Below, one piece after another: positions 1 through 64,000 of a stretch of DNA of 64,000 nucleotides. How positions within the stretch are numbered: position 1 is the first letter of the stretch; each line of letters starts with the position of its first letter. Origin of the DNA: a virus (Duplodnaviria > Caudoviricetes); IMG/VR virus record IMGVR_UViG_3300038393_000457, positions 19,809 through 83,808 of that record; one strand, written 5' to 3'. The notes beneath the pieces were generated by a model. That model did not search any database. It saw nothing but the letters and a program-made list of their open reading frames with translations, and was not told the origin of the DNA. The translations under genes and the position numbers were made by a program.

Positions 1-114
1 ATTGTTCATGAACGTATCGCATTTTGTCAACGGATTGTTGCAAATGATCCAAGTCAAGGTATCTTCCTTGATGGTTGGAATAATCGTTCCAATCGTTTCC
101 TAGTGGAGGTTTAA
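1..114 (+). CDS. 3' end of endolysin, GH108-type with C-terminal peptidoglycan-binding domain (partial)
   Basis: Frame 1 reads IVHERIAFCQRIVANDPSQGIFLDGWNNRSNRFLVEV*; the P-Q--FL-GW-NR pattern is typical of GH108 lysozyme C-termini; directly upstream of a holin. Confidence 0.7.
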   Translation: MVHERIAFCQRIVANDPSQGIFLDGWNNRSNRFLVEV

Positions 115-115
115 A

Positions 116-706
116 ATGGGTATCCTGTCTGGTCTTAATCCAGTATCAGCCATTGTCGATTCAGTCTCCGGCGCTGTACAAGGTGTCGGAAAAGTTTTCT
201 TTGGATCAACCGAGGAACGTGACCAACAGGCTTCCGATGAAATCAAATCAGTTCAAGCTGGCTACCAAGCTGAATTTATGGCACCTGAGAAGAAGGGTAA
301 ATTCAACCAGTTTGTTGACGGAGCTAATCGTCTTGTAAGACCATTCTTCACTTTTGGTGTTGTTGCTTTGTTTGCATGGTGTGTTTATGATCCGGCTCAG
401 TTCTCGGTCGCGATGCAGGCATTACGATTGATGCCCGATAATCTCTGGTATGTGTTATTTGCAATCATCACTTTCTGGTTTGGATCCAGAACACTTATCG
501 ATCATGCTGCAGCAAAAGCTCAAATCACAGGCCCAACAGAACAGCAAGTCTCTGATGTTCTCAATAGCCAAAGGCAATTGCAGGAATTGCGGGCTGCGGC
601 ACAACAAGATAAGTATGCATCCAAGATCAAAGACGGCGCTTCTACGGTAAACACTACGGATAATCCATCTATCCAGGATTGGATTAATAAGTTCAAGGGT
701 CTATAA
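116..706 (+). CDS. Holin of 3TM family (GTA-type holin-like)
   Basis: F--FVDGANRLVRP + TM helices + W---AIITFWFG-R pattern; follows endolysin. Confidence 0.75.
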   Translation: MGILSGLNPVSAIVDSVSGAVQGVGKVFFGSTEERDQQASDEIKSVQAGYQAEFMAPEKKGKFNQFVDGANRLVRPFFTFGVVALFAWCVYDPAQFSVAMQALRLMPDNLWYVLFAIITFWFGSRTLIDHAAAKAQITGPTEQQVSDVLNSQRQLQELRAAAQQDKYASKIKDGASTVNTTDNPSIQDWINKFKGL

Positions 707-903
707 TGACCCCGGATTTCTGGGTGACACTTCTCCAGGGTGGAAATATTATGATCGCCGCTATTATTGCGGAAGGTCTTATTATTGTCTATTTGGGTCG
801 TTATGTTGCCAAGTTGGTTGACAAGATCATTGATATGTCTCAAAAGACGGCGGAGGTGATGGAAAAGCTTTCGAGTGACTATAGAGAAAGGAACAAACAT
901 TGA
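706..903 (+). CDS. Small membrane protein (lysis cassette-associated)
   Basis: One hydrophobic helix then coiled charged tail; stop/start coupled to holin. Confidence 0.55.
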   Translation: MTPDFWVTLLQGGNIMIAAIIAEGLIIVYLGRYVAKLVDKIIDMSQKTAEVMEKLSSDYRERNKH

Positions 904-1082
904 AATTCCTTCCTTTTTTGTGTCCCAAAAAAATAAAAGACCTGGATAAATGTCTAGAACGCTTTGATCATGCTTTTGATGACATAAGTAATTTTCTCCC
1001 CATTGATTTATTACCCGAAAATACGGTTGGTTCATTAATTCAACAGCTACCAGACCATAAGAAGGAAACCAAGAATGGTTGA
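900..1082 (+). CDS. Hypothetical protein
   Basis: 60-aa ORF coupled to neighbours. Confidence 0.45.
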   Translation: MKFLPFLCPKKIKDLDKCLERFDHAFDDISNFLPIDLLPENTVGSLIQQLPDHKKETKNG

Positions 1083-1404
1083 ACCATTTTCCTTTAATAT
1101 GATACTGATAGTAACAACCGCACTATTAACAGTTGTTGCAATTCTTTATACATTAATGCGCCAAAGAATCACAAAGCTGGATCGACGTGTCCGCTTGTTT
1201 CTTTTTGGCATTTTCGTTACATGGACAGGATTCATAACAATACCTTTCCTTACAACTTCCGTTGCATTTATATCCTCTGGAATGATCGTGATCGGAAGCT
1301 TGATCACGGTCCAAATTCTTTTGGAATGGAAGTATGGAAGAATGGTTTGGTTAAAATTCCTTGGATTGATCCTATTGATATCTCTCCTGATCTTCTTCAT
1401 GTAA
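1075..1404 (+). CDS. Multi-pass membrane protein
   Basis: Four hydrophobic segments in 109 aa. Confidence 0.6.
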   Translation: MVEPFSFNMILIVTTALLTVVAILYTLMRQRITKLDRRVRLFLFGIFVTWTGFITIPFLTTSVAFISSGMIVIGSLITVQILLEWKYGRMVWLKFLGLILLISLLIFFM

Positions 1405-1439
1405 TTGACAAAACCATAGGTTAATGCTATAACCTATGA

Positions 1440-2465
1440 ATGTCCGTATTCATTTGTAGAAAATATGCAAACGCTCTAGGCACTCGCCTAGAGCGTTTTT
1501 CACCTAAAGGCAACGACACTTGGATGTTTCGTTGTCCGCTTTGCGGCGACTCCAAGAAAAACAAATACAAAGCTCGTGGTCATATCTATCGCAAGAAGGA
1601 TAGTTTCTACTATCGTTGCTTCAATTGCAACGTCAGCACCACTTTCGAGTCTTTCCTAAAACAAGTTGCACCTGATCTTAACAACGAATTTCGATATGAG
1701 CGATTCGCAGAAATGCGTGCTGATCGCAAGACATTTGAAGTGGACCAGGTAATCGAGAAAATGAATGAGCGCAATGAAAGACTTAACAATCTGTCATTGA
1801 AAAATGTGTTGACTCCTTTGAGTGATCTTCCCAAAGATCACAAGGCACGATTGTATATCGAAAAACGAAAAATTCCTCAGGATGCTTGGAAGTATTTGTC
1901 TTATTCAGATGATTTCCGGAAAGTTGTCCGGGAGCTTGATCCTGAAAAAGCGAACAAAATGCCCGATAATGATGAACGTGTGGTGATCACAACATTTGGT
2001 CCTAATCACGAAATCATCGGTGTTGCCGGCCGTTCACTCGATCCGAACAATGAGAAGAAATATATTCATATCAAGGCCTCTGACAAGTACCCGAAGTTAT
2101 TTGGGATGGATCGTACACCATTTCATCATGGTGCTTTGGTATTTGAAGGGCCGATTGATGCATTGTTTTTTGACAATGGCATAGCAACTTGCGATTCCGA
2201 TTTGACATTTGCTTGCAGATATTACAAAGATGTTATATTGGTCTATGATAATGAACCAAAGAATCCATATATCGTCAAAGGAATAAAGAACGCAATTGAC
2301 AGGGAGTTTCGTGTCTGTATTTGGCCTTCAGATATCTCTTTCAAAGATGTTAATGATATGGTTATGGGAGGAATGTTGATTCAGGATATCAGAAGAATTA
2401 TCCTGGACAATACAGTTGAAGGTATGCGAGCACAGATATATTTCAATCGCTGGAAAAAAGTATAA
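1440..2465 (+). CDS. 61: DNA primase, T4 gp61-like
   Basis: N-terminal FRCPLCGDS...CFNC zinc finger, TOPRIM EGPIDALF and YDNEP motifs, KDVNDMV near C-terminus. Confidence 0.93.
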   Translation: MSVFICRKYANALGTRLERFSPKGNDTWMFRCPLCGDSKKNKYKARGHIYRKKDSFYYRCFNCNVSTTFESFLKQVAPDLNNEFRYERFAEMRADRKTFEVDQVIEKMNERNERLNNLSLKNVLTPLSDLPKDHKARLYIEKRKIPQDAWKYLSYSDDFRKVVRELDPEKANKMPDNDERVVITTFGPNHEIIGVAGRSLDPNNEKKYIHIKASDKYPKLFGMDRTPFHHGALVFEGPIDALFFDNGIATCDSDLTFACRYYKDVILVYDNEPKNPYIVKGIKNAIDREFRVCIWPSDISFKDVNDMVMGGMLIQDIRRIILDNTVEGMRAQIYFNRWKKV

Positions 2466-2639
2466 AAATTCCCCGAGTAATGTTAATGGAATGGAGTGCT
2501 GAAACCTCAATAGGATCAGCACTCTATTAGGCCTATATGGTTCCGAAAATCTCGCAATAGATAGTATGGCTATTGCCTTTTTAGGCAAAATGAGATAAAT
2601 AAAAAATCAAACAATAAGAAGAAGAGAGAGTATCAAGAA

Positions 2640-4589
2640 ATGCCGGATAATGTCGCGGGCAAGCGCAATAATTTTTTCCCAACCGATCTACAAAATTACG
2701 TTCACATTTCGAAATATGCCCGTTGGCTACCTGATGAAAACAGACGTGAAAACTGGCCAGAAACAGTTGGACGCTATTTCAATCATTTCGAGAAGCATCT
2801 AAAAGGGTCTACACTTTACACCTTGACTCCAAAGGATCGTGCTGAACTGGAAGATGCTGTATTGAACCAGAAGATCGTACCATCAATGCGTGCGTTGATG
2901 ACTGCTGGTCCAGCCATGGAGCGTTGTGGTGTTTGTGCCTATAATTGTGCATACGTTGCCGTTGATTCACCCCGCACTTTTGATGAAATTGTGTATGTTC
3001 TCATGTGTGGTACTGGCGTTGGTTTTTCTGTCGAAAAGAAATATGTAAGCAAACTACCAATAATCGAAGAGGAATTCCACGAAACCGATACGACTATCAA
3101 GGTACGTGATTCCAAGATCGGATGGGCGAAAGCTTATCGTGAGCTTGTTCATTTGCTTTATGGTGGACAGATTCCCAAGTATGATGTATCTGCTGTACGC
3201 CCTGCTGGTGCACCTCTAAAGACATTTGGTGGTCGTGCATCTGGACCGGAACCTCTTGTCGATTTGTTTGAATTCACAATCAAGATGTTCCAACAGGCCG
3301 CTGGTCGCAGACTTAAGCCAATCGAATGTCATGATATCGTGTGCAAGATTGCTGAAATTGTTGTTGTTGGCGGCGTTCGTCGTTCCGCTTTGATTTCTTT
3401 GTCTGATATGGATGACAGAGAAATGCGCGATGCAAAGAGTGGCAAGTGGTGGGAAACCCATCCGCATCGTCGTCTCGCAAACAATTCCTGGGTAGCTACA
3501 GAGCCAGAAATCAATCCTGGCATCTTCATGGAAGAATGGTATTCTCTTTACAAGTCCAATTCTGGTGAAAGAGGCATCTATTCCCGTTATGCTGCGCAAC
3601 AACAGGTAGAGAAGATTGGTCGTCGCAAGATGGATGATGATTTTGGTGTCAATCCTTGTTCTGAAATCATCTTGCGCAATCGTCAATTCTGCAACCTCAC
3701 CGAAGTGGTTGTCCGTTCAACTGATGGACCAAAGGAATTAAAGGAAAAGGTTCGTCTTGCAACTATTCTCGGCACATTCCAATCTACTGTGACAAACTTC
3801 AAATACATCACAAAGAAATGGTCCGAGAATTGTAAGGAAGAAAGATTGCTTGGTGTGTCCTTAACAGGCATCTTGGATAACAAGTATCTCAATGGTCGTC
3901 ATAATGGTTTGAATGAAACCATAAAGCTTCTAGAAGAGATGAAGCAAGTAGCAATTGACACAAACAAGGAATGGGCGGCAAAGCTTGGTATCAATCAAGC
4001 AACAGCCATCACTTGTGTCAAACCATCTGGTTCTGTTTCTACTCTTATGGATACTTCTGCTGGCATCCACACTCGTCATTCGCAGTATTATATTCGCACT
4101 GTGCGTAATGACAAGAAGGATCCATTATATTTCATGATGGCAGATTCTGGTTTCCCAGTTGAAGATTGCGTTATGAATCCAACTCAAACTGCGGTGTTTT
4201 CTTTCCCAGTAAAAGCCCCGAAGGATGCTGTATTCCGTAAGGATTGGGATGCTATTGTTCAGTTGGAAGTGTGGAAGGTTTATCAGGATCATTGGACAGA
4301 ACACAAGCCATCTGTGACAATCTCAGTCAAGGAAGACGAATGGGTCAAAGTTGGCTCTTGGGTCTATGATCACTTTGATAATATTTCTGGTGTGTCGTTC
4401 CTGCCTTATTCCGATGCTGAATATAAGCAAATGCCTTATCAGGAATGCAGCAAGGAAGAATACGAGGAACTCCTTGCGAAGATGCCCAAGGATGTTGACT
4501 GGTCACGACTTCAGATGTATGAAATGTATGACCAGACCACGGGCATGGCCGAGCTTGCGTGCACCGGTGGAAGTTGCGATATTACATAA
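2640..4589 (+). CDS. nrdJ: Class II (adenosylcobalamin-dependent) ribonucleotide reductase
   Basis: PSMR, GGVRRSA, NPCSE catalytic motif, TCVKPSG, C-terminal ELACTGGSC; no small-subunit gene adjacent. Confidence 0.92.
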   Translation: MPDNVAGKRNNFFPTDLQNYVHISKYARWLPDENRRENWPETVGRYFNHFEKHLKGSTLYTLTPKDRAELEDAVLNQKIVPSMRALMTAGPAMERCGVCAYNCAYVAVDSPRTFDEIVYVLMCGTGVGFSVEKKYVSKLPIIEEEFHETDTTIKVRDSKIGWAKAYRELVHLLYGGQIPKYDVSAVRPAGAPLKTFGGRASGPEPLVDLFEFTIKMFQQAAGRRLKPIECHDIVCKIAEIVVVGGVRRSALISLSDMDDREMRDAKSGKWWETHPHRRLANNSWVATEPEINPGIFMEEWYSLYKSNSGERGIYSRYAAQQQVEKIGRRKMDDDFGVNPCSEIILRNRQFCNLTEVVVRSTDGPKELKEKVRLATILGTFQSTVTNFKYITKKWSENCKEERLLGVSLTGILDNKYLNGRHNGLNETIKLLEEMKQVAIDTNKEWAAKLGINQATAITCVKPSGSVSTLMDTSAGIHTRHSQYYIRTVRNDKKDPLYFMMADSGFPVEDCVMNPTQTAVFSFPVKAPKDAVFRKDWDAIVQLEVWKVYQDHWTEHKPSVTISVKEDEWVKVGSWVYDHFDNISGVSFLPYSDAEYKQMPYQECSKEEYEELLAKMPKDVDWSRLQMYEMYDQTTGMAELACTGGSCDIT

Positions 4590-4602
4590 TTGAGGATTTA
4601 CT

Positions 4603-4767
4603 ATGTGGAAACCAATTTCTGAATGTCCAGAAGATACTAAAGGTGTTTTTGGATATTGGGATCAATTTGATAGTTGGGTATTCAACATTTTCGGGTCAAA
4701 AGACCAACCCGAAAAGTATGGATATACTCATTGGCTTGATATGAATCCTCCACAAAGGGATGTGTAA
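4603..4767 (+). CDS. Small hypothetical protein (W-PI-E-PE...THW pattern, DUF551-like)
   Basis: Hand translation MWKPISECPEDTKGVFGYW...YTHWLDMNPPQRDV*; GAGG RBS. Confidence 0.45.
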   Translation: MWKPISECPEDTKGVFGYWDQFDSWVFNIFGSKDQPEKYGYTHWLDMNPPQRDV

Positions 4768-4985
4768 TGCCTGCTGAATATAGAAATCCAGATGGTACTT
4801 GGTCGCAAGGATACTATTGCATGACTTGCGGTGAATGTTGCAACATGTACGCTACTGGTCATGGTGATGGTAAGTGTAAGCCAAATCCAAAGTTGGTTGC
4901 AGCATTAATTGAAGTAAATAAGAGAGAAAATGATTATCCAAGACACTCTGGTATGAAAAATGTTGACACTACTAGAACAAGCTAA
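4767..4985 (+). CDS. Small Cys-rich hypothetical protein
   Basis: CMTCGECC..H..C pattern; coupled start. Confidence 0.5.
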   Translation: MPAEYRNPDGTWSQGYYCMTCGECCNMYATGHGDGKCKPNPKLVAALIEVNKRENDYPRHSGMKNVDTTRTS

Positions 4986-5409
4986 TCATAGTAAAGGTAC
5001 ATATTTCGCGTTGCAGCCATCTGGGGCGACGCGAAATCGCCTGCAGGATTTGGTGTCAGAATTGAACATCGACAATGCAGTCAAACCTATGGAATATCAT
5101 TGCACGGTGATTTATTCCAAGACACCTTGCCCGCAAATGAGAAATTTCAGACCTAAACTGCCGGTTTGGGCAATGGGTGTTGAATTTCTGTTGTTCGGGG
5201 AAAACAAGAATATTTTGGTATTGAAGTTGGAGTCCATCTCTCTCCATAAGTTATATGATGATCTTCAAGTCTATAATCCATCAAGTGATTACGATCAATA
5301 CAATCCTCATATCACTCTTTCATATAATTGGGAGGAAGAACTTCCTAAATTGAAGGAGGTAATTCCAGTGTGTTTTGATACGTTCCTTTGCACTCCTTTG
5401 GAGGACTAA
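4960..5409 (+). CDS. acb1: 2H phosphoesterase, Acb1/T4 gp57B-like anti-CBASS nuclease
   Basis: Two HxT motifs (YHCTVIYS and PHITLSYN), G-Y-A N-terminus and LVLKL strand match the T4 gp57B layout; about 150 aa. Confidence 0.85.
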   Translation: MLTLLEQANHSKGTYFALQPSGATRNRLQDLVSELNIDNAVKPMEYHCTVIYSKTPCPQMRNFRPKLPVWAMGVEFLLFGENKNILVLKLESISLHKLYDDLQVYNPSSDYDQYNPHITLSYNWEEELPKLKEVIPVCFDTFLCTPLED

Positions 5410-5435
5410 GTATCCAGACTTAAGGAGTCTGGATG
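5404..5435 (+). promoter_or_regulatory. Late-promoter-like motif plus RBS-sequestering hairpin for resolvase gene
   Basis: GACTAAGTA at 5404-5412; ATCCAGACT-TAAGG-AGTCTGGAT 9-bp stem (5412-5434) covers AAGGAG and the AT of the start codon. Confidence 0.65.
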
Positions 5436-5999
5436 TCAACAAATTTACTAGTCGGAATTGATTATAGTCTTAGCTGCCCGTGCATTGGTTTTCTTGATGG
5501 AGGACAGATGCATTTTCGGTTCCTAACAGACACCAAGAAATACATCAATAAATGGAAATACAAGAACCTGATCATAGAAGGAATTGAACATAAGAATTGG
5601 AGTCATCCACTAGAACGCTACAACAATATTGCTGTTCAGATACTTGGTGACACTGATTATGAAGTCAAGACTTTAAGAAATGCCAAAAACATTAACATCG
5701 AAGATTATTCTATGGGCTCTAAGGGAAAGGTATTTGGGATTGCAGAGAATACGGCAATCCTTAAGAACCATCTTTGGTCAAAAGAAATAACATATGGAAC
5801 AATCCCACCAACTGTTGTGAAGAAATTTGCAACCACAAAGGGTAATTCCAAGAAAGAACAGATGTATGAAGCATGGTTAGATCAAGTTGGGATCGATCTA
5901 AAGAAGCTCATGGATATTGAAACTGATAAAGTAACTTCACCTTTGTCAGATTTAGTAGATGCGTTTTTCTTAGCTAAACTTGACAAGTGGCATAAGTAG
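5433..5999 (+). CDS. RuvC-like Holliday junction resolvase (phage type)
   Basis: VGIDYS, IEDY, PPTVVKKFAT-KGN--KEQM and DLVDAFFLA acidic motifs. Confidence 0.8.
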   Translation: MSTNLLVGIDYSLSCPCIGFLDGGQMHFRFLTDTKKYINKWKYKNLIIEGIEHKNWSHPLERYNNIAVQILGDTDYEVKTLRNAKNINIEDYSMGSKGKVFGIAENTAILKNHLWSKEITYGTIPPTVVKKFATTKGNSKKEQMYEAWLDQVGIDLKKLMDIETDKVTSPLSDLVDAFFLAKLDKWHK

Positions 6000-6012
6000 T
6001 ATATAAGTAAAA

Positions 6013-6061
6013 GGAGAACGACAGACGTTCTCCACAAATATAAGAAGTTAGGGGTTCTAAC
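6013..6061 (+). promoter_or_regulatory. Two-hairpin leader, copy 1 (upstream of NadM-Nudix)
   Basis: GGAGAACG-ACAGA-CGTTCTCC, 13-nt spacer, GTTAG-GGGTT-CTAAC, then G-ATG. Confidence 0.7.
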
Positions 6062-6062
6062 G

Positions 6063-7121
6063 ATGTATGAATTAGCTGTGTTTATCGGCAGATTTCAGCC
6101 GTTTCATTTAGGTCATAAGCTCGTTCTAGATAACGGCTTCAAGGTCGCCAAGAATGTCTTGGTGTTCCTCGGTTCGCATGATTCTCCTCGCACGATGGTC
6201 AATCCGTGGACGAGTGAAGAACGTGCCGGACTAATCAATTCGATCTATGCAAAGACTGAATTTGCTCATAGAATCGACTTCAAACCAATTGTAGATTTCC
6301 CATATAACGATACACTTTGGATGCGTCAAGTCCAGCAGGAAGTATATTCTCGCGGATTGACTGACGATCAGGTTTGTCTAATTGGTGAAAAGAAAGATGA
6401 AGGAACATCCTTCTATCTCAAGATGTTCCCACAATGGGATTATGTCGGTGTTCCTGATGTTCCAGACATCAATGCGACCGATATCCGTGAGTCATATTTT
6501 GAATATGAGAAGGCTCGAAATCATATTGGTTATTTCGACGGGTTTCAAAAGAATGTGCCGAAAGAAACTTTTGATTTCTTGGTTGATTTTTTCTCAGCAG
6601 AGGAAGATTATGAATATGTTAAGAACGAATTTGAATTCCAGTACCAATACGACAAAAAGTGGGAAAATTCTCCTTATCCACCGATGTTCATTACTGTTGA
6701 TTCCGTTGTTGTGCAAAGTGGACATGTGTTATTGGTCAAACGCCGTGCCCATCCTGGAAAAGGGCTTTGGGCTCTTCCAGGTGGTTACCTAAACAAAAAT
6801 GAAAAGTTGTTTGATGGGGCTATTCGTGAATTGATGGAAGAAACAAAGATCAAGGTGCCAATTGATGCACTCAAGGGATCATTCGTTGAAGTCCAAGTTT
6901 TCGATGCACCAAATAGATCAACTCGCGGCCGTATTGTAACTCATGCTCATTCCTTCAAACTGAAGGATGGCGGTAAGCTTCCCCGCATTAAAGGAAGTGA
7001 TGATGCAGAGAAAGCAAAATGGATACCTTTCTCTGATATCAAGCGTAGTGAACTTTTTGAAGACCACCACGCGATTTTAGAAACAATGATATCCAGACTT
7101 AACGGCGATAGACGCCAATAA
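6063..7121 (+). CDS. nadM: Bifunctional NMN adenylyltransferase / Nudix (ADP-ribose) hydrolase
   Basis: FIGRFQPFHLGH, NPWTSEER, Nudix box PGG-L---E------RELMEET, GSDDA-KAKW, FEDH. Confidence 0.95.
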   Translation: MYELAVFIGRFQPFHLGHKLVLDNGFKVAKNVLVFLGSHDSPRTMVNPWTSEERAGLINSIYAKTEFAHRIDFKPIVDFPYNDTLWMRQVQQEVYSRGLTDDQVCLIGEKKDEGTSFYLKMFPQWDYVGVPDVPDINATDIRESYFEYEKARNHIGYFDGFQKNVPKETFDFLVDFFSAEEDYEYVKNEFEFQYQYDKKWENSPYPPMFITVDSVVVQSGHVLLVKRRAHPGKGLWALPGGYLNKNEKLFDGAIRELMEETKIKVPIDALKGSFVEVQVFDAPNRSTRGRIVTHAHSFKLKDGGKLPRIKGSDDAEKAKWIPFSDIKRSELFEDHHAILETMISRLNGDRRQ

Positions 7122-7145
7122 TAACGAAAGGTTAGGGGTTCTAAC
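7104..7145 (+). promoter_or_regulatory. Two-hairpin leader, copy 2 (upstream of NAMPT)
   Basis: GGCG-ATAGA-CGCC, 14-nt spacer, identical GTTAGGGGTTCTAAC, then ATG. Confidence 0.7.
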
Positions 7146-8519
7146 ATGACAAATCCTATTCTAAATGTTGACAGTTACAAGCATTCTCATTTTCTACAGT
7201 ATCCACATGGCACGACCGAGGTGTATTCCTATATTGAGTCACGTGGTGGAGAATTCGGCAAGTTTGTATTCTTTGGTTTACAAGCTTATCTCAAGAAGTC
7301 TTTGAGTCGTGTTCCGACTCTTGATGAAATCGACCAGGCAGAAAAGATTGTTGTTGCCCATGGTCTACCTTTCAATCGTCAGGGGTGGGTCGATCTTCAT
7401 ATCCTCGGATATTGGCCTGTTGAAATCAAGGCACTTCCAGAAGGTATGGTTGTTCCTACACATGTGCCTTGTGTGACTATTTGCAACACCGATCCTCGCT
7501 TCTATTGGATTACTTCGTTCTTGGAAACCGCATTGCTTCGTGCTGTTTGGTATCCATCAACAGTGGCGACTATTTCATATAATGCAAAGAAGATCATTTC
7601 TAAATATTTGGAAGAAACCTGTGATGTTCCTGATTGGAAGACAAACATTCTTCCTTTCCGTCTGCATGACTTTGGTGCTCGTGGTGTAAGTTCGGAAGAG
7701 TCTGCTGCTCTTGGTGGTCTTGGTCACCTTGTGAATTTCATGGGCACAGACACCATGTCGGCGCTTATTGCGGCCATGGAATTCTACAATGCCAAGGATG
7801 TTGTTGGATATTCCATTCCTGCCGCCGAACATTCCACCATTACTTCATGGGGCGAATCTGGTGAACCTGATGCATATCAGAACATGATTACACAGTTTGG
7901 TGGTGGTCTGTATGCGGTTGTGTCCGATTCTTATGATCTTGACTTTGCGGTAAGGTCTATCTGGGGAGAAGAATTGCGGCACGATGTTCTGGATGCAAAA
8001 GGTACCTTGGTTGTTCGTCCTGATTCAGGCGATCCTGCAACGATTGTTGTCAATACCTTGAATATCCTTGGTACCAAATTTGATTATACCACAAATTCTA
8101 AGGGGTATATGGTACTTAATCCGAAAGTTCGCGTAATTCAGGGTGATGGTATCAATTTGAAGAGTATTCCTCAAATTCTAGAAGCTGTTAAGCAATCTGG
8201 ATGGTCAACAGAGAATTTGGCCATGGGTATGGGTGGAATGCTCTTGCAGGGCTGTAATCGTGACACTCTCAAGTGGGCAATGAAGGCCTCAAGTGTCACG
8301 ATCAATGGAAACGAGAAAGGTGTTAACAAGAATCCTAAGACTGATCCAGGAAAGGCTTCCAAGAAAGGTAAGTTTTCTGTGGTTGCAGAAAATGGTACTC
8401 TTGTCTGCAAGCCACGCAATGGCTTTGCTGCATGGGATACAATGCAGACAGTCTATCGTGATGGTAAGCTTTTGGTGGATTGGACGTTTGATGATGTGCG
8501 TTCTTTTGCTAATAGATGA
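7146..8519 (+). CDS. nadV: Nicotinamide phosphoribosyltransferase
   Basis: DSYKHSH, LHDFGARG, SIPAAEHS, VSDSYD, VRPDSGDP, IQGDG, MGG-LLQ-CNRDT motifs. Confidence 0.95.
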   Translation: MTNPILNVDSYKHSHFLQYPHGTTEVYSYIESRGGEFGKFVFFGLQAYLKKSLSRVPTLDEIDQAEKIVVAHGLPFNRQGWVDLHILGYWPVEIKALPEGMVVPTHVPCVTICNTDPRFYWITSFLETALLRAVWYPSTVATISYNAKKIISKYLEETCDVPDWKTNILPFRLHDFGARGVSSEESAALGGLGHLVNFMGTDTMSALIAAMEFYNAKDVVGYSIPAAEHSTITSWGESGEPDAYQNMITQFGGGLYAVVSDSYDLDFAVRSIWGEELRHDVLDAKGTLVVRPDSGDPATIVVNTLNILGTKFDYTTNSKGYMVLNPKVRVIQGDGINLKSIPQILEAVKQSGWSTENLAMGMGGMLLQGCNRDTLKWAMKASSVTINGNEKGVNKNPKTDPGKASKKGKFSVVAENGTLVCKPRNGFAAWDTMQTVYRDGKLLVDWTFDDVRSFANR

Positions 8520-8570
8520 TTGACAACACGATTAAATAAGATATGATGCTCCGGAGATAGTCTCCGGAGC
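8520..8570 (+). promoter_or_regulatory. Sigma70-like promoter followed by perfect 10-bp hairpin (probable terminator of the nad operon)
   Basis: TTGACA-N16-TATGAT; GCTCCGGAGA-TAG-TCTCCGGAGC. Confidence 0.5.
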
Positions 8571-8577
8571 ATTTATT

Positions 8578-8805
8578 ATGATTGTTGCATTTGTCCATAT
8601 CATGGAAGATGAAAGACTACCACAATTTGGGGTGCGAGATATTCAGCCTGGAAATCCTCTCTTTGATAAGATTAGACAGTGTAAGGTGAGGCAGGAAATT
8701 CAAATTAAGATCGAAAGTTTGGAATTCTTTCAAAACAATTTTATCAACCTACCGGAAGTTGATCTTCCGGCGACTGTTGAAAAATTTTTAACTATTTGGT
8801 CATAA
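8578..8805 (+). CDS. Hypothetical protein
   Basis: 75-aa ORF in operon context. Confidence 0.55.
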   Translation: MIVAFVHIMEDERLPQFGVRDIQPGNPLFDKIRQCKVRQEIQIKIESLEFFQNNFINLPEVDLPATVEKFLTIWS

Positions 8806-8806
8806 C

Positions 8807-9370
8807 ATGAGATATTATGCAGGGATAGGCTCCCGAAAAACACCAAAAGATGTTCTGTTCATCATGGAACGGATTGGTCAGAGTCTCGCCTCCAGATTTG
8901 TTCTTCGATCTGGTGGTGCCGGAGGTGCTGATACCTCCTTTGAAAGAGGGGCCAATCGAGGTCAAGGTGTCACAGAAATCTTCCTTCCATGGAAAGGTTT
9001 CAATGCGGATGACGAGGACCGTGAGTTTCTTCCGGTATCTGATTTGTTTCTTGACAATCTGCCTCAGAAAATACAATATGAGGCTGCTGAGATTGCAAAG
9101 CAGTTTCATCGCCATTGGAATGAATTGACTATCGGAGGAAAAAAGCTTCATACCAGAAATGTTTTACAAATTCTTGGTCGTGATCTAAATACCCCAAGTG
9201 AATTTGTTATCTGTTGGACAAAAGATGGTAAAGCAACCGGCGGAACCGGTCAGGCAATGCGTATTGCGAAATCTAAGGGAATTCCAATCTATAATCTAAA
9301 GAATAACGATGACAGGGATTCTTTGGTGAAGTGGTGGAATATGGAATATGGGTCTGATCCCATCGTCTGA
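8807..9370 (+). CDS. SLOG-superfamily protein (DprA/Smf-like Rossmann fold, phage type)
   Basis: YAGIGSRKTP, LRSGGAGGAD, GGTGQA motifs. Confidence 0.72.
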   Translation: MRYYAGIGSRKTPKDVLFIMERIGQSLASRFVLRSGGAGGADTSFERGANRGQGVTEIFLPWKGFNADDEDREFLPVSDLFLDNLPQKIQYEAAEIAKQFHRHWNELTIGGKKLHTRNVLQILGRDLNTPSEFVICWTKDGKATGGTGQAMRIAKSKGIPIYNLKNNDDRDSLVKWWNMEYGSDPIV

Positions 9371-9575
9371 TCTTGAAACTACTCGTTGGCCAGAAGATCA
9401 TCCAAATCTTCGTCCTGGCGGTCAACATGTCGGTAGTGGCCCTTTCGGAATCAAGGTAAAACACATTCCTTCTGGAATTGAAGCATGTGTGGATATTGGG
9501 TCTTCACAACATCGCAATAGACAGATTGCCATAGAGATGATAGAAGCAGCATTAACAAGTGAGTGGTACAGATGA
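9348..9575 (+). CDS. Minimal class I release-factor / peptidyl-tRNA hydrolase domain protein with GGQ motif
   Basis: IPSSDL...PGGQHV...VKHIPSGI...SQHRNRQIA aligns with RF-1 domain consensus PGGQHVN...HLPTGI...SQHKN. Confidence 0.75.
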   Translation: MGLIPSSDLETTRWPEDHPNLRPGGQHVGSGPFGIKVKHIPSGIEACVDIGSSQHRNRQIAIEMIEAALTSEWYR

Positions 9576-9738
9576 TTGTTTATTTCTTCACAGCCTTATG
9601 GGTATTAACTTGGGCCCATTTTTTCCATGCATCTGTCACGATACACAATTTACCAAAAGGTATTGGATATCTTGGTATGATTGTATTAATGATTATTGGC
9701 GGTTTTATCGCTAATGGTCTCTTGTCTCTTTAATTTTA

Positions 9739-10101
9739 GTGGTTAATATGATTGATATTACAGAAAAGTACGGCAAGGATGTTTTCGATCTTATTTGCAA
9801 GATTGATGATTTCATTAAGAAGGGTTTGGAACATCGTTCCTTTGGGCAAGGAGTGTATGCAAAGGATAGTGGTTTCAAGATGACAGGTATTATGGATTAT
9901 GGATCATTCTATGTCCAATTTCCTGAATCGGCTCCGGTTTCTCTTGCTGTTATCGATCTCAATTCCGGTGAATATTTCTTTGAGTCGTTTGAAATTCTTG
10001 GTAAGAAACTAAATATCTATGCTTTGGACGATTTCAATATTGAACGTGTGATCAAGCGTGCTGAGGCTGAATGGGCAATGGATTCACAGGAGAACGTTTA
10101 A
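9739..10101 (+). CDS. Hypothetical protein
   Basis: 120-aa ORF with phage-like codon use. Confidence 0.6.
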   Translation: MVNMIDITEKYGKDVFDLICKIDDFIKKGLEHRSFGQGVYAKDSGFKMTGIMDYGSFYVQFPESAPVSLAVIDLNSGEYFFESFEILGKKLNIYALDDFNIERVIKRAEAEWAMDSQENV

Positions 10102-10392
10102 TTGCGTGCGTCTTATTTGGCGGCTTTCGTTTATTGGTTGTTTAAGAAGTTTTGGTTTCCGTTATTCCGAGATACCAGACTTCTGGCAATTTTCTTATCA
10201 GAAATAGAGGTATATAGAAGTATCCATGGAACCATCAATAATGAACCAGAAGAAGAATGAATGGGAACATTGGTGTCATTGTAATGAGATGTTTATAGTC
10301 CTGGAAGTAGGACTTTCATGTGAAACGTGCCATAGAACAGAACCAGAAAAGCCTCCTTTACAAACACAAGAGACTATGATAAGGTCAGAACT

Positions 10393-10572
10393 ATGAAAAG
10401 GATCATTACGGCTATTCTTTTAGCTATTGGTTTGTCGAGTTGTGCCTATTATGGCCCGGCTCCGATTTACTCTGTGCCGGTCGCCGTATATACGCCACCG
10501 GTCGTTGTATATCACTATCCCAGTTATCCAAGGTATTATTACCACTATCGATATTGTCATCGTTGCTATTAA
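10393..10572 (+). CDS. Small Pro/Tyr-rich lipoprotein
   Basis: Hand translation MKRIITAILLAIGLSSC... with lipobox LSSC. Confidence 0.55.
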   Translation: MKRIITAILLAIGLSSCAYYGPAPIYSVPVAVYTPPVVVYHYPSYPRYYYHYRYCHRCY

Positions 10573-10583
10573 GGACGTAAATT

Positions 10584-10868
10584 ATGGATGAAGATAAGAA
10601 ACAAGATATCTTAAATCTCCTCAAGACCGGAGAGGTCAAGGTAGTTTTTAAGAAGGTTGATGGTGGTGAACGTGTAATGCGATGCACTCATGCATTGCAC
10701 CTAATTCCGGTACGAGAGGAATCTTTCCAAGATAAGGAAAGAACAGAAAGAAAGAAGAATCCGGATGTTTGTCCGGTATTCGATCTTGACAAGAATGCTT
10801 GGCGCTCTTTTCGTTGGGACTCACTTACTCGGGTTTCTGTAGAAATCCAAATGGATAAAGTAGCATGA
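10584..10868 (+). CDS. SH3/Sm-like WYL_2 (DUF2693-like) protein common in T4-like phages
   Basis: V-F-KVDG-ER-M-CT...VFDLDKNAWRSFR pattern. Confidence 0.65.
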   Translation: MDEDKKQDILNLLKTGEVKVVFKKVDGGERVMRCTHALHLIPVREESFQDKERTERKKNPDVCPVFDLDKNAWRSFRWDSLTRVSVEIQMDKVA

Positions 10869-11047
10869 ATGCTTTCATTCTGGCAATTGCCATTCTTACA
10901 GCTTCCCATGTGATTGTATATCCTGACAAGCCTGAATATCCAACTATTGAGGCTTGTCAGCAGGAGCAACTTACCTTGATTGACAAAAATCGTGACCTGT
11001 ATTATGAAGGTCGCTTGATTTTGGTGTGTCAACCTAAGTAAAATTCT

Positions 11048-11267
11048 GGTGGATGGCACCGGCGCGCGGCGGGGACTAAGGTATGAATTGGTAACATCTT
11101 ACATGGAATAAATTTGCTTCTATGGTGTAACGGCAGCACGGTGTCCTTATAAGACATAAGCGGTAGATGACCGCGCGGAACAGGTTCGAATCCTGTTAGA
11201 AGTACCAATCCTGGAGATCGGCTAGATTAGCTGGAACGGCACGGTTCGAAACCGTGATCCACTACCA
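11048..11267 (+). ncRNA. Interrupted type II tRNA-like element whose anticodon loop contains a complete tRNA-Ile
   Basis: GGTGGAT (11048) pairs with ATCCACT-ACCA (11257-11267); T arm CACGG-TTCGAAA-CCGTG; V arm CGGCTA-GAT-TAGCTG; GGGA-CT ... AA-TCCT anticodon-stem halves flank a 130-nt insert. Confidence 0.55.
11116..11207 (+). tRNA. tRNA-Ile(UAU) with long variable arm
   Basis: GCTTCTA/TAGAAGT-ACCA; GTGTC-CTTATAA-GACAT; V arm GCGGT-AGATG-ACCGC. Confidence 0.8.
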
Positions 11268-11281
11268 AAATTGAGGATACA

Positions 11282-11566
11282 ATGAATATATATTTGGTTT
11301 GGGGTAGATATTGCGTTCAATATGAAGGATGTGAGGAATGGTTTGTCTGCGCCTATTTCTCTGAGAAAGATGCTGAGAAGCATGTAGAATATGCAAATAA
11401 ATGGGTATCTGAACATATTGACTCTAGGGTAAAGGATTTCCCTAATCCTTATGATTCATATTGCACCGAATATTTTTGGCGTAGTGAGACCGAGTATCAT
11501 TACAGCCCCATCCTCATAAAAAATTATTTTAAACCAATGTTGGAGCTTGACATTGAGTGTATCTAA
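11282..11566 (+). CDS. Hypothetical protein
   Basis: 94-aa ORF with GAGG RBS. Confidence 0.6.
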   Translation: MNIYLVWGRYCVQYEGCEEWFVCAYFSEKDAEKHVEYANKWVSEHIDSRVKDFPNPYDSYCTEYFWRSETEYHYSPILIKNYFKPMLELDIECI

Positions 11567-12053
11567 AGTGCGAATTGGTGATGAATCCAAAGGAAAACCA
11601 GAATTTGAAGGACTATTTGGTCCGGGAATTTATGGGTTCTTTGGTGAATATAGATGGCTCTCCAATTTTTATGGATTTTCCATTGAATATAATGGAAACA
11701 AATTTCGATCAACAGAACATGCTTATCAAGCTGCAAAATGCCTTGATCCGAACGATATCAATTTGTTTTCTGGATGCACAATGGCAGAAGCCAAGTTATA
11801 TGGTCGCAAAGTTGCTAGGCGTCCTGACTGGGAACAGGCCAAAGATGGTGTTATGCTTGACGTACTCCGGATTAAGTATATGAATCCGGAATTGAAACAG
11901 AAGTTAATCGACACCAATGGCCTTTATCTTGAAGAGACAAATTGGTGGGGAGATCAATATTGGGGTGTTTGTGAAGGCAAAGGTCTAAACAAACTTGGTA
12001 AACTGATTATGCGAGTACGAGATGAAATCGATTCTGGACAATTACACGGATGA
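11547..12053 (+). CDS. NADAR family protein (YbiA / T4 gp30.3-like)
   Basis: WLSNFY, STEHAYQAAK, LEETNWWGDQYWGV, GLNKLGKLIMRVR motifs. Confidence 0.9.
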   Translation: MTLSVSKVRIGDESKGKPEFEGLFGPGIYGFFGEYRWLSNFYGFSIEYNGNKFRSTEHAYQAAKCLDPNDINLFSGCTMAEAKLYGRKVARRPDWEQAKDGVMLDVLRIKYMNPELKQKLIDTNGLYLEETNWWGDQYWGVCEGKGLNKLGKLIMRVRDEIDSGQLHG

Positions 12054-12198
12054 AGTGTTCAATAACCTGGCTATCCAGGTTGGAGTAAAAGCTGCAGATA
12101 CTCTCTGCACATTAGAAAATATGGTTCATTACTTCCTTGAAAATATCAGTCCTGAGGAGGCTGCCAAGGAATTAGTAATACAGGTAGTGGAGATTTGA

Positions 12199-12486
12199 TT
12201 GGCTAAGACTAGACGACATGAGGAATATGAAGATAGTGGTTACAACCAACTATCTTTTGCGCCTTTTTGTGATGATTTCAGACATTTAGTTTGTCTACCA
12301 TATTCAGTGGAAAACCTACATATTATAGCAAAAGAACTTGGTATTGGTAGGTCTTGGTTCCACGAAGGTAGACTTCCTCATTATGATATTCCAAAGAAGC
12401 GCGTTGATGAAATCACATCTCTGTGCAATGTCATTTCAACACGTGATATTGTGAGGATTATCAAAGGTCAAATTGGTAATACCTAA
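12199..12486 (+). CDS. DUF4031-like protein
   Basis: LH--A-ELGI-RSWFH-----HYDIP pattern; start codon uncertain. Confidence 0.55.
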   Translation: MAKTRRHEEYEDSGYNQLSFAPFCDDFRHLVCLPYSVENLHIIAKELGIGRSWFHEGRLPHYDIPKKRVDEITSLCNVISTRDIVRIIKGQIGNT

Positions 12487-12494
12487 AAAAGGAT

Positions 12495-12522
12495 TTGACA
12501 AAAATTAAGAGTGGTGTATAAG
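12495..12522 (+). promoter_or_regulatory. Sigma70-like promoter overlapping a late-like TATAAGTA motif
   Basis: TTGACA-N16-TATAAG, 6 nt upstream of the allo-tRNA-like pair. Confidence 0.65.
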
Positions 12523-12528
12523 TAATAC

Positions 12529-12623
12529 GGATGCTGAACTGGACAAGCGCGCCGGCCACGACTTGAAATCGTGTGGAGCCTCAGAGATGGGGTTTGGAGG
12601 GCAGGACTACCCGGCATCCGCCA
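12529..12623 (+). tRNA. Non-canonical 8/4 (allo-tRNA-like) tRNA-Ser(UGA)
   Basis: 8-bp acceptor GGATGCTG/CGGCATCC, G73, CCA; CACGA-CTTGAAA-TCGTG; long V arm; T loop lacks TTCG. Confidence 0.65.
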
Positions 12624-12625
12624 TT

Positions 12626-12714
12626 GGAAAGTAAATTGCTCGGGCGGGCAACCACGCTTGGAAAGCGTGTGGTTCTTTAAAAGGAATACGGATCAAGACC
12701 GTTGCTTTCCTCCA
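12626..12714 (+). tRNA. Non-canonical 8/4 or 9/3 (allo-tRNA-like) tRNA with GGA (Ser) anticodon
   Basis: GGAAAGTA(A)/(T)TGCTTTCC-TCCA; 6-bp D stem TTGCTC-GGGC-GGGCAA; CACGC-TTGGAAA-GCGTG; T arm ACGG-ATCAAGA-CCGT. Confidence 0.7.
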
Positions 12715-12740
12715 TTTTCTAAACCAAAAGGTAAATTGTT

Positions 12741-13337
12741 ATGAAGTCTTTGATGAACAAGATTCCTTGCACTTCTGCAACGAAGATGATGATGTGGCAT
12801 TTCATGGATGCCCCTGAGAAGTTTGCTACGGAAGACCATAAGAAGCTCTTCCATAGAATGGCTATGGCTGATGAATTTTGTCTGATGGACCTGCTGTCCT
12901 TGATGGATTATATAAATCGGCACCCTGTTACTGGAAATTATGACTATTCCAATCTTGGTGGGGCAGGACCTGATTTCATCATTGGTCAGTTGGAAGTCAT
13001 GTTCCAGACAACTGCAATGACCGAGAGTATGCATTATTATGATGTTCTCGTTGGTTTTGCGGAGAATCGTGCTACGAGTTATCAGGAATTGGTTGATTAC
13101 CTTGCAACTAATCCTATTCTCCCTTCTCCGACTGAGATCAGGGCTCAGTCGGATAAGGTTACCCGTGACACCAAGAAGATTATCTTGGATAAGATTGCCA
13201 AGCTCGACCCTTCTCTCGTGAACCAGTTCGGTTTGGATGATATTGCAGACAAGTACCTGGACGATGTTGGTGGTCAGGAAGGAAGTGATCTTTCTGATTG
13301 GGGCAGCGCAGAAGGAATGAAGAGAAAGCTTCACTAA
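12741..13337 (+). CDS. Hypothetical protein
   Basis: 198-aa ORF, codon use like highly expressed genes. Confidence 0.7.
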   Translation: MKSLMNKIPCTSATKMMMWHFMDAPEKFATEDHKKLFHRMAMADEFCLMDLLSLMDYINRHPVTGNYDYSNLGGAGPDFIIGQLEVMFQTTAMTESMHYYDVLVGFAENRATSYQELVDYLATNPILPSPTEIRAQSDKVTRDTKKIILDKIAKLDPSLVNQFGLDDIADKYLDDVGGQEGSDLSDWGSAEGMKRKLH

Positions 13338-13402
13338 CACAGTTACATTGCTTTCTCTCTGAGGTGATGATATAAAAGAGAAGAGTAATGTAAAGGTGTT
13401 AT

Positions 13403-13990
13403 GTGCAAATTCTTTCACTTGACAAGTCTGGGTATCCTAGAGGGTTTATTACGATCCAAAATGCAATCGAAATGATTGCGAAGGATAAAATCCTTTGGAG
13501 TCTTGGTAACCCAATTGCAACTTATCGTGGTGGTTATAACAATGATGGTGTGCGTTCCGTAATCGAAACGCCACCTATCATTGCTATCACCGGAACAGAG
13601 TTTGCAAAACAAAAGCGTTTTCCTAAAGTTATCCTGACGAACAATTCGCTTTTTAGTAGGGATCGTCATATTTGCGCTTATTGTGGTGGAAAATTCATGC
13701 CACGAAAGCTATCACGTGATCATGTAATACCTGTTTCTCGTGGTGGTCCGAATACCTGGAAGAATGTGGTGACTGCATGTATCCCATGTAACACCAAGAA
13801 GGATAATCGGACCCCAGAAGAAGCTGGAATGAAACTTCTGTATGTTCCTTATGAGCCCTCTCATGCGGAACATCTAATATTGAAGAATCGCAACATCACA
13901 GAAGATCAAATGGATTATCTATCAAACCATGTGTCGCCGGAGTTTCTCCGGCGCATGACGGATGTAGAATTATTTGGTGAGGATAAATAA
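13403..13990 (+). CDS. HNH endonuclease (McrA-like HNH_5 type)
   Basis: [10 protein letters not shown]...[38 protein letters not shown]. Confidence 0.9.
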   Translation: [195 protein letters not shown]

Positions 13991-14361
13991 TGAAACTCGC
14001 TTTCTATAAAGTCGCACCTATGGCTGATGATGTGGACAATCTTGTTCCAATCAAATATGCTTACATGGATGGATATGTCTTTGGTGATCGTATACTTGAA
14101 GATGTAATGTTCAAATATTGGATTGATGACAAAGGTAAATTGAAGTCTGATTTTGCTAAACCGAATGGTTATACCAAAGGTTTGAATAAAAAGAAATGGC
14201 TCAAGGAATCTATTGGTTATGTTACCGCCGTGGAAGGTGTTGTTGAATTTCAGTTAATTGAGGATGTGCTTTCTGAAGCGGTATTGTGGGACCATGATAG
14301 ATCATGGAATGATCAACCATATACATTCTTTGATGAAGAACCACGATTTGTGACTAAGTAA
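13990..14361 (+). CDS. Hypothetical protein
   Basis: 123-aa coupled ORF. Confidence 0.6.
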   Translation: MKLAFYKVAPMADDVDNLVPIKYAYMDGYVFGDRILEDVMFKYWIDDKGKLKSDFAKPNGYTKGLNKKKWLKESIGYVTAVEGVVEFQLIEDVLSEAVLWDHDRSWNDQPYTFFDEEPRFVTK

Positions 14362-14369
14362 GGAATTAT

Positions 14370-14444
14370 TCCCTATTAGACTAACTGGAAGGTCGCTAGA
14401 CTCTGAATCTAGAAGTCCTGGTTCGAATCCAGGGTTGGGAGCCA
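14370..14444 (+). tRNA. tRNA-Gln(CUG)
   Basis: CTAGA-CTCTGAA-TCTAG; TTCGAAT T loop; GCCA end. Confidence 0.88.
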
Positions 14445-14457
14445 ATTCGAGGTTATC

Positions 14458-14721
14458 ATGGAATATGGTTATCGTCTAATTAATCCATCATATACAGAAG
14501 CCGCCGAATTGTGGCTCGCTAAATTGAATGTCGATTATGATTATGTAGATATTGGTTATTGGCGTCTCTATCGTATTCATTCGGATCAATTCAACAAGTT
14601 ACCTGATGACAGAGGCCCATATATCCCGGTTGATGAAGATCAAGGTTTCGGTCTGATGGATGACCAGATAGCAGAATCTGAAGCGGAAGAGGCTGGTGGA
14701 TGGATTAAGGTAGCACAATGA
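14458..14721 (+). CDS. Hypothetical protein
   Basis: GAGG RBS, coupled to next ORF. Confidence 0.55.
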   Translation: MEYGYRLINPSYTEAAELWLAKLNVDYDYVDIGYWRLYRIHSDQFNKLPDDRGPYIPVDEDQGFGLMDDQIAESEAEEAGGWIKVAQ

Positions 14722-14903
14722 GAAATATATTGGAATATCCTATAACCAAAGAAGAAGTAGAGACTGTTTTTGTTGATGCTTTCAATGACCATAATGGTGA
14801 AGTTGGTGGTCATCAACAAATGGTAATCCAGGACTTACTAGATAACTTTGATGAAATTTGGGAAAAGTATTATAAAGACAAGTTTGGATATGCCAATCAA
14901 TAG
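14718..14903 (+). CDS. Hypothetical protein
   Basis: Coupled ORF. Confidence 0.5.
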   Translation: MRNILEYPITKEEVETVFVDAFNDHNGEVGGHQQMVIQDLLDNFDEIWEKYYKDKFGYANQ

Positions 14904-15111
14904 TGATACATTCCTGGTAAATTCCATTATTGATTTATTGGAAGATCATGGTTTCAAAGGCTTGGACGGTCCAGCTATTGTATTCGAAATGCAATCCAGA
15001 CATTGGACCGCTGAGGAAACCAGAAAAGCATATATTGAATTGTGTAATGAAGGTATTGTAACTTACGTGCCTTCTGGTCGCTACAAATTGACTAAGTTTA
15101 TACCAAGATAA
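14890..15111 (+). CDS. Hypothetical protein
   Basis: Start at MPINSD overlapping previous stop. Confidence 0.5.
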   Translation: MPINSDTFLVNSIIDLLEDHGFKGLDGPAIVFEMQSRHWTAEETRKAYIELCNEGIVTYVPSGRYKLTKFIPR

Positions 15112-15204
15112 GGATGGTTGTCAGAGTGGGTTATTGTCCGACTTTGCTAAAGTCGCGAGTGTCTGAAAAGGCCTCCATGGGTTCGAATCCCATACCATCC
15201 TCCA
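15112..15204 (+). tRNA. tRNA-Ser(GCU)
   Basis: GGATGGT/ACCATCC-TCCA; CGACT-TTGCTAA-AGTCG; long V arm; U73 rather than the usual G73. Confidence 0.88.
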
Positions 15205-15264
15205 TTTTTTTAATTTATTTTTGTAATTTTGGTAAAAAAGAATACTAAGTAAACTCTCAAAGGC

Positions 15265-15292
15265 TTGACTACCTCAAATATTCTGATATTAT
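15265..15292 (+). promoter_or_regulatory. Sigma70-like promoter (late-like TACTAAGTA at 15243-15251 upstream)
   Basis: TTGACT-N16-TATTAT. Confidence 0.5.
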
Positions 15293-15304
15293 ATAGAAAT
15301 GAAG

Positions 15305-15503
15305 CATTGATTTAGGCAGATTCATTCGCCTGTAAAGAGCATTATCGCTCACCGCTGTAAGGTTGGTTATTGAATGAATCTTCCTAAATTAATGAATCCT
15401 CGATGCTAGTTTGTAACTGAGATTGTATCAAGAAGTGCAGGAATGATTGCAAAATTCCTGAAAAACAAACGACCCATCGGCTCCAGAGTCGTAATTCTGG
15501 AGA
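15305..15503 (+). ncRNA. Structured ncRNA candidate
   Basis: 12-bp stem 15305-15316/15383-15394 and 10-bp stem 15318-15327/15372-15381 around a multiloop; three further hairpins; no ORF. Confidence 0.5.
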
Positions 15504-15512
15504 CTTTACAAT

Positions 15513-15587
15513 GCACCGTTCGTCTATAGGAAGGACACTTGGCTTTCAACCAGGGCAGCAGGGGTTCGAATCCCCTACGGTGCACCA
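15513..15587 (+). tRNA. tRNA-Glu(UUC)
   Basis: GCACCGT/ACGGTGC-ACCA; CTTGG-CTTTCAA-CCAGG. Confidence 0.92.
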
Positions 15588-15645
15588 ATTACTACCCCTA
15601 CCAAGGGATCGAATAAAAGATCATAACTTTGGTAGTTTCATTTAT

Positions 15646-15695
15646 GCTCGCTCGCCGTAAGGTGTGCAACTGATCGAAAGATCAAGCGAGCACCA
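15646..15695 (+). ncRNA. 50-nt CCA-terminated mini tRNA-like RNA
   Basis: GCTCGCT/AGCGAGC-ACCA acceptor stem closing two GNRA hairpins (CGCC-GTAA-GGTG, TGATC-GAAA-GATCA). Confidence 0.65.
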
Positions 15696-15731
15696 ATTAT
15701 AATGTCCCTATAGTGAAACTGAATAGTCAAT

Positions 15732-15809
15732 GGTGCTGTATCCCTCGACGCTACGAACGTCGTGAAAGGTAATTGGATCATGCAGGTTCGACCCCTGTCA
15801 GCATCTCCA
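15732..15809 (+). tRNA. tRNA-Arg(ACG)-like RNA lacking a D arm at the normal position
   Basis: GGTGCTG/CAGCATC-TCCA; CGACG-CTACGAA-CGTCG starts 7 nt after the acceptor; T arm GCAGG-TTCGACC-CCTGT. Confidence 0.7.
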
Positions 15810-16386
15810 TTATTCTATTAGGTTCTCCATATAGAAGCTTAATAGATTTTTTTACTTGATCTAATTTCTCCTGTTGTTTGATGACAACGATTGGATTCTT
15901 TGGATCAAGAAATATGTTAAGATTAGGAAGATAGAAATCTGGAAAGTATTTGTGTTCTTTCCCATTTTTATCGATCCAAGGAATTGATGTTTTTGGTTGT
16001 TCCCAAATAATATTGGCTTCATCAAGTAATTGGGCCATTTTTACTTCCCAACCAGAATCAAAGATAAAGTTTTTGTAAATTTGACGTTTTATACCGGAAG
16101 CATTCTTTCTTTTGACCGCGATGAAACATTGGTCAGAACAAGTTGTTCCAATTTTCTTTTGTGACGCAAAATATTTTTGGCATACAGAACATTGTCGAAA
16201 ATATACCTTGGAATTGGGTCCACAAACATGTCTCTTGCTGAAGAAGCCTCTTTTACCAATTGTTGTTGATTTTATCCTTGTATAATTACGACCGCGTTTA
16301 AGGTTATTGTATGTTGCGGAACAAGATGAACCACAGAATTTTCTTTTTAATGGTATAAGTAAGTTGCAATTTAAACAATTATGCAT
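15778..16386 (-). CDS. Free-standing homing endonuclease-like protein (Zn-finger repeats + PD-(D/E)XK/TnsA-like domain)
   Basis: CLNC..KFCGSSC and CSVC..CSDQC; FDSGWEVKMAQLLD...YFPDFYLP...LDPK; AT-rich; 3' end overlaps the tRNA-like T arm. Confidence 0.75.
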   Translation of the reverse strand: MHNCLNCNLLIPLKRKFCGSSCSATYNNLKRGRNYTRIKSTTIGKRGFFSKRHVCGPNSKVYFRQCSVCQKYFASQKKIGTTCSDQCFIAVKRKNASGIKRQIYKNFIFDSGWEVKMAQLLDEANIIWEQPKTSIPWIDKNGKEHKYFPDFYLPNLNIFLDPKNPIVVIKQQEKLDQVKKSIKLLYGEPNRIMEMLTGVEPA

Positions 16387-16481
16387 TATAAATCTCCTTC
16401 TAAATGCTAATTGTATTTAGTAAAATTTCGACTCAAGATGTGGGTTCGAGTCCTGCTAGGGACGCCATTTAAGAGGTTGTT

Positions 16482-16712
16482 ATGACAGATTGGGGAACAG
16501 GTTGCACAGAGACGAGTGATGATTGTACTCTTCACAACCTTCATTGTGGTTATCCAAATTATCCTAAAGGTAAAAGGGATAAAGCAAAGATCAAAACTCC
16601 AACGGAGTTGATCGTGGAAAGAATGAGAAGTCTTGGTCTAGCTATCAATGACGCTCAGAGAATCGCCAATGAAGTTGTTCATGTACTTGGACAAAATGGT
16701 TATTTGAAATAG
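16482..16712 (+). CDS. Hypothetical protein
   Basis: GAGG RBS, 76 aa. Confidence 0.55.
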   Translation: MTDWGTGCTETSDDCTLHNLHCGYPNYPKGKRDKAKIKTPTELIVERMRSLGLAINDAQRIANEVVHVLGQNGYLK

Positions 16713-16718
16713 AAATTT

Positions 16719-16798
16719 GGGGGACGGGACTGCTTGGGGTGGTCGTCGCACTTGCAATGCGAATATTCAGCAGGGTTCAAATCCCTGGTTCTCCACCA
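16719..16798 (+). tRNA. tRNA-Ala(UGC)
   Basis: TCGCA-CTTGCAA-TGCGA; G3:U70 pair; ACCA end. Confidence 0.9.
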
Positions 16799-16800
16799 AA

Positions 16801-16919
16801 ATTAACATACACCAGCGCCGCGTGGTTATACTAATCACCTAAGACGTGAAAGCATTCGAAAGAATGGGCCTGTTGGAGCAAAATACGGTGCGGATAAACT
16901 TGCTTTCATGTATGTTAAT
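16801..16919 (+). ncRNA. Structured ncRNA candidate (about 120 nt)
   Basis: Terminal 10-bp stem ATTAACATAC/GTATGTTAAT; internal GTGAAAGCA/TGCTTTCAT. Confidence 0.5.
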
Positions 16920-16931
16920 ATTCTAGAAATA

Positions 16932-17174
16932 GTCAGCTAACAACTTCCCCGTAGAAGGGGTGGCCAGTCACAAATCGACGGCCTGACAAATGGTTAGCAC
17001 AATTCAGAGCTTAGACCGGGATCGATTCACTCAGAAGCTATCAGTGACCGGCTATGTGGTTGTTGTCTCGCAATGCTTCTGGCACGCAACCAGAAATTAT
17101 GCAGGTACCATTCGCGTGAAGATTTGGCTAAGCTAATGTGATAATCTGAGGCCTGCACCACATTAGATGTTGAC
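16932..17174 (+). ncRNA. Structured ncRNA candidate (about 240 nt) with probable pseudoknot
   Basis: Closing GTCAGC/GTTGAC; TGCAGG/CCTGCA crossed by CTAATGTG (17133-17140)/CACATTAG (17159-17166). Confidence 0.5.
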
Positions 17175-17204
17175 AGTAAGTAGAGTTTTTGTTAGTATGT
17201 GTTT

Positions 17205-17636
17205 GTTCGTTCTTAGAGAAATGCCGTGACAGAGTGATCACGTTTTACTTTTCGGACGGAATGTGCCCTGGTAAACAACTACGGGGCGGGAGTAGGAGTG
17301 AGAAGGATAAAGTCCTTGAAGACTGGAAAGTATGTTGTAGCGTCCAGTTGGAGAGAGCAACACGACAGAACATAGTCTAGAAAAGCGTGTTGTATCCGTT
17401 AATAACGGATGAGTCGTTGATAATGTACTAAGCGGCCACTTGGTAAGTTTGAGACTCTGACTGATTAATCCCCTCATGTTTGAAACTCGGAGGCCTTGAC
17501 AGCCACCCGGCATTTCTCTAAGATCGAATGATTGTAGACGCTAAGGTTTAATTTGACCTCAGAAGTGAAAACCAATAAAGATTGTTGGTGATAGTATCTT
17601 CGATTACGAGACGATTTGAAAGGGTCGGTTCTACAT
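17205..17636 (+). ncRNA. Large structured ncRNA candidate (about 430 nt)
   Basis: Perfect 16-bp long-range stem 17211-17226/17508-17523 plus many internal helices; no credible ORF. Confidence 0.6.
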
Positions 17637-17646
17637 TTGTTTTTAT

Positions 17647-17721
17647 ACGGGAGTAGCTCAGTGAAAGAGCGTCTGGCATCAGGTCAGAAGGTCGGTGGTT
17701 CAAGTCCATCCTTCCGTGCCA
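17647..17721 (+). tRNA. Degenerate tRNA with UCA at the anticodon position (probable pseudo-tRNA, Pro-like body)
   Basis: ACGGGAG/CTTCCGT-GCCA; TCTGG-CATCAGG-TCAGA; A33, and D loop lacks GG. Confidence 0.55.
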
Positions 17722-17726
17722 ATTAT

Positions 17727-17781
17727 GGAGGGCTTCCTAAGGGTATGGGAGCTAAGTGCGCTAGAGGTGCAACCTCCACCA
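17727..17781 (+). ncRNA. 55-nt CCA-terminated mini tRNA-like RNA
   Basis: GGAGG/CCTCC-ACCA closing two short hairpins. Confidence 0.55.
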
Positions 17782-17848
17782 GTTTTTGATATAGACAACG
17801 ACGATGATGATCTTACCTGTATTTGGAGAAATTTAATTTCTTCTTAGT

Positions 17849-17921
17849 ACACCAGTGTTCCGACAGGTAAGGGAGACGTCTTTTAAACGTCTATATGTGG
17901 GTTCAAATCCCACCTGGTGTA
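17849..17921 (+). tRNA. tRNA-Lys(UUU), encoded end ACTA not ACCA
   Basis: ACACCAG/CTGGTGT; GACGT-CTTTTAA-ACGTC. Confidence 0.85.
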
Positions 17922-18634
17922 CTAAGAAGAAATTTTTTCTTTACAGTATTATAATTAGCACCTCTTGGACTTTTTCCTTGTGCAATAAGATATTGACGAA
18001 TAGAAGGATATCCTTCTATTTCAATTTTCTTGGTGTTCTTTCTACGTCTTATATTTCTACCTCTCCATGTATCTGTTTGTGAATGACAATTTGGGCATAG
18101 AAATTCCACATTTTCTCTTGTGTTATTATGATGATTACCATCCTTATGTTCAAATTCCAATGTAATTGGTTTACCTAACCAAGTGTCATTATGACATTTA
18201 TTGCACCTATTTTCTTGATCTCTTAATACCTGTTCTTTAAGTTCTTTGACATATGATAATGGATTTCTTTCTCGTCTTTTTGCATGTTCTATTTTCCATT
18301 TAAGACCATCCATTAATCTTTTATGTTCCATTGAACAAAATTTCTTTTGTTTTCTGCTAAGTATATTATAACAACCATCAATTCCACAATAACAATTTTT
18401 ATTATCTAAATCCTTTAGACGTTGGAAATTGTTGACTCTGGTGGAACAACTATTGCAGCAATATTTTGGATTTCTTGTGTTTTTGTTGCATTCTTGGTTC
18501 ATACATTGATGTGGTTGTCTCATTATTTGACTTTCATTTTTTGTTATGTTAGTATTTACCATACTAAATAATTGATCAAAAGTCAATTGGATATTATAAA
18601 TAGGATTTCCGGCACGATGTAATGGTGCCGCCAA
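17903..18634 (-). CDS. HNH homing endonuclease with N-terminal Cys-rich repeats
   Basis: CNKC...LEFEHKDGNHHNNTRENVEFLCPNCHSQT; AT-rich; true start may be downstream of the listed one. Confidence 0.85.
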   Translation of the reverse strand: MAAPLHRAGNPIYNIQLTFDQLFSMVNTNITKNESQIMRQPHQCMNQECNKNTRNPKYCCNSCSTRVNNFQRLKDLDNKNCYCGIDGCYNILSRKQKKFCSMEHKRLMDGLKWKIEHAKRRERNPLSYVKELKEQVLRDQENRCNKCHNDTWLGKPITLEFEHKDGNHHNNTRENVEFLCPNCHSQTDTWRGRNIRRRKNTKKIEIEGYPSIRQYLIAQGKSPRGANYNTVKKKFLLSTPGGI

Positions 18635-19045
18635 GAACGTCGGTCAGATATGGCCGATTGGATCGCTCAGGTGGTCCTAGGTTCTTGGACAAGTTTTGCG
18701 GTAGCTTACGGATGTTTGTCTAGGTCGAAAGACTAAATTTCGGAGTGTGAAGGAAGCACGGTGGTCTTTTAGACGACCAGAATCGGATCGTTACCGGTCG
18801 AAATTTTCCGCAACTAAATAGACAACCGTAGTGTGAAGAACACGTAAATCGGATGAATTTTTGGCATTGAGTGTTTGGGAAAGTATGATATCTGACTGCA
18901 CTGGTTGATGCATTCCAGACGGTCTAACTCAACTATCACCGTTGGTTATCATGGTACATGGTGGAAATGGTATACACGCACGTTTTGAAGACGGGCGCTC
19001 GAAAGAGATTGCAGGTTCGAATCCTGTTGTACACTGTGACGATCC
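18610..19045 (+). ncRNA. Large structured ncRNA candidate with an embedded tRNA-like domain
   Basis: Stems 18631-18638/18681-18688; 10-bp long-range stem 18785-18794/19036-19045 encloses the tRNA-Leu-like module. Confidence 0.5.
18952..19035 (+). pseudogene. tRNA-Leu-like module (UGA at anticodon position), incomplete acceptor, no CCA
   Basis: TGGTGGAAATGGTATACAC D arm typical of Leu; CTC-GAAA-GAG V arm; GCAGG-TTCGAAT-CCTGT; only 5 acceptor pairs. Confidence 0.55.
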
Positions 19046-19062
19046 ATTCACTTGATTTTTGT

Positions 19063-19136
19063 TGCTCTTTCGTCTAACGGCAGGACCGGTGCCTTTGACT
19101 CACCAGATTGAGGTTCGAATCCTTGAAGAGCAGCCA
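19063..19136 (+). tRNA. tRNA-Gln(UUG)
   Basis: TGCTCTT/AAGAGCA-GCCA; loop CTTTGAC. Confidence 0.85.
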
Positions 19137-19194
19137 ATTCTCGTTTTAAGGTAAGGGTTTTCCTCAGCGTTAAAAATCCTTCCAACAGGATTAT

Positions 19195-19269
19195 ACTCTC
19201 GTCGTCTAGTGGCTAAGGCGCGCGCTTGATAGGCGTGAAAACGGGGATCGAAACCTCGCGGGAGTACCA
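19195..19269 (+). tRNA. tRNA-Ile(GAU)
   Basis: ACTCTCG/CGGGAGT-ACCA; CGCGC-TTGATAG-GCGTG; T loop ATCGAAA. Confidence 0.82.
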
Positions 19270-19285
19270 ATTTAAGAGGTATATT

Positions 19286-19492
19286 ATGTCTGATAATAGC
19301 AGTAGTTCTAGTAGCGGTGGTATTGGTGTTTTCGGTTTGCTTGGTGTTGCATTCGTTGTTCTCAAGCTGACTGGATATATTGATTGGTCTTGGTGGTTAG
19401 TCACTCTACCATTTTGGGGTGGATTGGCTTTTGTTATTGCCTTTCTACTGATTATCTTCCTCGGTGCGGTTTTCTTAGAAATGAGAAAATAA
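19286..19492 (+). CDS. Small phage transmembrane protein
   Basis: MSDNSSSSSSGGIG-FGLL-VAFVVLKLTG-IDWSWW-V--P-W pattern widespread in phages; GAGG RBS. Confidence 0.75.
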   Translation: MSDNSSSSSSGGIGVFGLLGVAFVVLKLTGYIDWSWWLVTLPFWGGLAFVIAFLLIIFLGAVFLEMRK

Positions 19493-19495
19493 GTA

Positions 19496-19567
19496 GTCTC
19501 TCAGGTGTTGCAGGCGGCACAAGACTGTGGTATAGTTTAGGGCGCGTTTCGATTACGCGGAGAGGCA
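19496..19567 (+). pseudogene. Degenerate tRNA (GGU, Thr-like), no CCA
   Basis: GTCTCTC/GAGAGGC; CGCGT-TTCGATT-ACGCG; AGACT-GTGGTAT-AGTTT. Confidence 0.55.
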
Positions 19568-19572
19568 CATAG

Positions 19573-19629
19573 ACGGTGGATTTCCCTAAGTAAGCATAGG
19601 TAAGACTTGCTTAAAGGAAATCCACCGTG
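19573..19629 (+). promoter_or_regulatory. RBS/start-sequestering hairpin of GIY-YIG gene
   Basis: ACGGTGGATTTCC (19573-19585) / GGAAATCCACCGT (19616-19628) covers the RBS and GTG start; late-like CCTAAGTA at 19585. Confidence 0.7.
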
Positions 19630-20256
19630 TTCTATACGATTTATAAGATAACTAATAAAATTAATGGAAAATATTACATTGGTAAACATCAAACTGAAAA
19701 TTTAGATGATGGTTATTTTGGTTCTGGTAAATTAATCAAAAAAGCCATTAAAAAATATGGCATAGAAAATTTTATTAAAGAAATCTTGTTCGTGTATGAT
19801 AATGAACAAGAAATGAATGAGAAAGAAAAGGAATTAGTAACCTTAAGAGAAGATAGTTATAACCTTTGTCCTGGTGGACAAGGTGGATTTGGTTATATTA
19901 ATAAAATAATATCGAAAGATGATAGATCAAAATATGGTAAAATTGGCGGCATCAAAATATCCACAGAAATTCAAACAAAAGGATTGTTCTTCAAAAATCT
20001 TACCAACAAATTTTCTAAAGGAAATCCATACCGATTTACTAAAGAAAATAATTACATGGCAGGTAAACAACATTCCTTAGAAGTGAAGAAAAAAATTGGT
20101 GAAGCGAATTCTTTACATCAGTCTGGTAAAAAGAATTCTCAATATGGTACTTGTTGGATATATCATCCACAACTAGGTAATAAGAAGATTGACAAAGAAG
20201 AACTAAATAAATATATTGAATTGGGCTATATTAAAGGCCGTCAAAAGTGGTATTAG
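19627..20256 (+). CDS. GIY-YIG homing endonuclease, Seg-like, with NUMOD3-like segment
   Basis: IYKITNKINGKYYIGKH...GYFGSG; GKQHSLEVKKKIGE; KNSQYGTCWI. Confidence 0.9.
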   Translation: MFYTIYKITNKINGKYYIGKHQTENLDDGYFGSGKLIKKAIKKYGIENFIKEILFVYDNEQEMNEKEKELVTLREDSYNLCPGGQGGFGYINKIISKDDRSKYGKIGGIKISTEIQTKGLFFKNLTNKFSKGNPYRFTKENNYMAGKQHSLEVKKKIGEANSLHQSGKKNSQYGTCWIYHPQLGNKKIDKEELNKYIELGYIKGRQKWY

Positions 20257-20277
20257 AGTTTGTAGAATGAGATTTGC

Positions 20278-20352
20278 TCCATCCGGACGATCAAGGTGAA
20301 CGTGCTCGCCTGTTAAGCGAGATTAAGACAGGTTCGATGCCTGTGGATGGAG
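20278..20352 (+). tRNA. tRNA-Asn(GUU), encoded end GCTA not GCCA
   Basis: TCCATCC/GGATGGA; CTCGC-CTGTTAA-GCGAG. Confidence 0.85.
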
Positions 20353-20553
20353 CTAATCTCATTCAATAATTTTGGAGTTGTGATGAATAAGTTGTTGAAT
20401 GCCTTTGAACGTTGGATGTGCGAATATCCACCCCTGTTGGATGACACCAAGGATATGAATGAACGTCCTGGTGGTTTTTGGACCTATCGTGCGAAGAAAG
20501 CATATCCACCTGGTCGCGGTCCAGAAAAATATTGGGATGATTTAGAAAAGAAT

Positions 20554-20626
20554 GCCTAGTGGTCTCGGGTACCAATCTGGTCTCATAAGCTGGATGTGAT
20601 TGGTTCAAATCCAATACGAGGCACCA
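20554..20626 (+). tRNA. tRNA with CAU anticodon (Met or Ile2), reduced D arm
   Basis: GCCTAGT/ACGAGGC-ACCA; loop CTCATAA; ATTGG-TTCAAAT-CCAAT. Confidence 0.7.
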
Positions 20627-20723
20627 AAATTGCGGAAAGACTACCATGGATGTCGTCACAGGGACCGTGACCTTGCGCGTTGAGGATAGACTGTTGACCC
20701 GCAATAGTATTTGTGTATAATTT

Positions 20724-20805
20724 GCCAAGTTCGCATAGCGGCGATTGCAGCACTTTTGTAAAGTGCCATTCCACATCGGGGGTTCGAGTCCCTCACTTGG
20801 CTCCA
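20724..20805 (+). tRNA. tRNA-Thr(UGU), enlarged variable region
   Basis: GCCAAGT/ACTTGGC-TCCA; GCACT-TTTGTAA-AGTGC; 11-nt variable region. Confidence 0.88.
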
Positions 20806-20891
20806 ATTAATGTTGACCTTGTGACTATGCCGGTGGAAGTTGATAGCCCCATAGATATGGAAGAATCAGCGACTCAAGGAAGCCGTCAACA

Positions 20892-20921
20892 TTGACAAGA
20901 TTTTGTATTATGGTATAAATA
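20892..20921 (+). promoter_or_regulatory. Composite promoter: sigma70-like -35 and T4-late consensus TATAAATA
   Basis: TTGACA at 20892 and TATAAATA at 20914-20921. Confidence 0.55.
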
Positions 20922-21079
20922 GATCATGTTTAGAGTTTTAGTTAGTTGGGCAGTTATTGCAGCTTTTATATTGGGATTGATGGATTGGGCGTATGATCTA
21001 TCTGAACGTTACAATCAACCAAACCCAAATAGAGCAGTAATTGTGGTTCCAAAGGAGCCAATAAAATATTAATTGTAAT

Positions 21080-21152
21080 GCGGGTGTTCTCCTGGGAGAG
21101 GACATTGCCTTCCAAGCAATTGAAGAGGGTTCGAATCCCTTCACCCGCTCCA
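21080..21152 (+). tRNA. tRNA-Gly(UCC)
   Basis: GCGGGTG/CACCCGC-TCCA; ATTGC-CTTCCAA-GCAAT. Confidence 0.88.
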
Positions 21153-21163
21153 TTATTTCTGAA

Positions 21164-21715
21164 GTGATGTTAAATAAAATAGAATGTCAAAAATTATATG
21201 ACCAAGGTTTCTCTTTAAAAGAGATTGCAGAAAAATTTGGTACCTATAAATTGAAGATTCAAAGACTTGGTCTGGATATTAGGACAAGTCATGAGTCAAG
21301 AGAATTTCGTAATAACCACAAGTTAACAACGGAACAAAAGAAAAAATTATCATTGATAGCCATCAAAAGAGGTTTTGGTGGTACAAACAGAAGAAAGACA
21401 TTTCTATACAAAAATGTTATTTTGGAAAGTTCTTATGAATTGAAAGTGGCTAAAGAATTAGATAATAATGGAATTTTGTGGGAACGACCCAAAAGATTTC
21501 ATTGGATTGATAATTTTGGAATTAAGCACCATTATACGCCAGATTTTTATCTTCTAGATTATGATCTATATCTTGATCCCAAAAATGATTATCTAATTAA
21601 AAAAGATAAAGACAAAATTGAAAGAGTTCAAAACCAAAACAACATAAAGATATTTGTTATTGATAAGTATCATTTGACGTGGAAAGATATTTCTGTTATA
21701 ATAGGTAAATCTTAA
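21164..21715 (+). CDS. Free-standing endonuclease-like protein (HTH + PD-(D/E)XK/TnsA-like domain)
   Basis: LESSYELKVAKELD...HYTPDFYL...LYLDPKND; same family as 15778-16386; AT-rich. Confidence 0.75.
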   Translation: MMLNKIECQKLYDQGFSLKEIAEKFGTYKLKIQRLGLDIRTSHESREFRNNHKLTTEQKKKLSLIAIKRGFGGTNRRKTFLYKNVILESSYELKVAKELDNNGILWERPKRFHWIDNFGIKHHYTPDFYLLDYDLYLDPKNDYLIKKDKDKIERVQNQNNIKIFVIDKYHLTWKDISVIIGKS

Positions 21716-21728
21716 ATAGAGGTGTATT

Positions 21729-21935
21729 GTGATGGTATTTCTTGCTTGGATTGTTGTTGCTTTTGTCATTATCGGAGGTGCCCTTGCTATGATGAAGGGT
21801 TTCAATAAGGGTCCAGACTATTCGTCTGAAACCGACGGTAAGGTTCTGGATACTTCTGACAATACCTGGAAGACACCAGAAGAACTGATGTCGTCTGCTA
21901 ATTCTTTTACGCAAATTGTAAATTCGGTTCAATAA
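21729..21935 (+). CDS. Small membrane protein
   Basis: N-terminal TM helix; GAGG RBS. Confidence 0.55.
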   Translation: MMVFLAWIVVAFVIIGGALAMMKGFNKGPDYSSETDGKVLDTSDNTWKTPEELMSSANSFTQIVNSVQ

Positions 21936-21943
21936 GTTTGAAT

Positions 21944-22019
21944 GCCGCTTTGGCTGTGATGGTTCAAGCACCGCGCTGAAGACGTGGATATCTCGGTTCG
22001 ATCCCGAGGGGCGGCTCCA
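21944..22019 (+). tRNA. tRNA-Phe(GAA)
   Basis: GCCGCTT/GGGCGGC-TCCA; CCGCG-CTGAAGA-CGTGG. Confidence 0.88.
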
Positions 22020-22036
22020 TTTTCTATGAGGTTAAA

Positions 22037-22480
22037 ATGGTAATTGTTGGTCTAGTTTTGATTCTTGGCATTCTTGGTTGGATCGTATATGAAAAGATTG
22101 TCAAGAATGAAAGGATTGCAGCACAAGTAATTCGTGAACGTGAATTGGATGAAGAAGTTGTCCGAGATAGGGTTTATGATCCGGTACTGAATGATATTGT
22201 TTTGGATCGTATCAATAAGCTTCGTGTCTACAATGGACGTACTCCATTGACAATGGAACAAGCAAAGTCTGCGATCGATATGCGTAAACTTCATTCCGTA
22301 GACACCATTATTTCAAGTGCTCCTGGTGGTAAGCGTCAATGTGTTGACACCAATGAGAAATTTTTGGAATATTTGAATCCTGATTATGCTGTTGAAATTG
22401 AAAAGCCTGGTACTCCTTTGAATAAAGGAATCTTTGCTGCTATTGACAAAGATATGCAAAAGAATAAGAAGACTAAGTAA
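22037..22480 (+). CDS. Membrane-anchored hypothetical protein
   Basis: N-terminal TM helix; GAGG RBS. Confidence 0.6.
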   Translation: MVIVGLVLILGILGWIVYEKIVKNERIAAQVIRERELDEEVVRDRVYDPVLNDIVLDRINKLRVYNGRTPLTMEQAKSAIDMRKLHSVDTIISSAPGGKRQCVDTNEKFLEYLNPDYAVEIEKPGTPLNKGIFAAIDKDMQKNKKTK

Positions 22481-22489
22481 AGAGTAATT

Positions 22490-22574
22490 GCGGGTGTCGG
22501 ATAGCGGCTATTCCGCTTCCTTGCCAAGGAAGAGCCGAAAGGCATCATGGGTTCGAGTCCCATTACCCGCTCCA
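22490..22574 (+). tRNA. tRNA-Gly(GCC) with long variable arm
   Basis: GCGGGTG/TACCCGC-TCCA; CTTCC-TTGCCAA-GGAAG; V arm GCC-GAAA-GGC. Confidence 0.88.
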
Positions 22575-22824
22575 ATCCCTCCCATCTAACGTGTCTCAAT
22601 GGATGGTGTATGATTGCTGGTTCAATTTTCTGTCAGATGCGGCACGCGACTTTGGCAGTAAACGGTAGTCTCTCCAGCTATAAAAAGGATGAAACCGAAT
22701 ATTTCTTTGTGTGATCAGTAGTGAATTTTGCGACACGTAAGTCTAGCTATTGGTTCCACCTTGTATGATCTGTGTCGAGGAGTGGCGGATGCTTAAACTT
22801 GACAAGTGTGAATATGAGTTTTAT

Positions 22825-22908
22825 ATCGGTGCTAGGGTAGTGGGATACCTAACTGTCTCCAAAACAGTCGCCTAGAGCTAGGGGGTTCGATTCCTCACAC
22901 CGGTGCCA
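22825..22908 (+). tRNA. tRNA-Trp(CCA), enlarged variable region
   Basis: ATCGGTG/CACCGGT-GCCA; ACTGT-CTCCAAA-ACAGT; 12-nt variable region. Confidence 0.82.
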
Positions 22909-22914
22909 TAGCGT

Positions 22915-23143
22915 GCTAGACGTTATCTAGCCTGGTCCTATGACAGTTCCATAGGAAGGGATTTGTTGATTGTTCCTGGAACAATACAATCATCGCGAAA
23001 TTCTCTGCCCCTATAGTTTACTTTAGGGCCCCCCGAGTCCTTCGTGACACGGGACGATGCCTGCAAGTGTGACCTTGCAGGGACCAATGGAGTAATCTGT
23101 TGGTATAGGGTAGCCAGCGTTCCCCATGTCACAGAAACGCTGG
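22915..23143 (+). ncRNA. Tandem hairpin array, ncRNA candidate
   Basis: At least six consecutive 6-8 bp hairpins, e.g. CCTGCAAG/CTTGCAGG and CCAGCGTT/AACGCTGG. Confidence 0.45.
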
Positions 23144-23152
23144 GTTTATTTT

Positions 23153-23228
23153 GGTTCCGAAGAGCAAAGGATAGAGCCTCTTCCCTGTCTAGGAAGAGTA
23201 GGGGGTTTGAGTCCCCCCGGAATCGCCA
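23153..23228 (+). tRNA. tRNA-Asp(GUC)
   Basis: GGTTCCG/CGGAATC-GCCA; CTTCC-CTGTCTA-GGAAG; T loop TTTGAGT; weak D stem. Confidence 0.8.
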
Positions 23229-23229
23229 T

Positions 23230-23396
23230 TTTCTCCACGCGGCAGGAAGCGGGGTCCACTGAAACAGCCCGTAAGGATAAAAGGAATTAGGAGTCCAGTA
23301 GAATAAGATTTCATTTGAAAGTTGCCGTCTGAGACGGATTTGGTATAACTGCGGTGGATATTATTCGTGAAGCTTGTCCCTTGGTCCTTGGAGAAA
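23230..23396 (+). ncRNA. Structured ncRNA candidate (about 170 nt)
   Basis: Closing stem TTTCTCCA/TGGAGAAA between tRNA-Asp and tRNA-His; no ORF. Confidence 0.4.
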
Positions 23397-23405
23397 GTTA
23401 TTGAC

Positions 23406-23478
23406 GTGGGCGTGGTGTAGTGGTAGCACAGGAGATTGTGATTCTCCAGGGATGGGTTCGAACCCCAAGCTCACCCCA
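23406..23478 (+). tRNA. tRNA-His(GUG)
   Basis: GGAGA-TTGTGAT-TCTCC; C73-CCA; acceptor/T junction one nucleotide short. Confidence 0.82.
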
Positions 23479-23488
23479 GATTTTTATG

Positions 23489-23928
23489 ATGTTTGGAAAG
23501 ACTGTATAATGAGTAGGAATAATTTGAAGGCGACCTAAGGATAGGGTAGTCCCGCGTGTAGTCACAGGTCCAATTAAAGTCTCCCATCTTATTGAAAATT
23601 ATACATCTTCTCCGACTGCCTGCACATTACGGTGTGTGATTGGAGCATCTGGTATTCCAATGTCTAGAAATAGGCGGCAGAGCAATTGAACAAATAAGTA
23701 GAATAGGAAATTCCCAACGGAGGGTGAGTGTCAACCACTGGAATGACATTTGCAAGTCTAGTATACATGAGTGGCCAGCCGTAAGGTAAAGCGCACGTGA
23801 AGGTCGACAACAGCCCGTATGTACTCTTTTGAAGTGCTATGCTACCCAAGAGTGGTAGGAAAGTAATAAGAAGGATGATGACGGTCCCCTGGATAACCGA
23901 AAGCCGAAGAACGTCAGACTTCCAACGT
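23489..23928 (+). ncRNA. Large structured ncRNA candidate (about 440 nt; ROOL/GOLLD size class)
   Basis: Ends pair (ATGTTTGGAAAG/CTTCCAACGT); purine-rich internal loops, GTAA/GAAA tetraloops; lies between tRNA-His and tRNA-Cys; no credible ORF. Family assignment not verified. Confidence 0.55.
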
Positions 23929-23961
23929 GTATATTAGAGACTGCAAGGGAATATTTTTTTT

Positions 23962-24039
23962 GGTGCCGTGGACTGAATGGATTTAGGCACGAGACTGCAA
24001 ATCTCGTTTATGTGGGTTCAAGTCCCACCGGCTCCTCCA
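23962..24039 (+). tRNA. tRNA-Cys(GCA)
   Basis: CGAGA-CTGCAAA-TCTCG; U73-CCA. Confidence 0.9.
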
Positions 24040-24060
24040 ATTTATATAATAAGGAAGATA

Positions 24061-24705
24061 ATGAAAGTAGCGTTGAAGGCTATTACCAAGCCAGTTGATG
24101 ATACCATGACAGTGGAAGACTTCGTTGCATATGTTGCACGAGTCTCCAATCCAGATAATCAAAACAACAAACTCACTTCCAAGAAGCTTCTAAAATATCT
24201 TCGGAAAAATAAGCATTTTTCCCCATTTGAGATGGTTAGTTTGGTAATAGAAGTCAATACTACTCGTGATATTGGTCGTCAGATTTTGCGTCATAGAAGT
24301 TGCCATTTCCAGGAATTTTCCCAGCGATATGCTGATCCAACTAAAATGGAATTTGTTTATCGAGAAGCCCGATTACAAGATAATAAAAATCGTCAAAATA
24401 GCATTGAGATTGATGACCCAGAATTGCAAAAAGAATGGGAAGCAATCCAATATGATATAATCTCTCGCGCAAAGGCAGGTTATCAATGGGCTGTTTCTAA
24501 AGGTATTGCCAAGGAACAAGCTAGAGTTGTATTACCGGAGGGATTAACAGCATCAAAAATGTATATTAGTGGCACTCTAAGAGATTGGTATTTTTATTGT
24601 CAACTTCGTATGTCCAACGGTACCCAGAAAGAACACATGGAAATTGCAAAAGCATGTTGGGATATCATCATTCAACAATTCCCTTCTTTGGCTGAAACAG
24701 AATGA
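24061..24705 (+). CDS. thyX: FAD-dependent thymidylate synthase
   Basis: H-SPFEM, QILRHRS-HFQEFSQRY signature, EQARVVLP, TQKEH. Confidence 0.95.
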   Translation: MKVALKAITKPVDDTMTVEDFVAYVARVSNPDNQNNKLTSKKLLKYLRKNKHFSPFEMVSLVIEVNTTRDIGRQILRHRSCHFQEFSQRYADPTKMEFVYREARLQDNKNRQNSIEIDDPELQKEWEAIQYDIISRAKAGYQWAVSKGIAKEQARVVLPEGLTASKMYISGTLRDWYFYCQLRMSNGTQKEHMEIAKACWDIIIQQFPSLAETE

Positions 24706-25133
24706 AGATTGATCCAGAACGTCTAAATAGTATGTTCCAGTTTGCTGGAATTGATAAAACCAAATTATATGATGCTCTCAGGACTATGGGCATCAAGCAA
24801 CTCAAGAAAGAAATGAGAGAGGGTTGGAGTCCTGACAATCCGACAAGGTGTTTCTGCTATGTGGTTTCGGAATTTGTTTACTGGTATGTCGCCCCTAACG
24901 GCTCAATTCCTTACTCTGTTGGCGTTCCTGGTGATCCTTGGATTCATCGGTATCTTCGGTGGCCTGATGGTACCGTTGTCGATCTAACAGCGGAACAATT
25001 TGACAACCATGAATTGGTAGATTATAATCTTGGTAAAAGGAGAATGTTTCTCCAAACTGGCTGTAAAGGCCCAAGCAAGCGCGCAAGAATGCTTGCAGAA
25101 TTGATGGGATATGACACTATTATCGCAAAGTGA
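24702..25133 (+). CDS. Hypothetical protein
   Basis: CYVVSE...H-YL....VDLTAEQF pattern; coupled to thyX. Confidence 0.65.
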   Translation: MKIDPERLNSMFQFAGIDKTKLYDALRTMGIKQLKKEMREGWSPDNPTRCFCYVVSEFVYWYVAPNGSIPYSVGVPGDPWIHRYLRWPDGTVVDLTAEQFDNHELVDYNLGKRRMFLQTGCKGPSKRARMLAELMGYDTIIAK

Positions 25134-25923
25134 AGAAGCTTCCGAATTTTTGAAATCTATTGGTAATTGGAGAGACCCTAATCCTGATCCAGTCATTACC
25201 GTACATGAAGGCATCCATGTTGTTCGGGATGATCTTCTAAATGCCGGCACCAAAGTAAGAGCAATTGACTATATCATTGGTCATATGAATCATGAAGTCA
25301 ACGAATGGGTAATGGGATCATGCCCTGCCATTGGTTATGCTCAAATTTCACTTCCAATAGTTTGTGCAAAACATGGAAAAAAGGCCGTAATCTTCGCTGC
25401 CAAAAGAGGGATGAATAATCTCCACCCATATCAGAAACGTGGAATTGAATTGGGTGTTAAATACTATTGGGTGGACAACGGAATGTTGACAGTTACCCAG
25501 AAGCGTGCTAGAGATTATGTCAATGCAAGTCCTGAGACGCGCAAGACTCTTCCGATGGGTCTTGAACATCCAACAGTATTTGGGTCGTTCATCAAAGTAG
25601 CGAGAAGTCTGCCAATCAAACCAGATTATGTCTGGTCGGCAGGGTCTTCTGGAACAGTCAATCGTTCTTTGCAGATGGCTTGGCCTGATGCTGAAGTTCA
25701 TGTTGTTTCAGTTGGACATAAAATGTCTGAACGGGAAATTGGAAGAGCGATTCATCATCGTTCATCCTATGCTTATACAGCAAGCGTAAAGGAAGTAGAT
25801 AAACCACCTTTTCCGTCTGTTCCCGAATATGACGCTAAAGTATGGCCTGTATTGAGAGAGTGGAAGTTGACAAACAAGATACCTGATAGTAAAATTGTGC
25901 TTTTCTGGAACGTAGGCGGATAA
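25111..25923 (+). CDS. PLP-dependent fold-type II enzyme (PALP / ACC deaminase-like)
   Basis: VVRDDLLNAGTKVR (Schiff-base Lys position), AGSSGT phosphate loop, YDAKVW, LFWNVG. Confidence 0.72.
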   Translation: MTLLSQSEEASEFLKSIGNWRDPNPDPVITVHEGIHVVRDDLLNAGTKVRAIDYIIGHMNHEVNEWVMGSCPAIGYAQISLPIVCAKHGKKAVIFAAKRGMNNLHPYQKRGIELGVKYYWVDNGMLTVTQKRARDYVNASPETRKTLPMGLEHPTVFGSFIKVARSLPIKPDYVWSAGSSGTVNRSLQMAWPDAEVHVVSVGHKMSEREIGRAIHHRSSYAYTASVKEVDKPPFPSVPEYDAKVWPVLREWKLTNKIPDSKIVLFWNVGG

Positions 25924-25954
25924 GCAAAAGACAACCCTTAAAAAGGAATCTCAA

Positions 25955-26125
25955 ATGGTAGACGTAGTAAAGACTGCTCAAGATGCGGCTAACACCGTAA
26001 ATCAGACTGCACAGACTGTAGAAACCAAGGTAGAGGTTTCCGAAAGCTGGGTGAAACAGCACCCTCTTATCACTCTAGCTATTGGTGCTGGTCTAGTTCT
26101 ATTGGTTCTAGCTCTGGTTCTTTAA
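25955..26125 (+). CDS. Tail-anchored small membrane protein (ElaB/YqjD-like topology)
   Basis: Hand translation ...WVKQHPLITLAIGAGLVLLVLALVL*; AAGGA RBS. Confidence 0.55.
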   Translation: MVDVVKTAQDAANTVNQTAQTVETKVEVSESWVKQHPLITLAIGAGLVLLVLALVL

Positions 26126-26137
26126 TCAATTTTTTAT

Positions 26138-26222
26138 GCGGGTATGGCGGAATTGGTAGACGTCCCGGCTTCAAACTCCGGCGAGGAAACTCATGGGGGT
26201 TCAAGTCCCTCTACCCGTACCA
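26138..26222 (+). tRNA. tRNA-Leu(CAA)
   Basis: GCGGGTA/TACCCGT-ACCA; GGCGGAATTGGTAGAC D arm; loop TTCAAAC; V arm GAG-GAAA-CTC. Confidence 0.88.
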
Positions 26223-26241
26223 GTTTTGTATAAAGGTAATT

Positions 26242-26412
26242 ATGAGTAATTTGTGGAAGACAGATACCGAATATAAAGTCGGTGATAGAGTTATGGTCCT
26301 TGGTAAGGAATATGAATGTACCAAGGATCATAAATCTAACGTCTTCGCAGACCAATTCTTTGGAAAGAACACCTCTCATAAGATAGAGGAAAAGGTCTGG
26401 AAGAAGGTTTAA
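26242..26412 (+). CDS. Stand-alone carbohydrate-binding-module-like protein (CBM5/12 pattern)
   Basis: Hand translation MSNLWKTDTEYKVGDRVMVLGKEYECTKDHKS...VWKKV*. Confidence 0.55.
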   Translation: MSNLWKTDTEYKVGDRVMVLGKEYECTKDHKSNVFADQFFGKNTSHKIEEKVWKKV

Positions 26413-26421
26413 AAATATTTT

Positions 26422-26498
26422 GCTACCGTAGCCCAACGGCAGGAGGCACGAGTCTTAGGAACTCGCCAGTGTCAGTTCGAATCTGACCGGTAGTACCA
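26422..26498 (+). tRNA. tRNA-Leu(UAG) with short variable loop
   Basis: GCTACCG/CGGTAGT-ACCA; CGAGT-CTTAGGA-ACTCG; 5-nt variable loop. Confidence 0.88.
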
Positions 26499-26511
26499 AT
26501 TTTGGTTTATT

Positions 26512-26745
26512 ATGCAATCTTTGATTGAAAGCTTCTTCAAGAATTTTAAATCAGCCAATATCTTATTGGAATGCATTCTTGACGGAACACATGTGGGATA
26601 TTGTGTTATTCACATCCCCAAGACAAAGAGACCAGATGATGGTGTGTCGTATAAACCCATCTGGCACGGTGAATGTAAGTATTGCAACAAACCAATCCAA
26701 TGTAATGAATTCGGAATGTGGGAATTAGAGAAGGATAAAAAATGA
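26512..26745 (+). CDS. Small Cys/His-containing hypothetical protein
   Basis: C..HIP...WHGECKYC pattern. Confidence 0.5.
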   Translation: MQSLIESFFKNFKSANILLECILDGTHVGYCVIHIPKTKRPDDGVSYKPIWHGECKYCNKPIQCNEFGMWELEKDKK

Positions 26746-27047
26746 AAGTGAATGATAATGTTGGTTTCCGTCCAATTGGAAACCAAGTATTGATTAGAGC
26801 AGAAGCAAATGCTTCGAAGAGTGCCGGTGGAATTTTAATTCCAGATAGCGCACAAGGTAGACCGACTGAAGGTGTTGTATTGGCAGTTGGTCAAGGTTCA
26901 CGAAACGACAAGGGTGAATTGATCCCTCTTGACGTTAAGCCTGGCGATAAGATCATGTTTGGTAAGTTTACTGGCACCGAGCTTTCCTTGAATGGAAATC
27001 GCTTGCTAATTATGAAAGAAACTGATATATTGGGTATTCTTAGTTAA
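26742..27047 (+). CDS. groES: Co-chaperonin GroES
   Basis: RPIGNQVLI, SAGGILIPDSA, G-VLAVG-G, VKPGDKIMFGKFTGTE, LLIMKETDILGI. Confidence 0.95.
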   Translation: MKVNDNVGFRPIGNQVLIRAEANASKSAGGILIPDSAQGRPTEGVVLAVGQGSRNDKGELIPLDVKPGDKIMFGKFTGTELSLNGNRLLIMKETDILGILS

Positions 27048-27125
27048 AGAAAAGTGGTATAGCGGAGAAATCGTAGCCACCACTCCTTCGACCAAAGGCG
27101 CTACATAAAGGTCGAAACAATTCAT

Positions 27126-27208
27126 GCACACGTCCCATAGCGGCCATTGGAGCAGACCCTTAATCTGTCGCGAAAGCATCGTCGGTTCGAGTCCGACCGT
27201 GTGTACCA
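27126..27208 (+). tRNA. tRNA-Lys(CUU) with long variable arm and C33
   Basis: GCACACG/CGTGTGT-ACCA; GCAGA-CCCTTAA-TCTGT; V arm GC-GAAA-GC. Confidence 0.82.
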
Positions 27209-27216
27209 ATTCTAAC

Positions 27217-27293
27217 GTCCTTGTGGTATAAAGGAATAGTGCCCCTCTTTCCTAAAGAGGTGTATGCAGGTTCGAATCCTGTCAAGGGCACCA
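27217..27293 (+). tRNA. tRNA-Arg(CCU)
   Basis: GTCCTTG/CAAGGGC-ACCA; CCTCT-TTCCTAA-AGAGG. Confidence 0.88.
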
Positions 27294-27308
27294 AAAAGGT
27301 ATTTTATT

Positions 27309-27698
27309 ATGAGCAAGATGAATAGACTGGGTAATGCCCACAACAAATATCAGAACTTCGATATGTATCCACGCGCACTATCCGTATGTTCTGCGGGTAT
27401 GCTTCGCTCTCCAACAGCAGCTTGGGTTCTCTCAAATGACCCTTTCAATTTCAACACGCGCGCTGTTGGTGCCAGTGACGAATATGCATTGATGGAAGTT
27501 GATGATGTTCATTTGGAATGGGCTGATTACGTCTTCTTTATGGAGGAGAAACATCACCGAGTTGTTAGTGAGAGATTTCCTAGCGTTCTTTCTGCCAAGA
27601 AATTTTTTGTATTGGATGTGCCGGACGATTTCCCGTATCGCCATCCTGAATTGGTGAAGATGATCACCGATAAGGTTAAGGGTGTTTTAGGTATCTAA
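27309..27698 (+). CDS. Low-molecular-weight protein tyrosine phosphatase-like protein
   Basis: P-loop VCSAGMLRSPTA (CX5R), EWAD-VFFME, LDVPDDF. Confidence 0.8.
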   Translation: MSKMNRLGNAHNKYQNFDMYPRALSVCSAGMLRSPTAAWVLSNDPFNFNTRAVGASDEYALMEVDDVHLEWADYVFFMEEKHHRVVSERFPSVLSAKKFFVLDVPDDFPYRHPELVKMITDKVKGVLGI

Positions 27699-28135
27699 TG
27701 CCACACAAAACGCCATATCTTGTCAGGACCGAAGTAATAATCCATCACGATTGGAATCCAGAATTCGATCAAGATGCCTTATGTGTTTGTGGTCATCCAT
27801 ATGAGCGACATTTCGATGGTTACGAAAATATGGAACCTATTGGTTGCAAATATTGCCATTGCCATATGTTTGGCGATACCGTTGAAAAATGGGAAGAAAG
27901 AAATAGACTGAAATATTGGAATGAACCTGAAAAAGAGAATTTGTACAGAGTCATCTCACTTCAGGATTATAAAGAAAAGATTGAGAAAAACAGACAAGGT
28001 AATTGGAATCTAAAATTGGGTCATGGATATCCAATGAAAGACGGTAAGGTCTGTTACTTGGTTTTCTTGGGTGCATATGATATAAAGAAGCTACCGTTTG
28101 AACCAGATGCATATTATTGGGTGGAGGAGGATTGA
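27698..28135 (+). CDS. Hypothetical protein with Cys/His cluster
   Basis: CVCGHPYERHFD...CKYCHC. Confidence 0.6.
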   Translation: MPHKTPYLVRTEVIIHHDWNPEFDQDALCVCGHPYERHFDGYENMEPIGCKYCHCHMFGDTVEKWEERNRLKYWNEPEKENLYRVISLQDYKEKIEKNRQGNWNLKLGHGYPMKDGKVCYLVFLGAYDIKKLPFEPDAYYWVEED

Positions 28136-28598
28136 TTATGCCGTGGCCAAAGAAGTGTGGAAATGGACGCCGTAAGAAGGGTAAGAAGAAGCGACTAAAG
28201 GCCTGGAGAAACAGGAACAAGAAGTCATGATGGATCACGAAAAGAACAATCCTTATATGCAGGAAAAGTTTGATTACTTTCCTCCTGCGTATAAGATGAC
28301 TCCACAAAGTCAGATAGAATCATTTCAGAAACGGTTCAGATATTTTAACCCAAAGTGTTCAGAAACAATTTTGGTGAATGAAACCTATAAATTTTGTGTG
28401 GATTATGTTCAGGATACATTGGAAGACCGGATTGGAATGATATGATAAACATGCTTAATTCTGAAGCATATAAGAATGCACCAAAATTAATTCAACGTAT
28501 TTGGGATAGATTCCCTGATAAGTCGGAATTGGAACTCTGTGATATCCTTATCAAAATGTGGTCCGAACAACCAACCTATGAAGATTGGAAATGGTTTG

Positions 28599-29009
28599 AT
28601 GAAACAGTTAAACGATATTCCAAGTAATGAAATCTTTGTGTTCGGCAGCAACCTGCGGGGGATTCACGGTGCCGGGGCGGCGTTGTATGCCAAACGCTAC
28701 TATGGAGCCGTTTATGGTGTTGGTGAAGGACGTACTGGTCAAGCTTATGCACTTCCAACTAAACGGACTCCATATCAATCATTGACATTGGCTGAAGTGG
28801 AAAATCATGTAACAAACTTCATCACATATGCCTATGAAAACCTCGATTTGCGTTTTATTGTAACACCTGTCGGATGTGGCCTAGCAGGGTTTCGTCATGA
28901 AGAAATTGGTCCCATGTTCACTTGTTCTCCAGACAATTGTATCCTTCCCAAAGGTTGGTGGCCATATAGTCTAGGTCAAAGATTGGAATATCACGATAGG
29001 TCTGAATGA
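28599..29009 (+). CDS. Phage protein with macro-domain-like glycine loop
   Basis: IFVFGSNLRGIHGAGAA...G-G-TGQAYALPTK...VTPVGCGLAG; fold assignment is inference. Confidence 0.6.
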   Translation: MKQLNDIPSNEIFVFGSNLRGIHGAGAALYAKRYYGAVYGVGEGRTGQAYALPTKRTPYQSLTLAEVENHVTNFITYAYENLDLRFIVTPVGCGLAGFRHEEIGPMFTCSPDNCILPKGWWPYSLGQRLEYHDRSE

Positions 29010-29193
29010 GAAGTAATCATCTGATACCACCAAACGCTCAACCAGGTGATTTCAACCTAAAAGGAAAACGAGGACCATTTCTTTTGAGTTGTGGTTGTTG
29101 TACAATCAGAAATCTCAAATGCCGTGAGCTAAATAAGATTGCCAAGAAAGAGTTGAAACAAGATTTGAACGAATATCATAATAAGGAAAAATA

Positions 29194-30243
29194 ATGAGTC
29201 GTAATGTTCTTATTTCCGGCGGAGCCGGCTTCATTGCCCATACAGTTATTGGCCATCTGTTGAAGAATACAGATTGGAATATAGTAGCATTAGATAGGTT
29301 GGATTTTTCTGGCAACCTAAATCGTCTAGCAGACATGATGCAGGATTTTGATCCAGAAACACGTAAGAGGGTTCGTGTTGAGTTCCATGATCTAAGAGCG
29401 GAACTAAATCCTCAACTCATTCATCAAATTGGTCCCGTAGATATCGTGTTGCATTTGGCAGCAGGATCACACGTTGACCGCTCTATTGAATTCCCGATGG
29501 AATTCGTTCAGGACAATGTTGTTGGTACATGCAACATCCTGAATTATGCACGACAACAGGATAAGTTGGAACGCTTCGTCTATTTCTCTACCGATGAAGT
29601 GTTTGGTCCTGCTCCAGATGGGATTGCTTACAAGGAACGTGATCGTTACAATTCAACGAATCCTTATTCAGCATCAAAGGCCGCCGGCGAGGAGCTTTGT
29701 GTTGCTTTCGAGAACACTTATAAGATGCCGATCTTTGTCACCCATACAATGAACGTCTTTGGTCAGAGGCAACATCCGGAAAAATTCATCCCGATGGCTA
29801 TCCAGAAGGTTCGTGACGGAGAGACTGTCAGCATCCATTCCGATAGCACTAGAACAAAGCCAGGTTCTCGTCATTACATCCATGCAGAAGACGTAGCGAG
29901 CGGTCTCCTTCATCTTCTGCATCTTCCAGACAATTGGAATAATAGTTTGGCAGCACAAGCAAACTGGGATCTTGGCGGTGCGCATTGTCCTAAGTTCAAT
30001 CTTGTTGGCAAGGAAGAGATTGACAATCTTACACTAGCACGTTATATTGCTGAGGCTCAAAACAAGCCATTGAACTATGAGCTTGTTGACTTCCATTCAT
30101 CAAGACCCGGACATGACTTGCGTTATGCATTGTCTGGTGACTATATGCGTAAGCTTGGATGGGAACCACAAATTTCTCTCAAGGAACGCATTACGGAAGT
30201 GGTTGATTGGACCCTTAAAAACCCTCGTTGGTTACGTCGTTAA
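29194..30243 (+). CDS. NDP-glucose 4,6-dehydratase (RmlB-like extended SDR)
   Basis: GGAGFIA, HLAAGSHVDRS, STDEVFG, NPYSASKA, RPGHDLRY. Confidence 0.9.
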   Translation: MSRNVLISGGAGFIAHTVIGHLLKNTDWNIVALDRLDFSGNLNRLADMMQDFDPETRKRVRVEFHDLRAELNPQLIHQIGPVDIVLHLAAGSHVDRSIEFPMEFVQDNVVGTCNILNYARQQDKLERFVYFSTDEVFGPAPDGIAYKERDRYNSTNPYSASKAAGEELCVAFENTYKMPIFVTHTMNVFGQRQHPEKFIPMAIQKVRDGETVSIHSDSTRTKPGSRHYIHAEDVASGLLHLLHLPDNWNNSLAAQANWDLGGAHCPKFNLVGKEEIDNLTLARYIAEAQNKPLNYELVDFHSSRPGHDLRYALSGDYMRKLGWEPQISLKERITEVVDWTLKNPRWLRR

Positions 30244-30289
30244 TCCGCGACAGACAAGCTTTTAACGTATTATTTATGGTTTCAGATAA

Positions 30290-30997
30290 ATGAAATATAC
30301 ATTCATAGTAACAAGCGCGGTCAATTCCAAATTCGGCAAGTTTAGTCCTGCCGAACGTTTGATCGACACTGAGAAGACAATTCAATCAGTCCAGGAAAAA
30401 GCACCTGAGGCTGATATTGTTTTGGTTGACATGTGTGGTGACCCTCTAACTGAGGATCAGAAGAAACGTCTTGCGGCACAAGTCACCGAAATTGTAGACT
30501 ATTCTGGTGTTCCTGATGTACAGGCAATCTATCAGATTCCAAATCATGATATCGTGAAGAACCTGACGGAAATGCTTTGCTTTGAAAGCCTGCTTCGTTC
30601 CAAGAACTGGAAGAAGTATGACCGCGTGTTCAAGATTTCTGGACGCTATCAATTGACCGACAAATTCAACATCGATGATTACAAGACTATGGGAACCCGG
30701 ATTGTATTTTCTGGTATTCACAAAAGTCAATTCGACCCCGCAGTCACCGGTAATCCTCCAGAAGATAACTTTCAGTTTATGAGTCGCCTCTGGTCGTTTC
30801 CAACATCATTGATAAATGAAATCACTGACGCATATTCCGCTATGGTGAAGAACATGGTGGAACGTATCAATTCTGGTGGATATATTGATATTGAACACCT
30901 GTTATACAAGCATATGCCAATAAACAATATCTCCTTTAAGATTCCGATTGGTTTGACTGGTGGCATTGCCCCTAATGGAATGGTTGTGAATGATTAA
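30290..30997 (+). CDS. Glycosyltransferase-like hypothetical protein
   Basis: FIVTS, FKISGRY, SRLWSF, DIEHLLY pattern; position in sugar cluster. Confidence 0.55.
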   Translation: MKYTFIVTSAVNSKFGKFSPAERLIDTEKTIQSVQEKAPEADIVLVDMCGDPLTEDQKKRLAAQVTEIVDYSGVPDVQAIYQIPNHDIVKNLTEMLCFESLLRSKNWKKYDRVFKISGRYQLTDKFNIDDYKTMGTRIVFSGIHKSQFDPAVTGNPPEDNFQFMSRLWSFPTSLINEITDAYSAMVKNMVERINSGGYIDIEHLLYKHMPINNISFKIPIGLTGGIAPNGMVVND

Positions 30998-32024
30998 GAA
31001 ACGTATTCTTATTGTTGGTGGTGAAGGTTATATTGGTTCTTATCTTTGTAATAACCTTCAGTATCAGTATGATATACTATCAATCGACCTTGGCTGGTTT
31101 ACACCAGATTCATGGAGAGCCTCAAGCCGTAGACCATCTGCTAAGAAAGTAACTTTTGTTCATGGTAGGATAACAACAGATTTAATTTTACCAATAGAAA
31201 GTTTTGATGCAATAATTTGGGTGGCAGGTCATTCCAGCGTCAAAATGTGTGAAAATGATTTCAATAGCGCCTATGAAAATAATGTCGTTGAATTTACTGG
31301 TTTTCTCGATGAATATATTAATACGTATAGAGATAGACGGCCACTTTTGATATTTACATCAAGTTCAAGTGTGTATGGTAATGTGGATCGTATGGCAATT
31401 GAGACTGAAGTTGACGATGGAAACATCCGAGGTCCATATGATCAGACAATGCGCCTGCGTGAAATTGATGCCAACAAGACGATGAAGAATGGTTGCAATA
31501 AAATTATCGGTTTAAGACTTGGCACCGTTTGTGGGTTTTCTCCAAACCAAAGAGAAGAATTGATGCTCAATAGCATGGTGCATTCTGGTCTCACAGAAGG
31601 TAAAATCTACTATTCGAATCCAGACACAAAGAGAGCTATTCTAGACCTGGATGATTTATCTGATATCATTGATACGATTCTCGACAAATATTTCGATGAC
31701 GAATATCAGGCAACCATTGATGATGGAAATTTTGCAGGTCTGTATAATACATCATCCTACAATTCTACAGTCGGTGAATTAGCTGAAATTTGTTTAGATA
31801 CCATGAGGAATAGAGGATTTAAGGTTGAATTGGTAGAATCTGATGCTCCAGCTTCCCCCTATTCATTTCATTTGGATCGATCTTTATTCCGAAAAAGATT
31901 GGGATTTATTAATAATTCTATAACTCCTAAAAATACAATCAATACCATCATTGATGGATATCTGAATAAGCCTTCGTACTATAATTTTGGTGATAGAAAT
32001 GAGCCACGACACTTCCGATACTAA
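30990..32024 (+). CDS. NAD-dependent epimerase/reductase (extended SDR)
   Basis: ILIVGGEGYIGS, TSSSSVYG, GLRLGTVCG. Confidence 0.85.
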   Translation: MIKKRILIVGGEGYIGSYLCNNLQYQYDILSIDLGWFTPDSWRASSRRPSAKKVTFVHGRITTDLILPIESFDAIIWVAGHSSVKMCENDFNSAYENNVVEFTGFLDEYINTYRDRRPLLIFTSSSSVYGNVDRMAIETEVDDGNIRGPYDQTMRLREIDANKTMKNGCNKIIGLRLGTVCGFSPNQREELMLNSMVHSGLTEGKIYYSNPDTKRAILDLDDLSDIIDTILDKYFDDEYQATIDDGNFAGLYNTSSYNSTVGELAEICLDTMRNRGFKVELVESDAPASPYSFHLDRSLFRKRLGFINNSITPKNTINTIIDGYLNKPSYYNFGDRNEPRHFRY

Positions 32025-33285
32025 ACATTTGCTGAATTGCCTTGCATGTGGATCAAACAAGCTCAAGAATATCCTTGATTTGGGGGAGCAACCTCTAGCC
32101 AATTCATATGTCAAGAACATCAATGATCCAGAATCAAAATATCCTCTGGCATTGAATGTTTGTGAAGAATGTTTCCACTGTCAGTTGTCTCATGCCGTCA
32201 ATCCAGATTTGATGTTCAAACATTATCTCTATGTTTCTGGAACATCTCAGACGCTCAAAGATTACTTCAAGTGGTTTGCCCAGTTTGCTTACAATGTATG
32301 CTATCAACGCAATACGTTATACAAACCAAAGACTTTCCTCGATATTGCGTGTAATGATGGAACACAATTGGATGTTGTCAGAGAAATCTATCCTACACAA
32401 TTAATGACTTTTGGTATTGACCCAGCAAGGAATCTCTTTGAAAAGACTTCAAAGAACCATGTTGTGATTTGTGACTATTTGAACGAAAATAGTGTAAAGG
32501 CTCTTCTTGGTGAAGCAAAGAGTTATGGTGAAGGACCATTTGATATTATCAATGCTCAGAACGTCTTTGCTCATAATGACAATCCAATGAAATTTCTGGA
32601 ATGTTGTCGTGAAATGATGCATGGTGATAGCTTCTTGTTCATTCAAAATTCACAGACATACATGATCGAAAATGGTGAATTCGACACCATGTACCATGAA
32701 CACATTAGTTTTTGGAATATGTCTTCAATGTCAATGGTAGCAGCCATGGCAGGTTTGAGAGTTGTTGATCGAATTCGAGTCCCTGTCCATGGAGTTTCCG
32801 ATCTCTTCATTCTCCAGAAGAAGAATATCTTTGAACCATTCGGTTATTTTAGAGCCGATAACGCTCTTGCAATGGAGAATCTTGATGGAATGCATAATCT
32901 TAGTAAATATGTTGCATTTGGTTATAAAGCGGATGAAGTAATAACAGAATTTGCTGCTGCATTAGAAATGATGCGGCAGAAGCATCCTAATTTCCTATTT
33001 GTTGGATTTGGTGCCGCTGCTAAAGGAAATACATTTCTTAATGCTGGAAATTTCAAGTTGGATTATGTAATCGATGAAAATCCATTGAAACAAGGACTCT
33101 ATACTCCTGGTACTCACATTCCGATTGTTGGTCCAGAATTACTACAGACAAACAACAATCTTGTCGTTATCCCTCTTGCCTGGAATTTCAAGGAAGAAAT
33201 TTTCAAGAAAATCAAGGCGGCAAGACCAAATCGCATTGATCATTACATCACCTATTTCCCTAAAGTTAATACTGGAATTATTTGA
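31999..33285 (+). CDS. NDP-hexose C-methyltransferase (Zn-binding N-domain, SAM domain, C-terminal domain)
   Basis: CLACGS...LDLGEQPLAN, C--CFHCQL, LDIACNDG, NVFAH, FDTMYHEH, GFGAAAKGNT, VIPLAWNFK-EI. Confidence 0.88.
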   Translation: MSHDTSDTKHLLNCLACGSNKLKNILDLGEQPLANSYVKNINDPESKYPLALNVCEECFHCQLSHAVNPDLMFKHYLYVSGTSQTLKDYFKWFAQFAYNVCYQRNTLYKPKTFLDIACNDGTQLDVVREIYPTQLMTFGIDPARNLFEKTSKNHVVICDYLNENSVKALLGEAKSYGEGPFDIINAQNVFAHNDNPMKFLECCREMMHGDSFLFIQNSQTYMIENGEFDTMYHEHISFWNMSSMSMVAAMAGLRVVDRIRVPVHGVSDLFILQKKNIFEPFGYFRADNALAMENLDGMHNLSKYVAFGYKADEVITEFAAALEMMRQKHPNFLFVGFGAAAKGNTFLNAGNFKLDYVIDENPLKQGLYTPGTHIPIVGPELLQTNNNLVVIPLAWNFKEEIFKKIKAARPNRIDHYITYFPKVNTGII

Positions 33286-34043
33286 TGGAAAAGACACTTT
33301 TATGTCATTTTTTTAATGAGGAATTTCTTTTGTATGATTGGTTAGAACATCATACCAAGATATTCGATAAGATCATTATGATTGACTACCAATCGACAGA
33401 TCAATCTACTGATCTTATCGAATATTGGTATAAACACAGCCCAAAAGCGGATATCAAATATGTTGAATCTAGCAATAAAGATTTTGGTGCCATGAATGTT
33501 GACTTAGAAGTAGAACGTTACGAACATACGTTAGATGGTTGGCGTATGTGTCTCAATGTAACAGAGTTTCTCCATGGGGATTTCTCCGTGTTGACTGAAC
33601 AACCCAGCCAGCATGTGGTTCCAAGCTTTATGGTAGTCGATGATCAGTTTCGGGATTATCCAGAAACTTTGAATCTCGACAATGCAAATAATGGGATACC
33701 ACATTGGGTTTGGAACGAACGTGCTGGTAGGTCGTTCCACAATTTCAACAATACCTACCCAAAACCAGGTAGACACTACTTTGTTGATCCATCACAATAT
33801 TCAAAGGATTTTGTCATTTTCCATTATGGTTGGTATCCAATGTGTGATGCCACACTAAACCGTAAACTTCAAATCCAAACAAGGATACCAGAAACAGATA
33901 AAAATAATCGTTTGGGATGGCATCATATCACAGATCGTGAATCATTACTAAATAAATGGAAGAATGATTATCTCACTAAAATAAAGAACCATTCTGAATA
34001 TTTAGATTATTGGAGAAAAAGGACCAAAAAATGTGCGTCGTAA
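33285..34043 (+). CDS. Glycosyltransferase family 2-like protein
   Basis: FFNEE-LL-DWLEHH...IMIDYQSTDQS; W--CLNVTEFL; TGATG coupling to methyltransferase. Confidence 0.75.
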   Translation: MEKTLLCHFFNEEFLLYDWLEHHTKIFDKIIMIDYQSTDQSTDLIEYWYKHSPKADIKYVESSNKDFGAMNVDLEVERYEHTLDGWRMCLNVTEFLHGDFSVLTEQPSQHVVPSFMVVDDQFRDYPETLNLDNANNGIPHWVWNERAGRSFHNFNNTYPKPGRHYFVDPSQYSKDFVIFHYGWYPMCDATLNRKLQIQTRIPETDKNNRLGWHHITDRESLLNKWKNDYLTKIKNHSEYLDYWRKRTKKCAS

Positions 34044-34441
34044 GTATGATTTCCGATCATTATGATAAAAAATGGGATGAAGAATATAAGAAAATTATTC
34101 AACAACCACATCCTGGTACATTATATCCACCAACTACTATTATGCCAATTGATACGAGTGGAATGGCACCAATTTTTACTCAAATCTCTCGCACAGAATT
34201 TGAAAACCTCAAGAAACAAGTTGAGGAGATGCGGGAATTATTGACAAAGGCACTTGCCTATGACAGAATGACTAATCAAGCCGAATGCTCAAACGAGGAG
34301 AAACTTGATCGGTTGGAAAAGGTTGCTAAATTTGTAGGGATCGATTGTGATGATCTATTCAAGGAACTCCGAAAGGTCCATGCAAAGAAGCCAAGGAAAC
34401 GTAGACGTAAGACAACAAGGAAGACACTTCCGAATCTATAA
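34031..34441 (+). CDS. Hypothetical protein
   Basis: CVVSMISDHY...coiled segment, basic tail. Confidence 0.6.
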   Translation: MCVVSMISDHYDKKWDEEYKKIIQQPHPGTLYPPTTIMPIDTSGMAPIFTQISRTEFENLKKQVEEMRELLTKALAYDRMTNQAECSNEEKLDRLEKVAKFVGIDCDDLFKELRKVHAKKPRKRRRKTTRKTLPNL

Positions 34442-34445
34442 ATTT

Positions 34446-34532
34446 GTCCCTGTGCTCGGAATTGGTAGACGGCACAAACTTAAAATTTGATGGGCTTCGG
34501 CCGTGGGGGTTCAAGTCCCTCCAGGGACACCA
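34446..34532 (+). tRNA. tRNA-Leu(UAA)
   Basis: GTCCCTG/CAGGGAC-ACCA; loop CTTAAAA; V arm GGC-TTCG-GCC. Confidence 0.9.
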
Positions 34533-34538
34533 AAAATT

Positions 34539-34615
34539 GCGCCTGTCGGCAACTGGAAAGTCGGCTGGTCTTCTAAACCGGCATAGTATCCGTTCGAATC
34601 GGATCAGGCGCACCA
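34539..34615 (+). tRNA. tRNA-Arg(UCU)
   Basis: GCGCCTG/CAGGCGC-ACCA; CTGGT-CTTCTAA-ACCGG. Confidence 0.9.
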
Positions 34616-34672
34616 TTATTAACTTTAAGGTTACATGTGGCAAATAGCAATTCTTTATTTTGAGTTAAATAA

Positions 34673-35191
34673 ATGATAACACCAATAAATTCAAATGAAA
34701 AATGTTATATTAATCTAACCATTGCTGATTTTGGTCATGGTGTATCACTCAATTTAGATAGTGATGGAAGACTTCGTATCTACAAAAATTGTGGAACTAT
34801 TGTGATCGATTGTAATCAGGGTCAATATGGTAAAGCTTTTGCGGAAATGATCCGAAAAGCCTTGTTGGTAACCCATGAACCAGAAATTGATGATGAAGTT
34901 ATTGTACGTACTCGTGTAGGTACAATTCATAAGGTGATCAATTCTGGAATAAAGAAGTTTTATCTTGTGAGATTTGGTGATAATATGTGCCGTGAGATTA
35001 TCAATTGGCACGACAAATGGAACGTGTTTATCAATCCAGCAGAATCTATAATGGTAAATCGTGAGCAGATTACGCTTGTCAAGTCACCTAAAGTTGATAC
35101 GGCGGCAACATTAGAGACAATGCAATTGATAGCCGATCCTAAATTATACCTAACAAAGAATCCACAATGGGCTAGTCTCCATGCCTTCTAA
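34673..35191 (+). CDS. Hypothetical protein
   Basis: 172-aa ORF. Confidence 0.6.
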   Translation: MITPINSNEKCYINLTIADFGHGVSLNLDSDGRLRIYKNCGTIVIDCNQGQYGKAFAEMIRKALLVTHEPEIDDEVIVRTRVGTIHKVINSGIKKFYLVRFGDNMCREIINWHDKWNVFINPAESIMVNREQITLVKSPKVDTAATLETMQLIADPKLYLTKNPQWASLHAF

Positions 35192-35573
35192 AAACGATCC
35201 TGTAATCTTTACCCCTGTCTTTCCATCTTCTCTATTTGATTGGTTTCCAGATATTAAAAAAGGACTTACATCTGTTCCAAAGATCGTTGAATTTTATCAA
35301 AAACGAGGCTCCAGGAGAACGCCAATTGATTTGAATGGTCAAATCAAAATCGAATCTATTGAAACCAAAAAAATTATTGTAGGATTTGCAGAAGGTGGCG
35401 CAAAAGATTATACCTCTTATCATATCAAGGAAGATGACCTTATGGATGACCTTATGAAAGGTTGGTTTATTTTTGTAATGCATAATGAGGAGCGATATCA
35501 ACAAGAAATCGACCTCCTTAACGAACGCTTGACATGTGGTCAGAGTTGCCGTAAAGTCGCGAAAGATCAATAA
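35181..35573 (+). CDS. Hypothetical protein
   Basis: 130-aa coupled ORF. Confidence 0.6.
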   Translation: MPSKNDPVIFTPVFPSSLFDWFPDIKKGLTSVPKIVEFYQKRGSRRTPIDLNGQIKIESIETKKIIVGFAEGGAKDYTSYHIKEDDLMDDLMKGWFIFVMHNEERYQQEIDLLNERLTCGQSCRKVAKDQ

Positions 35574-35586
35574 GAAAGCGGGAAAC

Positions 35587-36687
35587 ATGGCCAGACAGAA
35601 AAAAATGGGCAAGCTTGCTATTGCCATGACAGAAAGGCAGTTTGTTGGTCCCGAGCCAATGTGGTCTGGAATGGCCACCCAAAACCAACTTGTTCACTAT
35701 TACAATTGGTGCAGCTACCGCTTCGAAGCAAAGGAAACCAAGGAATTTGTCATCTCCTATCTTGAGAAGAATGGAGAGGATACAGGAAGACTCCGGGAGC
35801 TTCCTGCGGAACTGTTCATGACGCTCGGCGCTACAGCACGGCTACATGACTCTGGCAGGCAAGTACCTCTTGATGTGATGGAACGCTTCAGAGACAAGAT
35901 TACGACGCTCCGCGAGCGGTCCCCAAGTGTCGAGACTAGCACAAAACGTGCGACCTCTGTTGCCAATGACAATAACTTTCGGGAAGCCTGCATCTTTGCT
36001 GATCGCGTCTTTGATCAGTTGGTGATCCATTATGATTACACGGAAGAGATGCGTAAAGATGTGGATAATGGAATCGTGACCAAGAAGGTTGCAGATTCCT
36101 TGATTCCTCAGTATCGCAAGGAACTTGCCGAGATTGAGCTTGCATTGTCTGGCAAGGACCCAGAAATTGCGGAAGGTTTCATGCATTACGACCGAAAGGA
36201 CCTCAAGCGTCTTTGTGTCGGAATGGATGACTTCATTTCACATCTTAGTGTTCTGGCTCTCAAGGAAGAACCGAAGATCAAGAAAGCGCGCAAGCAGCGG
36301 ATCAGTCGGCCGAAGTCTCCCGACAAGCAAATCAAGAAATTAAAATTCGCCAGAAATGACGATAAATATAAATTGAACAGTATCGATCCTCGCTCTATCG
36401 TCGGAGCAGCAGAGTTGTGGTTGTTCAATGGAGAATATCGAAAGCTAACGGTTCTCCGAGCCGCTGATAATATGCAAGGTCTTTCTGTCAAAGGCTCCAC
36501 AATTTGTGGATTTGATGACAAGAATTCCTTTTCAAAGCGTGTTCGTAAGCCGGAAGTCATCCTGCCTGAGATAATGAATGGCGGTAAAGTCTCTGCCCGC
36601 AAGGCTTTCGAGGGGTTGAAGACGCAATTGATTGAAGCGAAAGGCCGTGTCAACGCCGATACAATCTTGATGCGAGTCTTCCGATAG
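35587..36687 (+). CDS. Conserved hypothetical protein of T4-like phages
   Basis: C-terminal SIDP--IVGA-ELWLFN--YRKL...SVKGSTI-GFD...RKP...GRVNADTIL pattern. Confidence 0.75.
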   Translation: MARQKKMGKLAIAMTERQFVGPEPMWSGMATQNQLVHYYNWCSYRFEAKETKEFVISYLEKNGEDTGRLRELPAELFMTLGATARLHDSGRQVPLDVMERFRDKITTLRERSPSVETSTKRATSVANDNNFREACIFADRVFDQLVIHYDYTEEMRKDVDNGIVTKKVADSLIPQYRKELAEIELALSGKDPEIAEGFMHYDRKDLKRLCVGMDDFISHLSVLALKEEPKIKKARKQRISRPKSPDKQIKKLKFARNDDKYKLNSIDPRSIVGAAELWLFNGEYRKLTVLRAADNMQGLSVKGSTICGFDDKNSFSKRVRKPEVILPEIMNGGKVSARKAFEGLKTQLIEAKGRVNADTILMRVFR

Positions 36688-36694
36688 GAGAATA

Positions 36695-37087
36695 ATGGAA
36701 GAGACTACTGAACAACAAGAACAAGAAACCAAAGTAGTACAATTCAATAGAATTGGTAAGAAAAAACCTCAAGAAAAGAAGTTGATAAACTGGTCGGCTT
36801 CTAATGAAGAGGAAGCAATCTATAACAGAGCCGTCAATGTTATTGACGCACATACGGACAATATGATTGACGTTCTCGCCTCCTATATGAAGGAGAACGA
36901 GATCATTGACCCAGAAAAATTGAGTGTCGGTGAATTCAAGGATATGGTGCTTGTCAAAGAGGCACTAAAATCCTTGATGTTTCGCGTCTTGGGTTTCGAG
37001 CATGAATTGCAAACCATCGTGGAAAATTTTATGGAAATTCCTCTACCAACCGAAGAGGAATTAAATGGTGAAGAAAATAATGAGTGA
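36695..37087 (+). CDS. Conserved hypothetical protein of T4-like phages
   Basis: KDMVLVKEALKSLMFR--G-EHELQ pattern; GGAG RBS. Confidence 0.7.
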   Translation: MEETTEQQEQETKVVQFNRIGKKKPQEKKLINWSASNEEEAIYNRAVNVIDAHTDNMIDVLASYMKENEIIDPEKLSVGEFKDMVLVKEALKSLMFRVLGFEHELQTIVENFMEIPLPTEEELNGEENNE

Positions 37088-37364
37088 TTCATATCATGAT
37101 GGCTATATCTCCAATTATATAATGACTGGGGGTACATTTGAAGAATACAAGAAATTTCTGGTTAATGTTTCCAAATTAACCAAAGATTTGGAAACAGCCA
37201 AACCATATATCACCAAAGCTATTGAAATTGCTGAAAGTCTGGAATCTCATAGAGGTTTCGAGGAATACAAATATGAAGGCCCAAATATGACCGATTTGTT
37301 GCAACTGATCAAGTATCAGTTGTACGATCTAGCTAAGTATACCGATGTGAAATTAGAGGATTAA
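37080..37364 (+). CDS. Hypothetical protein
   Basis: Overlapping start, 94 aa. Confidence 0.55.
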   Translation: MSDSYHDGYISNYIMTGGTFEEYKKFLVNVSKLTKDLETAKPYITKAIEIAESLESHRGFEEYKYEGPNMTDLLQLIKYQLYDLAKYTDVKLED

Positions 37365-37373
37365 TCAAAACCA

Positions 37374-37856
37374 ATGAAACAGTTTAGTGAAGTATTTGAC
37401 GAAATTAAAGCTGCCAGACGTAAGCATGATAAGATTGCCGTTATGGTAAAGTATGGAACCAACGATTATAACTACCCTTCAGCAAGGACGTTTCAGGCTA
37501 TGTTGCTTGGCAACTTCCATCCTGGAGTTAGATTCGATACACCGATCCCTGACTATAAGCCCATGGATGTACCGGTGACGTTCGGCTACACGAGCCTTTA
37601 CGATGCTATGCAGCGTATCTATATCTTTCAGACTAATGACTCGGTCATTCGTGATCTATGGCGACCACAGAACCCAAGATCATCCGTTCTCCCTGTTACC
37701 AGAAAGACGGAAATTTTGATCCAGATATTGGAAGGTCTCCAGAAAGATGATGCGGTTGTGTTGTCAAATCTCTTGACCAAGAATTTCCAGAAAGCTTATG
37801 GTATTACGGAAGCGATGGTCAGAGAAGCATTTCCGGGTCTACTTGGACCGAACTAA
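37374..37856 (+). CDS. Conserved hypothetical protein of T4-like phages
   Basis: FSEVF---...K-EILIQILEGL--DDA--L...Y-GIT---V-EAFP-LL pattern. Confidence 0.7.
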   Translation: MKQFSEVFDEIKAARRKHDKIAVMVKYGTNDYNYPSARTFQAMLLGNFHPGVRFDTPIPDYKPMDVPVTFGYTSLYDAMQRIYIFQTNDSVIRDLWRPQNPRSSVLPVTRKTEILIQILEGLQKDDAVVLSNLLTKNFQKAYGITEAMVREAFPGLLGPN

Positions 37857-37944
37857 AGATTATTCGGCTCAGAGACGTTTTAATAATGGAAGGTGCCGAA
37901 TAAGCATTTTGTCATGATATATCTTACCAACACTAGGAGTATCC

Positions 37945-38355
37945 ATGACAAAGAAAAAGCTCAAAGCTCTAAAGCGTGCATACGAAGAATGTGAGGATGA
38001 TACCGACGTATTCTTTCCAAGAAAATCTGATATAAAGCATTGGTTTGATTTCATAAATGAAATGATGTTCAATGGTCTCGTGGAACGTCCATCGTATATA
38101 GAGATCAAAAGGATGCGAGATTTGGGGCAGGCAGAAGGGGATTTAGATACCGGGGTCACCTACATGAGACTCAGGGATCGCTTCCGTGCCGTATCTCAAC
38201 GTAACCTCATCGCTTCCGCGTCACAGATGTTCATCTCTACAGTCGCACACGAGATGGTCCATTTATGGCAATTTCAAACTGATTATACCATGAATCATGG
38301 TCGAGGTTTTCAAGAATGGAAAACCAAATTTAAAAAAATTGGAATCATCATATAA
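37945..38355 (+). CDS. SprT-like zinc metalloprotein
   Basis: TVAHEMVHLWQ (HExxH) and NHG-GF. Confidence 0.8.
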   Translation: MTKKKLKALKRAYEECEDDTDVFFPRKSDIKHWFDFINEMMFNGLVERPSYIEIKRMRDLGQAEGDLDTGVTYMRLRDRFRAVSQRNLIASASQMFISTVAHEMVHLWQFQTDYTMNHGRGFQEWKTKFKKIGIII

Positions 38356-38396
38356 AGAGAACCCCGGGAGTCTAAGAAGTCCCGGGGTTCTTTTCT
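38355..38396. terminator. Bidirectional intrinsic terminator at the +/- convergence
   Basis: AAAGAGAACCCCGGGA-GTCTAAGAAG-TCCCGGGGTTCTTTT. Confidence 0.85.
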
Positions 38397-38798
38397 TTAG
38401 TGTAAAATCATAGCGTCACTGACTTCAGGAAAAAGACCTTCCTCGAATTCATCAATCTGTTCTTCCTCGGGATTCCATTCTACCCAACCTGGCATTCCAC
38501 TACCGTCATCTTTCGACCAAATCTGGAGACCACCATGATTTGTGTAGTCCCCTTTAATCTTGTTTTCAAACTGGAACAAATCATACTTGGCAAGCATGTC
38601 CAACATAGACACTGCATGTTCTAGAGAATCCACAGGATATGTGAACATCTTTCCACCAACCTGAGGGAACCAATATATTTGGAGGGAACCAACAAGCGGG
38701 ACCTCCTCACTTTCTGTCTCAGACACGTTTTGCATACGACCCACATCCCTGTCCTTGATGATAATTTGATTTCTGTTTGTGTGATCAAACAGTGACAT
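38397..38798 (-). CDS. P22 gp17-like (superinfection/abortive-infection countering) protein
   Basis: LQIYWFPQV....F-YPV-S-E-A---LD-LA-YD-FQFEN-IK-DY-N--GLQIW pattern. Confidence 0.7.
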   Translation of the reverse strand: MSLFDHTNRNQIIIKDRDVGRMQNVSETESEEVPLVGSLQIYWFPQVGGKMFTYPVDSLEHAVSMLDMLAKYDLFQFENKIKGDYTNHGGLQIWSKDDGSGMPGWVEWNPEEEQIDEFEEGLFPEVSDAMILH

Positions 38799-38887
38799 AA
38801 TAGTAACACGATTCATCACAGACGCAACAAAAAACCGGCGAGGAAAAACCAATCTCCTCGCCGGTTCTTTTGTGCGGAGCGGACTGA

Positions 38888-39235
38888 CTACGCTTCCGTA
38901 CGAGCATCCTTCAACGGCACGATCTTGGCCGTTTTGGAACTCCCCCTCACCGCGAACCGCGACTTGGGGATCGACCGACTGCCAAGCGTTCCGCTGCCCC
39001 TCTGCAGCGAAAAACCCAGGAGCTTGCGCCCCTCGCGCACAGGCACGATATTGTGGGTCATCTTCACTGCTGCAAGCGAACGACGGACCCACTTTTTACC
39101 CGTCGCTTCCTGCATCTCCTTGAGGGAGACGACCTTCTTGCGCTTCATCGCGCCGAGGATCGCTTCCACGTTGTCTGCGGTGGTCTTCGGAAAGGCCCGA
39201 CCGCTATACGCAATAACGTTCTTTTCCTTCGTCAT
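38888..39235 (-). CDS. Basic hypothetical protein, paralogue A
   Basis: MQEATGKKWV and VPVREGRKLLGF shared with 48554-48967. Confidence 0.7.
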   Translation of the reverse strand: MTKEKNVIAYSGRAFPKTTADNVEAILGAMKRKKVVSLKEMQEATGKKWVRRSLAAVKMTHNIVPVREGRKLLGFSLQRGSGTLGSRSIPKSRFAVRGSSKTAKIVPLKDARTEA

Positions 39236-39390
39236 GTTGAACTCTCCTTAATGATGATTAACTTGTGTTAAGTTGTCAATAGCAATTACGTCCACTGACA
39301 ACGAATATAACACCTACCCTCATCGGAAGATGCAGAACAAATATTGCGTTGTTGGGTGTGAATGTGAACTTTTATTATAACGTGGAAATG

Positions 39391-40470
39391 CTACCCTTCT
39401 CCTCTGTATACTTTGATGGTGTTTCCAGCTTCGGTATGTACAGTTTCTTGAATGATCAATTTAGTAATTGGACCAATCGGGGTAATCCGACTTCTACCCC
39501 ATCTATAATGATTGAGGTCTGAATATTGGATAACGCCATTGTTAACCAGTGCAGCTTGATCTATTTCATAAAGATCAAGGCTTCCGTAATTCTGATAGTG
39601 ATAGTATTTACCATTATATTCACAAATACCATTGTATTGTCGATCAACGGGACGATTATCCGTAACCAGGTCAATTTCACGCTTGACGATATTGCTTAGA
39701 TAGAAAGCGTAACAGTTTCCCTTTGCAATATCTTGGACAATTTGATTTTCAAGATATTTCTGAGTTTGTTCAGCAGTATCGAGGATTTCCGAGGCTTTAA
39801 CCTCTGTACGAGTGTAGACATATTCGACACCATCTTTATTGGTACAAATGAATGTATGGCTTGGCTTTTTGGTCCGTCGATATTCCGAATAACCATTCAT
39901 ACGACCACAATAAATGCCAGTGATTCCGTTTTCCAGGATCACTTTGTTGCCAATCTTTACATTCTTCATTGGAATGTAAGCCTTCTTGGCACCATCAATT
40001 GCCTTGGTGGCCTTCACCGCATTCTTGTATTCATCTGAATTGACAGACAACAGGATGTTGTTCCCGCCACGTCTTGCCCAGATACACTCTCCCGAAATAT
40101 CTCCCTTGTCAATCGCGCAATCCATCATCAATTCGGCAAGATTTTCATTCTTGATTTCCAGTTCGAAACCACGAGGATCAAGCACCCGCCATGAGTCGGG
40201 ACCACTATATCGGTAGGCACGTCTTACATCCAACGTGAGCTTGAAGCCCTTCATTGGATGGTTGTTCAGGATTTCAGGAGCCTTGTTCTTCGCATTTTTT
40301 GGATTGTTCTGCCAAGAATAACCATTGACCCAACGATCAACAGTCTCCTTGCGCTTGTCAAACGCCTTCGTCTTATCATATGGCGTCATGAAACCAAGTT
40401 GTGGTTCACCATCACCACGATGCTTGTAGCCAATATAACAGCTTTCAGGAATCTTGGTAATCTGGGTCAT
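39391..40470 (-). CDS. Conserved large-phage hypothetical protein
   Basis: LGFMTPY...GFK...WRV-DPRGFELEI--ENL..G-I-GECIWAR pattern. Confidence 0.7.
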   Translation of the reverse strand: MTQITKIPESCYIGYKHRGDGEPQLGFMTPYDKTKAFDKRKETVDRWVNGYSWQNNPKNAKNKAPEILNNHPMKGFKLTLDVRRAYRYSGPDSWRVLDPRGFELEIKNENLAELMMDCAIDKGDISGECIWARRGGNNILLSVNSDEYKNAVKATKAIDGAKKAYIPMKNVKIGNKVILENGITGIYCGRMNGYSEYRRTKKPSHTFICTNKDGVEYVYTRTEVKASEILDTAEQTQKYLENQIVQDIAKGNCYAFYLSNIVKREIDLVTDNRPVDRQYNGICEYNGKYYHYQNYGSLDLYEIDQAALVNNGVIQYSDLNHYRWGRSRITPIGPITKLIIQETVHTEAGNTIKVYRGEG

Positions 40471-43087
40471 CGAAAATCTACTTTTTCAACACATAGAATA
40501 GACCGGCATCCTTGTACATCTTGTAGATGCCAACATTCAGTCGATTTTTTGTTTTAGTGGGAATAATAAAAGGCGTATAATGTTTATCATAACCAGTCCA
40601 AAAATCTCCCTTATGAGCCCACCTTCTATTATTGGCAGGCAAGGAATCATGTTCTGCCATTACAAGATCGGCATTTTGTTTCAAGATGTCACCTTCAGTG
40701 AAGATTTTAGACTTCAACATTTAAGCCATGCTCCCAACCTTCGGTGCCCCAATAATCCTCGGCTGCAAGTGGATCCAAAACTTCTTCCACAAGCATCTTG
40801 AGGAATTCCTTGCAGTTCTCAGGATTGTTCTCAAAGAACATCTTGAGACCATCGCAGATTTCATTGATGGTGTCAACCGCACCCTCGTCAGACATTTTCT
40901 TTATATTCATTTCACTATAAACCTAACCATGATTGCAACAAATAATTCTGTAAATACCACAGTCAACAAAAGATCAAATCCCATCAGGGCCTATATTTCT
41001 TGGTCGTCTTGAGGTAAGCAATTCCCAATGGAGTGATTTCGAGCTTAGTTTGACAAGGGCTACTAATTTTGGATGATTTAGAACTACCGTGGTTTTTAGG
41101 ATATATTTTAGGTGTTCTCGTCACCTTAGCATAACCTTTTTTGACCAATTCAAGATGACGTTTGGTCATTCTTGGTTGATATTTGTTATTGACATAACCT
41201 CGATCTTTATAAATTAAATCAAGGATATCATCCAATTCTTCTCGTCTGGTTTTCTTTGCTTGGACTGGAATACCGTATAAGGGAATAAGTTTTTTCATGG
41301 TTCAAAGAACAACCAATGTGTCACCATTAGGTCCAATTTTCTGGAGCTTTTCTTCAACTTTGATGGACAATTCAACCAACTGTTCACCGACTATAAGACC
41401 CGGATTATGTTTATAGATCTTTGGAATAGCGGTCTTGCCGGTTCCTGCCCGGAACTTACCAGTCGCCTTCTCCCGGACAAGGTAGACCTTGTCCGGCATG
41501 TTGACATAATTTGTCATGATTAATTGGCTTCATCCAAAGCAAGAGCCAAGATAATAGTACCGGTCATCATGATTTCCTCAAGACGAGCCCTGGTGTTCGG
41601 ATATTTCGTCCAATCACTCTGTTTGAGATGCGCGCCGACTGCACCAAGAAGTTGCGCAAGCATGGCAGCATTGATCTCGACAGTGGTGTTCTTCAGAACC
41701 TCATAGGTATTGGCGGCTTCAGGGTCTATCGCCAAGAATTCCTCGGTTGTCAGTTCATCTCTCTTCATTTGGTCTATCCTCATTAATTGGGAACAAAGGA
41801 TCGGAATTTATCACATTTGAGATGGCTTCCTTTAGGAAGGCTCGATCCGTATCGTTGAACCCATCGATTTTTTCTTCTGACATGCCGGCCACAACAATAC
41901 CAGCAGTCAACAGGATCGATAAGTCATCCGCATGAACCTTGACATAGGCATCAGTTGGCAGGCCAGTAGGATTGATTTGATCCAAATATGTTCGCATGGT
42001 TTCACGAGACATTGGAAGAGTCCTCGTAAGCATCGACGGCATCCTGCGCCAACGATTCGATGCGATTCACCGTGTCAATAAGTGACTGGGCGTTGTGACT
42101 GCCGTTCATGATTGCAACGTCGCAACCGCCCAACATGATCGAAACAGTGGCACAATCAACTTCGACCGTCATTGGATCACTTGTTGGCACCAAGCAAAGC
42201 GCCTCGACGTGCTTGATAACGTCGCTCACCAGTTCCGGATGCATACAGCCGAAGGAAATCGCTTCCCGGCAGCCCATCAGAAGCATGGAAATATCGTAAC
42301 GATCAATCTTGACCTTGATCTTTGAAACCCTCGCGGCGGCAGCCGCGATATGTGGCGGAGCCTGATCAAAAAGAGGAGACAACATGAAAACTTCCCATAA
42401 AATGTTTATTGACTACGACCACAATCTCACAGAAATTCAAATTGTCAAATCGACTTCATCTTATCAAAGGAGTCTCGCATTTCCTTGAACGTCTGTTCCA
42501 ATCCCTTGATCATCTTGTCGAATTCCGCTCTTTCCTCGTCTGTCATCTCACGACCAGAAGTCTTGACCGTTCGTTTGCCGTCGGCGTCTACTGTGTAGGT
42601 GACATTGGAAATAGTGGTCGTCCAAAGTGGAGAAGGGTCTGGGATATAGTCTACCCTCCAGTTTCCGACAAGAGCATTCCAGAAAGACTTGAAAAATTGA
42701 ATCATCTTGGTTTCCTTAAAATTTGGTGGAGCTAGTCAGAGTGCGTAACGTCCTGACACACCGGCAAATCCCCGGGCCCGATTAGCCGCTTTCGGGTTAG
42801 CCCCCTAACGTTGTGCCGTTCGATAAGTCAGACAATGAAAGCGCGCCGTTTCTTCTGGAATGATCACCCACTCACGACCACCACCTTGTGGATAAACCTT
42901 GACCGAGATTTCATGGCAAGTCGGGCACTCCAGGACATGGCCATAAGGGATATGCTCTCCCTCAGTCTCGTGGCCTTTGCTGCAAACATAGGTGACTTTC
43001 ATGTTTCCCATTCCGTCACAGGAAAGACATAATCGACCTGCATAGTCAGCCTGACGACCTGATACCTCTGTTTGTCCGTCATCATAC

Positions 43088-43168
43088 TCAGAATGCTCCG
43101 AGTTGCGCGGACAGGAAAACGAGTGTCGCTATGAACAATACAAACCAGATAATGTCAAGAAGTCTCAT
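43088..43168 (-). CDS. Membrane microprotein 4 (26 aa)
   Basis: MRLLDIIWFVLFIATLVFLSAQLGAF*; ATGA overlap with previous stop. Confidence 0.55.
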   Translation of the reverse strand: MRLLDIIWFVLFIATLVFLSAQLGAF

Positions 43169-43239
43169 CCCCAAACCCCGGAAACCGTCAGAATGAAAAC
43201 TTGGAAGAACAACACCACCAAGAGAAAGCGATAGAACAT
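43165..43239 (-). CDS. Membrane microprotein 3 (24 aa)
   Basis: MFYRFLLVVLFFQVFILTVSGVWG*; TGATG overlap. Confidence 0.55.
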   Translation of the reverse strand: MFYRFLLVVLFFQVFILTVSGVWG

Positions 43240-43337
43240 CACATCCACCGGAAGTCAAGAACCATGGCACAGAACACCACCGTCACACCAAGAGTGACAC
43301 TGGCAACCGCCAACCAGTCAAGCCAGAAACGAGTCAA
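43239..43337 (-). CDS. Membrane microprotein 2 (32 aa, TTG start)
   Basis: MTRFWLDWLAVASVTLGVTVVFCAMVLDFRWM*; TTGA overlap. Confidence 0.5.
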   Translation of the reverse strand: MTRFWLDWLAVASVTLGVTVVFCAMVLDFRWM

Positions 43338-43414
43338 CGTACCACAACTTTCAGGAGGCAGCACCCGGTCCAGAAAATGGCAAGACTGCCACCGAAGACG
43401 AGTAGATTAGTCAT
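43334..43414 (-). CDS. Membrane microprotein 1 (26 aa, probably leaderless)
   Basis: MTNLLVFGGSLAIFWTGCCLLKVVVR*; ATG 6 nt after TTGACG-N17-TAGTCT. Confidence 0.55.
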   Translation of the reverse strand: MTNLLVFGGSLAIFWTGCCLLKVVVR

Positions 43415-44558
43415 GCCACGAGACTAGCAGAACATGACTAGAGCGTCAAGGAGAAACCGGCAGCAAGCCCGAAATTGCATCTTCCTTGGCTTTGATCGCC
43501 GCTTCCACCTTGTCAATTGCCGCCCTAGTCAAAATCACGACATGTTCTCTTGTATCGACTTCGGAGATCGCCTGCTCCGATGCCGCAACCAACAACACCA
43601 ACGATTTGGCATCAATGGTGATTTCCACCTTCTCAAGGAAGTCAAGCATGTCAAGAAGTTTCATCAAAATACCTCAAAGTTAAGATGTCATAGCTCTAAC
43701 AGCGACCACAAAGAAAGTCAAGAAGAACGATATGCCTCAGAAACCTCCTGCTCAGTATGCGTCCTGTCGGGGTTCCTCCGGTAAATCGCCATGACTTGAT
43801 CGTGTGTCAAGGCGCCTTTCATGGCTCTTGCCCAAGTCAAGGAATCAGGGTAGGGTATAAAAGAAGTGTTCTTGGCGACTTCCACCGACGGCTTCTTGGC
43901 AGGAGCCAGCATCATCTCACGACAGCGGTTGACTTTCATCCGGTCCATGAAAGTCTCCTTTCGAGACTTGTCTACCTTGGAGGTTTCCCTAAAAGAAAGG
44001 GGAAGAAAGAAAAAGAGAAAAAGAAAGAAGGGGAAAGAAAGTGCGGAGCATAACTCCACGGAGTCCAAAAGTCAACCCCTTGTCAAGGCCTCCACGCAAA
44101 TAAATCTGTGGGTAACTTCCTATGCGTAGTATTCCTATGCGCAACAATGGCGCTCTATACGCAATTCTGGTCTCCAATCTTGCGCATAGGACTTCTACTT
44201 GAACAGTCCGCGCGCCTTCATGTCTGCCAACGTCCGCTGGGCGGTCTCCACTTGATCCGCCGTCATCGTCCACTCCGCGATGCTACCGTCCAAGACCAAC
44301 GCACCGTGGTGGCTCATGAACGTCTCCACGTAGTAGCGCGAAACGAATTGACCAAGCTCGGTGTGCGGAAAGCGCGCATCATAGAATTCCACCATGGACG
44401 CTTCCGCCGTCAGGGAGCCGCTCCGGCCGTAGGAATGCCCCCTCGGAACGACCCTCATGTTGAAATGCAGCATAGCAGGAAAGCTCCCTCTAGATGATCG
44501 CTCCATCATGAATGATCTTAGCAGCGCCGTCAAGAGGAAAACCACCGAAGAAAAAGCC

Positions 44559-44712
44559 TTGACCCGCTGTGGCAGATCACGTAAGATGCCTCCACAGGGT
44601 CGGACCGACCGGGGAAGACACCGACCATGGAAACACCGTCAACCAATAAACCAAATTGATTGAAAGAATTGGTTGACCAAAGACAAAAGAAAAGCGGCCC
44701 GAAAGCCGCTTT
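44559..44712 (+). ncRNA. Opposite-strand sRNA-like cassette 1
   Basis: TTGACC-N17-TAAGAT, GGGTCGGACCGACCGGGG at 44597, GC-rich hairpin at 44691-44712. Confidence 0.5.
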
Positions 44713-44912
44713 CCGCTTGACTTACTTACCAAACTCGACCCGACGCCTGGCTTCCGCCTTCCAGGCCCTGCCAAGGGCCCGACGCTGCTCCGCAGAAAGC
44801 GTGCTCTTGCGCGGATACATCCGCTCGTGCTTCGCCATTCGGCGCGCCTTGTTCCTCTGGGTGTTCGCAACACTCATTTTTCTCTCTCCTCTTACTGAAA
44901 ATTGATGGAAGC

Positions 44913-44941
44913 AGTCTAGCAGAGACCGCTCCCATCGTCAA
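44913..44941 (-). promoter_or_regulatory. Repeated early promoter cassette
   Basis: TTGACG-N17-TAGACT-GCTTCCATC. Confidence 0.7.
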
Positions 44942-44951
44942 GGAAAACCTC

Positions 44952-45380
44952 TCAGTTGAAGCGTTTCGCACATTCCGGCCCCAACCCGCTATCGATGCTG
45001 GCAGGAACCGTCAGCTTGCGGCCACAGCGGCCGCACTTGCCCTCGTGACGGACCTCCAAGGAGGGAGCGATCGCCCCTGCCATCGCGTGCTGGAGGAAGT
45101 ACCGGAAGGCGGCCACCGGCTTGCTGTCAGGAGCCATCTTGCTCTTGGCAGTCAGCACCACCTGGCCGTCCCGCACCAAGCCCAGATAGCTATAAGACCG
45201 CTCGTTGTCAGAGCCGGTCAGCAGCGACAGGAAGCGGATCAATTGATTGCCCTCGCGCGGCTGACGGACGCGATACGTGTAGCGTGCGCCCGTCTTGAGG
45301 GACGACAGGGTGAGAGTGGCATTGCCAGCGAGAGCATAGTCGCAAGCGGCTTTGCCGTTGCAGAACGTGTGGCAGTTCAT
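44952..45380 (-). CDS. DUF6011-like protein
   Basis: AGNA-LTL-S-KTG--YTYRV...Y-YLG...HEGKCGRCGRKLT-P-SI-SG-GPECA. Confidence 0.75.
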   Translation of the reverse strand: MNCHTFCNGKAACDYALAGNATLTLSSLKTGARYTYRVRQPREGNQLIRFLSLLTGSDNERSYSYLGLVRDGQVVLTAKSKMAPDSKPVAAFRYFLQHAMAGAIAPSLEVRHEGKCGRCGRKLTVPASIDSGLGPECAKRFN

Positions 45381-45479
45381 GGAAGACCTCTCCGAAATCA
45401 TGGAGAAAGCATACGTGAAAGAGCCACAAAGATCAAGGAGAAAAGATGCCAAAATCCAACTTTCTTGAAAGAATTGGAC

Positions 45480-45605
45480 TTGACCTGCCTCCGGTCTTCC
45501 TCTATGATGCCTTTCAAGGGGTCGGACCGACCAGGGCAGACACCAAGCCTGGGCGAATGCCAACTAGCACGTGAAACAAAAAAGAGGGGCCAATGACCCC
45601 TCTTT
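45480..45605 (+). ncRNA. Opposite-strand sRNA-like cassette 2
   Basis: TTGACC-N17-TATGAT, GGGTCGGACCGACCAGGG at 45519, bidirectional terminator AAGAGGGG/CCCCTCTT. Confidence 0.55.
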
Positions 45606-45843
45606 TGGTCGTCTCCTTTCTGGGATTTAGAGCTTTGTCAAGTCAGCAACCACCGATTCCGGATACACCTCGATCCGAGTCACAAATTTCCTGGCAACCG
45701 TCTCGTCCAGGCACGCCGCCGACATGAGATAGCAAACGGCAGAATTCGTGCCCCGGGTGCGGATGAAATGAGCAGTGGCAGCCACCACTTCGCGGGCTTC
45801 GGCAATCGTCATCTGCATTTGTCGTCTCCTTGATGTTGGAGAG

Positions 45844-45872
45844 AGCTTATCAGAAGCCCCCTCCAACGTCAA
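45844..45872 (-). promoter_or_regulatory. Repeated early promoter cassette
   Basis: TTGACG-N17-TAAGCT. Confidence 0.65.
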
Positions 45873-46204
45873 AAGAAAAATGGAAATCCTACCTAGCGGT
45901 AGGACCCCTCATAGACGCCGCGAGAAGCGACCAGATTGCGAGCCCGCTCCAAAGCGTCACCATCGTACCGACTAAAGCCGGTGAGCAGCGTGAAGCCGTT
46001 GAAACCGTTGTCCTGGTGGACATAGATATACAGCCCATACATGTTGGACTCGGTACGGAACGTGGAGTGATGGAACGAGCCGTCAGCCAGGCAATCCTGG
46101 AGCATCTTGGTACGCACCGCCAGGGAGATCGCTTGACCCAGCATTTCGAAGGGAGCCAGCGGAATGTTCAGTCGCATGTCAGTCTCCGTCTTGATGATGG
46201 AAGC

Positions 46205-46233
46205 AGTCTACATGAGACTGCCTCCAACGTCAA
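46205..46233 (-). promoter_or_regulatory. Repeated early promoter cassette with internal perfect palindrome
   Basis: TTGACG-N17-TAGACT; GCAGTCT-ACATG-AGACTGC at 46203-46221. Confidence 0.75.
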
Positions 46234-46505
46234 TAAGAAAATGGATTTACTTGCGCCCAGCTTTCTCCAGAATCTCCTTGACAGACTCGCGCATAGCGAG
46301 AGCGACCTTGGCCTTGAGCGGATCACCGTGTCGGTGCTCGCTCCAATACACCTCATTGTGACCAGCCCGGAGACCCTCCAGGTAATCGAACCAAGCGAAA
46401 GTATGCGGGGTGTAGAAGTCCAGATTGGAGGGGAGACCCGCCTCGGCATGATACTTGCCGGCACGATATGCATCAGACATTTGCATCTCCTTGGATGATG
46501 GAAGC

Positions 46506-46534
46506 AGTCTACTCGCTCCCATCATCCAAGTCAA
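46506..46534 (-). promoter_or_regulatory. Repeated early promoter cassette
   Basis: TTGACT-N17-TAGACT-GCTTCCATCATC. Confidence 0.75.
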
Positions 46535-47104
46535 CGGAAAAATGGATGTTCAATCGTTGAATATCGTCACTCGCATACGATCCACCCCCTGTCCCAAGAG
46601 CGGGCGATAGCGCCAGGCCTTGATCTCTCCGTCTTGCTTGTCAGTCTCACAGTGAACGAAAACGATCTCCCTGCCCGTCTTGTGCGACTTGATGATAAAG
46701 CCACAATCAATCGCGTCATTGAACACACTGCCAGCGAGTGTCTTGCCGTTGAAGTCAGAGGCCTCGGCACAGAACACTTGATCCCCGCTATAGAAGCGGA
46801 AACACTGTGACGAATGCACTGGCAGATTGCGCCGATTGACACTCGGATGATTGATATGACAAAGCATTTAGACCCCCTACCAACCGAAAACCCACATGAA
46901 CCCTCGGAAGATGACAGGATTAGCATCCTTGTCAACGAAGACCGCCGTAACACGACCGTCTGCTGTATAGACGAGAATATGAGCAAGGTCCTGGAACCCA
47001 TACTTTTCAAGCGCCTTGTCCAGATTGGCAACGGTCTTGAAGGTCTTGGTCCCTTCTTTCACTTCGAGGCACTTGCTCATGCGTCAGTCTCCTTTGATGA
47101 TTGA

Positions 47105-47133
47105 AGTCTATCAAAGATCATAGATCATTGCAA
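47105..47133 (-). promoter_or_regulatory. Repeated early promoter cassette
   Basis: TTGCAA-N17-TAGACT. Confidence 0.6.
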
Positions 47134-47166
47134 CAAGAAAATGGTCCATCCAATCCAATTTTTTTC

Positions 47167-47310
47167 TTGTAATTGGAATTGGAATCCGATATACTGGACT
47201 CATGGGTCGGACCGGACCAGGAAGGCCACCCCACCTGGAACAATGGTTAATCGTCAACCACCTATTATTAATTAACCACGAGCACAAAAAAGGAGGCCTT
47301 GACAGGCCTC
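47167..47310 (+). ncRNA. Opposite-strand sRNA-like cassette 3
   Basis: TTGTAA-N17-TATACT, GGGTCGGACCGGACCAGG at 47204, GGTTAAT..ATTAACC stem, hairpin GGAGGCC/GGCCTCC. Confidence 0.55.
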
Positions 47311-47739
47311 CAATTCTATGTCTAGCGATACGTTGATCTAGCGATACGTACGATCAATGAAGAAAAGACACTCTTGCAAGTTAGCGAATGTCATAGAGAT
47401 ATATTCATCACATTCCGGAGCTTCCCCTACTGTCACATCATACGCGCTATCAACGTCGTAATAGACGCGCAAACAGACTGGATTACACTCAGTCTCGTCT
47501 GTCGGAGACATCAAGAAGTCATCGTTATGCAGTGACGAGTCGCGCGACGTGCTTCCCCCAATAGAGATGATAGTAGACGGATTGACGCGCTTCCAGAAAG
47601 CGTCCCCCCAAATCCCTCCAGCTTTCACAAAGCAGCGTGAAGTCATTTCGTTCTGAACAGTCATCGTTGTCTCCGTTCTGATAAAGACATCATAACAGAA
47701 TCGGAGAACAATGCAAGAGAAAAGATTCCAATTTTTTTG

Positions 47740-47895
47740 TTGTAATTGGATCCAATTTAGTCTATACTCCTGGACATTGGGTCGGATCGGACCAGGACCG
47801 CCACCCACCCTGGTCGTTTGGTTAATTGGTTGATTTGGTATTATTAATTAACCTACCAACAAAAAGAAACCTAGGATGGTTTCCTTTCCTAGGTT
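47740..47895 (+). ncRNA. Opposite-strand sRNA-like cassette 4 (close paralogue of cassette 3)
   Basis: TTGTAA-N17-TATACT, GGGTCGGATCGGACCAGG at 47779, same GGTTAAT..TTATTAATTAACC element, hairpin CCTAGGA/TCCTAGG. Confidence 0.55.
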
Positions 47896-48553
47896 CCCTC
47901 AGAGTGACTGGCCTAAACCCAGTCCGTATTAACTCTTGCGCATGGACCCCGGCATACGATATGCGGCAGGGTTCTTCGAATTCTTCATTGTCACCGACAT
48001 TGCATTGCGTCGATTGTTGAGCTTCCTTTGCTGCTTCTTGAGTATCTTCACTTATCTACTGCCCCTCTATTGAGTGTGGCAGCATCATACCACACTCAAG
48101 TATGAGCGTCAAGGCTTTTTGAAATGATAGATGCCGCGATTGATAAGCCAACGCTTGCGGACCCCCTGACTATGAAACCGCTTCATGTGCTGGCCCAGCA
48201 TGTCTTCCATGAATTCAAGCTCAAGCTTGATAGCTAACAGAAGATTATCGAACATGGCATTCTCCGTATCTGATTTAGAGAGTATCGTTTCGAGTGCAAC
48301 GAGAATATCGCATATGCTAGAAGATAGATCAAGGACTATTTCCAATTAAAAAGTATGTTTTGGACCCCTCCTAGATACTTTTTTTGTCAAATCTTTTCCA
48401 ACTATTTCCACTAAGTCCTTGATTTATAAGGAAACTTGGAAAATATATGGTTTTGACCCCCTTTCCAATCTTTTTGAAAGAATTGGCTTGACTTCCAATA
48501 AAAGAGAGGGGGATGAGCCCCCTCTTTGCTACTCGTTGGAGAAGAGGGGCCGC

Positions 48554-48967
48554 TTACGCGGCCGCCTCCTGCTGGGCCTCGGCTTCCTTGGCGGCCTGCT
48601 CGGCGCGCACGACCAGCTTGCTCTCCCACTTGCCGATCACGTTCGTCGGCTTGACGAGATGCCCCTTGGCGTTGCGGAAGCGCTCGGCGGTCGTGCCCTT
48701 GAAGATATAGCCGACAACCTTGCGATCCTTCTTGACAGCAACGAGCGGGAACGACTCGGGCGCGTTGGGGTCAAGCGACTCACGGGTCGTGTAGTAGATG
48801 AAGCCGTTGACCCACTTCTTGCCAGTCGCCTTCTGCAGGGCAGCAATGTCAAACAGCTTGCCCTTGTTATTCGAGAACAGATCACGGAGCAGGGCGACCA
48901 TGCCCGGGGTGCTCTTGGTGATCGCATAGCTCTGCGGCAGCTTGGTAGCAACATTCTTCTTAGCCAT
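48554..48967 (-). CDS. Basic hypothetical protein, paralogue B
   Basis: LQKATGKKWV and VAVKKDRKVVGY; GGAG RBS; followed by a terminator hairpin. Confidence 0.75.
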   Translation of the reverse strand: MAKKNVATKLPQSYAITKSTPGMVALLRDLFSNNKGKLFDIAALQKATGKKWVNGFIYYTTRESLDPNAPESFPLVAVKKDRKVVGYIFKGTTAERFRNAKGHLVKPTNVIGKWESKLVVRAEQAAKEAEAQQEAAA

Positions 48968-50826
48968 TGTCAGTCTCCTTTGTCAGTCTAGAGCGGTAGA
49001 GCGGAATGCTCTTCCTATTGCTCTCTTGATGTTTTGAGTATAGTGGAAGCTCCAGTCCATGTCTAACAAAATCGGAGAAATATTCTTGCTTTCTGGAGTA
49101 GTGGATTTGACAGGGTATATGTTAGAAAAAGACCAAAAAGTGTCAAATATTCTCCAACAATATCAATAGTTTAGGATCCCCTATAAATTGGATATTAAAA
49201 TAAACGTTGACTTATCCAATTTTGTGTAGGGAGATGCGGTTTTCACTAAAATGCCAATAGGATCCATGTTTCAGGACCCTATTGGCTTGTCAAGGAGTTT
49301 AATATCTAATTGTCGTTGGATGCGGCCTTGACTAGAGCGTCAATCCAATCCAACCATTCTTGTTCGGTCAATTGGAGTCTCCTTCATTCTTAAAGGTGAA
49401 CAACCACCCATTGATTGTCACACATTCTTGCAAATCACAATCCCATGCCAAGAAACGATCATTAAGATCGGTATCAAACTTGACAAACAAATAGCGTTCA
49501 CCGTGCCATTGGTCGTTGTCATTGGTAGATGAATGAAACCCAATAGCTACCACCAAACGATTGTAGCCTAGTTCCGTTGCTTCGTTGTCGCATGTCGGCT
49601 TCATTCGTTGTTCTCCTTAGTGTGGGAGAATGATATCAGAGTGTGGATGTATGTTCAAGGATTTTATATGTAATTTCCTGTCTTTTTTAGAACGTGCACC
49701 CCTTCTTTTGGAACAGTTACTTTTAGAGAATGAGTTTCCAGGACTTAAAAAATGATCTTCAATAATGCCAGTATGCAAGCCAATATTACCAGGAATGCAA
49801 GGAATATTCCGATTTTCAACAATTGTAAGTGTTTCTGCATTGCTGTTCACCAAAAATACATAGTGCTGGCCATCATGTATCAAGCAAGGAGTTGTTTGCA
49901 AGCGTCATCGTGTAGAAAATGCAGAATTCATCCAATCTTTCCACATAGGGTGTTGCATCCAATGTGAAGAATTTACCATGATTCTTTTCAATCATTTCAG
50001 CATACTTCACGTTGTCTGAAGTGTATTTCCACTTTTGACGGAATTGTGTCATGCTGATTGACAAAGTGGCGGAATTCATGTCCAGGCCTCCATGAATTGG
50101 GTATAGCTCTCGGGATTCTGGAATCCCATCGCATCACGGAAGCCTTCGCGGTCATTGGAGTAATTGTAACGCTCCAACTCATCCTTGGACTTCTGATACC
50201 AGACTTCCAGAACGATAGCGATCCAAAGCTCGGTCATCTGTTCTCTCCTTGATGTTGAATAGACTATATCAAGGATTTTAGACTTTGTACAGGACTATTT
50301 TTGTCTTTTTATTCTTGATTTAGTTTTTGGATTGTGATCGGATCCAAATCTTCTTCGTTTGTCAAAGATTCCAAAAAATCAATTGACTCCTGGATTTCCT
50401 CGTCATTCTGTTTCAATTGTGCGCGGGTCATACCATCATAGAGTGATGAATGATTCTGATAAAGAGTTTGGAGCAATCGCAATTGGCCGATCGCTGTTTC
50501 CAACTTGTCAACCTTGTTTGACATTGTTATCTCCACATCTTAGCTAAAAGCGCCGCGCGCAATCGTTGTTTCGCATACATCATGATCCGTTATAATATGG
50601 CCCATGAATTCATGAGTCGATACATAACGGATTTCCACTAATTCATTTGCGCTGTTATACGTGCGCAGAATATCGGTCACAATGAAAAGACGCGGATGTT
50701 TTCCTTGCGTCATATATTGCTGACCAATTTCGAATCTCGGTGTGGTCATTTCTGGCACCCTCTCTTTGTTGTCTCGGAGAGAATATCAAATATCTTGTAT
50801 CTTTGCAACACTTATTTGTCCAAATT

Positions 50827-51189
50827 TTAGAAGCAATCGGACAGTCTTGTCCAATTTCTCGGAGTTGTGTTTGACTTCGAATAGAACCAGGCTTGTTCGC
50901 TCTTGTTCCAATAGTATACAATTTCGCGACGGCATATCAAGAGTGCCCCTGCCAGACATGAATTGATCCCCATTGCACTATCCGAATCGTTATAGGGATT
51001 GCAATCTTGCAATGTTTCGCCCAGCGATGACATATCCCCGAGTGCAACAAGGCTCTCAGCCTGCTCTTGCGTTGTGTAATGAGCGAGCAAGAGTCTGCCG
51101 TTGTGCGACAGATAGCCGTCCCAGTGACAATAGACCGATCGGAAGCTATTGTCATTGCACTCGACAACGAAATAAGAATGGGTACTCAT
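50827..51189 (-). CDS. Conserved phage hypothetical protein (YCHWDGY family)
   Basis: SVYCHWDGY-SHNG--L--HY...LGD-S-L. Confidence 0.7.
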   Translation of the reverse strand: MSTHSYFVVECNDNSFRSVYCHWDGYLSHNGRLLLAHYTTQEQAESLVALGDMSSLGETLQDCNPYNDSDSAMGINSCLAGALLICRREIVYYWNKSEQAWFYSKSNTTPRNWTRLSDCF

Positions 51190-52654
51190 TTGTCTATCTC
51201 CTGGTCAGGGACACGGCTGCATTCCAAATCCAATAAAGAATGCAGCCGGCGCCGATTGCAATATAGAAATAGTCAATCATGCGCCGTCATCCAAAGCATA
51301 GCGGCAATTGTCATCGATCAGCAACAACCGCTCGCCAACATCAACCTCGGGCTTGTCAAGGGAAATTTCCCCTTCGGCCAGCTTTTCGCGCACCAGAATC
51401 TCCAACTCATTGGGAGTCAGGTCGTCATTGCCTTGACTGCGGTAGTAATCGCAAGCCTTGGTGAAATTGACGAAATGGTTTGTTCCGACGATCATTGTGT
51501 GCCTCGCTTGAATTTTTATCAGTAGGATCGTAGTCTAGCAAGGATCATAGATGTTTGCAAGGAGTATTTTCTGAAATATTCTTTTATTCAGAATAGAAAT
51601 TGCTTTTCTCACTGACCATATTCTTTGGTGGCAGACTTTGGCGGCTTCAGAGCGCCCTTCCTGAGATTGCGCATCACCCGTGCAATACTCTTTTGGTGAC
51701 GCTCAATTTCGCGGTTCTCCTTATATAGCCGGCGCTCGCGCAAATCAAGGATTCTCTGTTCACGAAAATACAATTGGGCCTTGTATTCATTCTTTGCAGC
51801 TTTCTCGGCGGCTCTCTTGTCAAACATTATTTTTCTCCGCTCTGTAACTCTTTAGATGTATGATCTTAGAACAATGAGGCAATACCGTCAATTGTTATTT
51901 GTATTTGGTGGAATTTTTTAAAATTGGAAACAGACTAATCCAATATTTAAATTGATTTGGAAATATGGTCAAAAAGAAAGCGGACCCATTGCATTGGCAT
52001 CCGCCTTCTTCCCAAACTTGACAACTGCCTTATTTGTGGTCTTGACGTATTGAGAGTGTAACACATTCAAAGGTTGATGCAAGGACTATTTGTCCAAATC
52101 GTTTTCAGTCACCTTAGTTGCATCCTTGATGTAAGCAACAATTGTATGAACTTTCGAATTGGTAAAAAATTGTTTGAACTTGGCGGCCTGAACAATTTCG
52201 TTCCAATTCTCAAGCTTGACAATCATTTGTTCATTAGGGTTTCTTGTGAGAACAACAGTTGGAACGCTCTTGATTATCCAACCTTTGTTCAACAATCCCA
52301 ATAGCACTGGTACTGTGCTGGTCTTTTCGTCTTCGCTCATGTTTGCAGGCCCCTTCCCTATCATCTGCACAGGAACTGCTAAAACTTACTCTGCAGCAAC
52401 AATGCAGTATGACAGGGAACGAACATAGATGCAAGCGAATTATTGCACAGAATATGCATCAAGGAAGTCAGCAACGACACTCCGTTGATCGAGTGTCGGG
52501 TTACCATTCAGATAGGAAGCGAAACAATAGGCATTCGTCTTGAGTCGGAATACTTCGATAGGATGCCAATCTGGACCGCCGCCGATATCGTCCTGTGAAT
52601 AGATATGATAGCCGACTTCGTATTCCTTACCAATTTTCTTTACTGTATGCATGG

Positions 52655-52870
52655 TTATCCTCCAATCTTCAGCCACTTGCCGTCGGTTTGCTTCTCATAC
52701 TTCTGGCCTCGACCGAGGCCCAGACCAACACCAAAAACAGTATGGCATCGCTCACAAAGATTGCCCCAAGGGCCTTGGCGAGTCTTGCCATCGATCATGA
52801 TATTGCCAAAAGGATTGTGGCAGATATCACAATCCTTGAGAGGGCTCAACCAATAGACCTTTCTGGCCAT
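52655..52870 (-). CDS. Small Zn-binding phage protein
   Basis: CDIC...DGKT--GPW-NLC--CH---G-GLG-G-GQ-Y. Confidence 0.7.
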   Translation of the reverse strand: MARKVYWLSPLKDCDICHNPFGNIMIDGKTRQGPWGNLCERCHTVFGVGLGLGRGQKYEKQTDGKWLKIGG

Positions 52871-52936
52871 TTGTACGTCTCCTTGATCTTGTATCTATCT
52901 TAGATCAAAGATATTAGAACGTCAAGGTCTTTCCGC

Positions 52937-53536
52937 TTATCGTTCGTTGCCGATTGCGTTGCGCCCCTTCACAGTGATTGCGCCGCGCTTGTCTAGCAAT
53001 TCCTTAGTCACAAGCGACGCCTTTGCAGCATCCCACTCGGAACGGCTGGGGAACGTCTTAGAGCCGTTCCTGTAGTCACTCTTATACTCGCAATCACGCT
53101 GCATCATCTGATAACGGTCCTGGCCGCCGTACGATGACTTATAAGAACGAGTCGCAATGAGCACAAGCCGCTCATGGTCGCTCAATTCAGACGGTGCTGG
53201 CAGATATGCCGCCGCATTGTCAGAGTGCAGATAGAACGTGAGGCCCATGTCCTTGCCGCAGAACATAGAATGCATGACGACTGCATATCCAGGCTTTAGC
53301 GTGATTGTGTTGTCAGAACGATTGTCCCACGGAGCCGCCATATGGTCGGCCGCAGGCACCGTATGCCCGGATTCCAATTCAATAACGTGATAGGTTTCAC
53401 GCGAGCCGCCAGACCAAAGGCCAGCATCGGCCGGGATCGTGATCGTCTCACAAACACGTGCCTTGAATTTCTTGCCCGTATATGAGCCTCGCATGTTGGC
53501 GGGCACCTGATTGGCATCAAGATGGATCGTGTTCAT
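52937..53536 (-). CDS. Conserved phage hypothetical protein
   Basis: 199-aa ORF with own promoter; WSGGSR...H--FCGKDMG. Confidence 0.7.
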   Translation of the reverse strand: MNTIHLDANQVPANMRGSYTGKKFKARVCETITIPADAGLWSGGSRETYHVIELESGHTVPAADHMAAPWDNRSDNTITLKPGYAVVMHSMFCGKDMGLTFYLHSDNAAAYLPAPSELSDHERLVLIATRSYKSSYGGQDRYQMMQRDCEYKSDYRNGSKTFPSRSEWDAAKASLVTKELLDKRGAITVKGRNAIGNER

Positions 53537-54819
53537 CGTGTCTTCCTCTGTTCTGACTATCTAATATCTAAGATACGTGATAGTTAGAAAGAAGTAAAGG
53601 ATTATTTTGTTTCGTTCTCCTCCGGCTCTAAATGCACAATGGCATCCAAAGTGTAGAAAGACGCGACTTGATTCGTCTGTATCTTGCGATACGTATAAAC
53701 ACCAGTCTTTTCCATCAACGCCGCACCAATAGTGAATCGAAACTTACGTCTCGGTTCCACTTCTCCAAATGTTATGGTGCTTTGTTCAGATGCACGCTTT
53801 TTGATTGCCGCCAATTCTTGTTCGGCGCGACAGGCATTGCGTGCAACTTCTACCAAGGCATCACCTTCCTCGGCGGTGCCCAAGGCGTCTTGAATACGCT
53901 TGATCAAATCATCACTCGACATGTATCTAACCCCTTTTCAGGATCATTGACCACAATACTATATCAATGATCCTTGATTGTCAAGGAGTTTTATCTAACT
54001 GTCGTGAATATGCTCCATGATCTTTTCCAATTCATCACGAACCTTGCGCAACATGGACAATCTTTCACGATGTTCCTTTATCGCATCACTCGCTGCATTA
54101 GAATTGGCAATAGTCTGATAGTCTCGACCATGCACCTCGATTGCTTGGATCGCCGAAATGGCATCATTGACGGCACCCCAGCCGCGTTGATATTGATCAA
54201 GCAACGATTGCTTGGAGGTGCCATTAATATTGATGGCGGGCAATTGCATGACACGACTCCTTAATTGTTATAGAGAATGGTACCATTTGAATGGTAGAAA
54301 TCAAGGATAATATTATTACGTTTTTATATCCTCATAATATTCACCAGTATATTCTTTATATCCAGTTGGTGTCTTTTTACCTTTTGGACATTCTAGAGTT
54401 CCACTTCTATGTTGATTCTTGGCTTTACCACATTTGGCACATTTAGCGAACCACATCAAAGGTTTGTCTTTGATCATTTCCAACCTTTTAGATTGAATAT
54501 TTCTGGATGATCGGTTCAACAATACTGGCTATTGCCTCGCTTGCCGTGTAATCATAGATCACGTCTCTATCATGACCATAGATTAACGCTATGCAGCCGA
54601 CACTATCATGCACCGACTTGTTCATATCATAAGCATGAAGTCTCAGAACGTCAATGGGGCCAACTGCCATTGCCGATAAAATTGTATCGCGCGTTATTGA
54701 TGATATAACGCTGTATTGTGCGCCATCGAATAGCGAAATTTCATAACCATTGCTCAATAAGGCATCAACCAAATTTTTGACGATTGATGCCTCTATTGGA
54801 TTTTCAAGTTCATCCAATT

Positions 54820-55152
54820 TCATGCGATGATCCGACCGTTTCTCCTGGACTCCTCGGTATACTCATGGAGTGTCTTATCCGCCTCAAAAAAGCGGTCGCG
54901 TTCGATACCAAGACCAAAAGGCTGAAAGCGAATAGTCATGAGTTCCTTGAGACTCACATAACCAAGTTCAGGAGTGCCCATACCAAGATCACACAGACCA
55001 AAAAGACGGTCATTGTCTTCCGGGTCCATCTCGGTGATCAGCCAAGTGCAAGCGGCACCACCAAAAAGCTTTAGGACAGGCTTGTGATTGTGAGCCTTTG
55101 CGGCCCCATTTGCCAAAAGTTTCTTCTCAATAGCCTTGGTGAGAATCTTCAT
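54820..55152 (-). CDS. DUF2958-like protein
   Basis: KLF---ACTWLITE...LFGLCDLG-G-PELGYVSL-EL...IERD-FF. Confidence 0.8.
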   Translation of the reverse strand: MKILTKAIEKKLLANGAAKAHNHKPVLKLFGGAACTWLITEMDPEDNDRLFGLCDLGMGTPELGYVSLKELMTIRFQPFGLGIERDRFFEADKTLHEYTEESRRNGRIIA

Positions 55153-55156
55153 GATG

Positions 55157-55363
55157 CTACTCCTTATCATATCCATCGAACCAAGGACCACACCGGCGAG
55201 TCCTTGCAACATTGACAGACTGTGTGCAAGTCTTTGATGAGGTTTCTGGATCACGGCAATGCGCCTGTGCCTCTTGCAGGCTCAATCCCGTCTTGATTGT
55301 GCGATGACCGCCCTTAAAGAACGTTCGCACAATCTTATATGTCGGCTTATCTTCCCAAGACAT
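55157..55363 (-). CDS. Conserved phage hypothetical protein
   Basis: YKIVR-F....IKTGL-L-EAQAHC-DPETSS...WFDGY. Confidence 0.7.
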   Translation of the reverse strand: MSWEDKPTYKIVRTFFKGGHRTIKTGLSLQEAQAHCRDPETSSKTCTQSVNVARTRRCGPWFDGYDKE

Positions 55364-55623
55364 AATTAAAACCTCGATCTTTTATGACTTGATCACTATA
55401 TCAACAATCAAGGATCGTTGCAAGGTATATTTTACCAATTATTTGAACGGGAGGACTAATCCGAACACCTGGGCTCCAAGTACCCATGTCCAAATTGACA
55501 TGATAAGAAAGAACATCCGTGATAATTGGTTCTTCCAACCAACCTTATTCCAACAATGTAATGCGAATGGGAAAGCGAACATAAGACACGCCATGTAGAT
55601 ATATGATACCATTTTATATTCCC

Positions 55624-55962
55624 CTACAGATTAGCCATGAATTCATCGTCGCCAAATACAATCACGACATTACCAACCAGAACATCACTTGTAACGAGTG
55701 GCGCAAGATCGAAATGCCATGCCTTTGTGGCGGCATCATTGTATGGAAGATTCAACAATTTGCCTTCTTCGTTGCAGAATGCGACACAACTGAACGAGTC
55801 ACCGTCAAGACCGATAGACTCGAAATGTGGGACCAATTCAATGTATCCACCAACTATCTTGTGCAAGGTCGATGCCGTTGGCGGTTTGGTCAAGTCAATT
55901 CGTTTTGGATCAGTCACACCAGGCTTGAAAATCAACATGGAACCTTTCATCATGCTCTCCAC
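55624..55962 (-). CDS. DUF3846-like protein
   Basis: L-KIVGGYIE...NEEGKL--LP-N--AT...L-GNVVI. Confidence 0.75.
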   Translation of the reverse strand: MESMMKGSMLIFKPGVTDPKRIDLTKPPTASTLHKIVGGYIELVPHFESIGLDGDSFSCVAFCNEEGKLLNLPYNDAATKAWHFDLAPLVTSDVLVGNVVIVFGDDEFMANL

Positions 55963-56486
55963 ATTTCAAGTACGCTGCAAACTGTCAAATCCAAAACAAC
56001 TAAAACTAATCTGTATGCAATGTATCCAGGAACAAGATACATGCCAATTTGGAGATATGCGTCAATCATTTCCTTATTCATTTTGTGAATTTCACCAAAA
56101 TCATCAAAGCGACAGTTGAGAACAGAGTCCAACTAAGACAGAAAAGAGGAATGCTCACATATGAGCCTAAAATTTGTATCGTCATGTTTAATATCATAGA
56201 TCAAACATCATGACATTGCAAGGATTATTTTACCGTGAAACGAACACCCATTCAAATTTGGAATTCGGTAAGCGACCATAATTCCAATCAGTACATTCAT
56301 CATGAATAATTGTGTTGTGTTTTTCACGCATGAAATGCTTAAATGCCATTTGGATATCCATATCGGCGTCGTTGTGAAAATCTCCAATCGAATAGTATTT
56401 GGCATGAGACTCGGATATAATGAGCCAACGATCAGGTAATGTTTTGGTTGCGGGGAGGTTACGCACTATAACACACATCGACATTA

Positions 56487-56834
56487 TCAGTTCTCCTTTG
56501 GCATCGATACGTGAATACGCTTATCGATGGTGCCGTCCCACTTGACAGACAAACCTTCTGCCCGCAGGGCGGCACAAATCAACTTACCTTGCTTGACAGA
56601 ACTACCAAAAGTCAGGTAGGTTTCACCAGTTTCAAGCAAACTGGTATTGTCCTGGTTATGGTAAAAAACATAATTAACTTTCTCACCATGCTTCTTACTA
56701 ATAGCATAGGTGGCGCAACCTTGACAACACCAGAAATTTTGGCGCGCAAACATTCCAGTAGAACGGAGAGTCTTGAATGCCTTGGTAAGCCTTTCTTTGA
56801 CTCGCCCACTATCAGCGTGAGTAGCATAGCGCAT
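56487..56834 (-). CDS. DUF6891-like protein
   Basis: AF--L---G--ARQNFWCCQGC...YVFYH-QD...L--EGL-V-WDG----RI. Confidence 0.7.
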   Translation of the reverse strand: MRYATHADSGRVKERLTKAFKTLRSTGMFARQNFWCCQGCATYAISKKHGEKVNYVFYHNQDNTSLLETGETYLTFGSSVKQGKLICAALRAEGLSVKWDGTIDKRIHVSMPKEN

Positions 56835-57818
56835 TCTATTATCTATCCTTTCGAAATCTACAATCTTAGATTATAGATTTTCAGAGACCAAGTCAAGGTC
56901 TACTTTACCAAATTGAGTTGTGTTCGTCTTCGTGCAAATATGAAGACTGAATTTCACATTTGTAAAGATCATTTGCACGGAACTGTCTTTTGTTGGTGTC
57001 GTGACACCCATCCAAATGTGTATAGTGTTCATCGAATACACACATGGTCATACTGGTGGCGAGAAGAAACATTGGAGTGACGAGTATAAACAGAGCGTAC
57101 CTCATGTGGTTTCTCCAGTTTAAATTCGTTCTGAGTCCAAATTAAGCTTACTTTCGACTGATTGGTGTGCCAATACAATCAACTGGTCACAGATGATTGC
57201 AGTCGTGATATATGTTGCTTTGAGGTTTTGTGCTGACAACATCGACTCAACGCGAGGACGCACTATCGACGCACAAGGAGCGTCCCGTAACTCGCCTATC
57301 AAGGTCACAGCATGACCCAGAGCCTCTGAGCGATGCAGTACAGGAACCGTCAAACGGTCGCGGCGGCACGCTTTATAACTCAAAAGAAAGTTTTCTAATA
57401 TCATGTAAGAACTATACATGATACCATAAAAGTTATCAACAAGTATTTTTGATTTATGATCTATTCAAACGAGGTAGGAGGAAAAAGGAGGCGACCCAAT
57501 ACGAATCAGCTTTCTCGGCGGGAATACCGGTGGGGAAAAGCTGATCCGGCGCCCCCTCGGCATATGAGTCGCCTCTTCAAGTTATACACAGAATAACAAA
57601 CATACCGAAACATGTCAACAAACATGATTTAAATGTACGTTTGTGACCCGTTATTCCTTTTTCCAATCTTTCTTCTTGCGATTATACAACGTCTTGAGCC
57701 GAACCACCTTGGGTTTGCTCACGGCGTTCATGTTCTTTGCAACAGGATTGGTCTTACCTTTCATAGTGTCTGCACTCTAGATGAATGCAGACCATAAGTC
57801 AAGGATTATCTTTACTTG

Positions 57819-58196
57819 TTAGCGTTGAACCAATTCACCTTCGTAACGGTCGAACAACTTGATTGGCTGTCCAACATATGGGATATCTTGCTTGCACTTC
57901 AGGGTTTCTTCCAGTTCCTTGCGGACAGAAAGATCGAACCCCGAATGAGAAGTCCAGCAGAACGCGCCGCCGAACATCACCCATTTGTCTCGCAACTCAA
58001 GAGGAATGAGTCGGACAGAATTGCCCGGGCCGACTGCCAGCTTGACAATCGGCAAATCTACGGTAGCCGCGTGAATCTTGGGAATGTGATCCCCAATCAG
58101 AAGCACCTTCTTGTATCGATTGGATATACCGTTATTGGAACAATCTTCAAAACTCCATCGATAGATATCGAGGATCATTCCCTTAATTTCTACCAT
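57819..58196 (-). CDS. Conserved phage hypothetical protein
   Basis: DCSN-GIS...MFGG-F--TS-S-F...PI-L-DR-E. Confidence 0.7.
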   Translation of the reverse strand: MVEIKGMILDIYRWSFEDCSNNGISNRYKKVLLIGDHIPKIHAATVDLPIVKLAVGPGNSVRLIPLELRDKWVMFGGAFCWTSHSGFDLSVRKELEETLKCKQDIPYVGQPIKLFDRYEGELVQR

Positions 58197-59187
58197 CTAT
58201 CACTCCTGTAACATCTGACCAACACTATGACAGAACGCAAATGCCCTGTCAAGGATATTGTATGTTAGATTATTACTTTTCGGTGATACGTCGATGAGCC
58301 TTGGCAACATCGAGGCCGGCACCATATATTTGGCGCACCTTTTTGGTATGAAACACGCGCCATTCGCCAGTCCGAAACTTTGGACACTCGACTTGAAGTG
58401 CTTTCATCACTTCGTCTGCATTCTTGATACGCGCTCCAGAAGCACCATCCTTCAATCCAAGATTGAAGACAATGCCTGCATGGGTTGAGATATCACACGC
58501 GATATCTTCCAAAGCTTTCTCAATGACTGTTGACATGACAAAACTCCTCCATTATACCAACTTAATTTCAACCCAAAAATGGCTTGAATCTTTCACCTGA
58601 GCCTTTGGATTAAAATCTCTCGTCTTTTTATGTCCGAAAGCGACCAATTGAAATTCTATTTCATACTTTTTCAGTCGTGTTGTGATATGATCCCGAAATT
58701 TCGATGCTGTCATGTTGCGCGTCAGACCATTATAGCCAAAATCTTGAAGACGAAAGACGTAGTTGCCCCTTCTGCTCCCCTTTCGATTTGCTGCAATCGT
58801 ATCAAAACCTGAGATGCGGCCGCGACAAAACGCAACGAAATCTTGCATTTCTTCTAAGCTCCCTTAATTGGATGTCAAAATTGCACGATCTAATATGATC
58901 TTATCTAGATCATATATCAATTACTTTTTTTCCAATTTTAGTTATCATTTGCAATTGGTTTACGCATCACAACAATGCAGGTGATATCATAGATCGCCTG
59001 TCGTCTGCCCATATAATAGGCGACATATCCAGGTTCACCAATTTTATAAGGGCATGGTTCGGGTCGATCGGTTATAGAATTATAACCTTTGTTGTATGCC
59101 CCAATTTCAAAGGAATTTATCGGCATCATTGGCATTGTTTTACACCTTCATGTATAATCAATAATCTAATATCTCAGATGGTAAATG

Positions 59188-59511
59188 TCAATCTAATTTT
59201 TTGAAGGTGAAGCCTCGAAAGGGCTTTCCGCGCTTGATGTGCATAAAGACCACACTAGCTCTAGGCAAATTGGATTTCCTACAAAAATCAACCAAATTAT
59301 TGACAATTGTTACCTGCCCATTTGGGGCAGTTATCATCCATGTTTTGGAGCGCAATTTGCGTGCGGTTTCTTTTTGTTTATTGGATTGCTTGAAACCTTT
59401 TTTGGCGGCAATCATGTTGGCGATATGTTCCGCTGACTGTTTTCGTCCAGTCAATGTTGCGGATATTTTGTCGCAGGTTTCTCTTGTATGGCCTTGGCCT
59501 TTTTTCCACAA
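59188..59511 (-). CDS. NUMOD3-repeat DNA-binding fragment without nuclease domain
   Basis: HTRETCDKISATLTGRKQSAEH...KGFKQS; NL--FCR; no GIY-YIG or HNH motif. Confidence 0.6.
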   Translation of the reverse strand: MWKKGQGHTRETCDKISATLTGRKQSAEHIANMIAAKKGFKQSNKQKETARKLRSKTWMITAPNGQVTIVNNLVDFCRKSNLPRASVVFMHIKRGKPFRGFTFKKLD

Positions 59512-59570
59512 AAAATTGGTTTCCTTATAAAATAAAAGGGCCGATGCATATTGCAGAGCGGCCCTTTTAC

Positions 59571-59801
59571 TTAGTTGCCAGGAGTTGCCTTGGACGGATC
59601 ACCGCAACTGTAACCAGGGTTGACAGTTGCGGTGCCTGCCGGCACCGCCTTGCCGAGGATGGTGCCCTCGGCCTGATGACCAGGGACCTGGACGGTGCAT
59701 GAAGCAACGCTAGGGTCCTGAAGGTTGCTGGCCGGCGACATGTTGGAACAGGCGCTGGCGAGCATCGCGACCGCGAAAGCGGCCATAAGAGACTTAATCA
59801 T
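59571..59801 (-). CDS. Small lipoprotein
   Basis: Signal peptide with lipobox LASAC; GGAG RBS. Confidence 0.7.
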   Translation of the reverse strand: MIKSLMAAFAVAMLASACSNMSPASNLQDPSVASCTVQVPGHQAEGTILGKAVPAGTATVNPGYSCGDPSKATPGN

Positions 59802-61261
59802 AACAAACTCTCCTTACGCAATATGCGTTTTCAATAGGTTATTTTCCACTTTACACGACTTTGAGCCCGAATTGTGCGCTCATTGTATTTCTTAATCTAA
59901 CACAACTTTCGGGAAGATTCAACCCCTATTTGCAGGTATTCCACCATTTATTCGTTAGCGTGTATCTGCATTATAAGTGTTGAAATATTGTTGCTCAATA
60001 TACTTCTTCCAATTGACCGACAAGTTTGTTGTCGATCCAAGCTTTTGCCTGCTTGTCTGCCTCCAGATGATTGGAGGCATCCCCAAGATCAAATTCTGCC
60101 AATCCTACAGGAGGATAGGCATCGAACGTATAACGTTCTCCAACTTTGCTCACCTGGTAAGCATAGTCGCGATATGACTTCATGGCTTGACTTTCTTTTC
60201 CTTTCGTTCTGTCAACTGCTTACTTAGTTTAAGACACAATCCGGCTATCTCAATACCATTGTCAGCAAGCATCCGCATTTGTTCGTTGACAGATTTGGAG
60301 TCAACGATCTTTTGTGCCTGCTCTAAAAGCTTTGCGTCGGTCATTTAATTTCCTATCATCACTTCATATTATGCTTTATCCTTGAACGTGTCAATTGATT
60401 TTTCCGTATTTCATATCCAATTCATCATCATAAGGATCCAAGATCGCCACATACAACCCTTGTATATTTCCCCAATCTTCACCCTTTCCAGATTCAACTT
60501 TTGAAGGGGTTACATATAGACGGTCTCCAACTTTGAATTCAGAATTAATTCTGGTGGACCAAGATATTATCCATAATTTTTCATCTGCAAGTCTTGCGAC
60601 CACTTTATTGTTGTTACGTATAAGGTATATCTGACCAATAAGTGGTTTATTAGGTTTAAACATTAGGTGGCTCCTAGGTGGTCCTGCCATTATAGGGTAC
60701 CACTGGCAGGAATTCAAGAGGGTTGACTTATGGTTATTCTTCTGTAAGGTGCTCTCAATATCACCTTGATGTTGTAGTGAAAACATGAGCCTCTGTGACG
60801 GACGTTTCATGTTCATGCTAGTAATTGCTATGGTGATACTGTCCCAAAAGGTGGTGGCCTAGGGGTCACGTAAAGGCACTAACTTGTAAAGGTCGAGAAG
60901 TGTGATAGAATTATTTCGGATGATTGAATTCGCGGTTGGCCTCGGTAGTGAGATACTTTAGACCAATACCAATTCACACTTACACGTTACTATTGGCTTC
61001 ATACAAGCCGAATTGCCAGCGGATGGTGAAATAAAGGGTCCAATTAGACTCATATGTCCTTTCGAAATTTATTGGAGATAGTCATGAAGACGTTTGGTAA
61101 AGTTTTTCTAGTAATTTGTTGTGCATTGTTTATGTTTGGGATTATGTATGCATCGGGTCAGGTGCACGATCCTGTATTGTCAACATTGTTTGGTTCCATG
61201 GCTTTTTGTATGACAATGGGTGTACTTAATTTAACAGCCCAACAAGAAGATTTGGATTAAA

Positions 61262-61573
61262 ATGCCATCCTGGGCCGACAATTATATCGCAAATCTACGT
61301 CTTGGACAGACTACAAAATTTCGTCCACGTGGTAACTCTATGGTGGGGTTGATTAATTCGGGCGATCTTGTTACCATTGAGCCCATCGGTGATCGAATTC
61401 TTGAAAAGAATGATATTGTCTTATGCAAAGACAAGGGCAATATCTATCTACATAAGATCACAGCCTGCGATTATGTGAATGAACTATACCAGATTGGAAA
61501 CAATCGTGGTATAATCAATGGCTGGACTTCCAAAGATAAGATATATGGTATCTGTATGAAAGTGGAGACTTAG
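61262..61573 (+). CDS. Stand-alone peptidase S24/S26-like domain protein
   Basis: P-GNSM---I-SGD-V-I...DIVLCK...YLHKI...GNN. Confidence 0.7.
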   Translation: MPSWADNYIANLRLGQTTKFRPRGNSMVGLINSGDLVTIEPIGDRILEKNDIVLCKDKGNIYLHKITACDYVNELYQIGNNRGIINGWTSKDKIYGICMKVET

Positions 61574-61574
61574 A

Positions 61575-61937
61575 GTGGTAATCAAAGGCCCAAATAACCA
61601 ATTGTTTAACCTGAATAATATCGTCCGTATTCAGGATTTAGAAAATTGTTTCAAAATTGGTTACTATTATCTCAAGGAAGACCGTATCACCAAGCATTGG
61701 TTTGGACTCGTGTCGCGTGTGGAAAAGGCTGGTTATTATTGTAGAGATTTTATGTATGAGACAGCCATACCTGCTACACGGGAAGAAGCTCTCTATAACG
61801 ATAGGACGATTGATATTTGGTGGCCAAATAGAGATTGGCCATATGAATTGGAATTTTCCTCTAAAGAAGAAAAATTGGCGTTTATAGAAGCGTTTAAACA
61901 ATGCAAGGAAGGATGTCGTTATGAAAAACAAGCATGA
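61575..61937 (+). CDS. Hypothetical protein
   Basis: 120-aa ORF in operon. Confidence 0.55.
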   Translation: MVIKGPNNQLFNLNNIVRIQDLENCFKIGYYYLKEDRITKHWFGLVSRVEKAGYYCRDFMYETAIPATREEALYNDRTIDIWWPNRDWPYELEFSSKEEKLAFIEAFKQCKEGCRYEKQA

Positions 61938-62140
61938 ATGGTCCGAGCAGACTGTCGTTTATGGAGCAGATTCGGACGTTAAAACTCCGCGTAAGAGTCC
62001 ATATATCCTAATCGGTTTGCTTATTGCAATTCTGATGAGTGGTGGTTATCTTTATTATAATGCACCATCACACAATGTATCGATCGACCCGAAACCTATC
62101 TATACTAATTCCGAAATGTTGCGATAGAGAGAAAACAATA

Positions 62141-63124
62141 ATGGATCATTTGCAAAATAACAATAAGATTCCGGAATCAATCCTTTGTGATTTTAATGAT
62201 TGGATTTCGATCAATAGTATCAAACAGGCATATGCTAATAAAACCAATCATGTCGTGTTTGAAAAGAGGTGGGCTTTTGATGGTGATTTAGTAGAATTTT
62301 GTCAAAATTTTGGTTACCACCATCTGTTTCGTAGCACTCATAGTGTCTATTTGCTTTTTGATGGTGGATTCGCTCGGATCAGTCGCCAAACCAAAATTAT
62401 TGTTGTTACATTTTATGGGGAAATTAGCATCATTAATGAACTGATTACCAAATTCAATGATGTGCTTTCTGCAAACCCCGTTAATGTAGAATGGTATTTT
62501 AAATCTACTGGCGGTGTTTCCAGCACCACCATGCCTTTGCGCTATCGGCCGGCACACGACTCGCACTATCCTTGGCTCAAAGTACCAATGAAGGTTTATT
62601 TCCAGAATTTCCTGAAATCAAGTGCGAATATCCTTATCTTGATTGGTCCACCTGGCACTGGAAAGACGGCATTCATCGAAAATTTGATCCATTTTTCTGG
62701 AAAGAATGCCTGTGTCACTTATGATGAACAAGTCATGAATGACGATAATTTGTTCCAGCAGTTTCTGGAGAGTGATGCCAATACTATGATTTTCGAGGAC
62801 TCTGACAACCATATCAGACCTCGTCAAGATGGTAATTCCATGATGCATAAATTCCTTAACGTATCAGATGGAATTATTTCTTCTAGTGACAAGAAACTAA
62901 TCTTCTCCACAAATCTTCCTTCCTCGAATAACATCGATGAAGCTCTGTTGCGTCCTGGTCGTTGCTTTGATATCATGAATTTCAGAGCATTGAACAGAGT
63001 TGAAGCGGAGAAGGTATGCAAGGATATTGGAAGAGTCCTGCCTGACGGGAATGAATTCTTTCTCACCAATCTGTTCAATGGAGCAATGCCTTCAGAACAG
63101 GTTATAACCAAGATGGGGTTCTGA
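62141..63124 (+). CDS. AAA+ ATPase
   Basis: Walker A GPPGTGKT, Walker B MIFEDSD, FSTNL, IDEALLRPGRCFD. Confidence 0.9.
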   Translation: MDHLQNNNKIPESILCDFNDWISINSIKQAYANKTNHVVFEKRWAFDGDLVEFCQNFGYHHLFRSTHSVYLLFDGGFARISRQTKIIVVTFYGEISIINELITKFNDVLSANPVNVEWYFKSTGGVSSTTMPLRYRPAHDSHYPWLKVPMKVYFQNFLKSSANILILIGPPGTGKTAFIENLIHFSGKNACVTYDEQVMNDDNLFQQFLESDANTMIFEDSDNHIRPRQDGNSMMHKFLNVSDGIISSSDKKLIFSTNLPSSNNIDEALLRPGRCFDIMNFRALNRVEAEKVCKDIGRVLPDGNEFFLTNLFNGAMPSEQVITKMGF

Positions 63125-63550
63125 TATGTCTTATTTTATTTTTATGGTGATCTATTGGACAATTGCGATTGGAAATTTGGTTTTTTCTTTCCTCAATGCA
63201 GAGTTGGCATATAGGAATTGGAACATAAAAGATAAACGAATGAGCCATGGACTAGTTGCTCTAGGTAATTTCATAGCTGGGACGGGTATGATACTACTAA
63301 TGTTATTCATTTAAAATAAGGAATAATAATATGCCAACCAAGAAACAAATTCAATCCTGGAAGGAAAAAGGTTTCTCCTTTCGAGAGAAAGATAGAAACA
63401 ATAAGCGTTCGAACAATGAAGAATTGTCTTATGCCCTTGGAGGATTCGTTCTTACACGAGACAATCGTTTGAATGAAACTGGTCTCTATCAGATTCGCCA
63501 TTATGAAGATGGTATGCATATCAGGTCTTGGAGAAAGAATAGTTAAAAAA

Positions 63551-63973
63551 ATGTCGATTGACACCCCTGTCCAATCTCTTGCTTCCGCAATTGGAGCGGC
63601 CATCCATCGTGACTTGACTAAAATTGTTTCCGCCAGCGGTAAAGCAATTGAGATATATCCAAATGATGTTGAAATCATCATGTTCCCGCAAGGGTGGGGC
63701 TCGACTGCATTGGGGTATGGTGGAGTTGGAGGTCAGTCAATGACCACTTCATATACGGTCATCGTGCAATATTACAGCCAATATTGCGTGTATTTTGGTG
63801 GATCAAGATTAGCCTATAAGATCGACTATAATAAATTGAGCAAGGATGGTCAACAGAATTTCTGGAATGATATTCGTAATCATGATATGGCGTCTTGTCG
63901 AGAGAACCTGAACCGCTATTATCGTAAAGAAGAGAAAAAGAAGGACCCCGACACATGCGCCGTGCTGCCCTGA
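63551..63973 (+). CDS. Conserved phage hypothetical protein
   Basis: MFPQ-WGSTALG-GG-GGQ-MT--YTV...VYFGG-RLAY. Confidence 0.65.
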   Translation: MSIDTPVQSLASAIGAAIHRDLTKIVSASGKAIEIYPNDVEIIMFPQGWGSTALGYGGVGGQSMTTSYTVIVQYYSQYCVYFGGSRLAYKIDYNKLSKDGQQNFWNDIRNHDMASCRENLNRYYRKEEKKKDPDTCAVLP

Positions 63974-64000
63974 TTCTTATTCTCTGTATGATATCTTTGA

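Follow-up and report, generated by a model that had tools for sequence, protein, structure and literature searches.

Two short elements between the tRNAs of a phage array

The window, a stretch of 64,000 nucleotides, is part of an uncultured phage fragment (83.8 kb, 47% complete according to CheckV) with an array of 31 tRNAs. The array is rich in homing endonucleases and shows indel and cassette polymorphism between relatives. Two short elements, MINI1 and MINI2, occupy slots between tRNAs and have the same orientation as the tRNAs. Their predicted parts and their surroundings are as follows.

15598 to 15635, + strand: conserved hairpin and downstream U-rich run, flanked by tRNA-Glu and MINI1
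15646 to 15695, + strand: MINI1, three-way-junction RNA of 50 nt
15646 to 15652 with 15685 to 15691, + strand: acceptor-like stem of MINI1, 7 bp, perfect (GCUCGCU/AGCGAGC)
15653 to 15664, + strand: hairpin A of MINI1, 4 bp, GUAA loop, abutting the 5' strand of the stem
15665 to 15670, + strand: linker of MINI1, 6 nt
15671 to 15684, + strand: hairpin B of MINI1, 5 bp, GAAA loop, abutting the 3' strand of the stem
15692 and 15693 to 15695, + strand: discriminator A and CCA of MINI1
15704 to 15721, + strand: 5' fragment of the cassette-interrupted tRNA-Arg(ACG) gene, 8 nt downstream of MINI1
17647 to 17721, + strand: tRNA with anticodon UCA (opal-suppressor type; ARAGORN; Rfam, 50.9 bits), 5 nt upstream of MINI2
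17727 to 17781, + strand: MINI2, three-way-junction RNA of 55 nt
17727 to 17731 with 17773 to 17777, + strand: stem of MINI2, 5 bp (GGAGG/CCUCC)
17732 to 17752, + strand: hairpin A of MINI2, 6 bp, 9-nt loop
17753 to 17756, + strand: linker of MINI2, 4 nt
17757 to 17771, + strand: hairpin B of MINI2, 6 bp, AGA loop
17772, 17778, and 17779 to 17781, + strand: unpaired A, discriminator A, and CCA of MINI2
17782 to 17787, + strand: GTTTTT run directly 3' of the MINI2 CCA

The minimum-energy fold of MINI1 contained the stem, the two GNRA-capped hairpins, and the ACCA end that a preliminary description of this DNA had reported there. Its energy was -20.9 kcal/mol (z = -4.06), and none of 200 shuffles was as good. 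The stem, two hairpins, and ACCA described for MINI2 were likewise found in its fold (-22.0 kcal/mol, z = -1.8); with 12 of 200 shuffles as good, this energy alone is unexceptional. The reverse strand folded poorly for both MINI1 (-15.0, z = -1.1) and MINI2 (-13.8, z = +0.2), and three G.U pairs make the MINI2 structure strand specific.

The surroundings of both elements resemble those of the tRNAs. The tRNA-style leaders mentioned in the preliminary description are present: MINI1 and MINI2 both have a TTAT|G leader, and TTAT also stands before 5 of the window's 27 tRNAs. The CCA|ATTA trailer of MINI1 is also found at tRNA-Glu, tRNA(UCA), and tRNA-Thr(UGU). The spacing to the neighboring tRNAs, 5 and 8 nt, is like that of tRNA-tRNA pairs in the same array. 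Downstream of MINI1, the 3' part of tRNA-Arg(ACG) picks up again at approximately 16431 to 16467 (BLAST blocks 15695 to 15721 and 16431 to 16574), and the gene is whole in two related phages, L006 (705 to 780) and L008 (557 to 632). The hairpin and U-rich run at 15598 to 15635 (fold z = -3.08) are kept in all three lineages. Beyond MINI2, the next tRNA begins 67 nt from its end in the window and about 170 nt from it in L006.

The promoter scan gave results at chance level. A TCGAAA-N18-TATAAT match within MINI1 was treated as chance, since transcription from it would begin inside the next tRNA. A run of 5 to 6 T follows the CCA of MINI2 in both the window and L006 (TTTTTT in L006) and forms the last bases of a conserved block, as would be expected if MINI2 were a terminator or another cis signal ending the tRNA(UCA) unit, with MINI1 unrelated to it. 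An intrinsic terminator consists of a G+C-rich hairpin with a U-run within 0 to 2 nt, and neither element has this form. The T-run of MINI2 begins 4 to 5 nt past the helix that closes the three-way junction, a helix of just 5 bp; MINI1 has no T-run, and the terminator scan called neither element. A terminator or other such signal is very improbable here.

Relation to tRNA and rarity of the architecture

Neither MINI1 nor MINI2 is a tRNA. Membership in the tRNA family RF00005 requires a cloverleaf with anticodon arm and T loop and a score of at least 29 bits; there was no match to this model even at E <= 10, and ARAGORN made no call at either element. In agreement with the preliminary description, neither the folds nor these two programs revealed an anticodon arm or a T loop. 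No other Rfam family matched either element at E <= 10, the mascRNA, tmRNA, and Y-RNA models included, and ARAGORN found no tmRNA. A single hairpin with a T loop was not found either, because both elements carry an extra hairpin and a linker, and the loops are GAAA in MINI1 and AGA in MINI2 instead of UUCRANY.

The likeness to tRNA lies in the acceptor end. Both elements encode a single-stranded N73-CCA, in both cases ACCA. In MINI1, 7 and 5 bp follow each other with no unpaired base in the 3' strand, giving the 12-bp continuity of an acceptor/T-arm minihelix. The limb of MINI2 has 5 and 6 bp with one unpaired A and is short of the 7 plus 5 bp of a minihelix. Of the claim that these are minimal tRNA mimics, the anatomy thus stood (acceptor/T-limb geometry, purine discriminator, and CCA), but the proposed third member did not. 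The segment at 20631 to 20703 (+ strand), described as a similar junction RNA without CCA, was rejected: its fold is ordinary (z = -0.14, equaled by 83 of 200 shuffles), a CCA is missing, and no relatives of it were found.

The preliminary description had suggested aminoacylation as one possible role, beside those of toxin decoy, primer, and ligand, and identity elements for aminoacylation were sought. Those of tRNA-Ala, tRNA-His, and tRNA-Gly are G3:U70; G-1/C73; and U73 with G1:C72, C2:G71, and G3:C70, respectively. The first three pairs are G1-C72, C2-G71, and U3-A70 in MINI1 and G1-C72, G2-C71, and A3-U70 in MINI2, each with A73, so that, as judged from sequence, both elements lack G3:U70, G-1/C73, and the U73 set, and nothing in them speaks for charging. 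No match beyond 3 bp was found between them and the acceptor stems of the phage tRNAs.

Parts of this architecture arise easily. A 7-bp stem with NCCA is frequent by chance (67 + 54 matches, versus ~21 in shuffles), as is a simple hairpin with NCCA, and together with the modest z-score of MINI2 this is what would be expected if the two elements were chance hairpins ending in CCA. In contrast, a descriptor of the full junction plus NCCA, applied to both strands of the 83.8-kb record, matched exactly MINI1 and MINI2, compared with 0.033 matches per shuffled genome, a figure that is partly circular because the descriptor was designed after the elements had been seen. Both matches fall in slots of the array and are oriented like the tRNAs, the folds are asymmetric between strands, and both elements are conserved in relatives. 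Chance hairpins are thus a barely credible explanation. When applied to the tRNA regions of T4 and T5 and to ~100 kb from other loci, the same descriptor matched nothing. It matched 7 times in further phage loci totaling 415 kb, never as a free-standing slot filler. Neither element has a paralogue in the genome. Judged by their sequences, MINI1 and MINI2 look like real RNA genes.

Conservation in related phages

MINI2 is present in L006 at 1869 to 1923, with 53 of 55 bases identical. One of the two changes is in a loop base and the other converts U9.G23 to U9-A23; the loops and linker are conserved as well as the stems. The block of identity runs from the first base of tRNA(UCA), through the 5-nt spacer and MINI2, to the T-run just past the CCA. 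This block is 96% identical between the window and L006, whereas other shared blocks are 72 to 92% identical and the flanks are not alignable. At a background divergence of 20%, two or fewer changes in 55 nt have a probability of about 5e-4 (our own binomial estimate). The identity of the block suggests selection on MINI2, or it could be due to recent exchange of the module. The tRNA in the L006 copy of the block has the anticodon UUA. Read-through of TGA was tested as a reason for tRNA(UCA); it opens many overlapping frames, and no Pfam domain spans a TGA in these frames.

A homologue of MINI1 was found in L008 at 499 to 548, with three changes near the linker (G19A, C22T, and A23G). These changes leave the stem, hairpin B, the two tetraloops, and ACCA intact and break the C8-G19 pair. 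This conservation says little, since the surrounding DNA is 96% identical anyway. L006 lacks MINI1 through a clean indel of ~57 nt, indicating that MINI1 is a dispensable cassette and not essential. The identical copies in L010 and L011 are from the same phage in other samples.

The preliminary description had named CCA ends that vary between homologues as evidence against its proposal. The CCA is kept in the homologues found, MINI1 in L008 and MINI2 in L006, a very small sample. With two sequences for each element, no double compensatory change was seen.

Wider searches gave no further homologues. Matches of both elements to 50,697 GenBank phage records by blastn were at chance level (E ~6), sequence-pattern searches of IMG/VR, JGI metagenome contigs, and GTDB genomes found no homologue, and an in-house index of relatives contained nothing similar. 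Neighboring genes were also used as anchors. NAMPT led to L001 (61% identity), whose 88-kb record has no tRNAs; a 270-aa ORF led to four loci (L002 to L005) without arrays; distant homologues of a 76-aa ORF from a full HMMER search lay in contexts without tRNAs; and an 87-aa ORF led only to the same phage from other samples. A shared T-arm 22-mer gave 44 unrelated phage loci, none with a comparable free-standing junction element.

MINI1 and MINI2 might also be tRNA genes in decay or be carried along neutrally with cassettes, i.e., acceptor stems left after internal deletions and moved by homing-endonuclease traffic, with no function. The abundance of homing endonucleases and the polymorphism of the array fit this explanation, as does the presence or absence of MINI1 as a clean module. 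MINI1 aligns weakly with the 3' two-thirds of tRNA-Ile(GAU), but descent from it is marginal (score of 29, versus 27 for the 95th percentile of shuffles). MINI2, however, is conserved at a level like that of tRNAs where the surrounding DNA is beyond alignment, and the flawless 7-bp stem and two capped hairpins of MINI1, with its strongly negative z-score, are unlike decay. The absence of any tRNA score and of paralogues for both elements also argues against decay, which we regard as decidedly unlikely.

Possible release and function of the small RNAs

The best explanation, which we give about an even chance, is that MINI1 and MINI2 are genuine + strand small RNA genes placed in tRNA slots, encoding copies of the acceptor limb of tRNA that lack an anticodon and are freed by tRNA-processing enzymes. 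They would be cotranscribed with the neighboring tRNAs and released by the same machinery. In both predicted folds, the acceptor-like helix abuts an arm of 5 to 6 bp on its 3' side, in the manner of the 12-bp acceptor/T limb of tRNA. RNase P may cut 5' of G+1, after U-1, aided by the RCCA end, and the 3' end may be trimmed back to the encoded CCA. The predicted products are stable RNAs of 50 and 55 nt that would present a tRNA 3' end to proteins but be unable to decode. MINI2 may function jointly with the stop-codon-reading tRNA that ends 5 nt before it, and MINI1 may be a dispensable cassette, although this division is speculative.

Both elements combine a stacked limb with U-1, G+1, and RCCA, sequence features that fit an RNase P substrate. 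Bacterial RNase P accepts acceptor/T minihelices that carry NCCA, as do the CCA-adding enzyme and some synthetases. Full affinity of RNase P uses the T loop, so the missing T loop counts against release by this enzyme. The fragment contains no tRNA-repair enzyme, CCA-adding enzyme, RtcB, RNA ligase, or RNase P RNA at its 47% completeness, and thus no pathway is tied to the two RNAs.

The same features would be expected if the elements were purely cis-acting processing marks, cheap RNase P sites that free the ends of their neighbors, with the excised RNAs as by-products. For example, a cut 5 nt past the CCA of tRNA(UCA) would allow trimming of its 3' end. The position of MINI2 directly after a tRNA whose next tRNA is far away and at a variable distance agrees with such a role, as do the retention of tRNA(UCA) and MINI2 as a unit and the U-1/G+1 and RCCA of both elements. 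However, one hairpin would suffice for a processing mark, yet both elements have a second hairpin and a linker, and the loops and linker of MINI2 are as conserved as its stems. MINI1 is not needed for maturation of its neighbor, since the tRNA-Arg gene itself provides an RNase P site and MINI1 is missing from L006. A purely cis-acting role is unlikely. More speculatively, a role in trans, in which the RNAs would compete for or decoy a factor that recognizes the acceptor stem together with CCA, is rated slightly above it.

One form of such a role is counter-defense, in which abundant nondecoding tRNA "tops" would soak up an immune effector that reads the acceptor stem and CCA and so spare the tRNA pool, with MINI2 specifically coupled to the stop-codon-reading tRNA. 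This specific proposal is unlikely. Candidate effectors are toxSAS toxins of the CapRel/FaRel type, MenT-type nucleotidyltransferases, and GNAT acetyltransferases. The CCA-targeting toxSAS toxin FaRel2 modifies a synthetic minihelix (PMC11245113), which by analogy would make a decoy role plausible, and only plausible.

The closest known counterparts of MINI1 and MINI2 are the stable RNAs from the tRNA regions of T5 (RNA I, III, and IV; the "tRNA-like" RNA1, RNA2, and RNA3) and T4 (species 1 and 2; rnaC and rnaD). These are likewise non-tRNA RNA genes in a phage tRNA cluster, co-oriented with the tRNAs and located among homing endonucleases. CCA is encoded at or across the annotated 3' ends of T5 RNA I and T4 species 2: the closing helix of RNA I (GGCUC/GAGCC) is followed by G-CCA, and species 2 is annotated to ...GCACC with A|AATTA next in the genome. 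T4 species 1 and T5 RNA1 and RNA2 have a T arm with an acceptor-like helix, whereas MINI1 and MINI2 lack the T loop. The RNAs of T4 and T5 are also longer (73 to 172 nt, with RNAX at 719 nt), share no sequence similarity with MINI1 and MINI2, contain no match to the junction descriptor, and were observed as RNA, whereas the two described here are known from DNA sequence.

Synthetic acceptor/T-arm minihelices have in common with MINI1 and MINI2 the N73-CCA and the lack of an anticodon, and their 12-bp limb (7 plus 5 bp) is that of MINI1. Such minihelices are read by RNase P, the CCA-adding enzyme, some aminoacyl-tRNA synthetases, EF-Tu, and the toxSAS toxin FaRel2. In contrast to them, MINI1 and MINI2 are natural genes that form three-way junctions, in which an extra hairpin and a linker of 4 to 6 nt replace the D and anticodon arms, GNRA or 3-nt loops stand in for the T loop, and the limb of MINI2 has 5 plus 6 bp with a bulged A. 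The tRNA-like domain of tmRNA, mascRNA, and bacterial YrlA are also partial tRNA mimics handled by tRNA enzymes, but they keep the T loop, which MINI1 and MINI2 lack along with any match to their models.

To our knowledge, T4 species 1 and 2 and T5 RNA I, III, and IV have been stable non-tRNA RNAs without an explanation for about fifty years, and their records list the function as unknown. MINI1 and MINI2 may represent the smallest form of this puzzle, consisting of an acceptor helix with a short arm stacked on it and CCA, and this reduction suggests that the 3' acceptor end is the part that does the work. If the two RNAs are made and stable, they would be natural minihelices, directly testable with RNase P, the CCA-adding enzyme, synthetases, and defense toxins that act on the acceptor end. 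The conserved linkage of MINI2 to a tRNA that carries the anticodon UCA in one of two related phages and UUA in the other may also offer a handle on the expression of suppressor-type tRNAs.

Structure and setting of MINI1 and MINI2

The window covers bases 19809 to 83808 of an 83.8-kb IMG/VR record with a completeness of 47% (CheckV), whose genes include those for ribonucleotide reductase, a NadR-like NMN adenylyltransferase/NUDIX protein, NAMPT, sugar-modifying enzymes, and thymidylate synthase. The record contains 31 tRNA genes, 27 of them inside the window and all on the plus strand; small ORFs and homing endonucleases, of the HNH type and others, are interspersed among them. This layout closely resembles the tRNA region annotated in phage T5. 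Among GenBank phages, no DNA-level similarity to the record was detected except for one endonuclease segment.

15646-15695, plus strand: MINI1, candidate mini-RNA gene, 50 nt
17647-17721, plus strand: tRNA(UCA), the tRNA adjoining MINI2
17727-17781, plus strand: MINI2, candidate mini-RNA gene, 55 nt
20631-20703: third element, junction RNA proposed earlier, without CCA

The preliminary description had proposed a set of three junction RNAs, two of them with an encoded CCA. The observation proved real for MINI1 and MINI2, whereas it did not hold up for the third element. MINI1 folds as described, with a 7-bp stem, two hairpins, and A-CCA, and the same plan was found in MINI2 with a 5-bp stem.

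Predicted elements of MINI1 and MINI2
MINI1 stem: 7 bp, perfect, GCUCGCU/AGCGAGC
MINI1 hairpin A: 4 bp, GUAA loop, immediately 3' of the stem's 5' strand
MINI1 linker: 6 nt, between hairpins A and B
MINI1 hairpin B: 5 bp, GAAA loop, immediately 5' of the stem's 3' strand
MINI1 3' end: A-CCA
MINI2, 5' to 3': 5-bp stem, 6-bp hairpin (9-nt loop), 4-nt linker, 6-bp hairpin, one unpaired A, A-CCA

Equally good folds as that of MINI1 (-20.9 kcal/mol, z = -4.06) were found in 0 of 200 shuffles; the energy of MINI2 was ordinary (z = -1.8). The antisense strands of both folded far more poorly, and G.U pairs are present (three in MINI2, one in MINI1), indicating that the structures belong to the plus strand. 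The 3' strand of MINI1 runs unbroken from hairpin B into the acceptor-like stem, giving 7 + 5 = 12 bp, a geometry equal to that of the tRNA acceptor/T limb; a purine discriminator and CCA come next. The corresponding limb of MINI2 has 5 + 6 bp and one bulged A. Neither was called by ARAGORN, neither matched any of 4,227 Rfam families at E <= 10, and the genome contains no paralogue of either.

Both minis have flanks in common with local tRNA genes: TTAT lies directly 5' of G+1 in both minis and in 5 of the 27 window tRNAs (genome frequency, 0.0066 per position). The 3' end context CCA|ATTA of MINI1 recurs in tRNA-Glu, tRNA(UCA), and tRNA-Thr(UGU). The gaps from MINI1 to tRNA-Arg (8 nt) and from tRNA(UCA) to MINI2 (5 nt) compare with 6 and 8 nt between tRNA pairs of the same array. 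The stretch 15598-15645, between tRNA-Glu and MINI1, holds a hairpin (z = -3.08) with UUUCAUUUAU behind it and is kept in all three lineages; it looks terminator-like, yet was not called by the terminator scan.

Rarity and conservation

By themselves, 7-bp stems that run into NCCA are not unusual (121 matches on both strands versus about 21 in mononucleotide shuffles), and a simple hairpin plus NCCA is not informative. The junction-plus-N-CCA descriptor (stem of 5 to 7 bp, hairpin offset 0 to 1, linker of 2 to 8 nt, second hairpin offset 0 to 1, N-CCA) matched exactly twice on both strands of the 83.8 kb, at MINI1 and MINI2, versus 0.033 per locally shuffled genome, figures that overstate the significance because the descriptor was written after the two had been seen. 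It had zero matches in the T4 and T5 tRNA regions and about 100 kb of other loci, and seven in 415 kb of phage loci richer in G+C, none free-standing in a tRNA slot. Both minis occupy inter-tRNA slots on the tRNA strand, a position independent of the descriptor.

Direct DNA patterns detected no copy of either mini in IMG/VR, JGI metagenome contigs, or GTDB genomes. Two related lineages were reached through a 76-amino-acid ORF (16482-16712) located between MINI1 and MINI2: L006/L007, one phage from two samples (83% amino acid identity over half of the ORF), and L008 (99%). L010 and L011, from other samples, are the same phage as the window and carry no independent information.

MINI2 is present in L006 (1869-1923) with 53 of 55 positions identical. 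One change is in a hairpin A loop base, and the other converts U9.G23 to U9-A23. It lies in a block of 95.8% identity over 144 nt, running from the first base of tRNA(UCA) through the MINI2 CCA and a run of 5 to 6 T, with unalignable sequence on either side; the remaining alignable blocks are 72 to 92% identical (tRNA-Ala, 89%). By a binomial estimate, at most two changes in 55 nt have a P of about 5e-4 at 20% background divergence and about 0.05 at the tRNA-Ala rate. So few changes indicate that MINI2 is under constraint at least as strong as that on tRNAs, unless the module was recently exchanged.

MINI1 in L008 (499-548) has three changes: G19A, which disrupts the outermost pair of hairpin A, and C22T and A23G in the linker. 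No change falls in the stem, hairpin B, or either tetraloop, but this likeness is weak evidence because the whole neighborhood is about 96% identical. L006 has no MINI1: the alignment shows a clean indel of about 57 nt, flanked by the conserved upstream hairpin and tRNA-Arg, so that MINI1 is a well-formed but dispensable, cassette-like module. No double compensatory changes were found in MINI1 (versus L008) or MINI2 (versus L006). The CCA ends are kept as ACCA in L008 (MINI1) and L006 (MINI2).

Other segments of the array were also noted. ORF-free blocks 16924-17155 (95% to L008, 75% to L006) and 18607-18816 (88 to 92% to L006) are kept in relatives and are probably larger noncoding RNAs. Between tRNA-Ala and tRNA(UCA), two small ORFs are present in L006, in contrast to the ORF-free 17205-17636 of the window. 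Immediately 3' of tRNA-Glu, both relatives carry an element of about 87 nt (L006, 566-648; L008, about 360-445) that the window lacks; its place there would be between 15587 and 15588. The loop AUGACACACC of the element's 3' hairpin is the same in both, whereas two pairs of the hairpin stem are changed on both sides (C-G to U-A and U-A to G-C). The element ends in ACCA in L006 but not in L008.

Unusual tRNAs nearby

The tRNA adjoining MINI2 reads UGA. Its L006 orthologue (1788-1863; only 31 bits as a tRNA) has anticodon UUA, which reads UAA, and carries an additional T ahead of the 3' acceptor strand, indicating that a stop-codon-reading tRNA has come to read a different stop codon in the two relatives. 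TGA recoding gained no support from a quick test with read-through ORFs and Pfam.

tRNA-Arg(ACG), whole in L006 (705-780) and in L008 (557-632), is interrupted in the window (15704-15721 and 16431-16467) by an insert of about 700 nt (15722-16430), which contains a 202-amino-acid endonuclease-like ORF (minus strand, 15778-16386; weak matches to Phage_endo_I and TnsA_N) and a rearranged replacement tRNA-Arg(ACG) (15732-15809). The replacement lacks a D arm and is ordered as acceptor stem, 7-nt linker UAUCCCN, anticodon arm, long GGUA..UGGA region, and T arm. The same plan occurs in an unrelated IMG/VR phage (L049, 4040-4121; anticodon UCG), with an identical anticodon stem but a wholly different acceptor stem (CCCCACG versus GGUGCUG), indicating a conserved noncanonical tRNA type.

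Normally short tRNAs for Gly (22490-22574), Lys (27126-27208), Trp (22825-22908), Thr (20724-20805), Ile (11116-11207), and Ala (16719-16798) are 80 to 92 nt long in the window. They bear extra variable-region hairpins, several with GAAA caps, such as GCCGAAAGGC in tRNA-Gly(GCC) and GCGAAAGC in tRNA-Lys(CUU). Directly upstream of the third element, 20555-20626 is a possible tRNA-like gene uncalled by ARAGORN and Rfam, with T arm GATTGGTTCAAATCCAAT, 3' end ACGAGGC-A-CCA, and a CUCAUAA loop (anticodon CAU).

Possible roles and known relatives

The acceptor/T limb with NCCA is the recognition target of bacterial RNase P, the CCA-adding enzyme, EF-Tu, and some synthetases; RNase P recognition is aided by U-1, G+1, and RCCA, and minihelices serve as accepted model substrates. 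Because the minis present such a limb, they would be transcribed together with the tRNA array and then cut out in the manner of tRNAs. Reading these candidate RNAs as mimics of the tRNA top fits their anatomy. For charging, one of three roles considered, no predictive identity elements were found in their acceptor stems.

A role in cis, as a processing mark, finds support in the arrangement of the array: MINI2 follows tRNA(UCA) at 5 nt, and the next tRNA neighbor of tRNA(UCA) is far off and variable. A role in trans, as a decoy or competitor, was also considered and may be slightly favored, because two sequence-unrelated RNAs share a junction plan beyond the needs of a cutting mark and because the loops and linker of MINI2 are conserved too. 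The CCA-targeting toxin FaRel2 efficiently modifies a synthetic minihelix (PMC11245113), indicating that an acceptor stem plus CCA suffices for such effectors.

No description of CCA-ended minihelix genes in phage arrays turned up in the literature searches. The closest described relatives in kind are the stable RNAs of the T4 and T5 tRNA clusters. Eight RNAs in the tRNA region of T5 are listed in its record as "stable RNAs with unknown functions," three of them under the name tRNA-like. One of the annotated stable RNAs, T5 RNA I (L057, 6395-6501, minus strand), is a 107-nt non-tRNA of unknown function whose closing helix GGCUC/GAGCC is followed by G-CCA, an acceptor-like end. T4 species 1 RNA combines a T arm with an acceptor-like helix; the annotation of T4 species 2 RNA stops at ...GCACC, and the genome continues A|AATTA. 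Unlike these RNAs, MINI1 and MINI2 are half the size or smaller, lack a T loop, and have the three-way-junction plan, and they share no sequence similarity with them. MINI1 and MINI2 are grouped here, as a variant, with these unexplained phage RNAs.

What the first reader, a model, noticed from the sequence alone, without database searches (positions are those of the whole stretch)
15732..15809. tRNA-Arg(ACG)-like RNA with the D-loop motif moved 3' of the anticodon arm
Seen: acceptor stem, a 7-nt linker, a perfect anticodon arm, then GGT-AATTGG-ATC (a D-loop-like hairpin containing the GG) in the variable position, a normal T arm and TCCA. The order acceptor-anticodon-D-like-T is a rearranged cloverleaf. 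Inference: it could still form the D/T elbow through a different topology.
Basis: partly seen in the sequence, partly recalled or inferred. Interest (0 to 1): 0.7.

Follow-up and report, generated by a model that had tools for sequence, protein, structure and literature searches.

The report
Phage arginine tRNA with rewired D-arm
This 78-base gene in an uncultured soil phage is very probably a working arginine tRNA in which part of the D-arm lies after the anticodon arm, a non-cloverleaf layout shared by many phages that I found described in no paper.

Summary
The element at 15732-15809 is real. It belongs to a widespread, mostly phage-borne class of arginine tRNAs whose core is not wired as a cloverleaf.

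However, the "7-nt linker" is not a linker, and the GGU/AUC hairpin is possible in only 5 of 62 relatives. Across 62-75 relatives, the bases after U8-A9 instead pair with the three bases just 5' of a conserved UAAU(U)GGA motif (62/62; 62/62 with all four Watson-Crick types; 43/62). The D-stem therefore encloses the anticodon arm, and the D-loop equivalent (GG, then A) follows it.

- **Model scores:** a family covariance model gives the window copy 74 bits. The Rfam tRNA model gives 24.9, below threshold.
- **Anticodons:** all 75 aligned members carry arginine anticodons.
- **Tertiary signal:** a Levitt-pair-like covariation is kept (A with U 70/70; G with C or G 14/14).
- **Role in this phage:** this is the only ACG tRNA among the phage's 31 tRNAs. 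CGU/CGC/CGA make up 59% of its arginine codons.
- **Other genomes:** in five other phage genomes the rewired gene is likewise the sole carrier of its anticodon.

Charging and decoding are inferred, not shown. I found no paper on this layout. This scan has reported the same class before on other DNA.

The parts
15732..15738 (+). Acceptor stem, 5' strand
   Evidence: Pairs 7/7 (one G-U) with 15799-15805. The stem covaries at all 7 pairs in 75 relatives.
15739..15740 (+). U8-A9 equivalents (TA)
   Evidence: Invariant in the 59-sequence alignment A1.
15741..15745 (+). D-stem strand placed 5' of the anticodon arm. C15742 and C15743 pair with G15769 and G15768. C15744 faces A15767 as a mismatch, as in other ACG-type members. 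T15745 is the single joint base.
   Evidence: In the family these positions pair 62/62, 62/62 (four Watson-Crick types) and 43/62. Shifted registers pair only 23-38% of the time, and 0 of 5000 shuffles reach the observed value. See also helix 2.
15746..15762 (+). Anticodon arm: 5-bp stem and 7-nt loop, anticodon ACG at 15753-15755
   Evidence: All 5 pairs covary in relatives. All 75 aligned relatives carry Arg anticodons.
15763..15766 (+). Four-base bulge between the anticodon stem and the returning D-stem strand
   Evidence: The stretch from the anticodon stem through the returning D-stem strand is 7 nt in 36 of 62 relatives and 6-8 nt in 59. Its second base often pairs with the joint base (40/62).
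15767..15770 (+). D-stem strand placed 3' of the anticodon arm (A, G, G, then the first T of the motif)
   Evidence: Partner of 15741-15744.
15771..15777 (+). D-loop-like segment with the GG (15775-15776) and the A that follows it (15777), proposed equivalents of positions 14-20
   Evidence: Conserved motif in alignment A1. Among copies not selected by motif, GG is kept in 13/13 and the following A in 12/13. A20 is the main bacterial ArgRS determinant (PMC9976931).
15778..15781 (+). Short connector to the T stem. T15781 is the proposed position-48 equivalent.
   Evidence: It covaries with the second base after the D-stem: A with T in 70/70, G with C or G in 14/14, and G never with T.
15782..15798 (+). 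T arm: 5-bp stem and a TTCGA-type 7-nt loop
15799..15809 (+). Acceptor stem 3' strand, discriminator T (15806) and encoded CCA (15807-15809)
   Evidence: CCA is encoded in 43 of 62 relatives.
15778..16386 (-). Neighbour, not part of the RNA: a 202-aa ORF for a PD-(D/E)XK-type endonuclease on the opposite strand. Its last 32 bases overlap the tRNA's 3' end.
   Evidence: Weak Pfam matches to Phage_endo_I and TnsA-like N-terminal domain; PHROG endonuclease families. Homologues lie beside or within about 1 kb of rewired tRNA-Arg genes in other viral contigs.
15704..15731 (+). Context: 5' remnant (acceptor strand, TA, D-arm-like part) of another, canonical-type tRNA, ending where the rewired tRNA begins
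   Evidence: Its first 7 bases are the perfect complement of 16457-16463. It aligns with the 5' part of the window's canonical tRNA-Arg(CCU).
16435..16467 (+). Context: 3' remnant (T arm, acceptor strand, discriminator G, CCA) that matches the 5' remnant
   Evidence: Its best weak DNA matches lie under annotated phage tRNA-Arg genes.

Best explanation
15732-15809 encodes a functional arginine tRNA (anticodon ACG, probably edited to ICG by the host's TadA). It belongs to a widespread phage class with a rewired core.

**Shown:**
- After U8-A9 comes one strand of the D-stem, then directly the anticodon arm.
- After the anticodon arm come a short bulge, the other D-stem strand, a D-loop-like segment (with the GG and the following A), a short connector, and then a normal T arm, acceptor strand and CCA.
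- In effect, two neighbouring internal segments of a normal tRNA (10-21 and 22-45) are strung in swapped order.

**Inferred:**
- The D-helix still stacks on the anticodon stem.
- The GG still docks on the T loop, and the Levitt-type pair still forms, so the molecule keeps an L shape.
- Host ArgRS charges it through the A after GG, plus C35 and G36.
- It reads CGU, CGC and CGA, the phage's commonest arginine codons.
For: **Architecture in the window.**

**Same architecture elsewhere.**
- It occurs, with compensatory stem changes, in named phages. These are Xanthomonas Xoo-sp13, Stenotrophomonas CM1, Rhizobium RHph_I1_18, and Escherichia Bas93 and Antha.
- It occurs in 62 distinct IMG/VR sequences found by one exact pattern.

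**D-stem covariation.**
- The three pairs form in 62/62, 62/62 and 43/62 sequences.
- Shifted registers pair in 23-38%, and 0 of 5000 shuffles reach the observed value.
- Whole structure: 95.7% of cells paired against 63% in shuffles, with 18 of 20 pairs showing double changes.

**Model scores.** The family model scores the window copy 74.2 bits.

**Anticodons.** All 75 aligned members have Arg anticodons: UCU 40, ACG 19, CCU 6, UCG 5, GCG 3, CCG 2. All contain C35 with G/U36, which with A20 form the bacterial ArgRS identity set (PMC9976931).

**D-loop-like motif.** In copies not chosen by motif, GG is kept in 13/13 and the following A in 12/13.

**Levitt-like covariation.**

**Genomic setting.**
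- The gene lies co-oriented in a 27-tRNA array and has an encoded CCA.
- It is the only ACG tRNA among the record's 31 tRNAs.
- CGU+CGC+CGA make up 59% of Arg codons in long ORFs.
- In four phage genomes that are at least 98% complete, and in phage Antha, the rewired gene is the only carrier of its anticodon. In four of these five genomes no other Arg tRNA was called or annotated.

**Weak RNA evidence.** A rhizosphere metatranscriptome run holds an identical 219-nt contig. It spans 15590-15808, from 3 nt after the tRNA-Glu CCA to C75 of this tRNA.
Against: - No direct evidence of charging, editing or ribosomal use exists.
- The L-shape is inferred from sequence logic only.
- In this copy the D-helix has only two G-C pairs in the family register.
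- RNAalifold on the MAFFT alignment does not call the short long-range helix.
- Most family members were collected with patterns that fix part of the motif. Covariation counts also ignore phylogeny.
- The RNA contig could be DNA carry-over, and it includes a 142-nt unprocessed leader.
- The gene is overlapped by an antisense endonuclease ORF and sits between remnants of another tRNA, so it might be a passenger of selfish DNA.
Confidence: 0.7

Rival explanations
1. It is a tRNA mimic that is not used in translation. Examples would be a decoy that soaks up a host anti-phage nuclease or enzyme acting on tRNA-Arg, or a charged RNA used for something other than decoding.
For: The fold is non-canonical, and no translation factor has been tested on it. 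Phage tRNA arrays such as this one hold other odd tRNA-like RNAs. Conservation of ArgRS identity elements would also fit a decoy for an enzyme that reads the same features.
Against: Six different Arg anticodons occur on one scaffold, and the rewired gene fills the otherwise empty slot for its anticodon in 6 of 6 genomes examined. The anticodon matches the phage's commonest Arg codons. A decoy would not need isoacceptor diversity or a complete acceptor stem with CCA.
Confidence: 0.15
2. This would be a truly D-armless tRNA with a passive 7-nt linker and a small D-loop-like hairpin in the variable position.
For: The GGU/AUC hairpin can form in this copy at -18.5 kcal/mol, about the same as the family fold.
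Against: The hairpin is possible in only 5 of 62 relatives, and its third pair forms in 11/62. The same G pairs with the 'linker' in 62/62 with four Watson-Crick types. In the one member where the first pair is inverted to G-C, the change is compensated on the 'linker' side (L032 copy).
Confidence: 0.05
3. It is a decaying or neutral passenger of a homing-endonuclease cassette, or a pseudogene, with no function of its own in this phage.
For: An antisense endonuclease ORF overlaps its 3' end. The pair sits between the two halves of a broken canonical-type tRNA.
Against: All stems are intact and the family model scores it 74 bits. It is the phage's only CGN-reading tRNA. The same sequence, with no differences, is present in several soil and rhizosphere runs.
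Confidence: 0.07
4. It is the 95-nt cloverleaf tRNA-Arg that ARAGORN draws from 15715, with an ordinary D-arm and a long variable arm.
For: ARAGORN reports it.
Against: That fold needs two mismatches in the acceptor stem's 7-bp region and a D-stem with only one standard pair plus one weak pair. The perfect acceptor stem starting at 15732 is used by both the Rfam model and the family model. The upstream bases belong to a remnant of another tRNA. ARAGORN calls nothing at the equivalent genes in 7 other genomes or loci.
Confidence: 0.02

Closest known systems
Canonical bacterial and phage class I tRNA-Arg (Rfam RF00005), e.g. this window's own tRNA-Arg(CCU) at 27217-27293
   Same: It has a 7-bp acceptor stem, U8-A9, and an anticodon arm whose loop matches that of E. 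coli tRNA-Arg(ACG) as I recall it (from memory). It also has the GG and following A of the D-loop, a T arm nearly identical to the window's tRNA-Arg(CCU), a discriminator and CCA. tRNA-Arg(CCU) is the best-scoring ordinary tRNA under the family model (31 bits), which suggests descent from tRNA-Arg.
   Different: There is no D hairpin 5' of the anticodon arm. The two D-stem strands lie on either side of the anticodon arm, and the D-loop follows it. The Rfam score is below the gathering threshold.
D-arm-lacking mitochondrial tRNAs, e.g. human or bovine mt tRNA-Ser(AGY) (PMC9427863; review PMC7609411)
   Same: As drawn in two dimensions, it is a three-way junction with no D hairpin and an anticodon helix extended by extra pairs.
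   Different: The mitochondrial forms have lost the D-loop GG and the canonical elbow contacts, and they need adapted partner proteins. Here the D-stem pairing, the GG, the following A and a canonical T loop are all conserved. The setting is bacterial translation.
Circularly permuted tRNA genes of the red alga Cyanidioschyzon merolae (from memory, not checked here)
   Same: The gene order of tRNA segments differs from the textbook order.
   Different: There the permutation is undone by processing and the mature tRNA is a normal cloverleaf. Here the swap is internal, between acceptor strands that are in normal order, so it must persist in the mature RNA.
allo-tRNAs with 8/4 or 9/3 acceptor/T branches (PMC5389517)
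   Same: They are naturally occurring, non-standard tRNAs of bacteria and phages that were found by sequence mining.
   Different: allo-tRNAs keep the cloverleaf order and change only helix lengths. This class keeps the helix lengths (7/5) and changes the order of segments.

Membership tests
Canonical cloverleaf tRNA (Rfam RF00005) | 7-bp acceptor stem with discriminator and 3' CCA | tested here: met
   15732-15738 pairs with 15799-15805; T15806; CCA at 15807-15809.
Canonical cloverleaf tRNA (Rfam RF00005) | D hairpin (stem 10-13/22-25 closed by the D-loop) between position 9 and the anticodon arm | tested here: not met
   The Rfam alignment replaces 15 model positions with 4 nt. Only 5 nt lie between TA and the anticodon stem.
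Canonical cloverleaf tRNA (Rfam RF00005) | Anticodon arm (5 bp, 7-nt loop, U33) and T arm (5 bp, T-loop consensus) | tested here: met
Canonical cloverleaf tRNA (Rfam RF00005) | Score at or above the family's gathering threshold | tested here: not met
   24.9 bits against 29. It is not listed in the gathering-threshold scan.
   The window copy forms 2 of the 3 pairs (C-G, C-G, C/A). ACG- and GCG-type members commonly leave this third pair unformed, as L006, L074 and L077 do.
   15770-15777.
   74.2 bits, full length. The window sequence was 1 of 59 seed rows, so this is partly by construction. Members outside the seed score 49-76 bits.
D-armless mitochondrial-type tRNA | The D-arm is replaced by an unpaired connector, and the D-loop/T-loop elbow elements are lost | tested here: not met
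   The connector bases pair and covary. The GG and a canonical T loop are conserved.
Class II tRNA (long variable arm) | A conserved hairpin in the variable region, plus a normal D-arm | tested here: not met
   The hairpin is possible in 5 of 62 relatives, and there is no D hairpin.
Substrate of bacterial arginyl-tRNA synthetase | Identity set A20, C35, U/G36 and the discriminator (PMC9976931) | tested here: inconclusive
   C35 and G36 are present. An A follows the GG as A20 does in a D-loop, and the discriminator is U. Whether that A sits where ArgRS expects it depends on the 3D fold, which could not be tested.
Substrate of bacterial arginyl-tRNA synthetase | Actual aminoacylation with arginine | not testable with these tools
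   This needs an in vitro charging assay, or an acid-gel Northern or tRNA-seq of infected cells.

The most novel reading that the evidence does not exclude
The rewired gene may be the self-protecting cargo of a homing-endonuclease cassette. In this reading, a PD-(D/E)XK endonuclease that cuts canonical tRNA-Arg genes travels with a replacement tRNA-Arg. The swapped segment order of that replacement removes the cut site.

The cassette would then destroy the resident gene, whose two remnants flank it here at 15704-15731 and 16435-16467, yet keep the phage supplied with the tRNA. Selfish DNA would thus be what spreads non-cloverleaf tRNAs among phages.
Probability: 0.12. Interest if true: 0.9.

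Novelty: new variant of a known kind. Interest (0 to 1): 0.8.

Why it matters
The cloverleaf order of tRNA segments is treated as universal outside animal mitochondria. [quoted passage not shown]

A natural, widespread tRNA class that serves bacterial translation with swapped internal segments would matter in several ways:
- It would show that the L-shape can be reached by another chain path.
- It would give a natural test of what ArgRS, TadA, RNase P, EF-Tu and the ribosome really read in a tRNA.
- It would offer a ready scaffold for orthogonal tRNA engineering.
- It would expose a blind spot in tRNA annotation of phage genomes. ARAGORN missed 7 of the 8 copies I checked and misfolded the eighth. 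One record labels its copy tRNA-OTHER, and in three other records that I looked at it lies unannotated.

Members occur in cultured E. coli phages, so the question can be tested directly.

Tried and rejected
- **ARAGORN's 95-nt fold from 15715.** Rejected: it has a poor acceptor stem and a poor D-stem.
Rejected at family level.
- **Thermodynamics of the single sequence.** It cannot choose between the folds.
- **RNAalifold on the MAFFT alignment.** It returns only three arms: neither the hairpin nor the short long-range helix. MAFFT puts the extra base of the 6-nt subclass in a column that breaks the register, so I relied on position-anchored counts and the model-based alignment.
- **Rfam.** No family other than sub-threshold tRNA matches.
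- **A second family member in this phage record.** None found.
- **The split-tRNA arrangement around five other endonuclease-linked members.** Not found; it is specific to this window.
- **RNA run X11.** It gave no cover for most of 14300-17800 apart from two places. Absence of cover there means nothing. The contig shows A at 15753, which is uninformative about inosine editing, because contigs drop variants and this one looks like a precursor.
- **Literature.** Eight searches on D-armless, non-cloverleaf, atypical and phage tRNA wording, and on the motif letters, found no description. The 2020 review of non-canonical tRNAs does not mention phages.
- **Rfam search of the 17190-17540 RNA.** It gave nothing.

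Full report
**What is in the sequence.** The window is part of an 83.8-kb IMG/VR virus record, estimated 47% complete. The same DNA occurs in soil and rhizosphere metagenomes.

The bases 15732-15809 read as follows:
- a 7-bp acceptor stem (one G-U);
- TA, then five bases;
- a perfect 5-bp anticodon stem with a 7-nt loop carrying ACG;
- 19 bases that contain a GG;
- a canonical T arm, the acceptor 3' strand, T, and CCA.

The Rfam tRNA model aligns exactly 15732-15806 but deletes the D-arm. It reaches only 24.9 bits against a threshold of 29. ARAGORN does report a tRNA-Arg(ACG), but as a 95-nt molecule starting at 15715. That fold has two mismatches in the acceptor stem's 7-bp region and a poorly paired D-stem.

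**Relatives.**
- A short blastn against phage records found the same layout in Xanthomonas phage Xoo-sp13, Stenotrophomonas phage CM1 and Rhizobium phage RHph_I1_18. In the two annotated records it is unannotated, and the CM1 record carries no annotation. In the Rhizobium phage it sits between tRNA-Ile and tRNA-Phe. A UCU version occurs in Escherichia phage Bas93. Acceptor and anticodon stems differ by compensatory changes.
- One exact-pattern scan of IMG/VR returned 81 loci, with 62 distinct family members.
- Two further scans with a different fixed pattern returned 25 and 91 loci.
- The same pattern found only 38 loci in 185,579 bacterial and archaeal genomes. The family model confirmed 11 of them, mostly short MAG contigs or Rhizobiales scaffolds.
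- Large phage records carry one to three copies each.
- The phi92-like Escherichia phage Antha has a UCU member annotated only as "tRNA-OTHER".

**Secondary structure.** I anchored positions on the anticodon stem and on the first T of the conserved UAAU(U)GGA motif, not on pairing.
- The three bases that precede the single joint base 5' of the anticodon stem pair with the three bases just 5' of the motif. The counts are 62/62 (C-G), 62/62 (C-G, G-C, A-U and U-A all seen) and 43/62.
- Registers shifted by one to three positions pair in 23-38% of cells.
- None of 5000 partner shuffles reaches the observed count.
- In a copy not chosen by my pattern, the otherwise invariant C-G pair is inverted to G-C.
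- On a model-based alignment of 75 members, 95.7% of cells are paired against 63% in shuffles, and 18 of 20 pairs show double changes.

The seven bases after the acceptor stem are therefore U8-A9 plus one D-stem strand. The D-stem encloses the anticodon arm, and the D-loop-like segment follows it. For this single sequence, energy alone cannot choose between the folds. RNAalifold on the MAFFT alignment calls only the three obvious arms.

In the window copy the third pair is a C/A mismatch. Many ACG- and GCG-type members leave that pair unformed, so this is a subclass trait and not decay.

**Signals of a conserved core.**
- In 13 copies found by the model and not by my motif pattern, the GG is kept in 13 and the following A in 12.
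- In a set collected without fixing these two positions, the second base after the D-stem strand covaries with the base just before the T stem. A goes with U in 70 of 70 cases. G goes with C (6) or G (8) and never with U.
- This is the behaviour of the 15:48 Levitt pair of ordinary tRNAs. Shared ancestry could contribute to the pattern.

**Evidence on function.**
- All 75 aligned members carry arginine anticodons: UCU 40, ACG 19, CCU 6, UCG 5, GCG 3, CCG 2. These share C35 and G/U36. Together with A20 they make the bacterial ArgRS identity set, in which A20 is the main determinant (PMC9976931).
- The window gene is co-oriented with 26 other tRNA genes and encodes CCA.
- It is the only ACG tRNA among the 31 tRNAs of the record. 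The other two Arg tRNAs (CCU, UCU) are ordinary cloverleaves.
- CGU, CGC and CGA are 59% of arginine codons in the record's 49 long ORFs.
- In four phage genomes that are 98-100% complete, and in phage Antha, the rewired gene is the only carrier of its anticodon. In four of these five genomes no other Arg tRNA was called or annotated. ARAGORN missed all four of the metagenomic copies.
- A rhizosphere metatranscriptome run holds an identical 219-nt contig spanning 15590-15808. It runs from 3 nt after the CCA of tRNA-Glu to C75 of this tRNA. This is only a weak hint of a 3'-matured precursor, because contigs cannot prove transcription.

**How it most likely works (inference).**
- The connectivity forces the D-helix to stack on the anticodon stem through the end that normally faces the D-loop.
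- The strand after U8-A9 then occupies the site of positions 22-26 and runs straight into the anticodon stem.
- The strand after the anticodon arm occupies the site of 10-13 and runs on into a segment equivalent to 14-20.
- A short connector, equivalent to 46-48, leads to the T arm.
- This equals a swap of two adjacent blocks, 10-21 and 22-45.
- From textbook tRNA structure (my knowledge, not tested here), all three new joints connect nucleotides that are neighbours in the normal L-shape: 8-9 lie next to 21-23, 44-45 lie next to 10, and 20-21 lie next to 46-48.
- A tandem duplication followed by loss of the outer copies could produce such a swap.

**Context.**
- On the opposite strand, a 202-aa ORF (15778-16386) overlaps the tRNA's last 32 bases. 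It has weak PD-(D/E)XK endonuclease matches.
- Homologues lie beside or within about 1 kb of rewired tRNA-Arg genes in other viral contigs, for example L048, L062, L010, L026, L006, L255 and L247. In one 172-kb genome the only homologue is 49 nt from the rewired gene.
- The tRNA-endonuclease pair sits between a 5' remnant (15704-15731) and a 3' remnant (16435-16467) of another tRNA. The acceptor halves of the two remnants are perfectly complementary, and the 5' part resembles the window's canonical tRNA-Arg(CCU).
- This split arrangement was not found around five other endonuclease-linked members.
- It suggests, but does not show, a cassette that replaced a canonical tRNA gene.

**Comparison with what is known, and novelty.**
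- It is not a member of the cloverleaf tRNA family as Rfam defines it: the D hairpin and the threshold are both not met. By all sequence signs, however, it should work like a tRNA-Arg.
- It is not a mitochondrial-type D-armless tRNA, because the D-stem pairing, the GG and the T loop are all kept.
- Eight literature searches found no description. The 2020 review of non-canonical tRNAs never mentions phages.
- Earlier notes of this scan describe the same class in other genomes, and mention Ile and Tyr versions. I reached the same reading before seeing them, and tested it independently here.
- I also saw two members with a Thr (UGU) anticodon.

**Limits.**
- There is no direct evidence of processing, charging, editing or decoding.
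- Most members were collected by patterns that fix part of the motif.
- The covariation counts are not corrected for relatedness.

Noticed in passing
window 15704-15731 and 16435-16467: These are two halves of another tRNA: a 5' acceptor strand with TA and a D-arm-like part, and a T arm with 3' acceptor strand, G and CCA. The acceptor strands are perfectly complementary and lie about 730 nt apart. Instead of an anticodon arm, the rewired tRNA-Arg and an antisense endonuclease gene lie between them. The 5' half resembles the window's tRNA-Arg(CCU).
   Followed up: partly
window 15778-16386 (-); also window 21350-21631; L048:4210-4620; L062:5854-6093; L010:3733-4095; L026:7924-8127: A PD-(D/E)XK-type endonuclease family recurs inside phage tRNA arrays. 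It often lies within 50-700 nt of a rewired tRNA-Arg gene. In one 172-kb phage genome its only copy is 49 nt from that gene.
   Followed up: partly
window 17205-17530: This is a roughly 320-nt RNA candidate closed by a 15-16-bp helix and preceded by a TTGACA/TAGTAT promoter-like site. Its fold has z = -5.1. Metatranscriptome contigs at 17238-17492 reach a depth of about 250, against 6 for the tRNA-Arg region. There is no Rfam match. From memory only, several internal motifs look like conserved regions of RNase P RNA; this is an untested lead.
   Followed up: partly
window 11116-11207, 20724-20805, 22490-22574, 22825-22908, 27126-27208: Several tRNAs that are normally class I have enlarged variable regions in this phage. 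Ile(UAU) has a 5-bp variable arm, Gly(GCC) has a 3-bp one, and Thr(UGU), Trp and Lys(CUU) have 11-12-nt loops.
   Followed up: no
window 17647-17721: ARAGORN labels this 75-nt, class I-shaped tRNA with anticodon UCA as SeC. Rfam scores it 50.9 bits as an ordinary tRNA. Its loop has A where U33 is expected. It may be a UGA reader.
   Followed up: no
L170 (match at 6350-6376, - strand) and L187 (12986-13012, - strand): Two viral contigs carry the same rewired layout with a UGU (threonine) anticodon. The design is therefore not strictly limited to arginine.
   Followed up: no
L005:254-368 (Escherichia phage Bas93): In the UCU-type member of Bas93, the acceptor stem continues into about 11 more base pairs of leader-trailer helix, and no CCA is encoded. 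The gene lies just after an HNH endonuclease gene.
   Followed up: no
   Followed up: no
L166:4077-4203 (Rhizobium phage RHph_I1_18, record 15076-15202): Locus tags jump from EVB91_034 to EVB91_036 exactly where the unannotated rewired tRNA-Arg(ACG) lies. It looks as if a predicted feature was dropped at that spot.
   Followed up: no

Follow-up and report, generated by a model that had tools for sequence, protein, structure and literature searches.

Four related units lie within 3.3 kb of the early region of a distant T4-like myovirus originating from soil and rhizosphere metagenomes. Each combines a promoter, a conserved module at a nearly fixed distance downstream, a body without coding capacity and a hairpin (Table 1). 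They form a repeat family that is tightly coupled to its promoters, non-coding and retained in a second strain of the phage. With moderate confidence, on the grounds of sequence analysis, we interpret the four cassettes as genes of sibling early small RNAs, in which the conserved 5' module would be the working part; that they are transcribed, where the RNAs would begin and end and how they would act are what we infer from this arrangement. A small RNA family had been proposed in a preliminary description of the window (the whole 64,000-nt stretch of DNA analysed here). The anatomy it relied on (promoter, fixed distance, 5' module, non-coding unit, hairpin) and the retention in the second strain speak for this proposal, while the terminators turned out to belong mainly to the opposite strand.

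All cassettes are located on the plus strand, opposite the minus-strand early genes; the coding strand switches at about 38 kb, 6-10 kb away from them. Every gene of this region has its own promoter, the gene content is shuffled between strains, and ARAGORN detected no tRNA or tmRNA in the cassette region. The best relative of the phage primase is at most 37% identical, the 359-aa gene adjoining the cassettes has no relatives in IMG/VR, the protein encoded between cassettes 3 and 4 has one other cluster among 5.8 billion proteins, and homologues of the DUF6011 gene g3 were found in ten contigs at 41-53% identity. PeSLs are same-strand combinations of a promoter and a stem-loop accompanying early genes in the hyperplastic regions of T4-type phages (PMC2839356, PMC4122927). 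The minus-strand units in our region are of this type: an early promoter and a stem-loop flank variable ORFs, two repeat families (D1 and D2) are present and a hairpin overlies the promoter at 44936-44904. The plus-strand cassettes are not PeSLs themselves. They share the setting, with small early ORFs carrying their own promoter and stem-loop and with g4 and g8 gained or lost between close strains, but constitute an extra opposite-strand unit flanked by the stem-loop and the following early promoter.

Table 1. Positions of the cassette elements and of a cassette remnant in the window.
Feature	Position	Strand	Remarks
Cassette 1 promoter TTGACC-17-TAAGAT	44559..44587	+	divergent from minus-strand promoter 44533-44505
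Cassette 1 module (GGGTCGGACCGACCGGGG..GACACC..CATGG)	44597..44633	+	55 bits
Cassette 1 body hairpin GTCAACCAAT...ATTGGTTGAC	44638..44677	+	holds a CCAA-N-AATTGG palindrome copy and a TTGACC -35-like hexamer
Cassette 1 end hairpin, common to convergent gene 44722-44877(-)	44689..44714	.	good minus-strand, weak plus-strand terminator
Cassette 2 palindrome (TCCAAC...ATTGGA) and promoter TTGACC-17-TATGAT	45455..45508; -35 at 45480	+	0 differences from second strain
Cassette 2 module	45519..45555	+	58.5 bits
Cassette 2 hairpin	45580..45606	.	A-tract/T-tract bidirectional terminator shape
Cassette 3 palindrome (TCCAAT-N12-ATTGGA) overlapping promoter TTGTAA-17-TATACT	47154..47195; -35 at 47167	+	repeat family D20
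Cassette 3 module	47204..47240	+	58.4 bits; identical in second strain
Cassette 3 AT-rich hairpin GGTTAAT...ATTAACC	47243..47276	+	
Cassette 3 hairpin = terminator of gene 47338-47664(-)	47292..47311	.	loop inverted in second strain
Cassette 4 palindrome and promoter TTGTAA-17-TATACT	47727..47768; -35 at 47740	+	
Cassette 4 module (GGGTCGGATCGGACCAGG...)	47779..47815	+	58.1 bits
Cassette 4 AT-rich hairpin	47820..47853	+	11-bp stem
Cassette 4 hairpin = minus-strand terminator	47868..47893	.	TTTCTTTTTG tail on minus strand; second-strain changes compensatory
Cassette remnant: same palindrome and TTGACT joined straight to terminator hairpin	48462..48525	+ (palindrome 48462-48486)	without -10, without motif

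The motif shared behind each promoter had been described as an 18-nt sequence. Its four copies, all on the plus strand, were found as reported, and conservation extends further, covering about 37 nt (GGGTCGGAYCG(G)ACCRGGnnnGnCACCnnnCnTGG). The four matches compare with 0.39 expected by chance, none of 100 shuffles reached this number, and no further copies are present elsewhere in the 83.8-kb virus record. A covariance model built for the module scores the copies at 55-58.5 bits. That the copies resemble each other by chance or reflect an assembly artefact is highly improbable: only the low copy number could be adduced for it, whereas the scores and shuffles speak against it, and the same cassettes recur in a second, independent metagenome contig as well as in at least eight DNA runs of separate studies. 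DNA runs containing the phage lineage number ten.

Copies 1 and 2 contain the previously noted GGTCGG-A-CCGACC palindrome; the spacing between GGTC and GACC is either N5 or N6 depending on the copy. The consensus fold of the module is a CCAGG/CCUGG hairpin with a loop predicted to be unpaired. No covariation is seen in this hairpin among the copies because both its arms are invariant. The hairpin of copy 1 includes G-U pairs, which can pair only as plus-strand RNA. The most conserved block contains an indel of 1 nt which, together with the lack of a shared ORF, excludes a coding function on either strand.

The promoter scan recovered all four plus-strand promoters of the preliminary description, each with a 17-nt spacer and a score of 9-10 out of 12 as a sigma70 promoter. 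Their back-to-back arrangement with early-gene promoters was likewise borne out (minus-strand -35 elements at about 44533, 45437, 47133, and 47716). The gap between the -10 hexamer and the motif is 8-10 nt in 4/4 copies. By contrast, 63-82 nt separate the motif from the divergent minus-strand promoter, depending on the copy, so it is the plus-strand start site that the motif is linked to.

The body following the module is variable, mostly AT-rich and devoid of a conserved ORF, and is followed by a hairpin. The stretch lacking a real ORF had been given as 80-110 nt, but the body of copy 2 has just 24-25 nt. Small peptides were rejected as products, as the short body ORFs (5-10 codons) are not conserved. 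The GGTTAAT/ATTAACC stem reported for copies 3 and 4 is present in both, and the cassette 4 body stem needs two G-U pairs, possible solely on plus-strand RNA. Folding z-scores are modest (-2.9, -1.0, -2.2, and -1.1 for copies 1-4).

The AT content of bodies 1, 3 and 4 is 65-74%, which is high for the surrounding GC-richer block. Since these bodies directly follow a GC-rich start and the phage is T4-like, the cassettes could be regarded as transcription-primed R-loop origins of the oriF/oriG type, in which the promoter would fire into an AT-rich stretch and the hybridised RNA would prime the leading strand. The minimal T4 oriF and oriG, which use MotA-dependent middle promoters, comprise about 100 bp with a promoter and a downstream AT-rich unwinding element, a layout and size similar to those of the cassettes, and oriE requires an early promoter (PMC3016281). 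We nevertheless regard this explanation as improbable. The AT level is unremarkable compared with the whole genome, and in the 24-nt body of copy 2 it is 58%, so this cassette lacks the AT-rich part. Nor is there a G-over-C excess at the RNA start that would favour a hybrid (G/C counts of 14/10, 15/12, 13/13, and 12/15 in copies 1-4). The promoters are of the sigma70 type, and four origins within 3.3 kb, 6-10 kb away from the strand switch, would be unlike T4. Moreover, the T4 origins have no common motif and R-loop formation is sequence-independent (PMC3016281), therefore the conserved, GC-rich 37-nt module at the start of the cassettes would be left unexplained.

The second strain is represented by an independent metagenome contig (L114) with 88-94% identity. 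It has kept cassettes 2-4 with all their promoter hexamers intact. In the modules and bodies of these copies 7 out of 245 nt differ (2.9%), compared with 7.2% in coding sequence and 36-40% in the adjacent spacers, and the bodies of copies 3 and 4 are 100% conserved. The changes in the cassette 2 module keep or lengthen the CCAGG/CCTGG stem, and pairing also survives the changes found in the terminators and the copy 2 hairpin. Genes g4 and g8 are missing from this contig, and the cassette is kept where the downstream g4 is gone. As the family was found in a single phage lineage, comparative support rests on these two strains.

The same regions can also be viewed as regulatory or recombination modules acting at the DNA level, the short plus-strand transcript being incidental. 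Proteins would then bind the TCCAAT/ATTGGA palindrome at -35 and the GGTC..GACC element at +2 to +15, and the divergent promoter regions would regulate or insulate early promoters next to them, or serve as homology patches for the cassette shuffling that T4-type hyperplastic regions typically show. Both conserved elements are indeed palindromic or nearly so. TCCAAT/ATTGGA half-sites recur at 3/4 promoters, in the copy 1 body and in the motif-less remnant (Table 1), and bodies 1, 3 and 4 contain stretches of promoter sequence (ATTGGTTGAC) in direct as well as inverted orientation; such recycled promoter and palindrome DNA in parts of the bodies would fit a DNA-level element too. The genes beside the cassettes vary by strain (g4 and g8), as they do for PeSL elements (PMC2839356, PMC4122927). 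However, the half-site spacing of the +2 element shifts by 1 bp between copies, which should be better tolerated by an RNA loop than by a dimeric DNA-binding protein. The conservation over about 37 nt reaches into the transcribed region and includes a hairpin with a conserved loop, the distance of the motif is fixed relative to the plus-strand -10 and not to the minus-strand promoter, and bodies 3 and 4, superfluous under a DNA-level model, do not differ between the strains. Taken with this evidence, we consider a purely DNA-level function rather unlikely, though worth keeping in view.

Each cassette ends with a terminator-like hairpin, as had been described, but this is mainly the terminator of the convergent minus-strand gene. 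In the 10 nt after the stem there are 8, 5, 7 and 8 T residues on the minus strand vs 4, 3, 5 and 3 on the plus strand. The end hairpins are therefore primarily minus-strand terminators and at best weak bidirectional ones; on the plus strand, termination is weakly signalled, most of all in copies 3 and 4. Such poor T tails are compatible with plus-strand read-through, which would make the cassettes cis-antisense leaders: the read-through RNA, antisense to the convergent genes or paired with read-through early mRNAs, would shut off or process these messages, with the 5' module as a stabilising or anti-termination leader. Early antisense transcription has been documented in other virulent phages (PMC4933390). 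An RNAduplex search of both strands of the 83.8-kb record, in which no trans target stood out, also returned the antisense strands of the cassettes themselves as the strongest partners of each RNA, the next-best sites being GC-rich and not common to the copies. On the other hand, a stable GC-rich hairpin ends every cassette, with partial U tails in copies 1 and 2. An antisense role would leave unexplained why a common 37-nt leader is required by four downstream genes that differ from one another, and one cassette has outlived its downstream gene g4 in the second strain. Antisense control in cis thus appears unlikely to be what the cassettes are for.

Conservation of the motif in relatives, to which the preliminary description had looked for support, holds for copies 2-4 in the second strain but did not extend to other viral, metagenomic and bacterial collections. 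Scanning of IMG/VR with the 17-18-nt motif gave 42 single matches, about the chance number, in high-GC contigs where the downstream features are absent; a looser motif gave 25 matches, all weak by the covariance model. The sister-strain contig was the sole real match in the metagenome contig scan. An exact-pattern scan of bacterial and archaeal genomes, one from each of 185,579 species, which a diverged repeat would escape, returned five single matches, all in high-GC coding sequence. No such RNA was found in the loci of the g3 homologues (ten contigs) or in five whole records among them, where the one weak match falls in coding sequence. The gathering search of the window against Rfam 15 had no match except tRNAs, and a permissive search of 44300-48200 gave at best 24 bits against a threshold of 56 (E above 1). 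Resemblances to SRP RNA, 5S rRNA, the sarcin-ricin loop and the tRNA T-arm, noticed by eye, cover just 7-8 nt and were taken as chance. In two shallow rhizosphere metatranscriptome runs, sparse contigs of 2-3.6 depth cover just 46675-47070 (g7 and g8), off the cassettes.

Sibling small RNAs such as OmrA/OmrB and Qrr1-4 are encoded by several paralogues of about 100 nt under promoters of their own, with the 5' end most conserved and the rest variable. They are chromosomal and Hfq-dependent, possess long U-tailed terminators and have mapped targets. The cassettes resemble them in being paralogous units of about 100 nt with their own promoters and a conserved extreme 5' end, but reside in a virulent-type phage, have weak U tails and borrow the 3' hairpin from the convergent gene. 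By the features used for Hfq-type small RNAs, an own promoter and a non-coding unit of about 50-300 nt are present on sequence as a predicted transcript, while the terminator with a long 3' U tail is absent (4, 3, 5 and 3 T per 10 nt). A CsrA/RsmA-titrating RNA was also rejected: GGA occurs 3, 1, 5 and 4 times per RNA, and these sites lie mostly in stems or the conserved 5' segment rather than in loops. RNA anti-CRISPRs, reportedly described by Camara-Wilpert et al. in 2023, are solitary CRISPR repeat units in phages. They are similar to the cassettes in having a promoter right before a conserved hairpin RNA of about 30-40 nt and in being multicopy among phage accessory genes. The cassette module, however, has no recognisable repeat features, and the exact-pattern scan of 185,579 species, which a diverged repeat would escape, revealed no CRISPR array or repeated locus with the motif, leaving this identity unsupported. 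Abundant intergenic RNAs of around 100 nt are known from virulent phages, such as sRNA1 and sRNA2 of PAK_P3, which are late and located in or near the tRNA region; the band C and D RNAs of T4 are comparable (PMC4933390). The cassettes are likewise non-coding intergenic units of about 100 nt in a lytic myovirus, but have no sequence similarity to these RNAs and occur as four paralogues opposite early genes.

If the cassettes are sibling small RNA genes, they would be early transcription units of the host RNA polymerase, with sigma70-type promoters pointing away from the neighbouring early-gene promoters and with paralogous non-coding products of roughly 95-125 nt. Each RNA would start 1-4 nt upstream of the conserved module and end at the hairpin common to the convergent early gene, or be trimmed back to it. 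The working part can be expected to comprise about 40 nt, the 5'-terminal GGGUCGGAYCG(G)ACC followed by the CCAGG/CCUGG hairpin, whose 12-nt loop would display G-CACC; the copies would differ in the AT-rich body and the 3' hairpin. The four copies and strong promoters suggest that dosage matters, in line with RNAs that would titrate a factor of the host or the phage or act by base pairing via the exposed 5' end or the loop. We speculate, giving this a low probability, that the RNAs are early high-dosage decoys in which the 5' module mimics a host RNA or nucleic-acid ligand and, within minutes of infection, titrates an RNA-binding defence or a global regulator of the host.

To our knowledge, few small RNAs of virulent phages have been described, and almost none has a known function. 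If our interpretation is true, the cassettes would provide a clean, testable case of host takeover or self-regulation at the RNA level in an uncultured soil T4-like phage, and the decoy version would represent an RNA-based counter-defence of a type so far undescribed in T4-like phages. Should they instead be R-loop origins or operators, they would still constitute a conserved element acting in cis in a lineage of phages without cultured relatives. With a small RNA function, the cassettes would also be an instance of non-coding cargo in the shuffled 'ORFan' regions of T4-type genomes.

A promoter scan recovered all four plus-strand promoters of the preliminary description, each with a 17-nt spacer and agreeing with the consensus at 9-10 of 12 positions. 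The motif said to recur behind them occurs four times, always on the plus strand, against 0.39 expected, and none of 100 shuffles gave four occurrences; no further copy was found in the whole 83.8-kb record. Alignment lengthens the conserved stretch to some 37 nt (the module), which runs GGGTCGGAYCG(G)ACCRGG, N3, G-N-CACC, N3-4 and C-N-TGG. A covariance model built from this alignment gives 55-58 bits per copy. The motif starts 8-10 nt past the -10 hexamer in all four copies, while the divergent minus-strand promoter lies at a variable distance from it (63-82 nt); the motif is therefore tied to the plus-strand start site. On sequence grounds the motif is non-coding, since no ORF common to the four cassettes was found and a 1-nt indel within the most conserved stretch separates copies 1 and 2 from copies 3 and 4. 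The repeat family is thus real, non-random, non-coding and promoter-coupled.

Coordinates (window positions) of the cassettes and neighbouring features
Feature	Position	Strand	Remarks
Cassette 1	promoter 44559; module from 44597	plus	
Cassette 2	promoter 45480; module from 45519	plus	
Cassette 3	promoter 47167; module from 47204	plus	
Cassette 4	promoter 47740; module from 47779	plus	
Cassette remnant	48462-48525		TTGAAAGAATTGG palindrome (48462-48486) and TTGACT hexamer fused to terminator hairpin; lacks -10 and GGGTCGG module
Early promoter family	44903-44941, 45829-45884, 46190-46245, 46491-46546, 47099-47133	minus	TTGACG-17-TAGACT, then GCTTCCATCATCAAGGAGA leader
g3	44952-45380	minus	C-terminal DUF6011 zinc-ribbon-like domain (PF19474, E = 1e-14); phrog_20259
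g4	45627-45818	minus	early gene, missing from L114
g8	46877-47080	minus	early gene, missing from L114
tRNA (UCA)	17647-17721	plus	75 nt; ARAGORN label SeC

A search of 5.8 billion proteins gave a single further cluster for the product of the gene lying between cassettes 3 and 4. It is located on L114, a 2,991-bp soil metagenome contig of a sister strain, 88-94% identical to the window. Cassettes 2, 3 and 4 are retained there with all promoter hexamers unchanged. Modules and bodies together show 7 differences in 245 positions (2.9%), none of them in the bodies of copies 3 and 4, compared with 7.2% in coding sequence and 36-40% in the spacers just outside the cassettes. Changes in L114 add one base pair to the copy 2 hairpin and are compensatory or stem-lengthening in the terminators; the loop of the copy 3 terminator (47292-47311) is inverted (window TTGACA, L114 TGTCAA). 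The conserved hairpin shows zero covariation across the two strains, its invariant pairs being neutral as evidence. Overall, the comparative support is positive but thin, coming from two strains only. Chance or artefact is ruled out by the motif count, the model scores, the cassettes in L114 and the presence of phage DNA in soil and rhizosphere metagenomes of at least eight studies.

Genes g4 and g8 are missing from L114, while the adjoining cassettes remain. The breakpoints (compared regions 45621-45893 and 46868-47104) lie in the leader and promoter repeats. The other genes diverge in a mosaic fashion (1.3% in g6, 19% in g5). Such gene shuffling beside the cassettes, together with their palindromes and recycled promoter fragments, would fit a DNA-level regulatory or recombination module, which we consider unlikely. 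A TCCAAT-N12-ATTGGA palindrome lies upstream; in copies 2, 3 and 4 it overlaps or abuts the -35, and it is found again within the copy 1 body and in the motif-less remnant at 48462-48486. Promoter-region fragments (ATTGGTTGAC) reappear in the bodies in either orientation, so the family has grown as one set of sequences was duplicated and rearranged. Copies 3 and 4 have mutually inverted body-hairpin loops, GTCAACCA (47250-47262) versus the complement TGGTTGA (47826-47838).

We favour recognition at the RNA rather than the DNA level, as would be expected from three features: the spacing of the GGTC/GACC halves shifts by one base between copies, G-U pairs in the copy 1 hairpin and the copy 4 body stem are possible only in plus-strand RNA, and the two strains show no difference in the bodies of copies 3 and 4. 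The consensus module is predicted to fold into a CCAGG/CCUGG hairpin, whose 12-nt loop, predicted to be unpaired, displays the conserved G-N-CACC. The 5' GGUC...GACC segment could form a small competing hairpin; in copy 1 its predicted partner is a CCGACC further downstream instead.

The bodies of copies 1, 3 and 4 are 65-74% AT and carry a long hairpin, whereas the copy 2 body has just 24 nt (58% AT). The 'promoter plus AT-rich DNA' layout of three copies recalls R-loop origins of the T4 oriF/oriG type, and an early promoter is indeed employed at T4 oriE (PMC3016281). We nevertheless regard an origin as improbable: the conserved start (GC-rich, without an excess of G) would be left unexplained, and neither copy 2 nor four copies in 3.3 kb, 6-10 kb from the strand switch, would fit.

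Each cassette does end in a terminator-like hairpin, as described previously, but this reading needs one correction. Counted over the 10 nt past the stem, the minus strand has 8, 5, 7 and 8 T in copies 1-4 and the plus strand 4, 3, 5 and 3, and the scan, too, classes the hairpins as minus-strand terminators. The end hairpins are thus mainly terminators of convergent early genes. Seen from a plus-strand RNA, the end hairpin is shared, with an A tract before it and a weak tail after it; the bidirectional shape is best in copy 2 and worst in copies 3 and 4. The weak plus-strand tails would suit a cis-antisense or read-through role, to which we assign as low a probability as to an origin.

The cassettes lie in a GC-richer block (42000-49000; 49-55% GC versus about 41% overall) that may derive from a source of higher GC content. 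Around 38-60 kb the genes are small, minus-strand and mostly orphans, each preceded by a sigma70-type promoter and leader of its own (repeat families D1 and D2); some of these promoters are spanned by an inverted repeat. The same 'one gene, one promoter plus stem-loop' arrangement is known from hyperplastic regions of T4-type genomes (PMC2839356, PMC4122927), and the layout resembles the promoter and stem-loop (PeSL) elements of these phages. Homologues of g3 occur on ten otherwise unrelated viral contigs (41-53% identity). Among the products encoded by the virus record (CheckV completeness about 47%) are a gp61-type primase, ribonucleotide reductase, NAMPT and sugar-nucleotide enzymes. Identity of the primase does not exceed 38% with T4-like cyanophage primases or 37% with anything in IMG/VR; from this gene content and these low identities, the phage is judged to be a distant T4-like myovirus without a close sequenced relative. 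The window holds 27 plus-strand tRNA genes (11-35 kb). The tRNA with anticodon UCA among them is, given the phage setting, more likely an opal-reading suppressor type.

The module was not found outside the phage lineage in IMG/VR, JGI metagenome contigs or 185,579 species represented by one genome each. Candidate matches were rejected as chance, all being single, in high-GC sequence and at about the chance rate; those in bacterial and archaeal genomes were all within coding sequence. The cassettes have no Rfam match, an exact-pattern scan of the same 185,579 genomes showed no CRISPR repeat matching the module, and the phage record holds no strong complements to the cassettes except their own opposite strands. 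In two rhizosphere metatranscriptome runs, contigs of very low depth cover solely 46675-47070 (g7 and g8), and none lies over the cassettes. They match both genes exactly. This hints that the phage was active in those soils, unless DNA was carried over.

The cassettes are built like sibling sRNA families that have a conserved 5' domain. The U-tailed terminator of Hfq-type sRNAs is missing, however, and GGA motifs are not displayed in loops, unlike in CsrA sponges. They are located inside PeSL promoter-terminator motifs yet are distinct from them. As orphan phage non-coding RNAs they would join the roughly 100-nt intergenic RNAs of PAK_P3 and similar virulent phages (PMC4933390), differing in being early-type, opposite-strand and four-fold.

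The early phage sRNA family proposed earlier keeps its conserved 5' part, variable body, non-coding character and promoter coupling, while its end hairpins are mainly minus-strand terminators. The best explanation for a promoter fixed relative to a conserved, non-coding, partly structured module, present fourfold and kept between strains, is a set of four sibling small RNAs that host polymerase would transcribe early; we put the chances of this reading at about even. Such RNAs might contact a partner via the 5' end, the hairpin loop or both, and four strongly promoted copies would suggest a dosage-dependent role, e.g., titration. The repeats most likely represent a new phage small-RNA family, a candidate as to expression and function, whose importance would rise to high only if a host target or decoy role were demonstrated.
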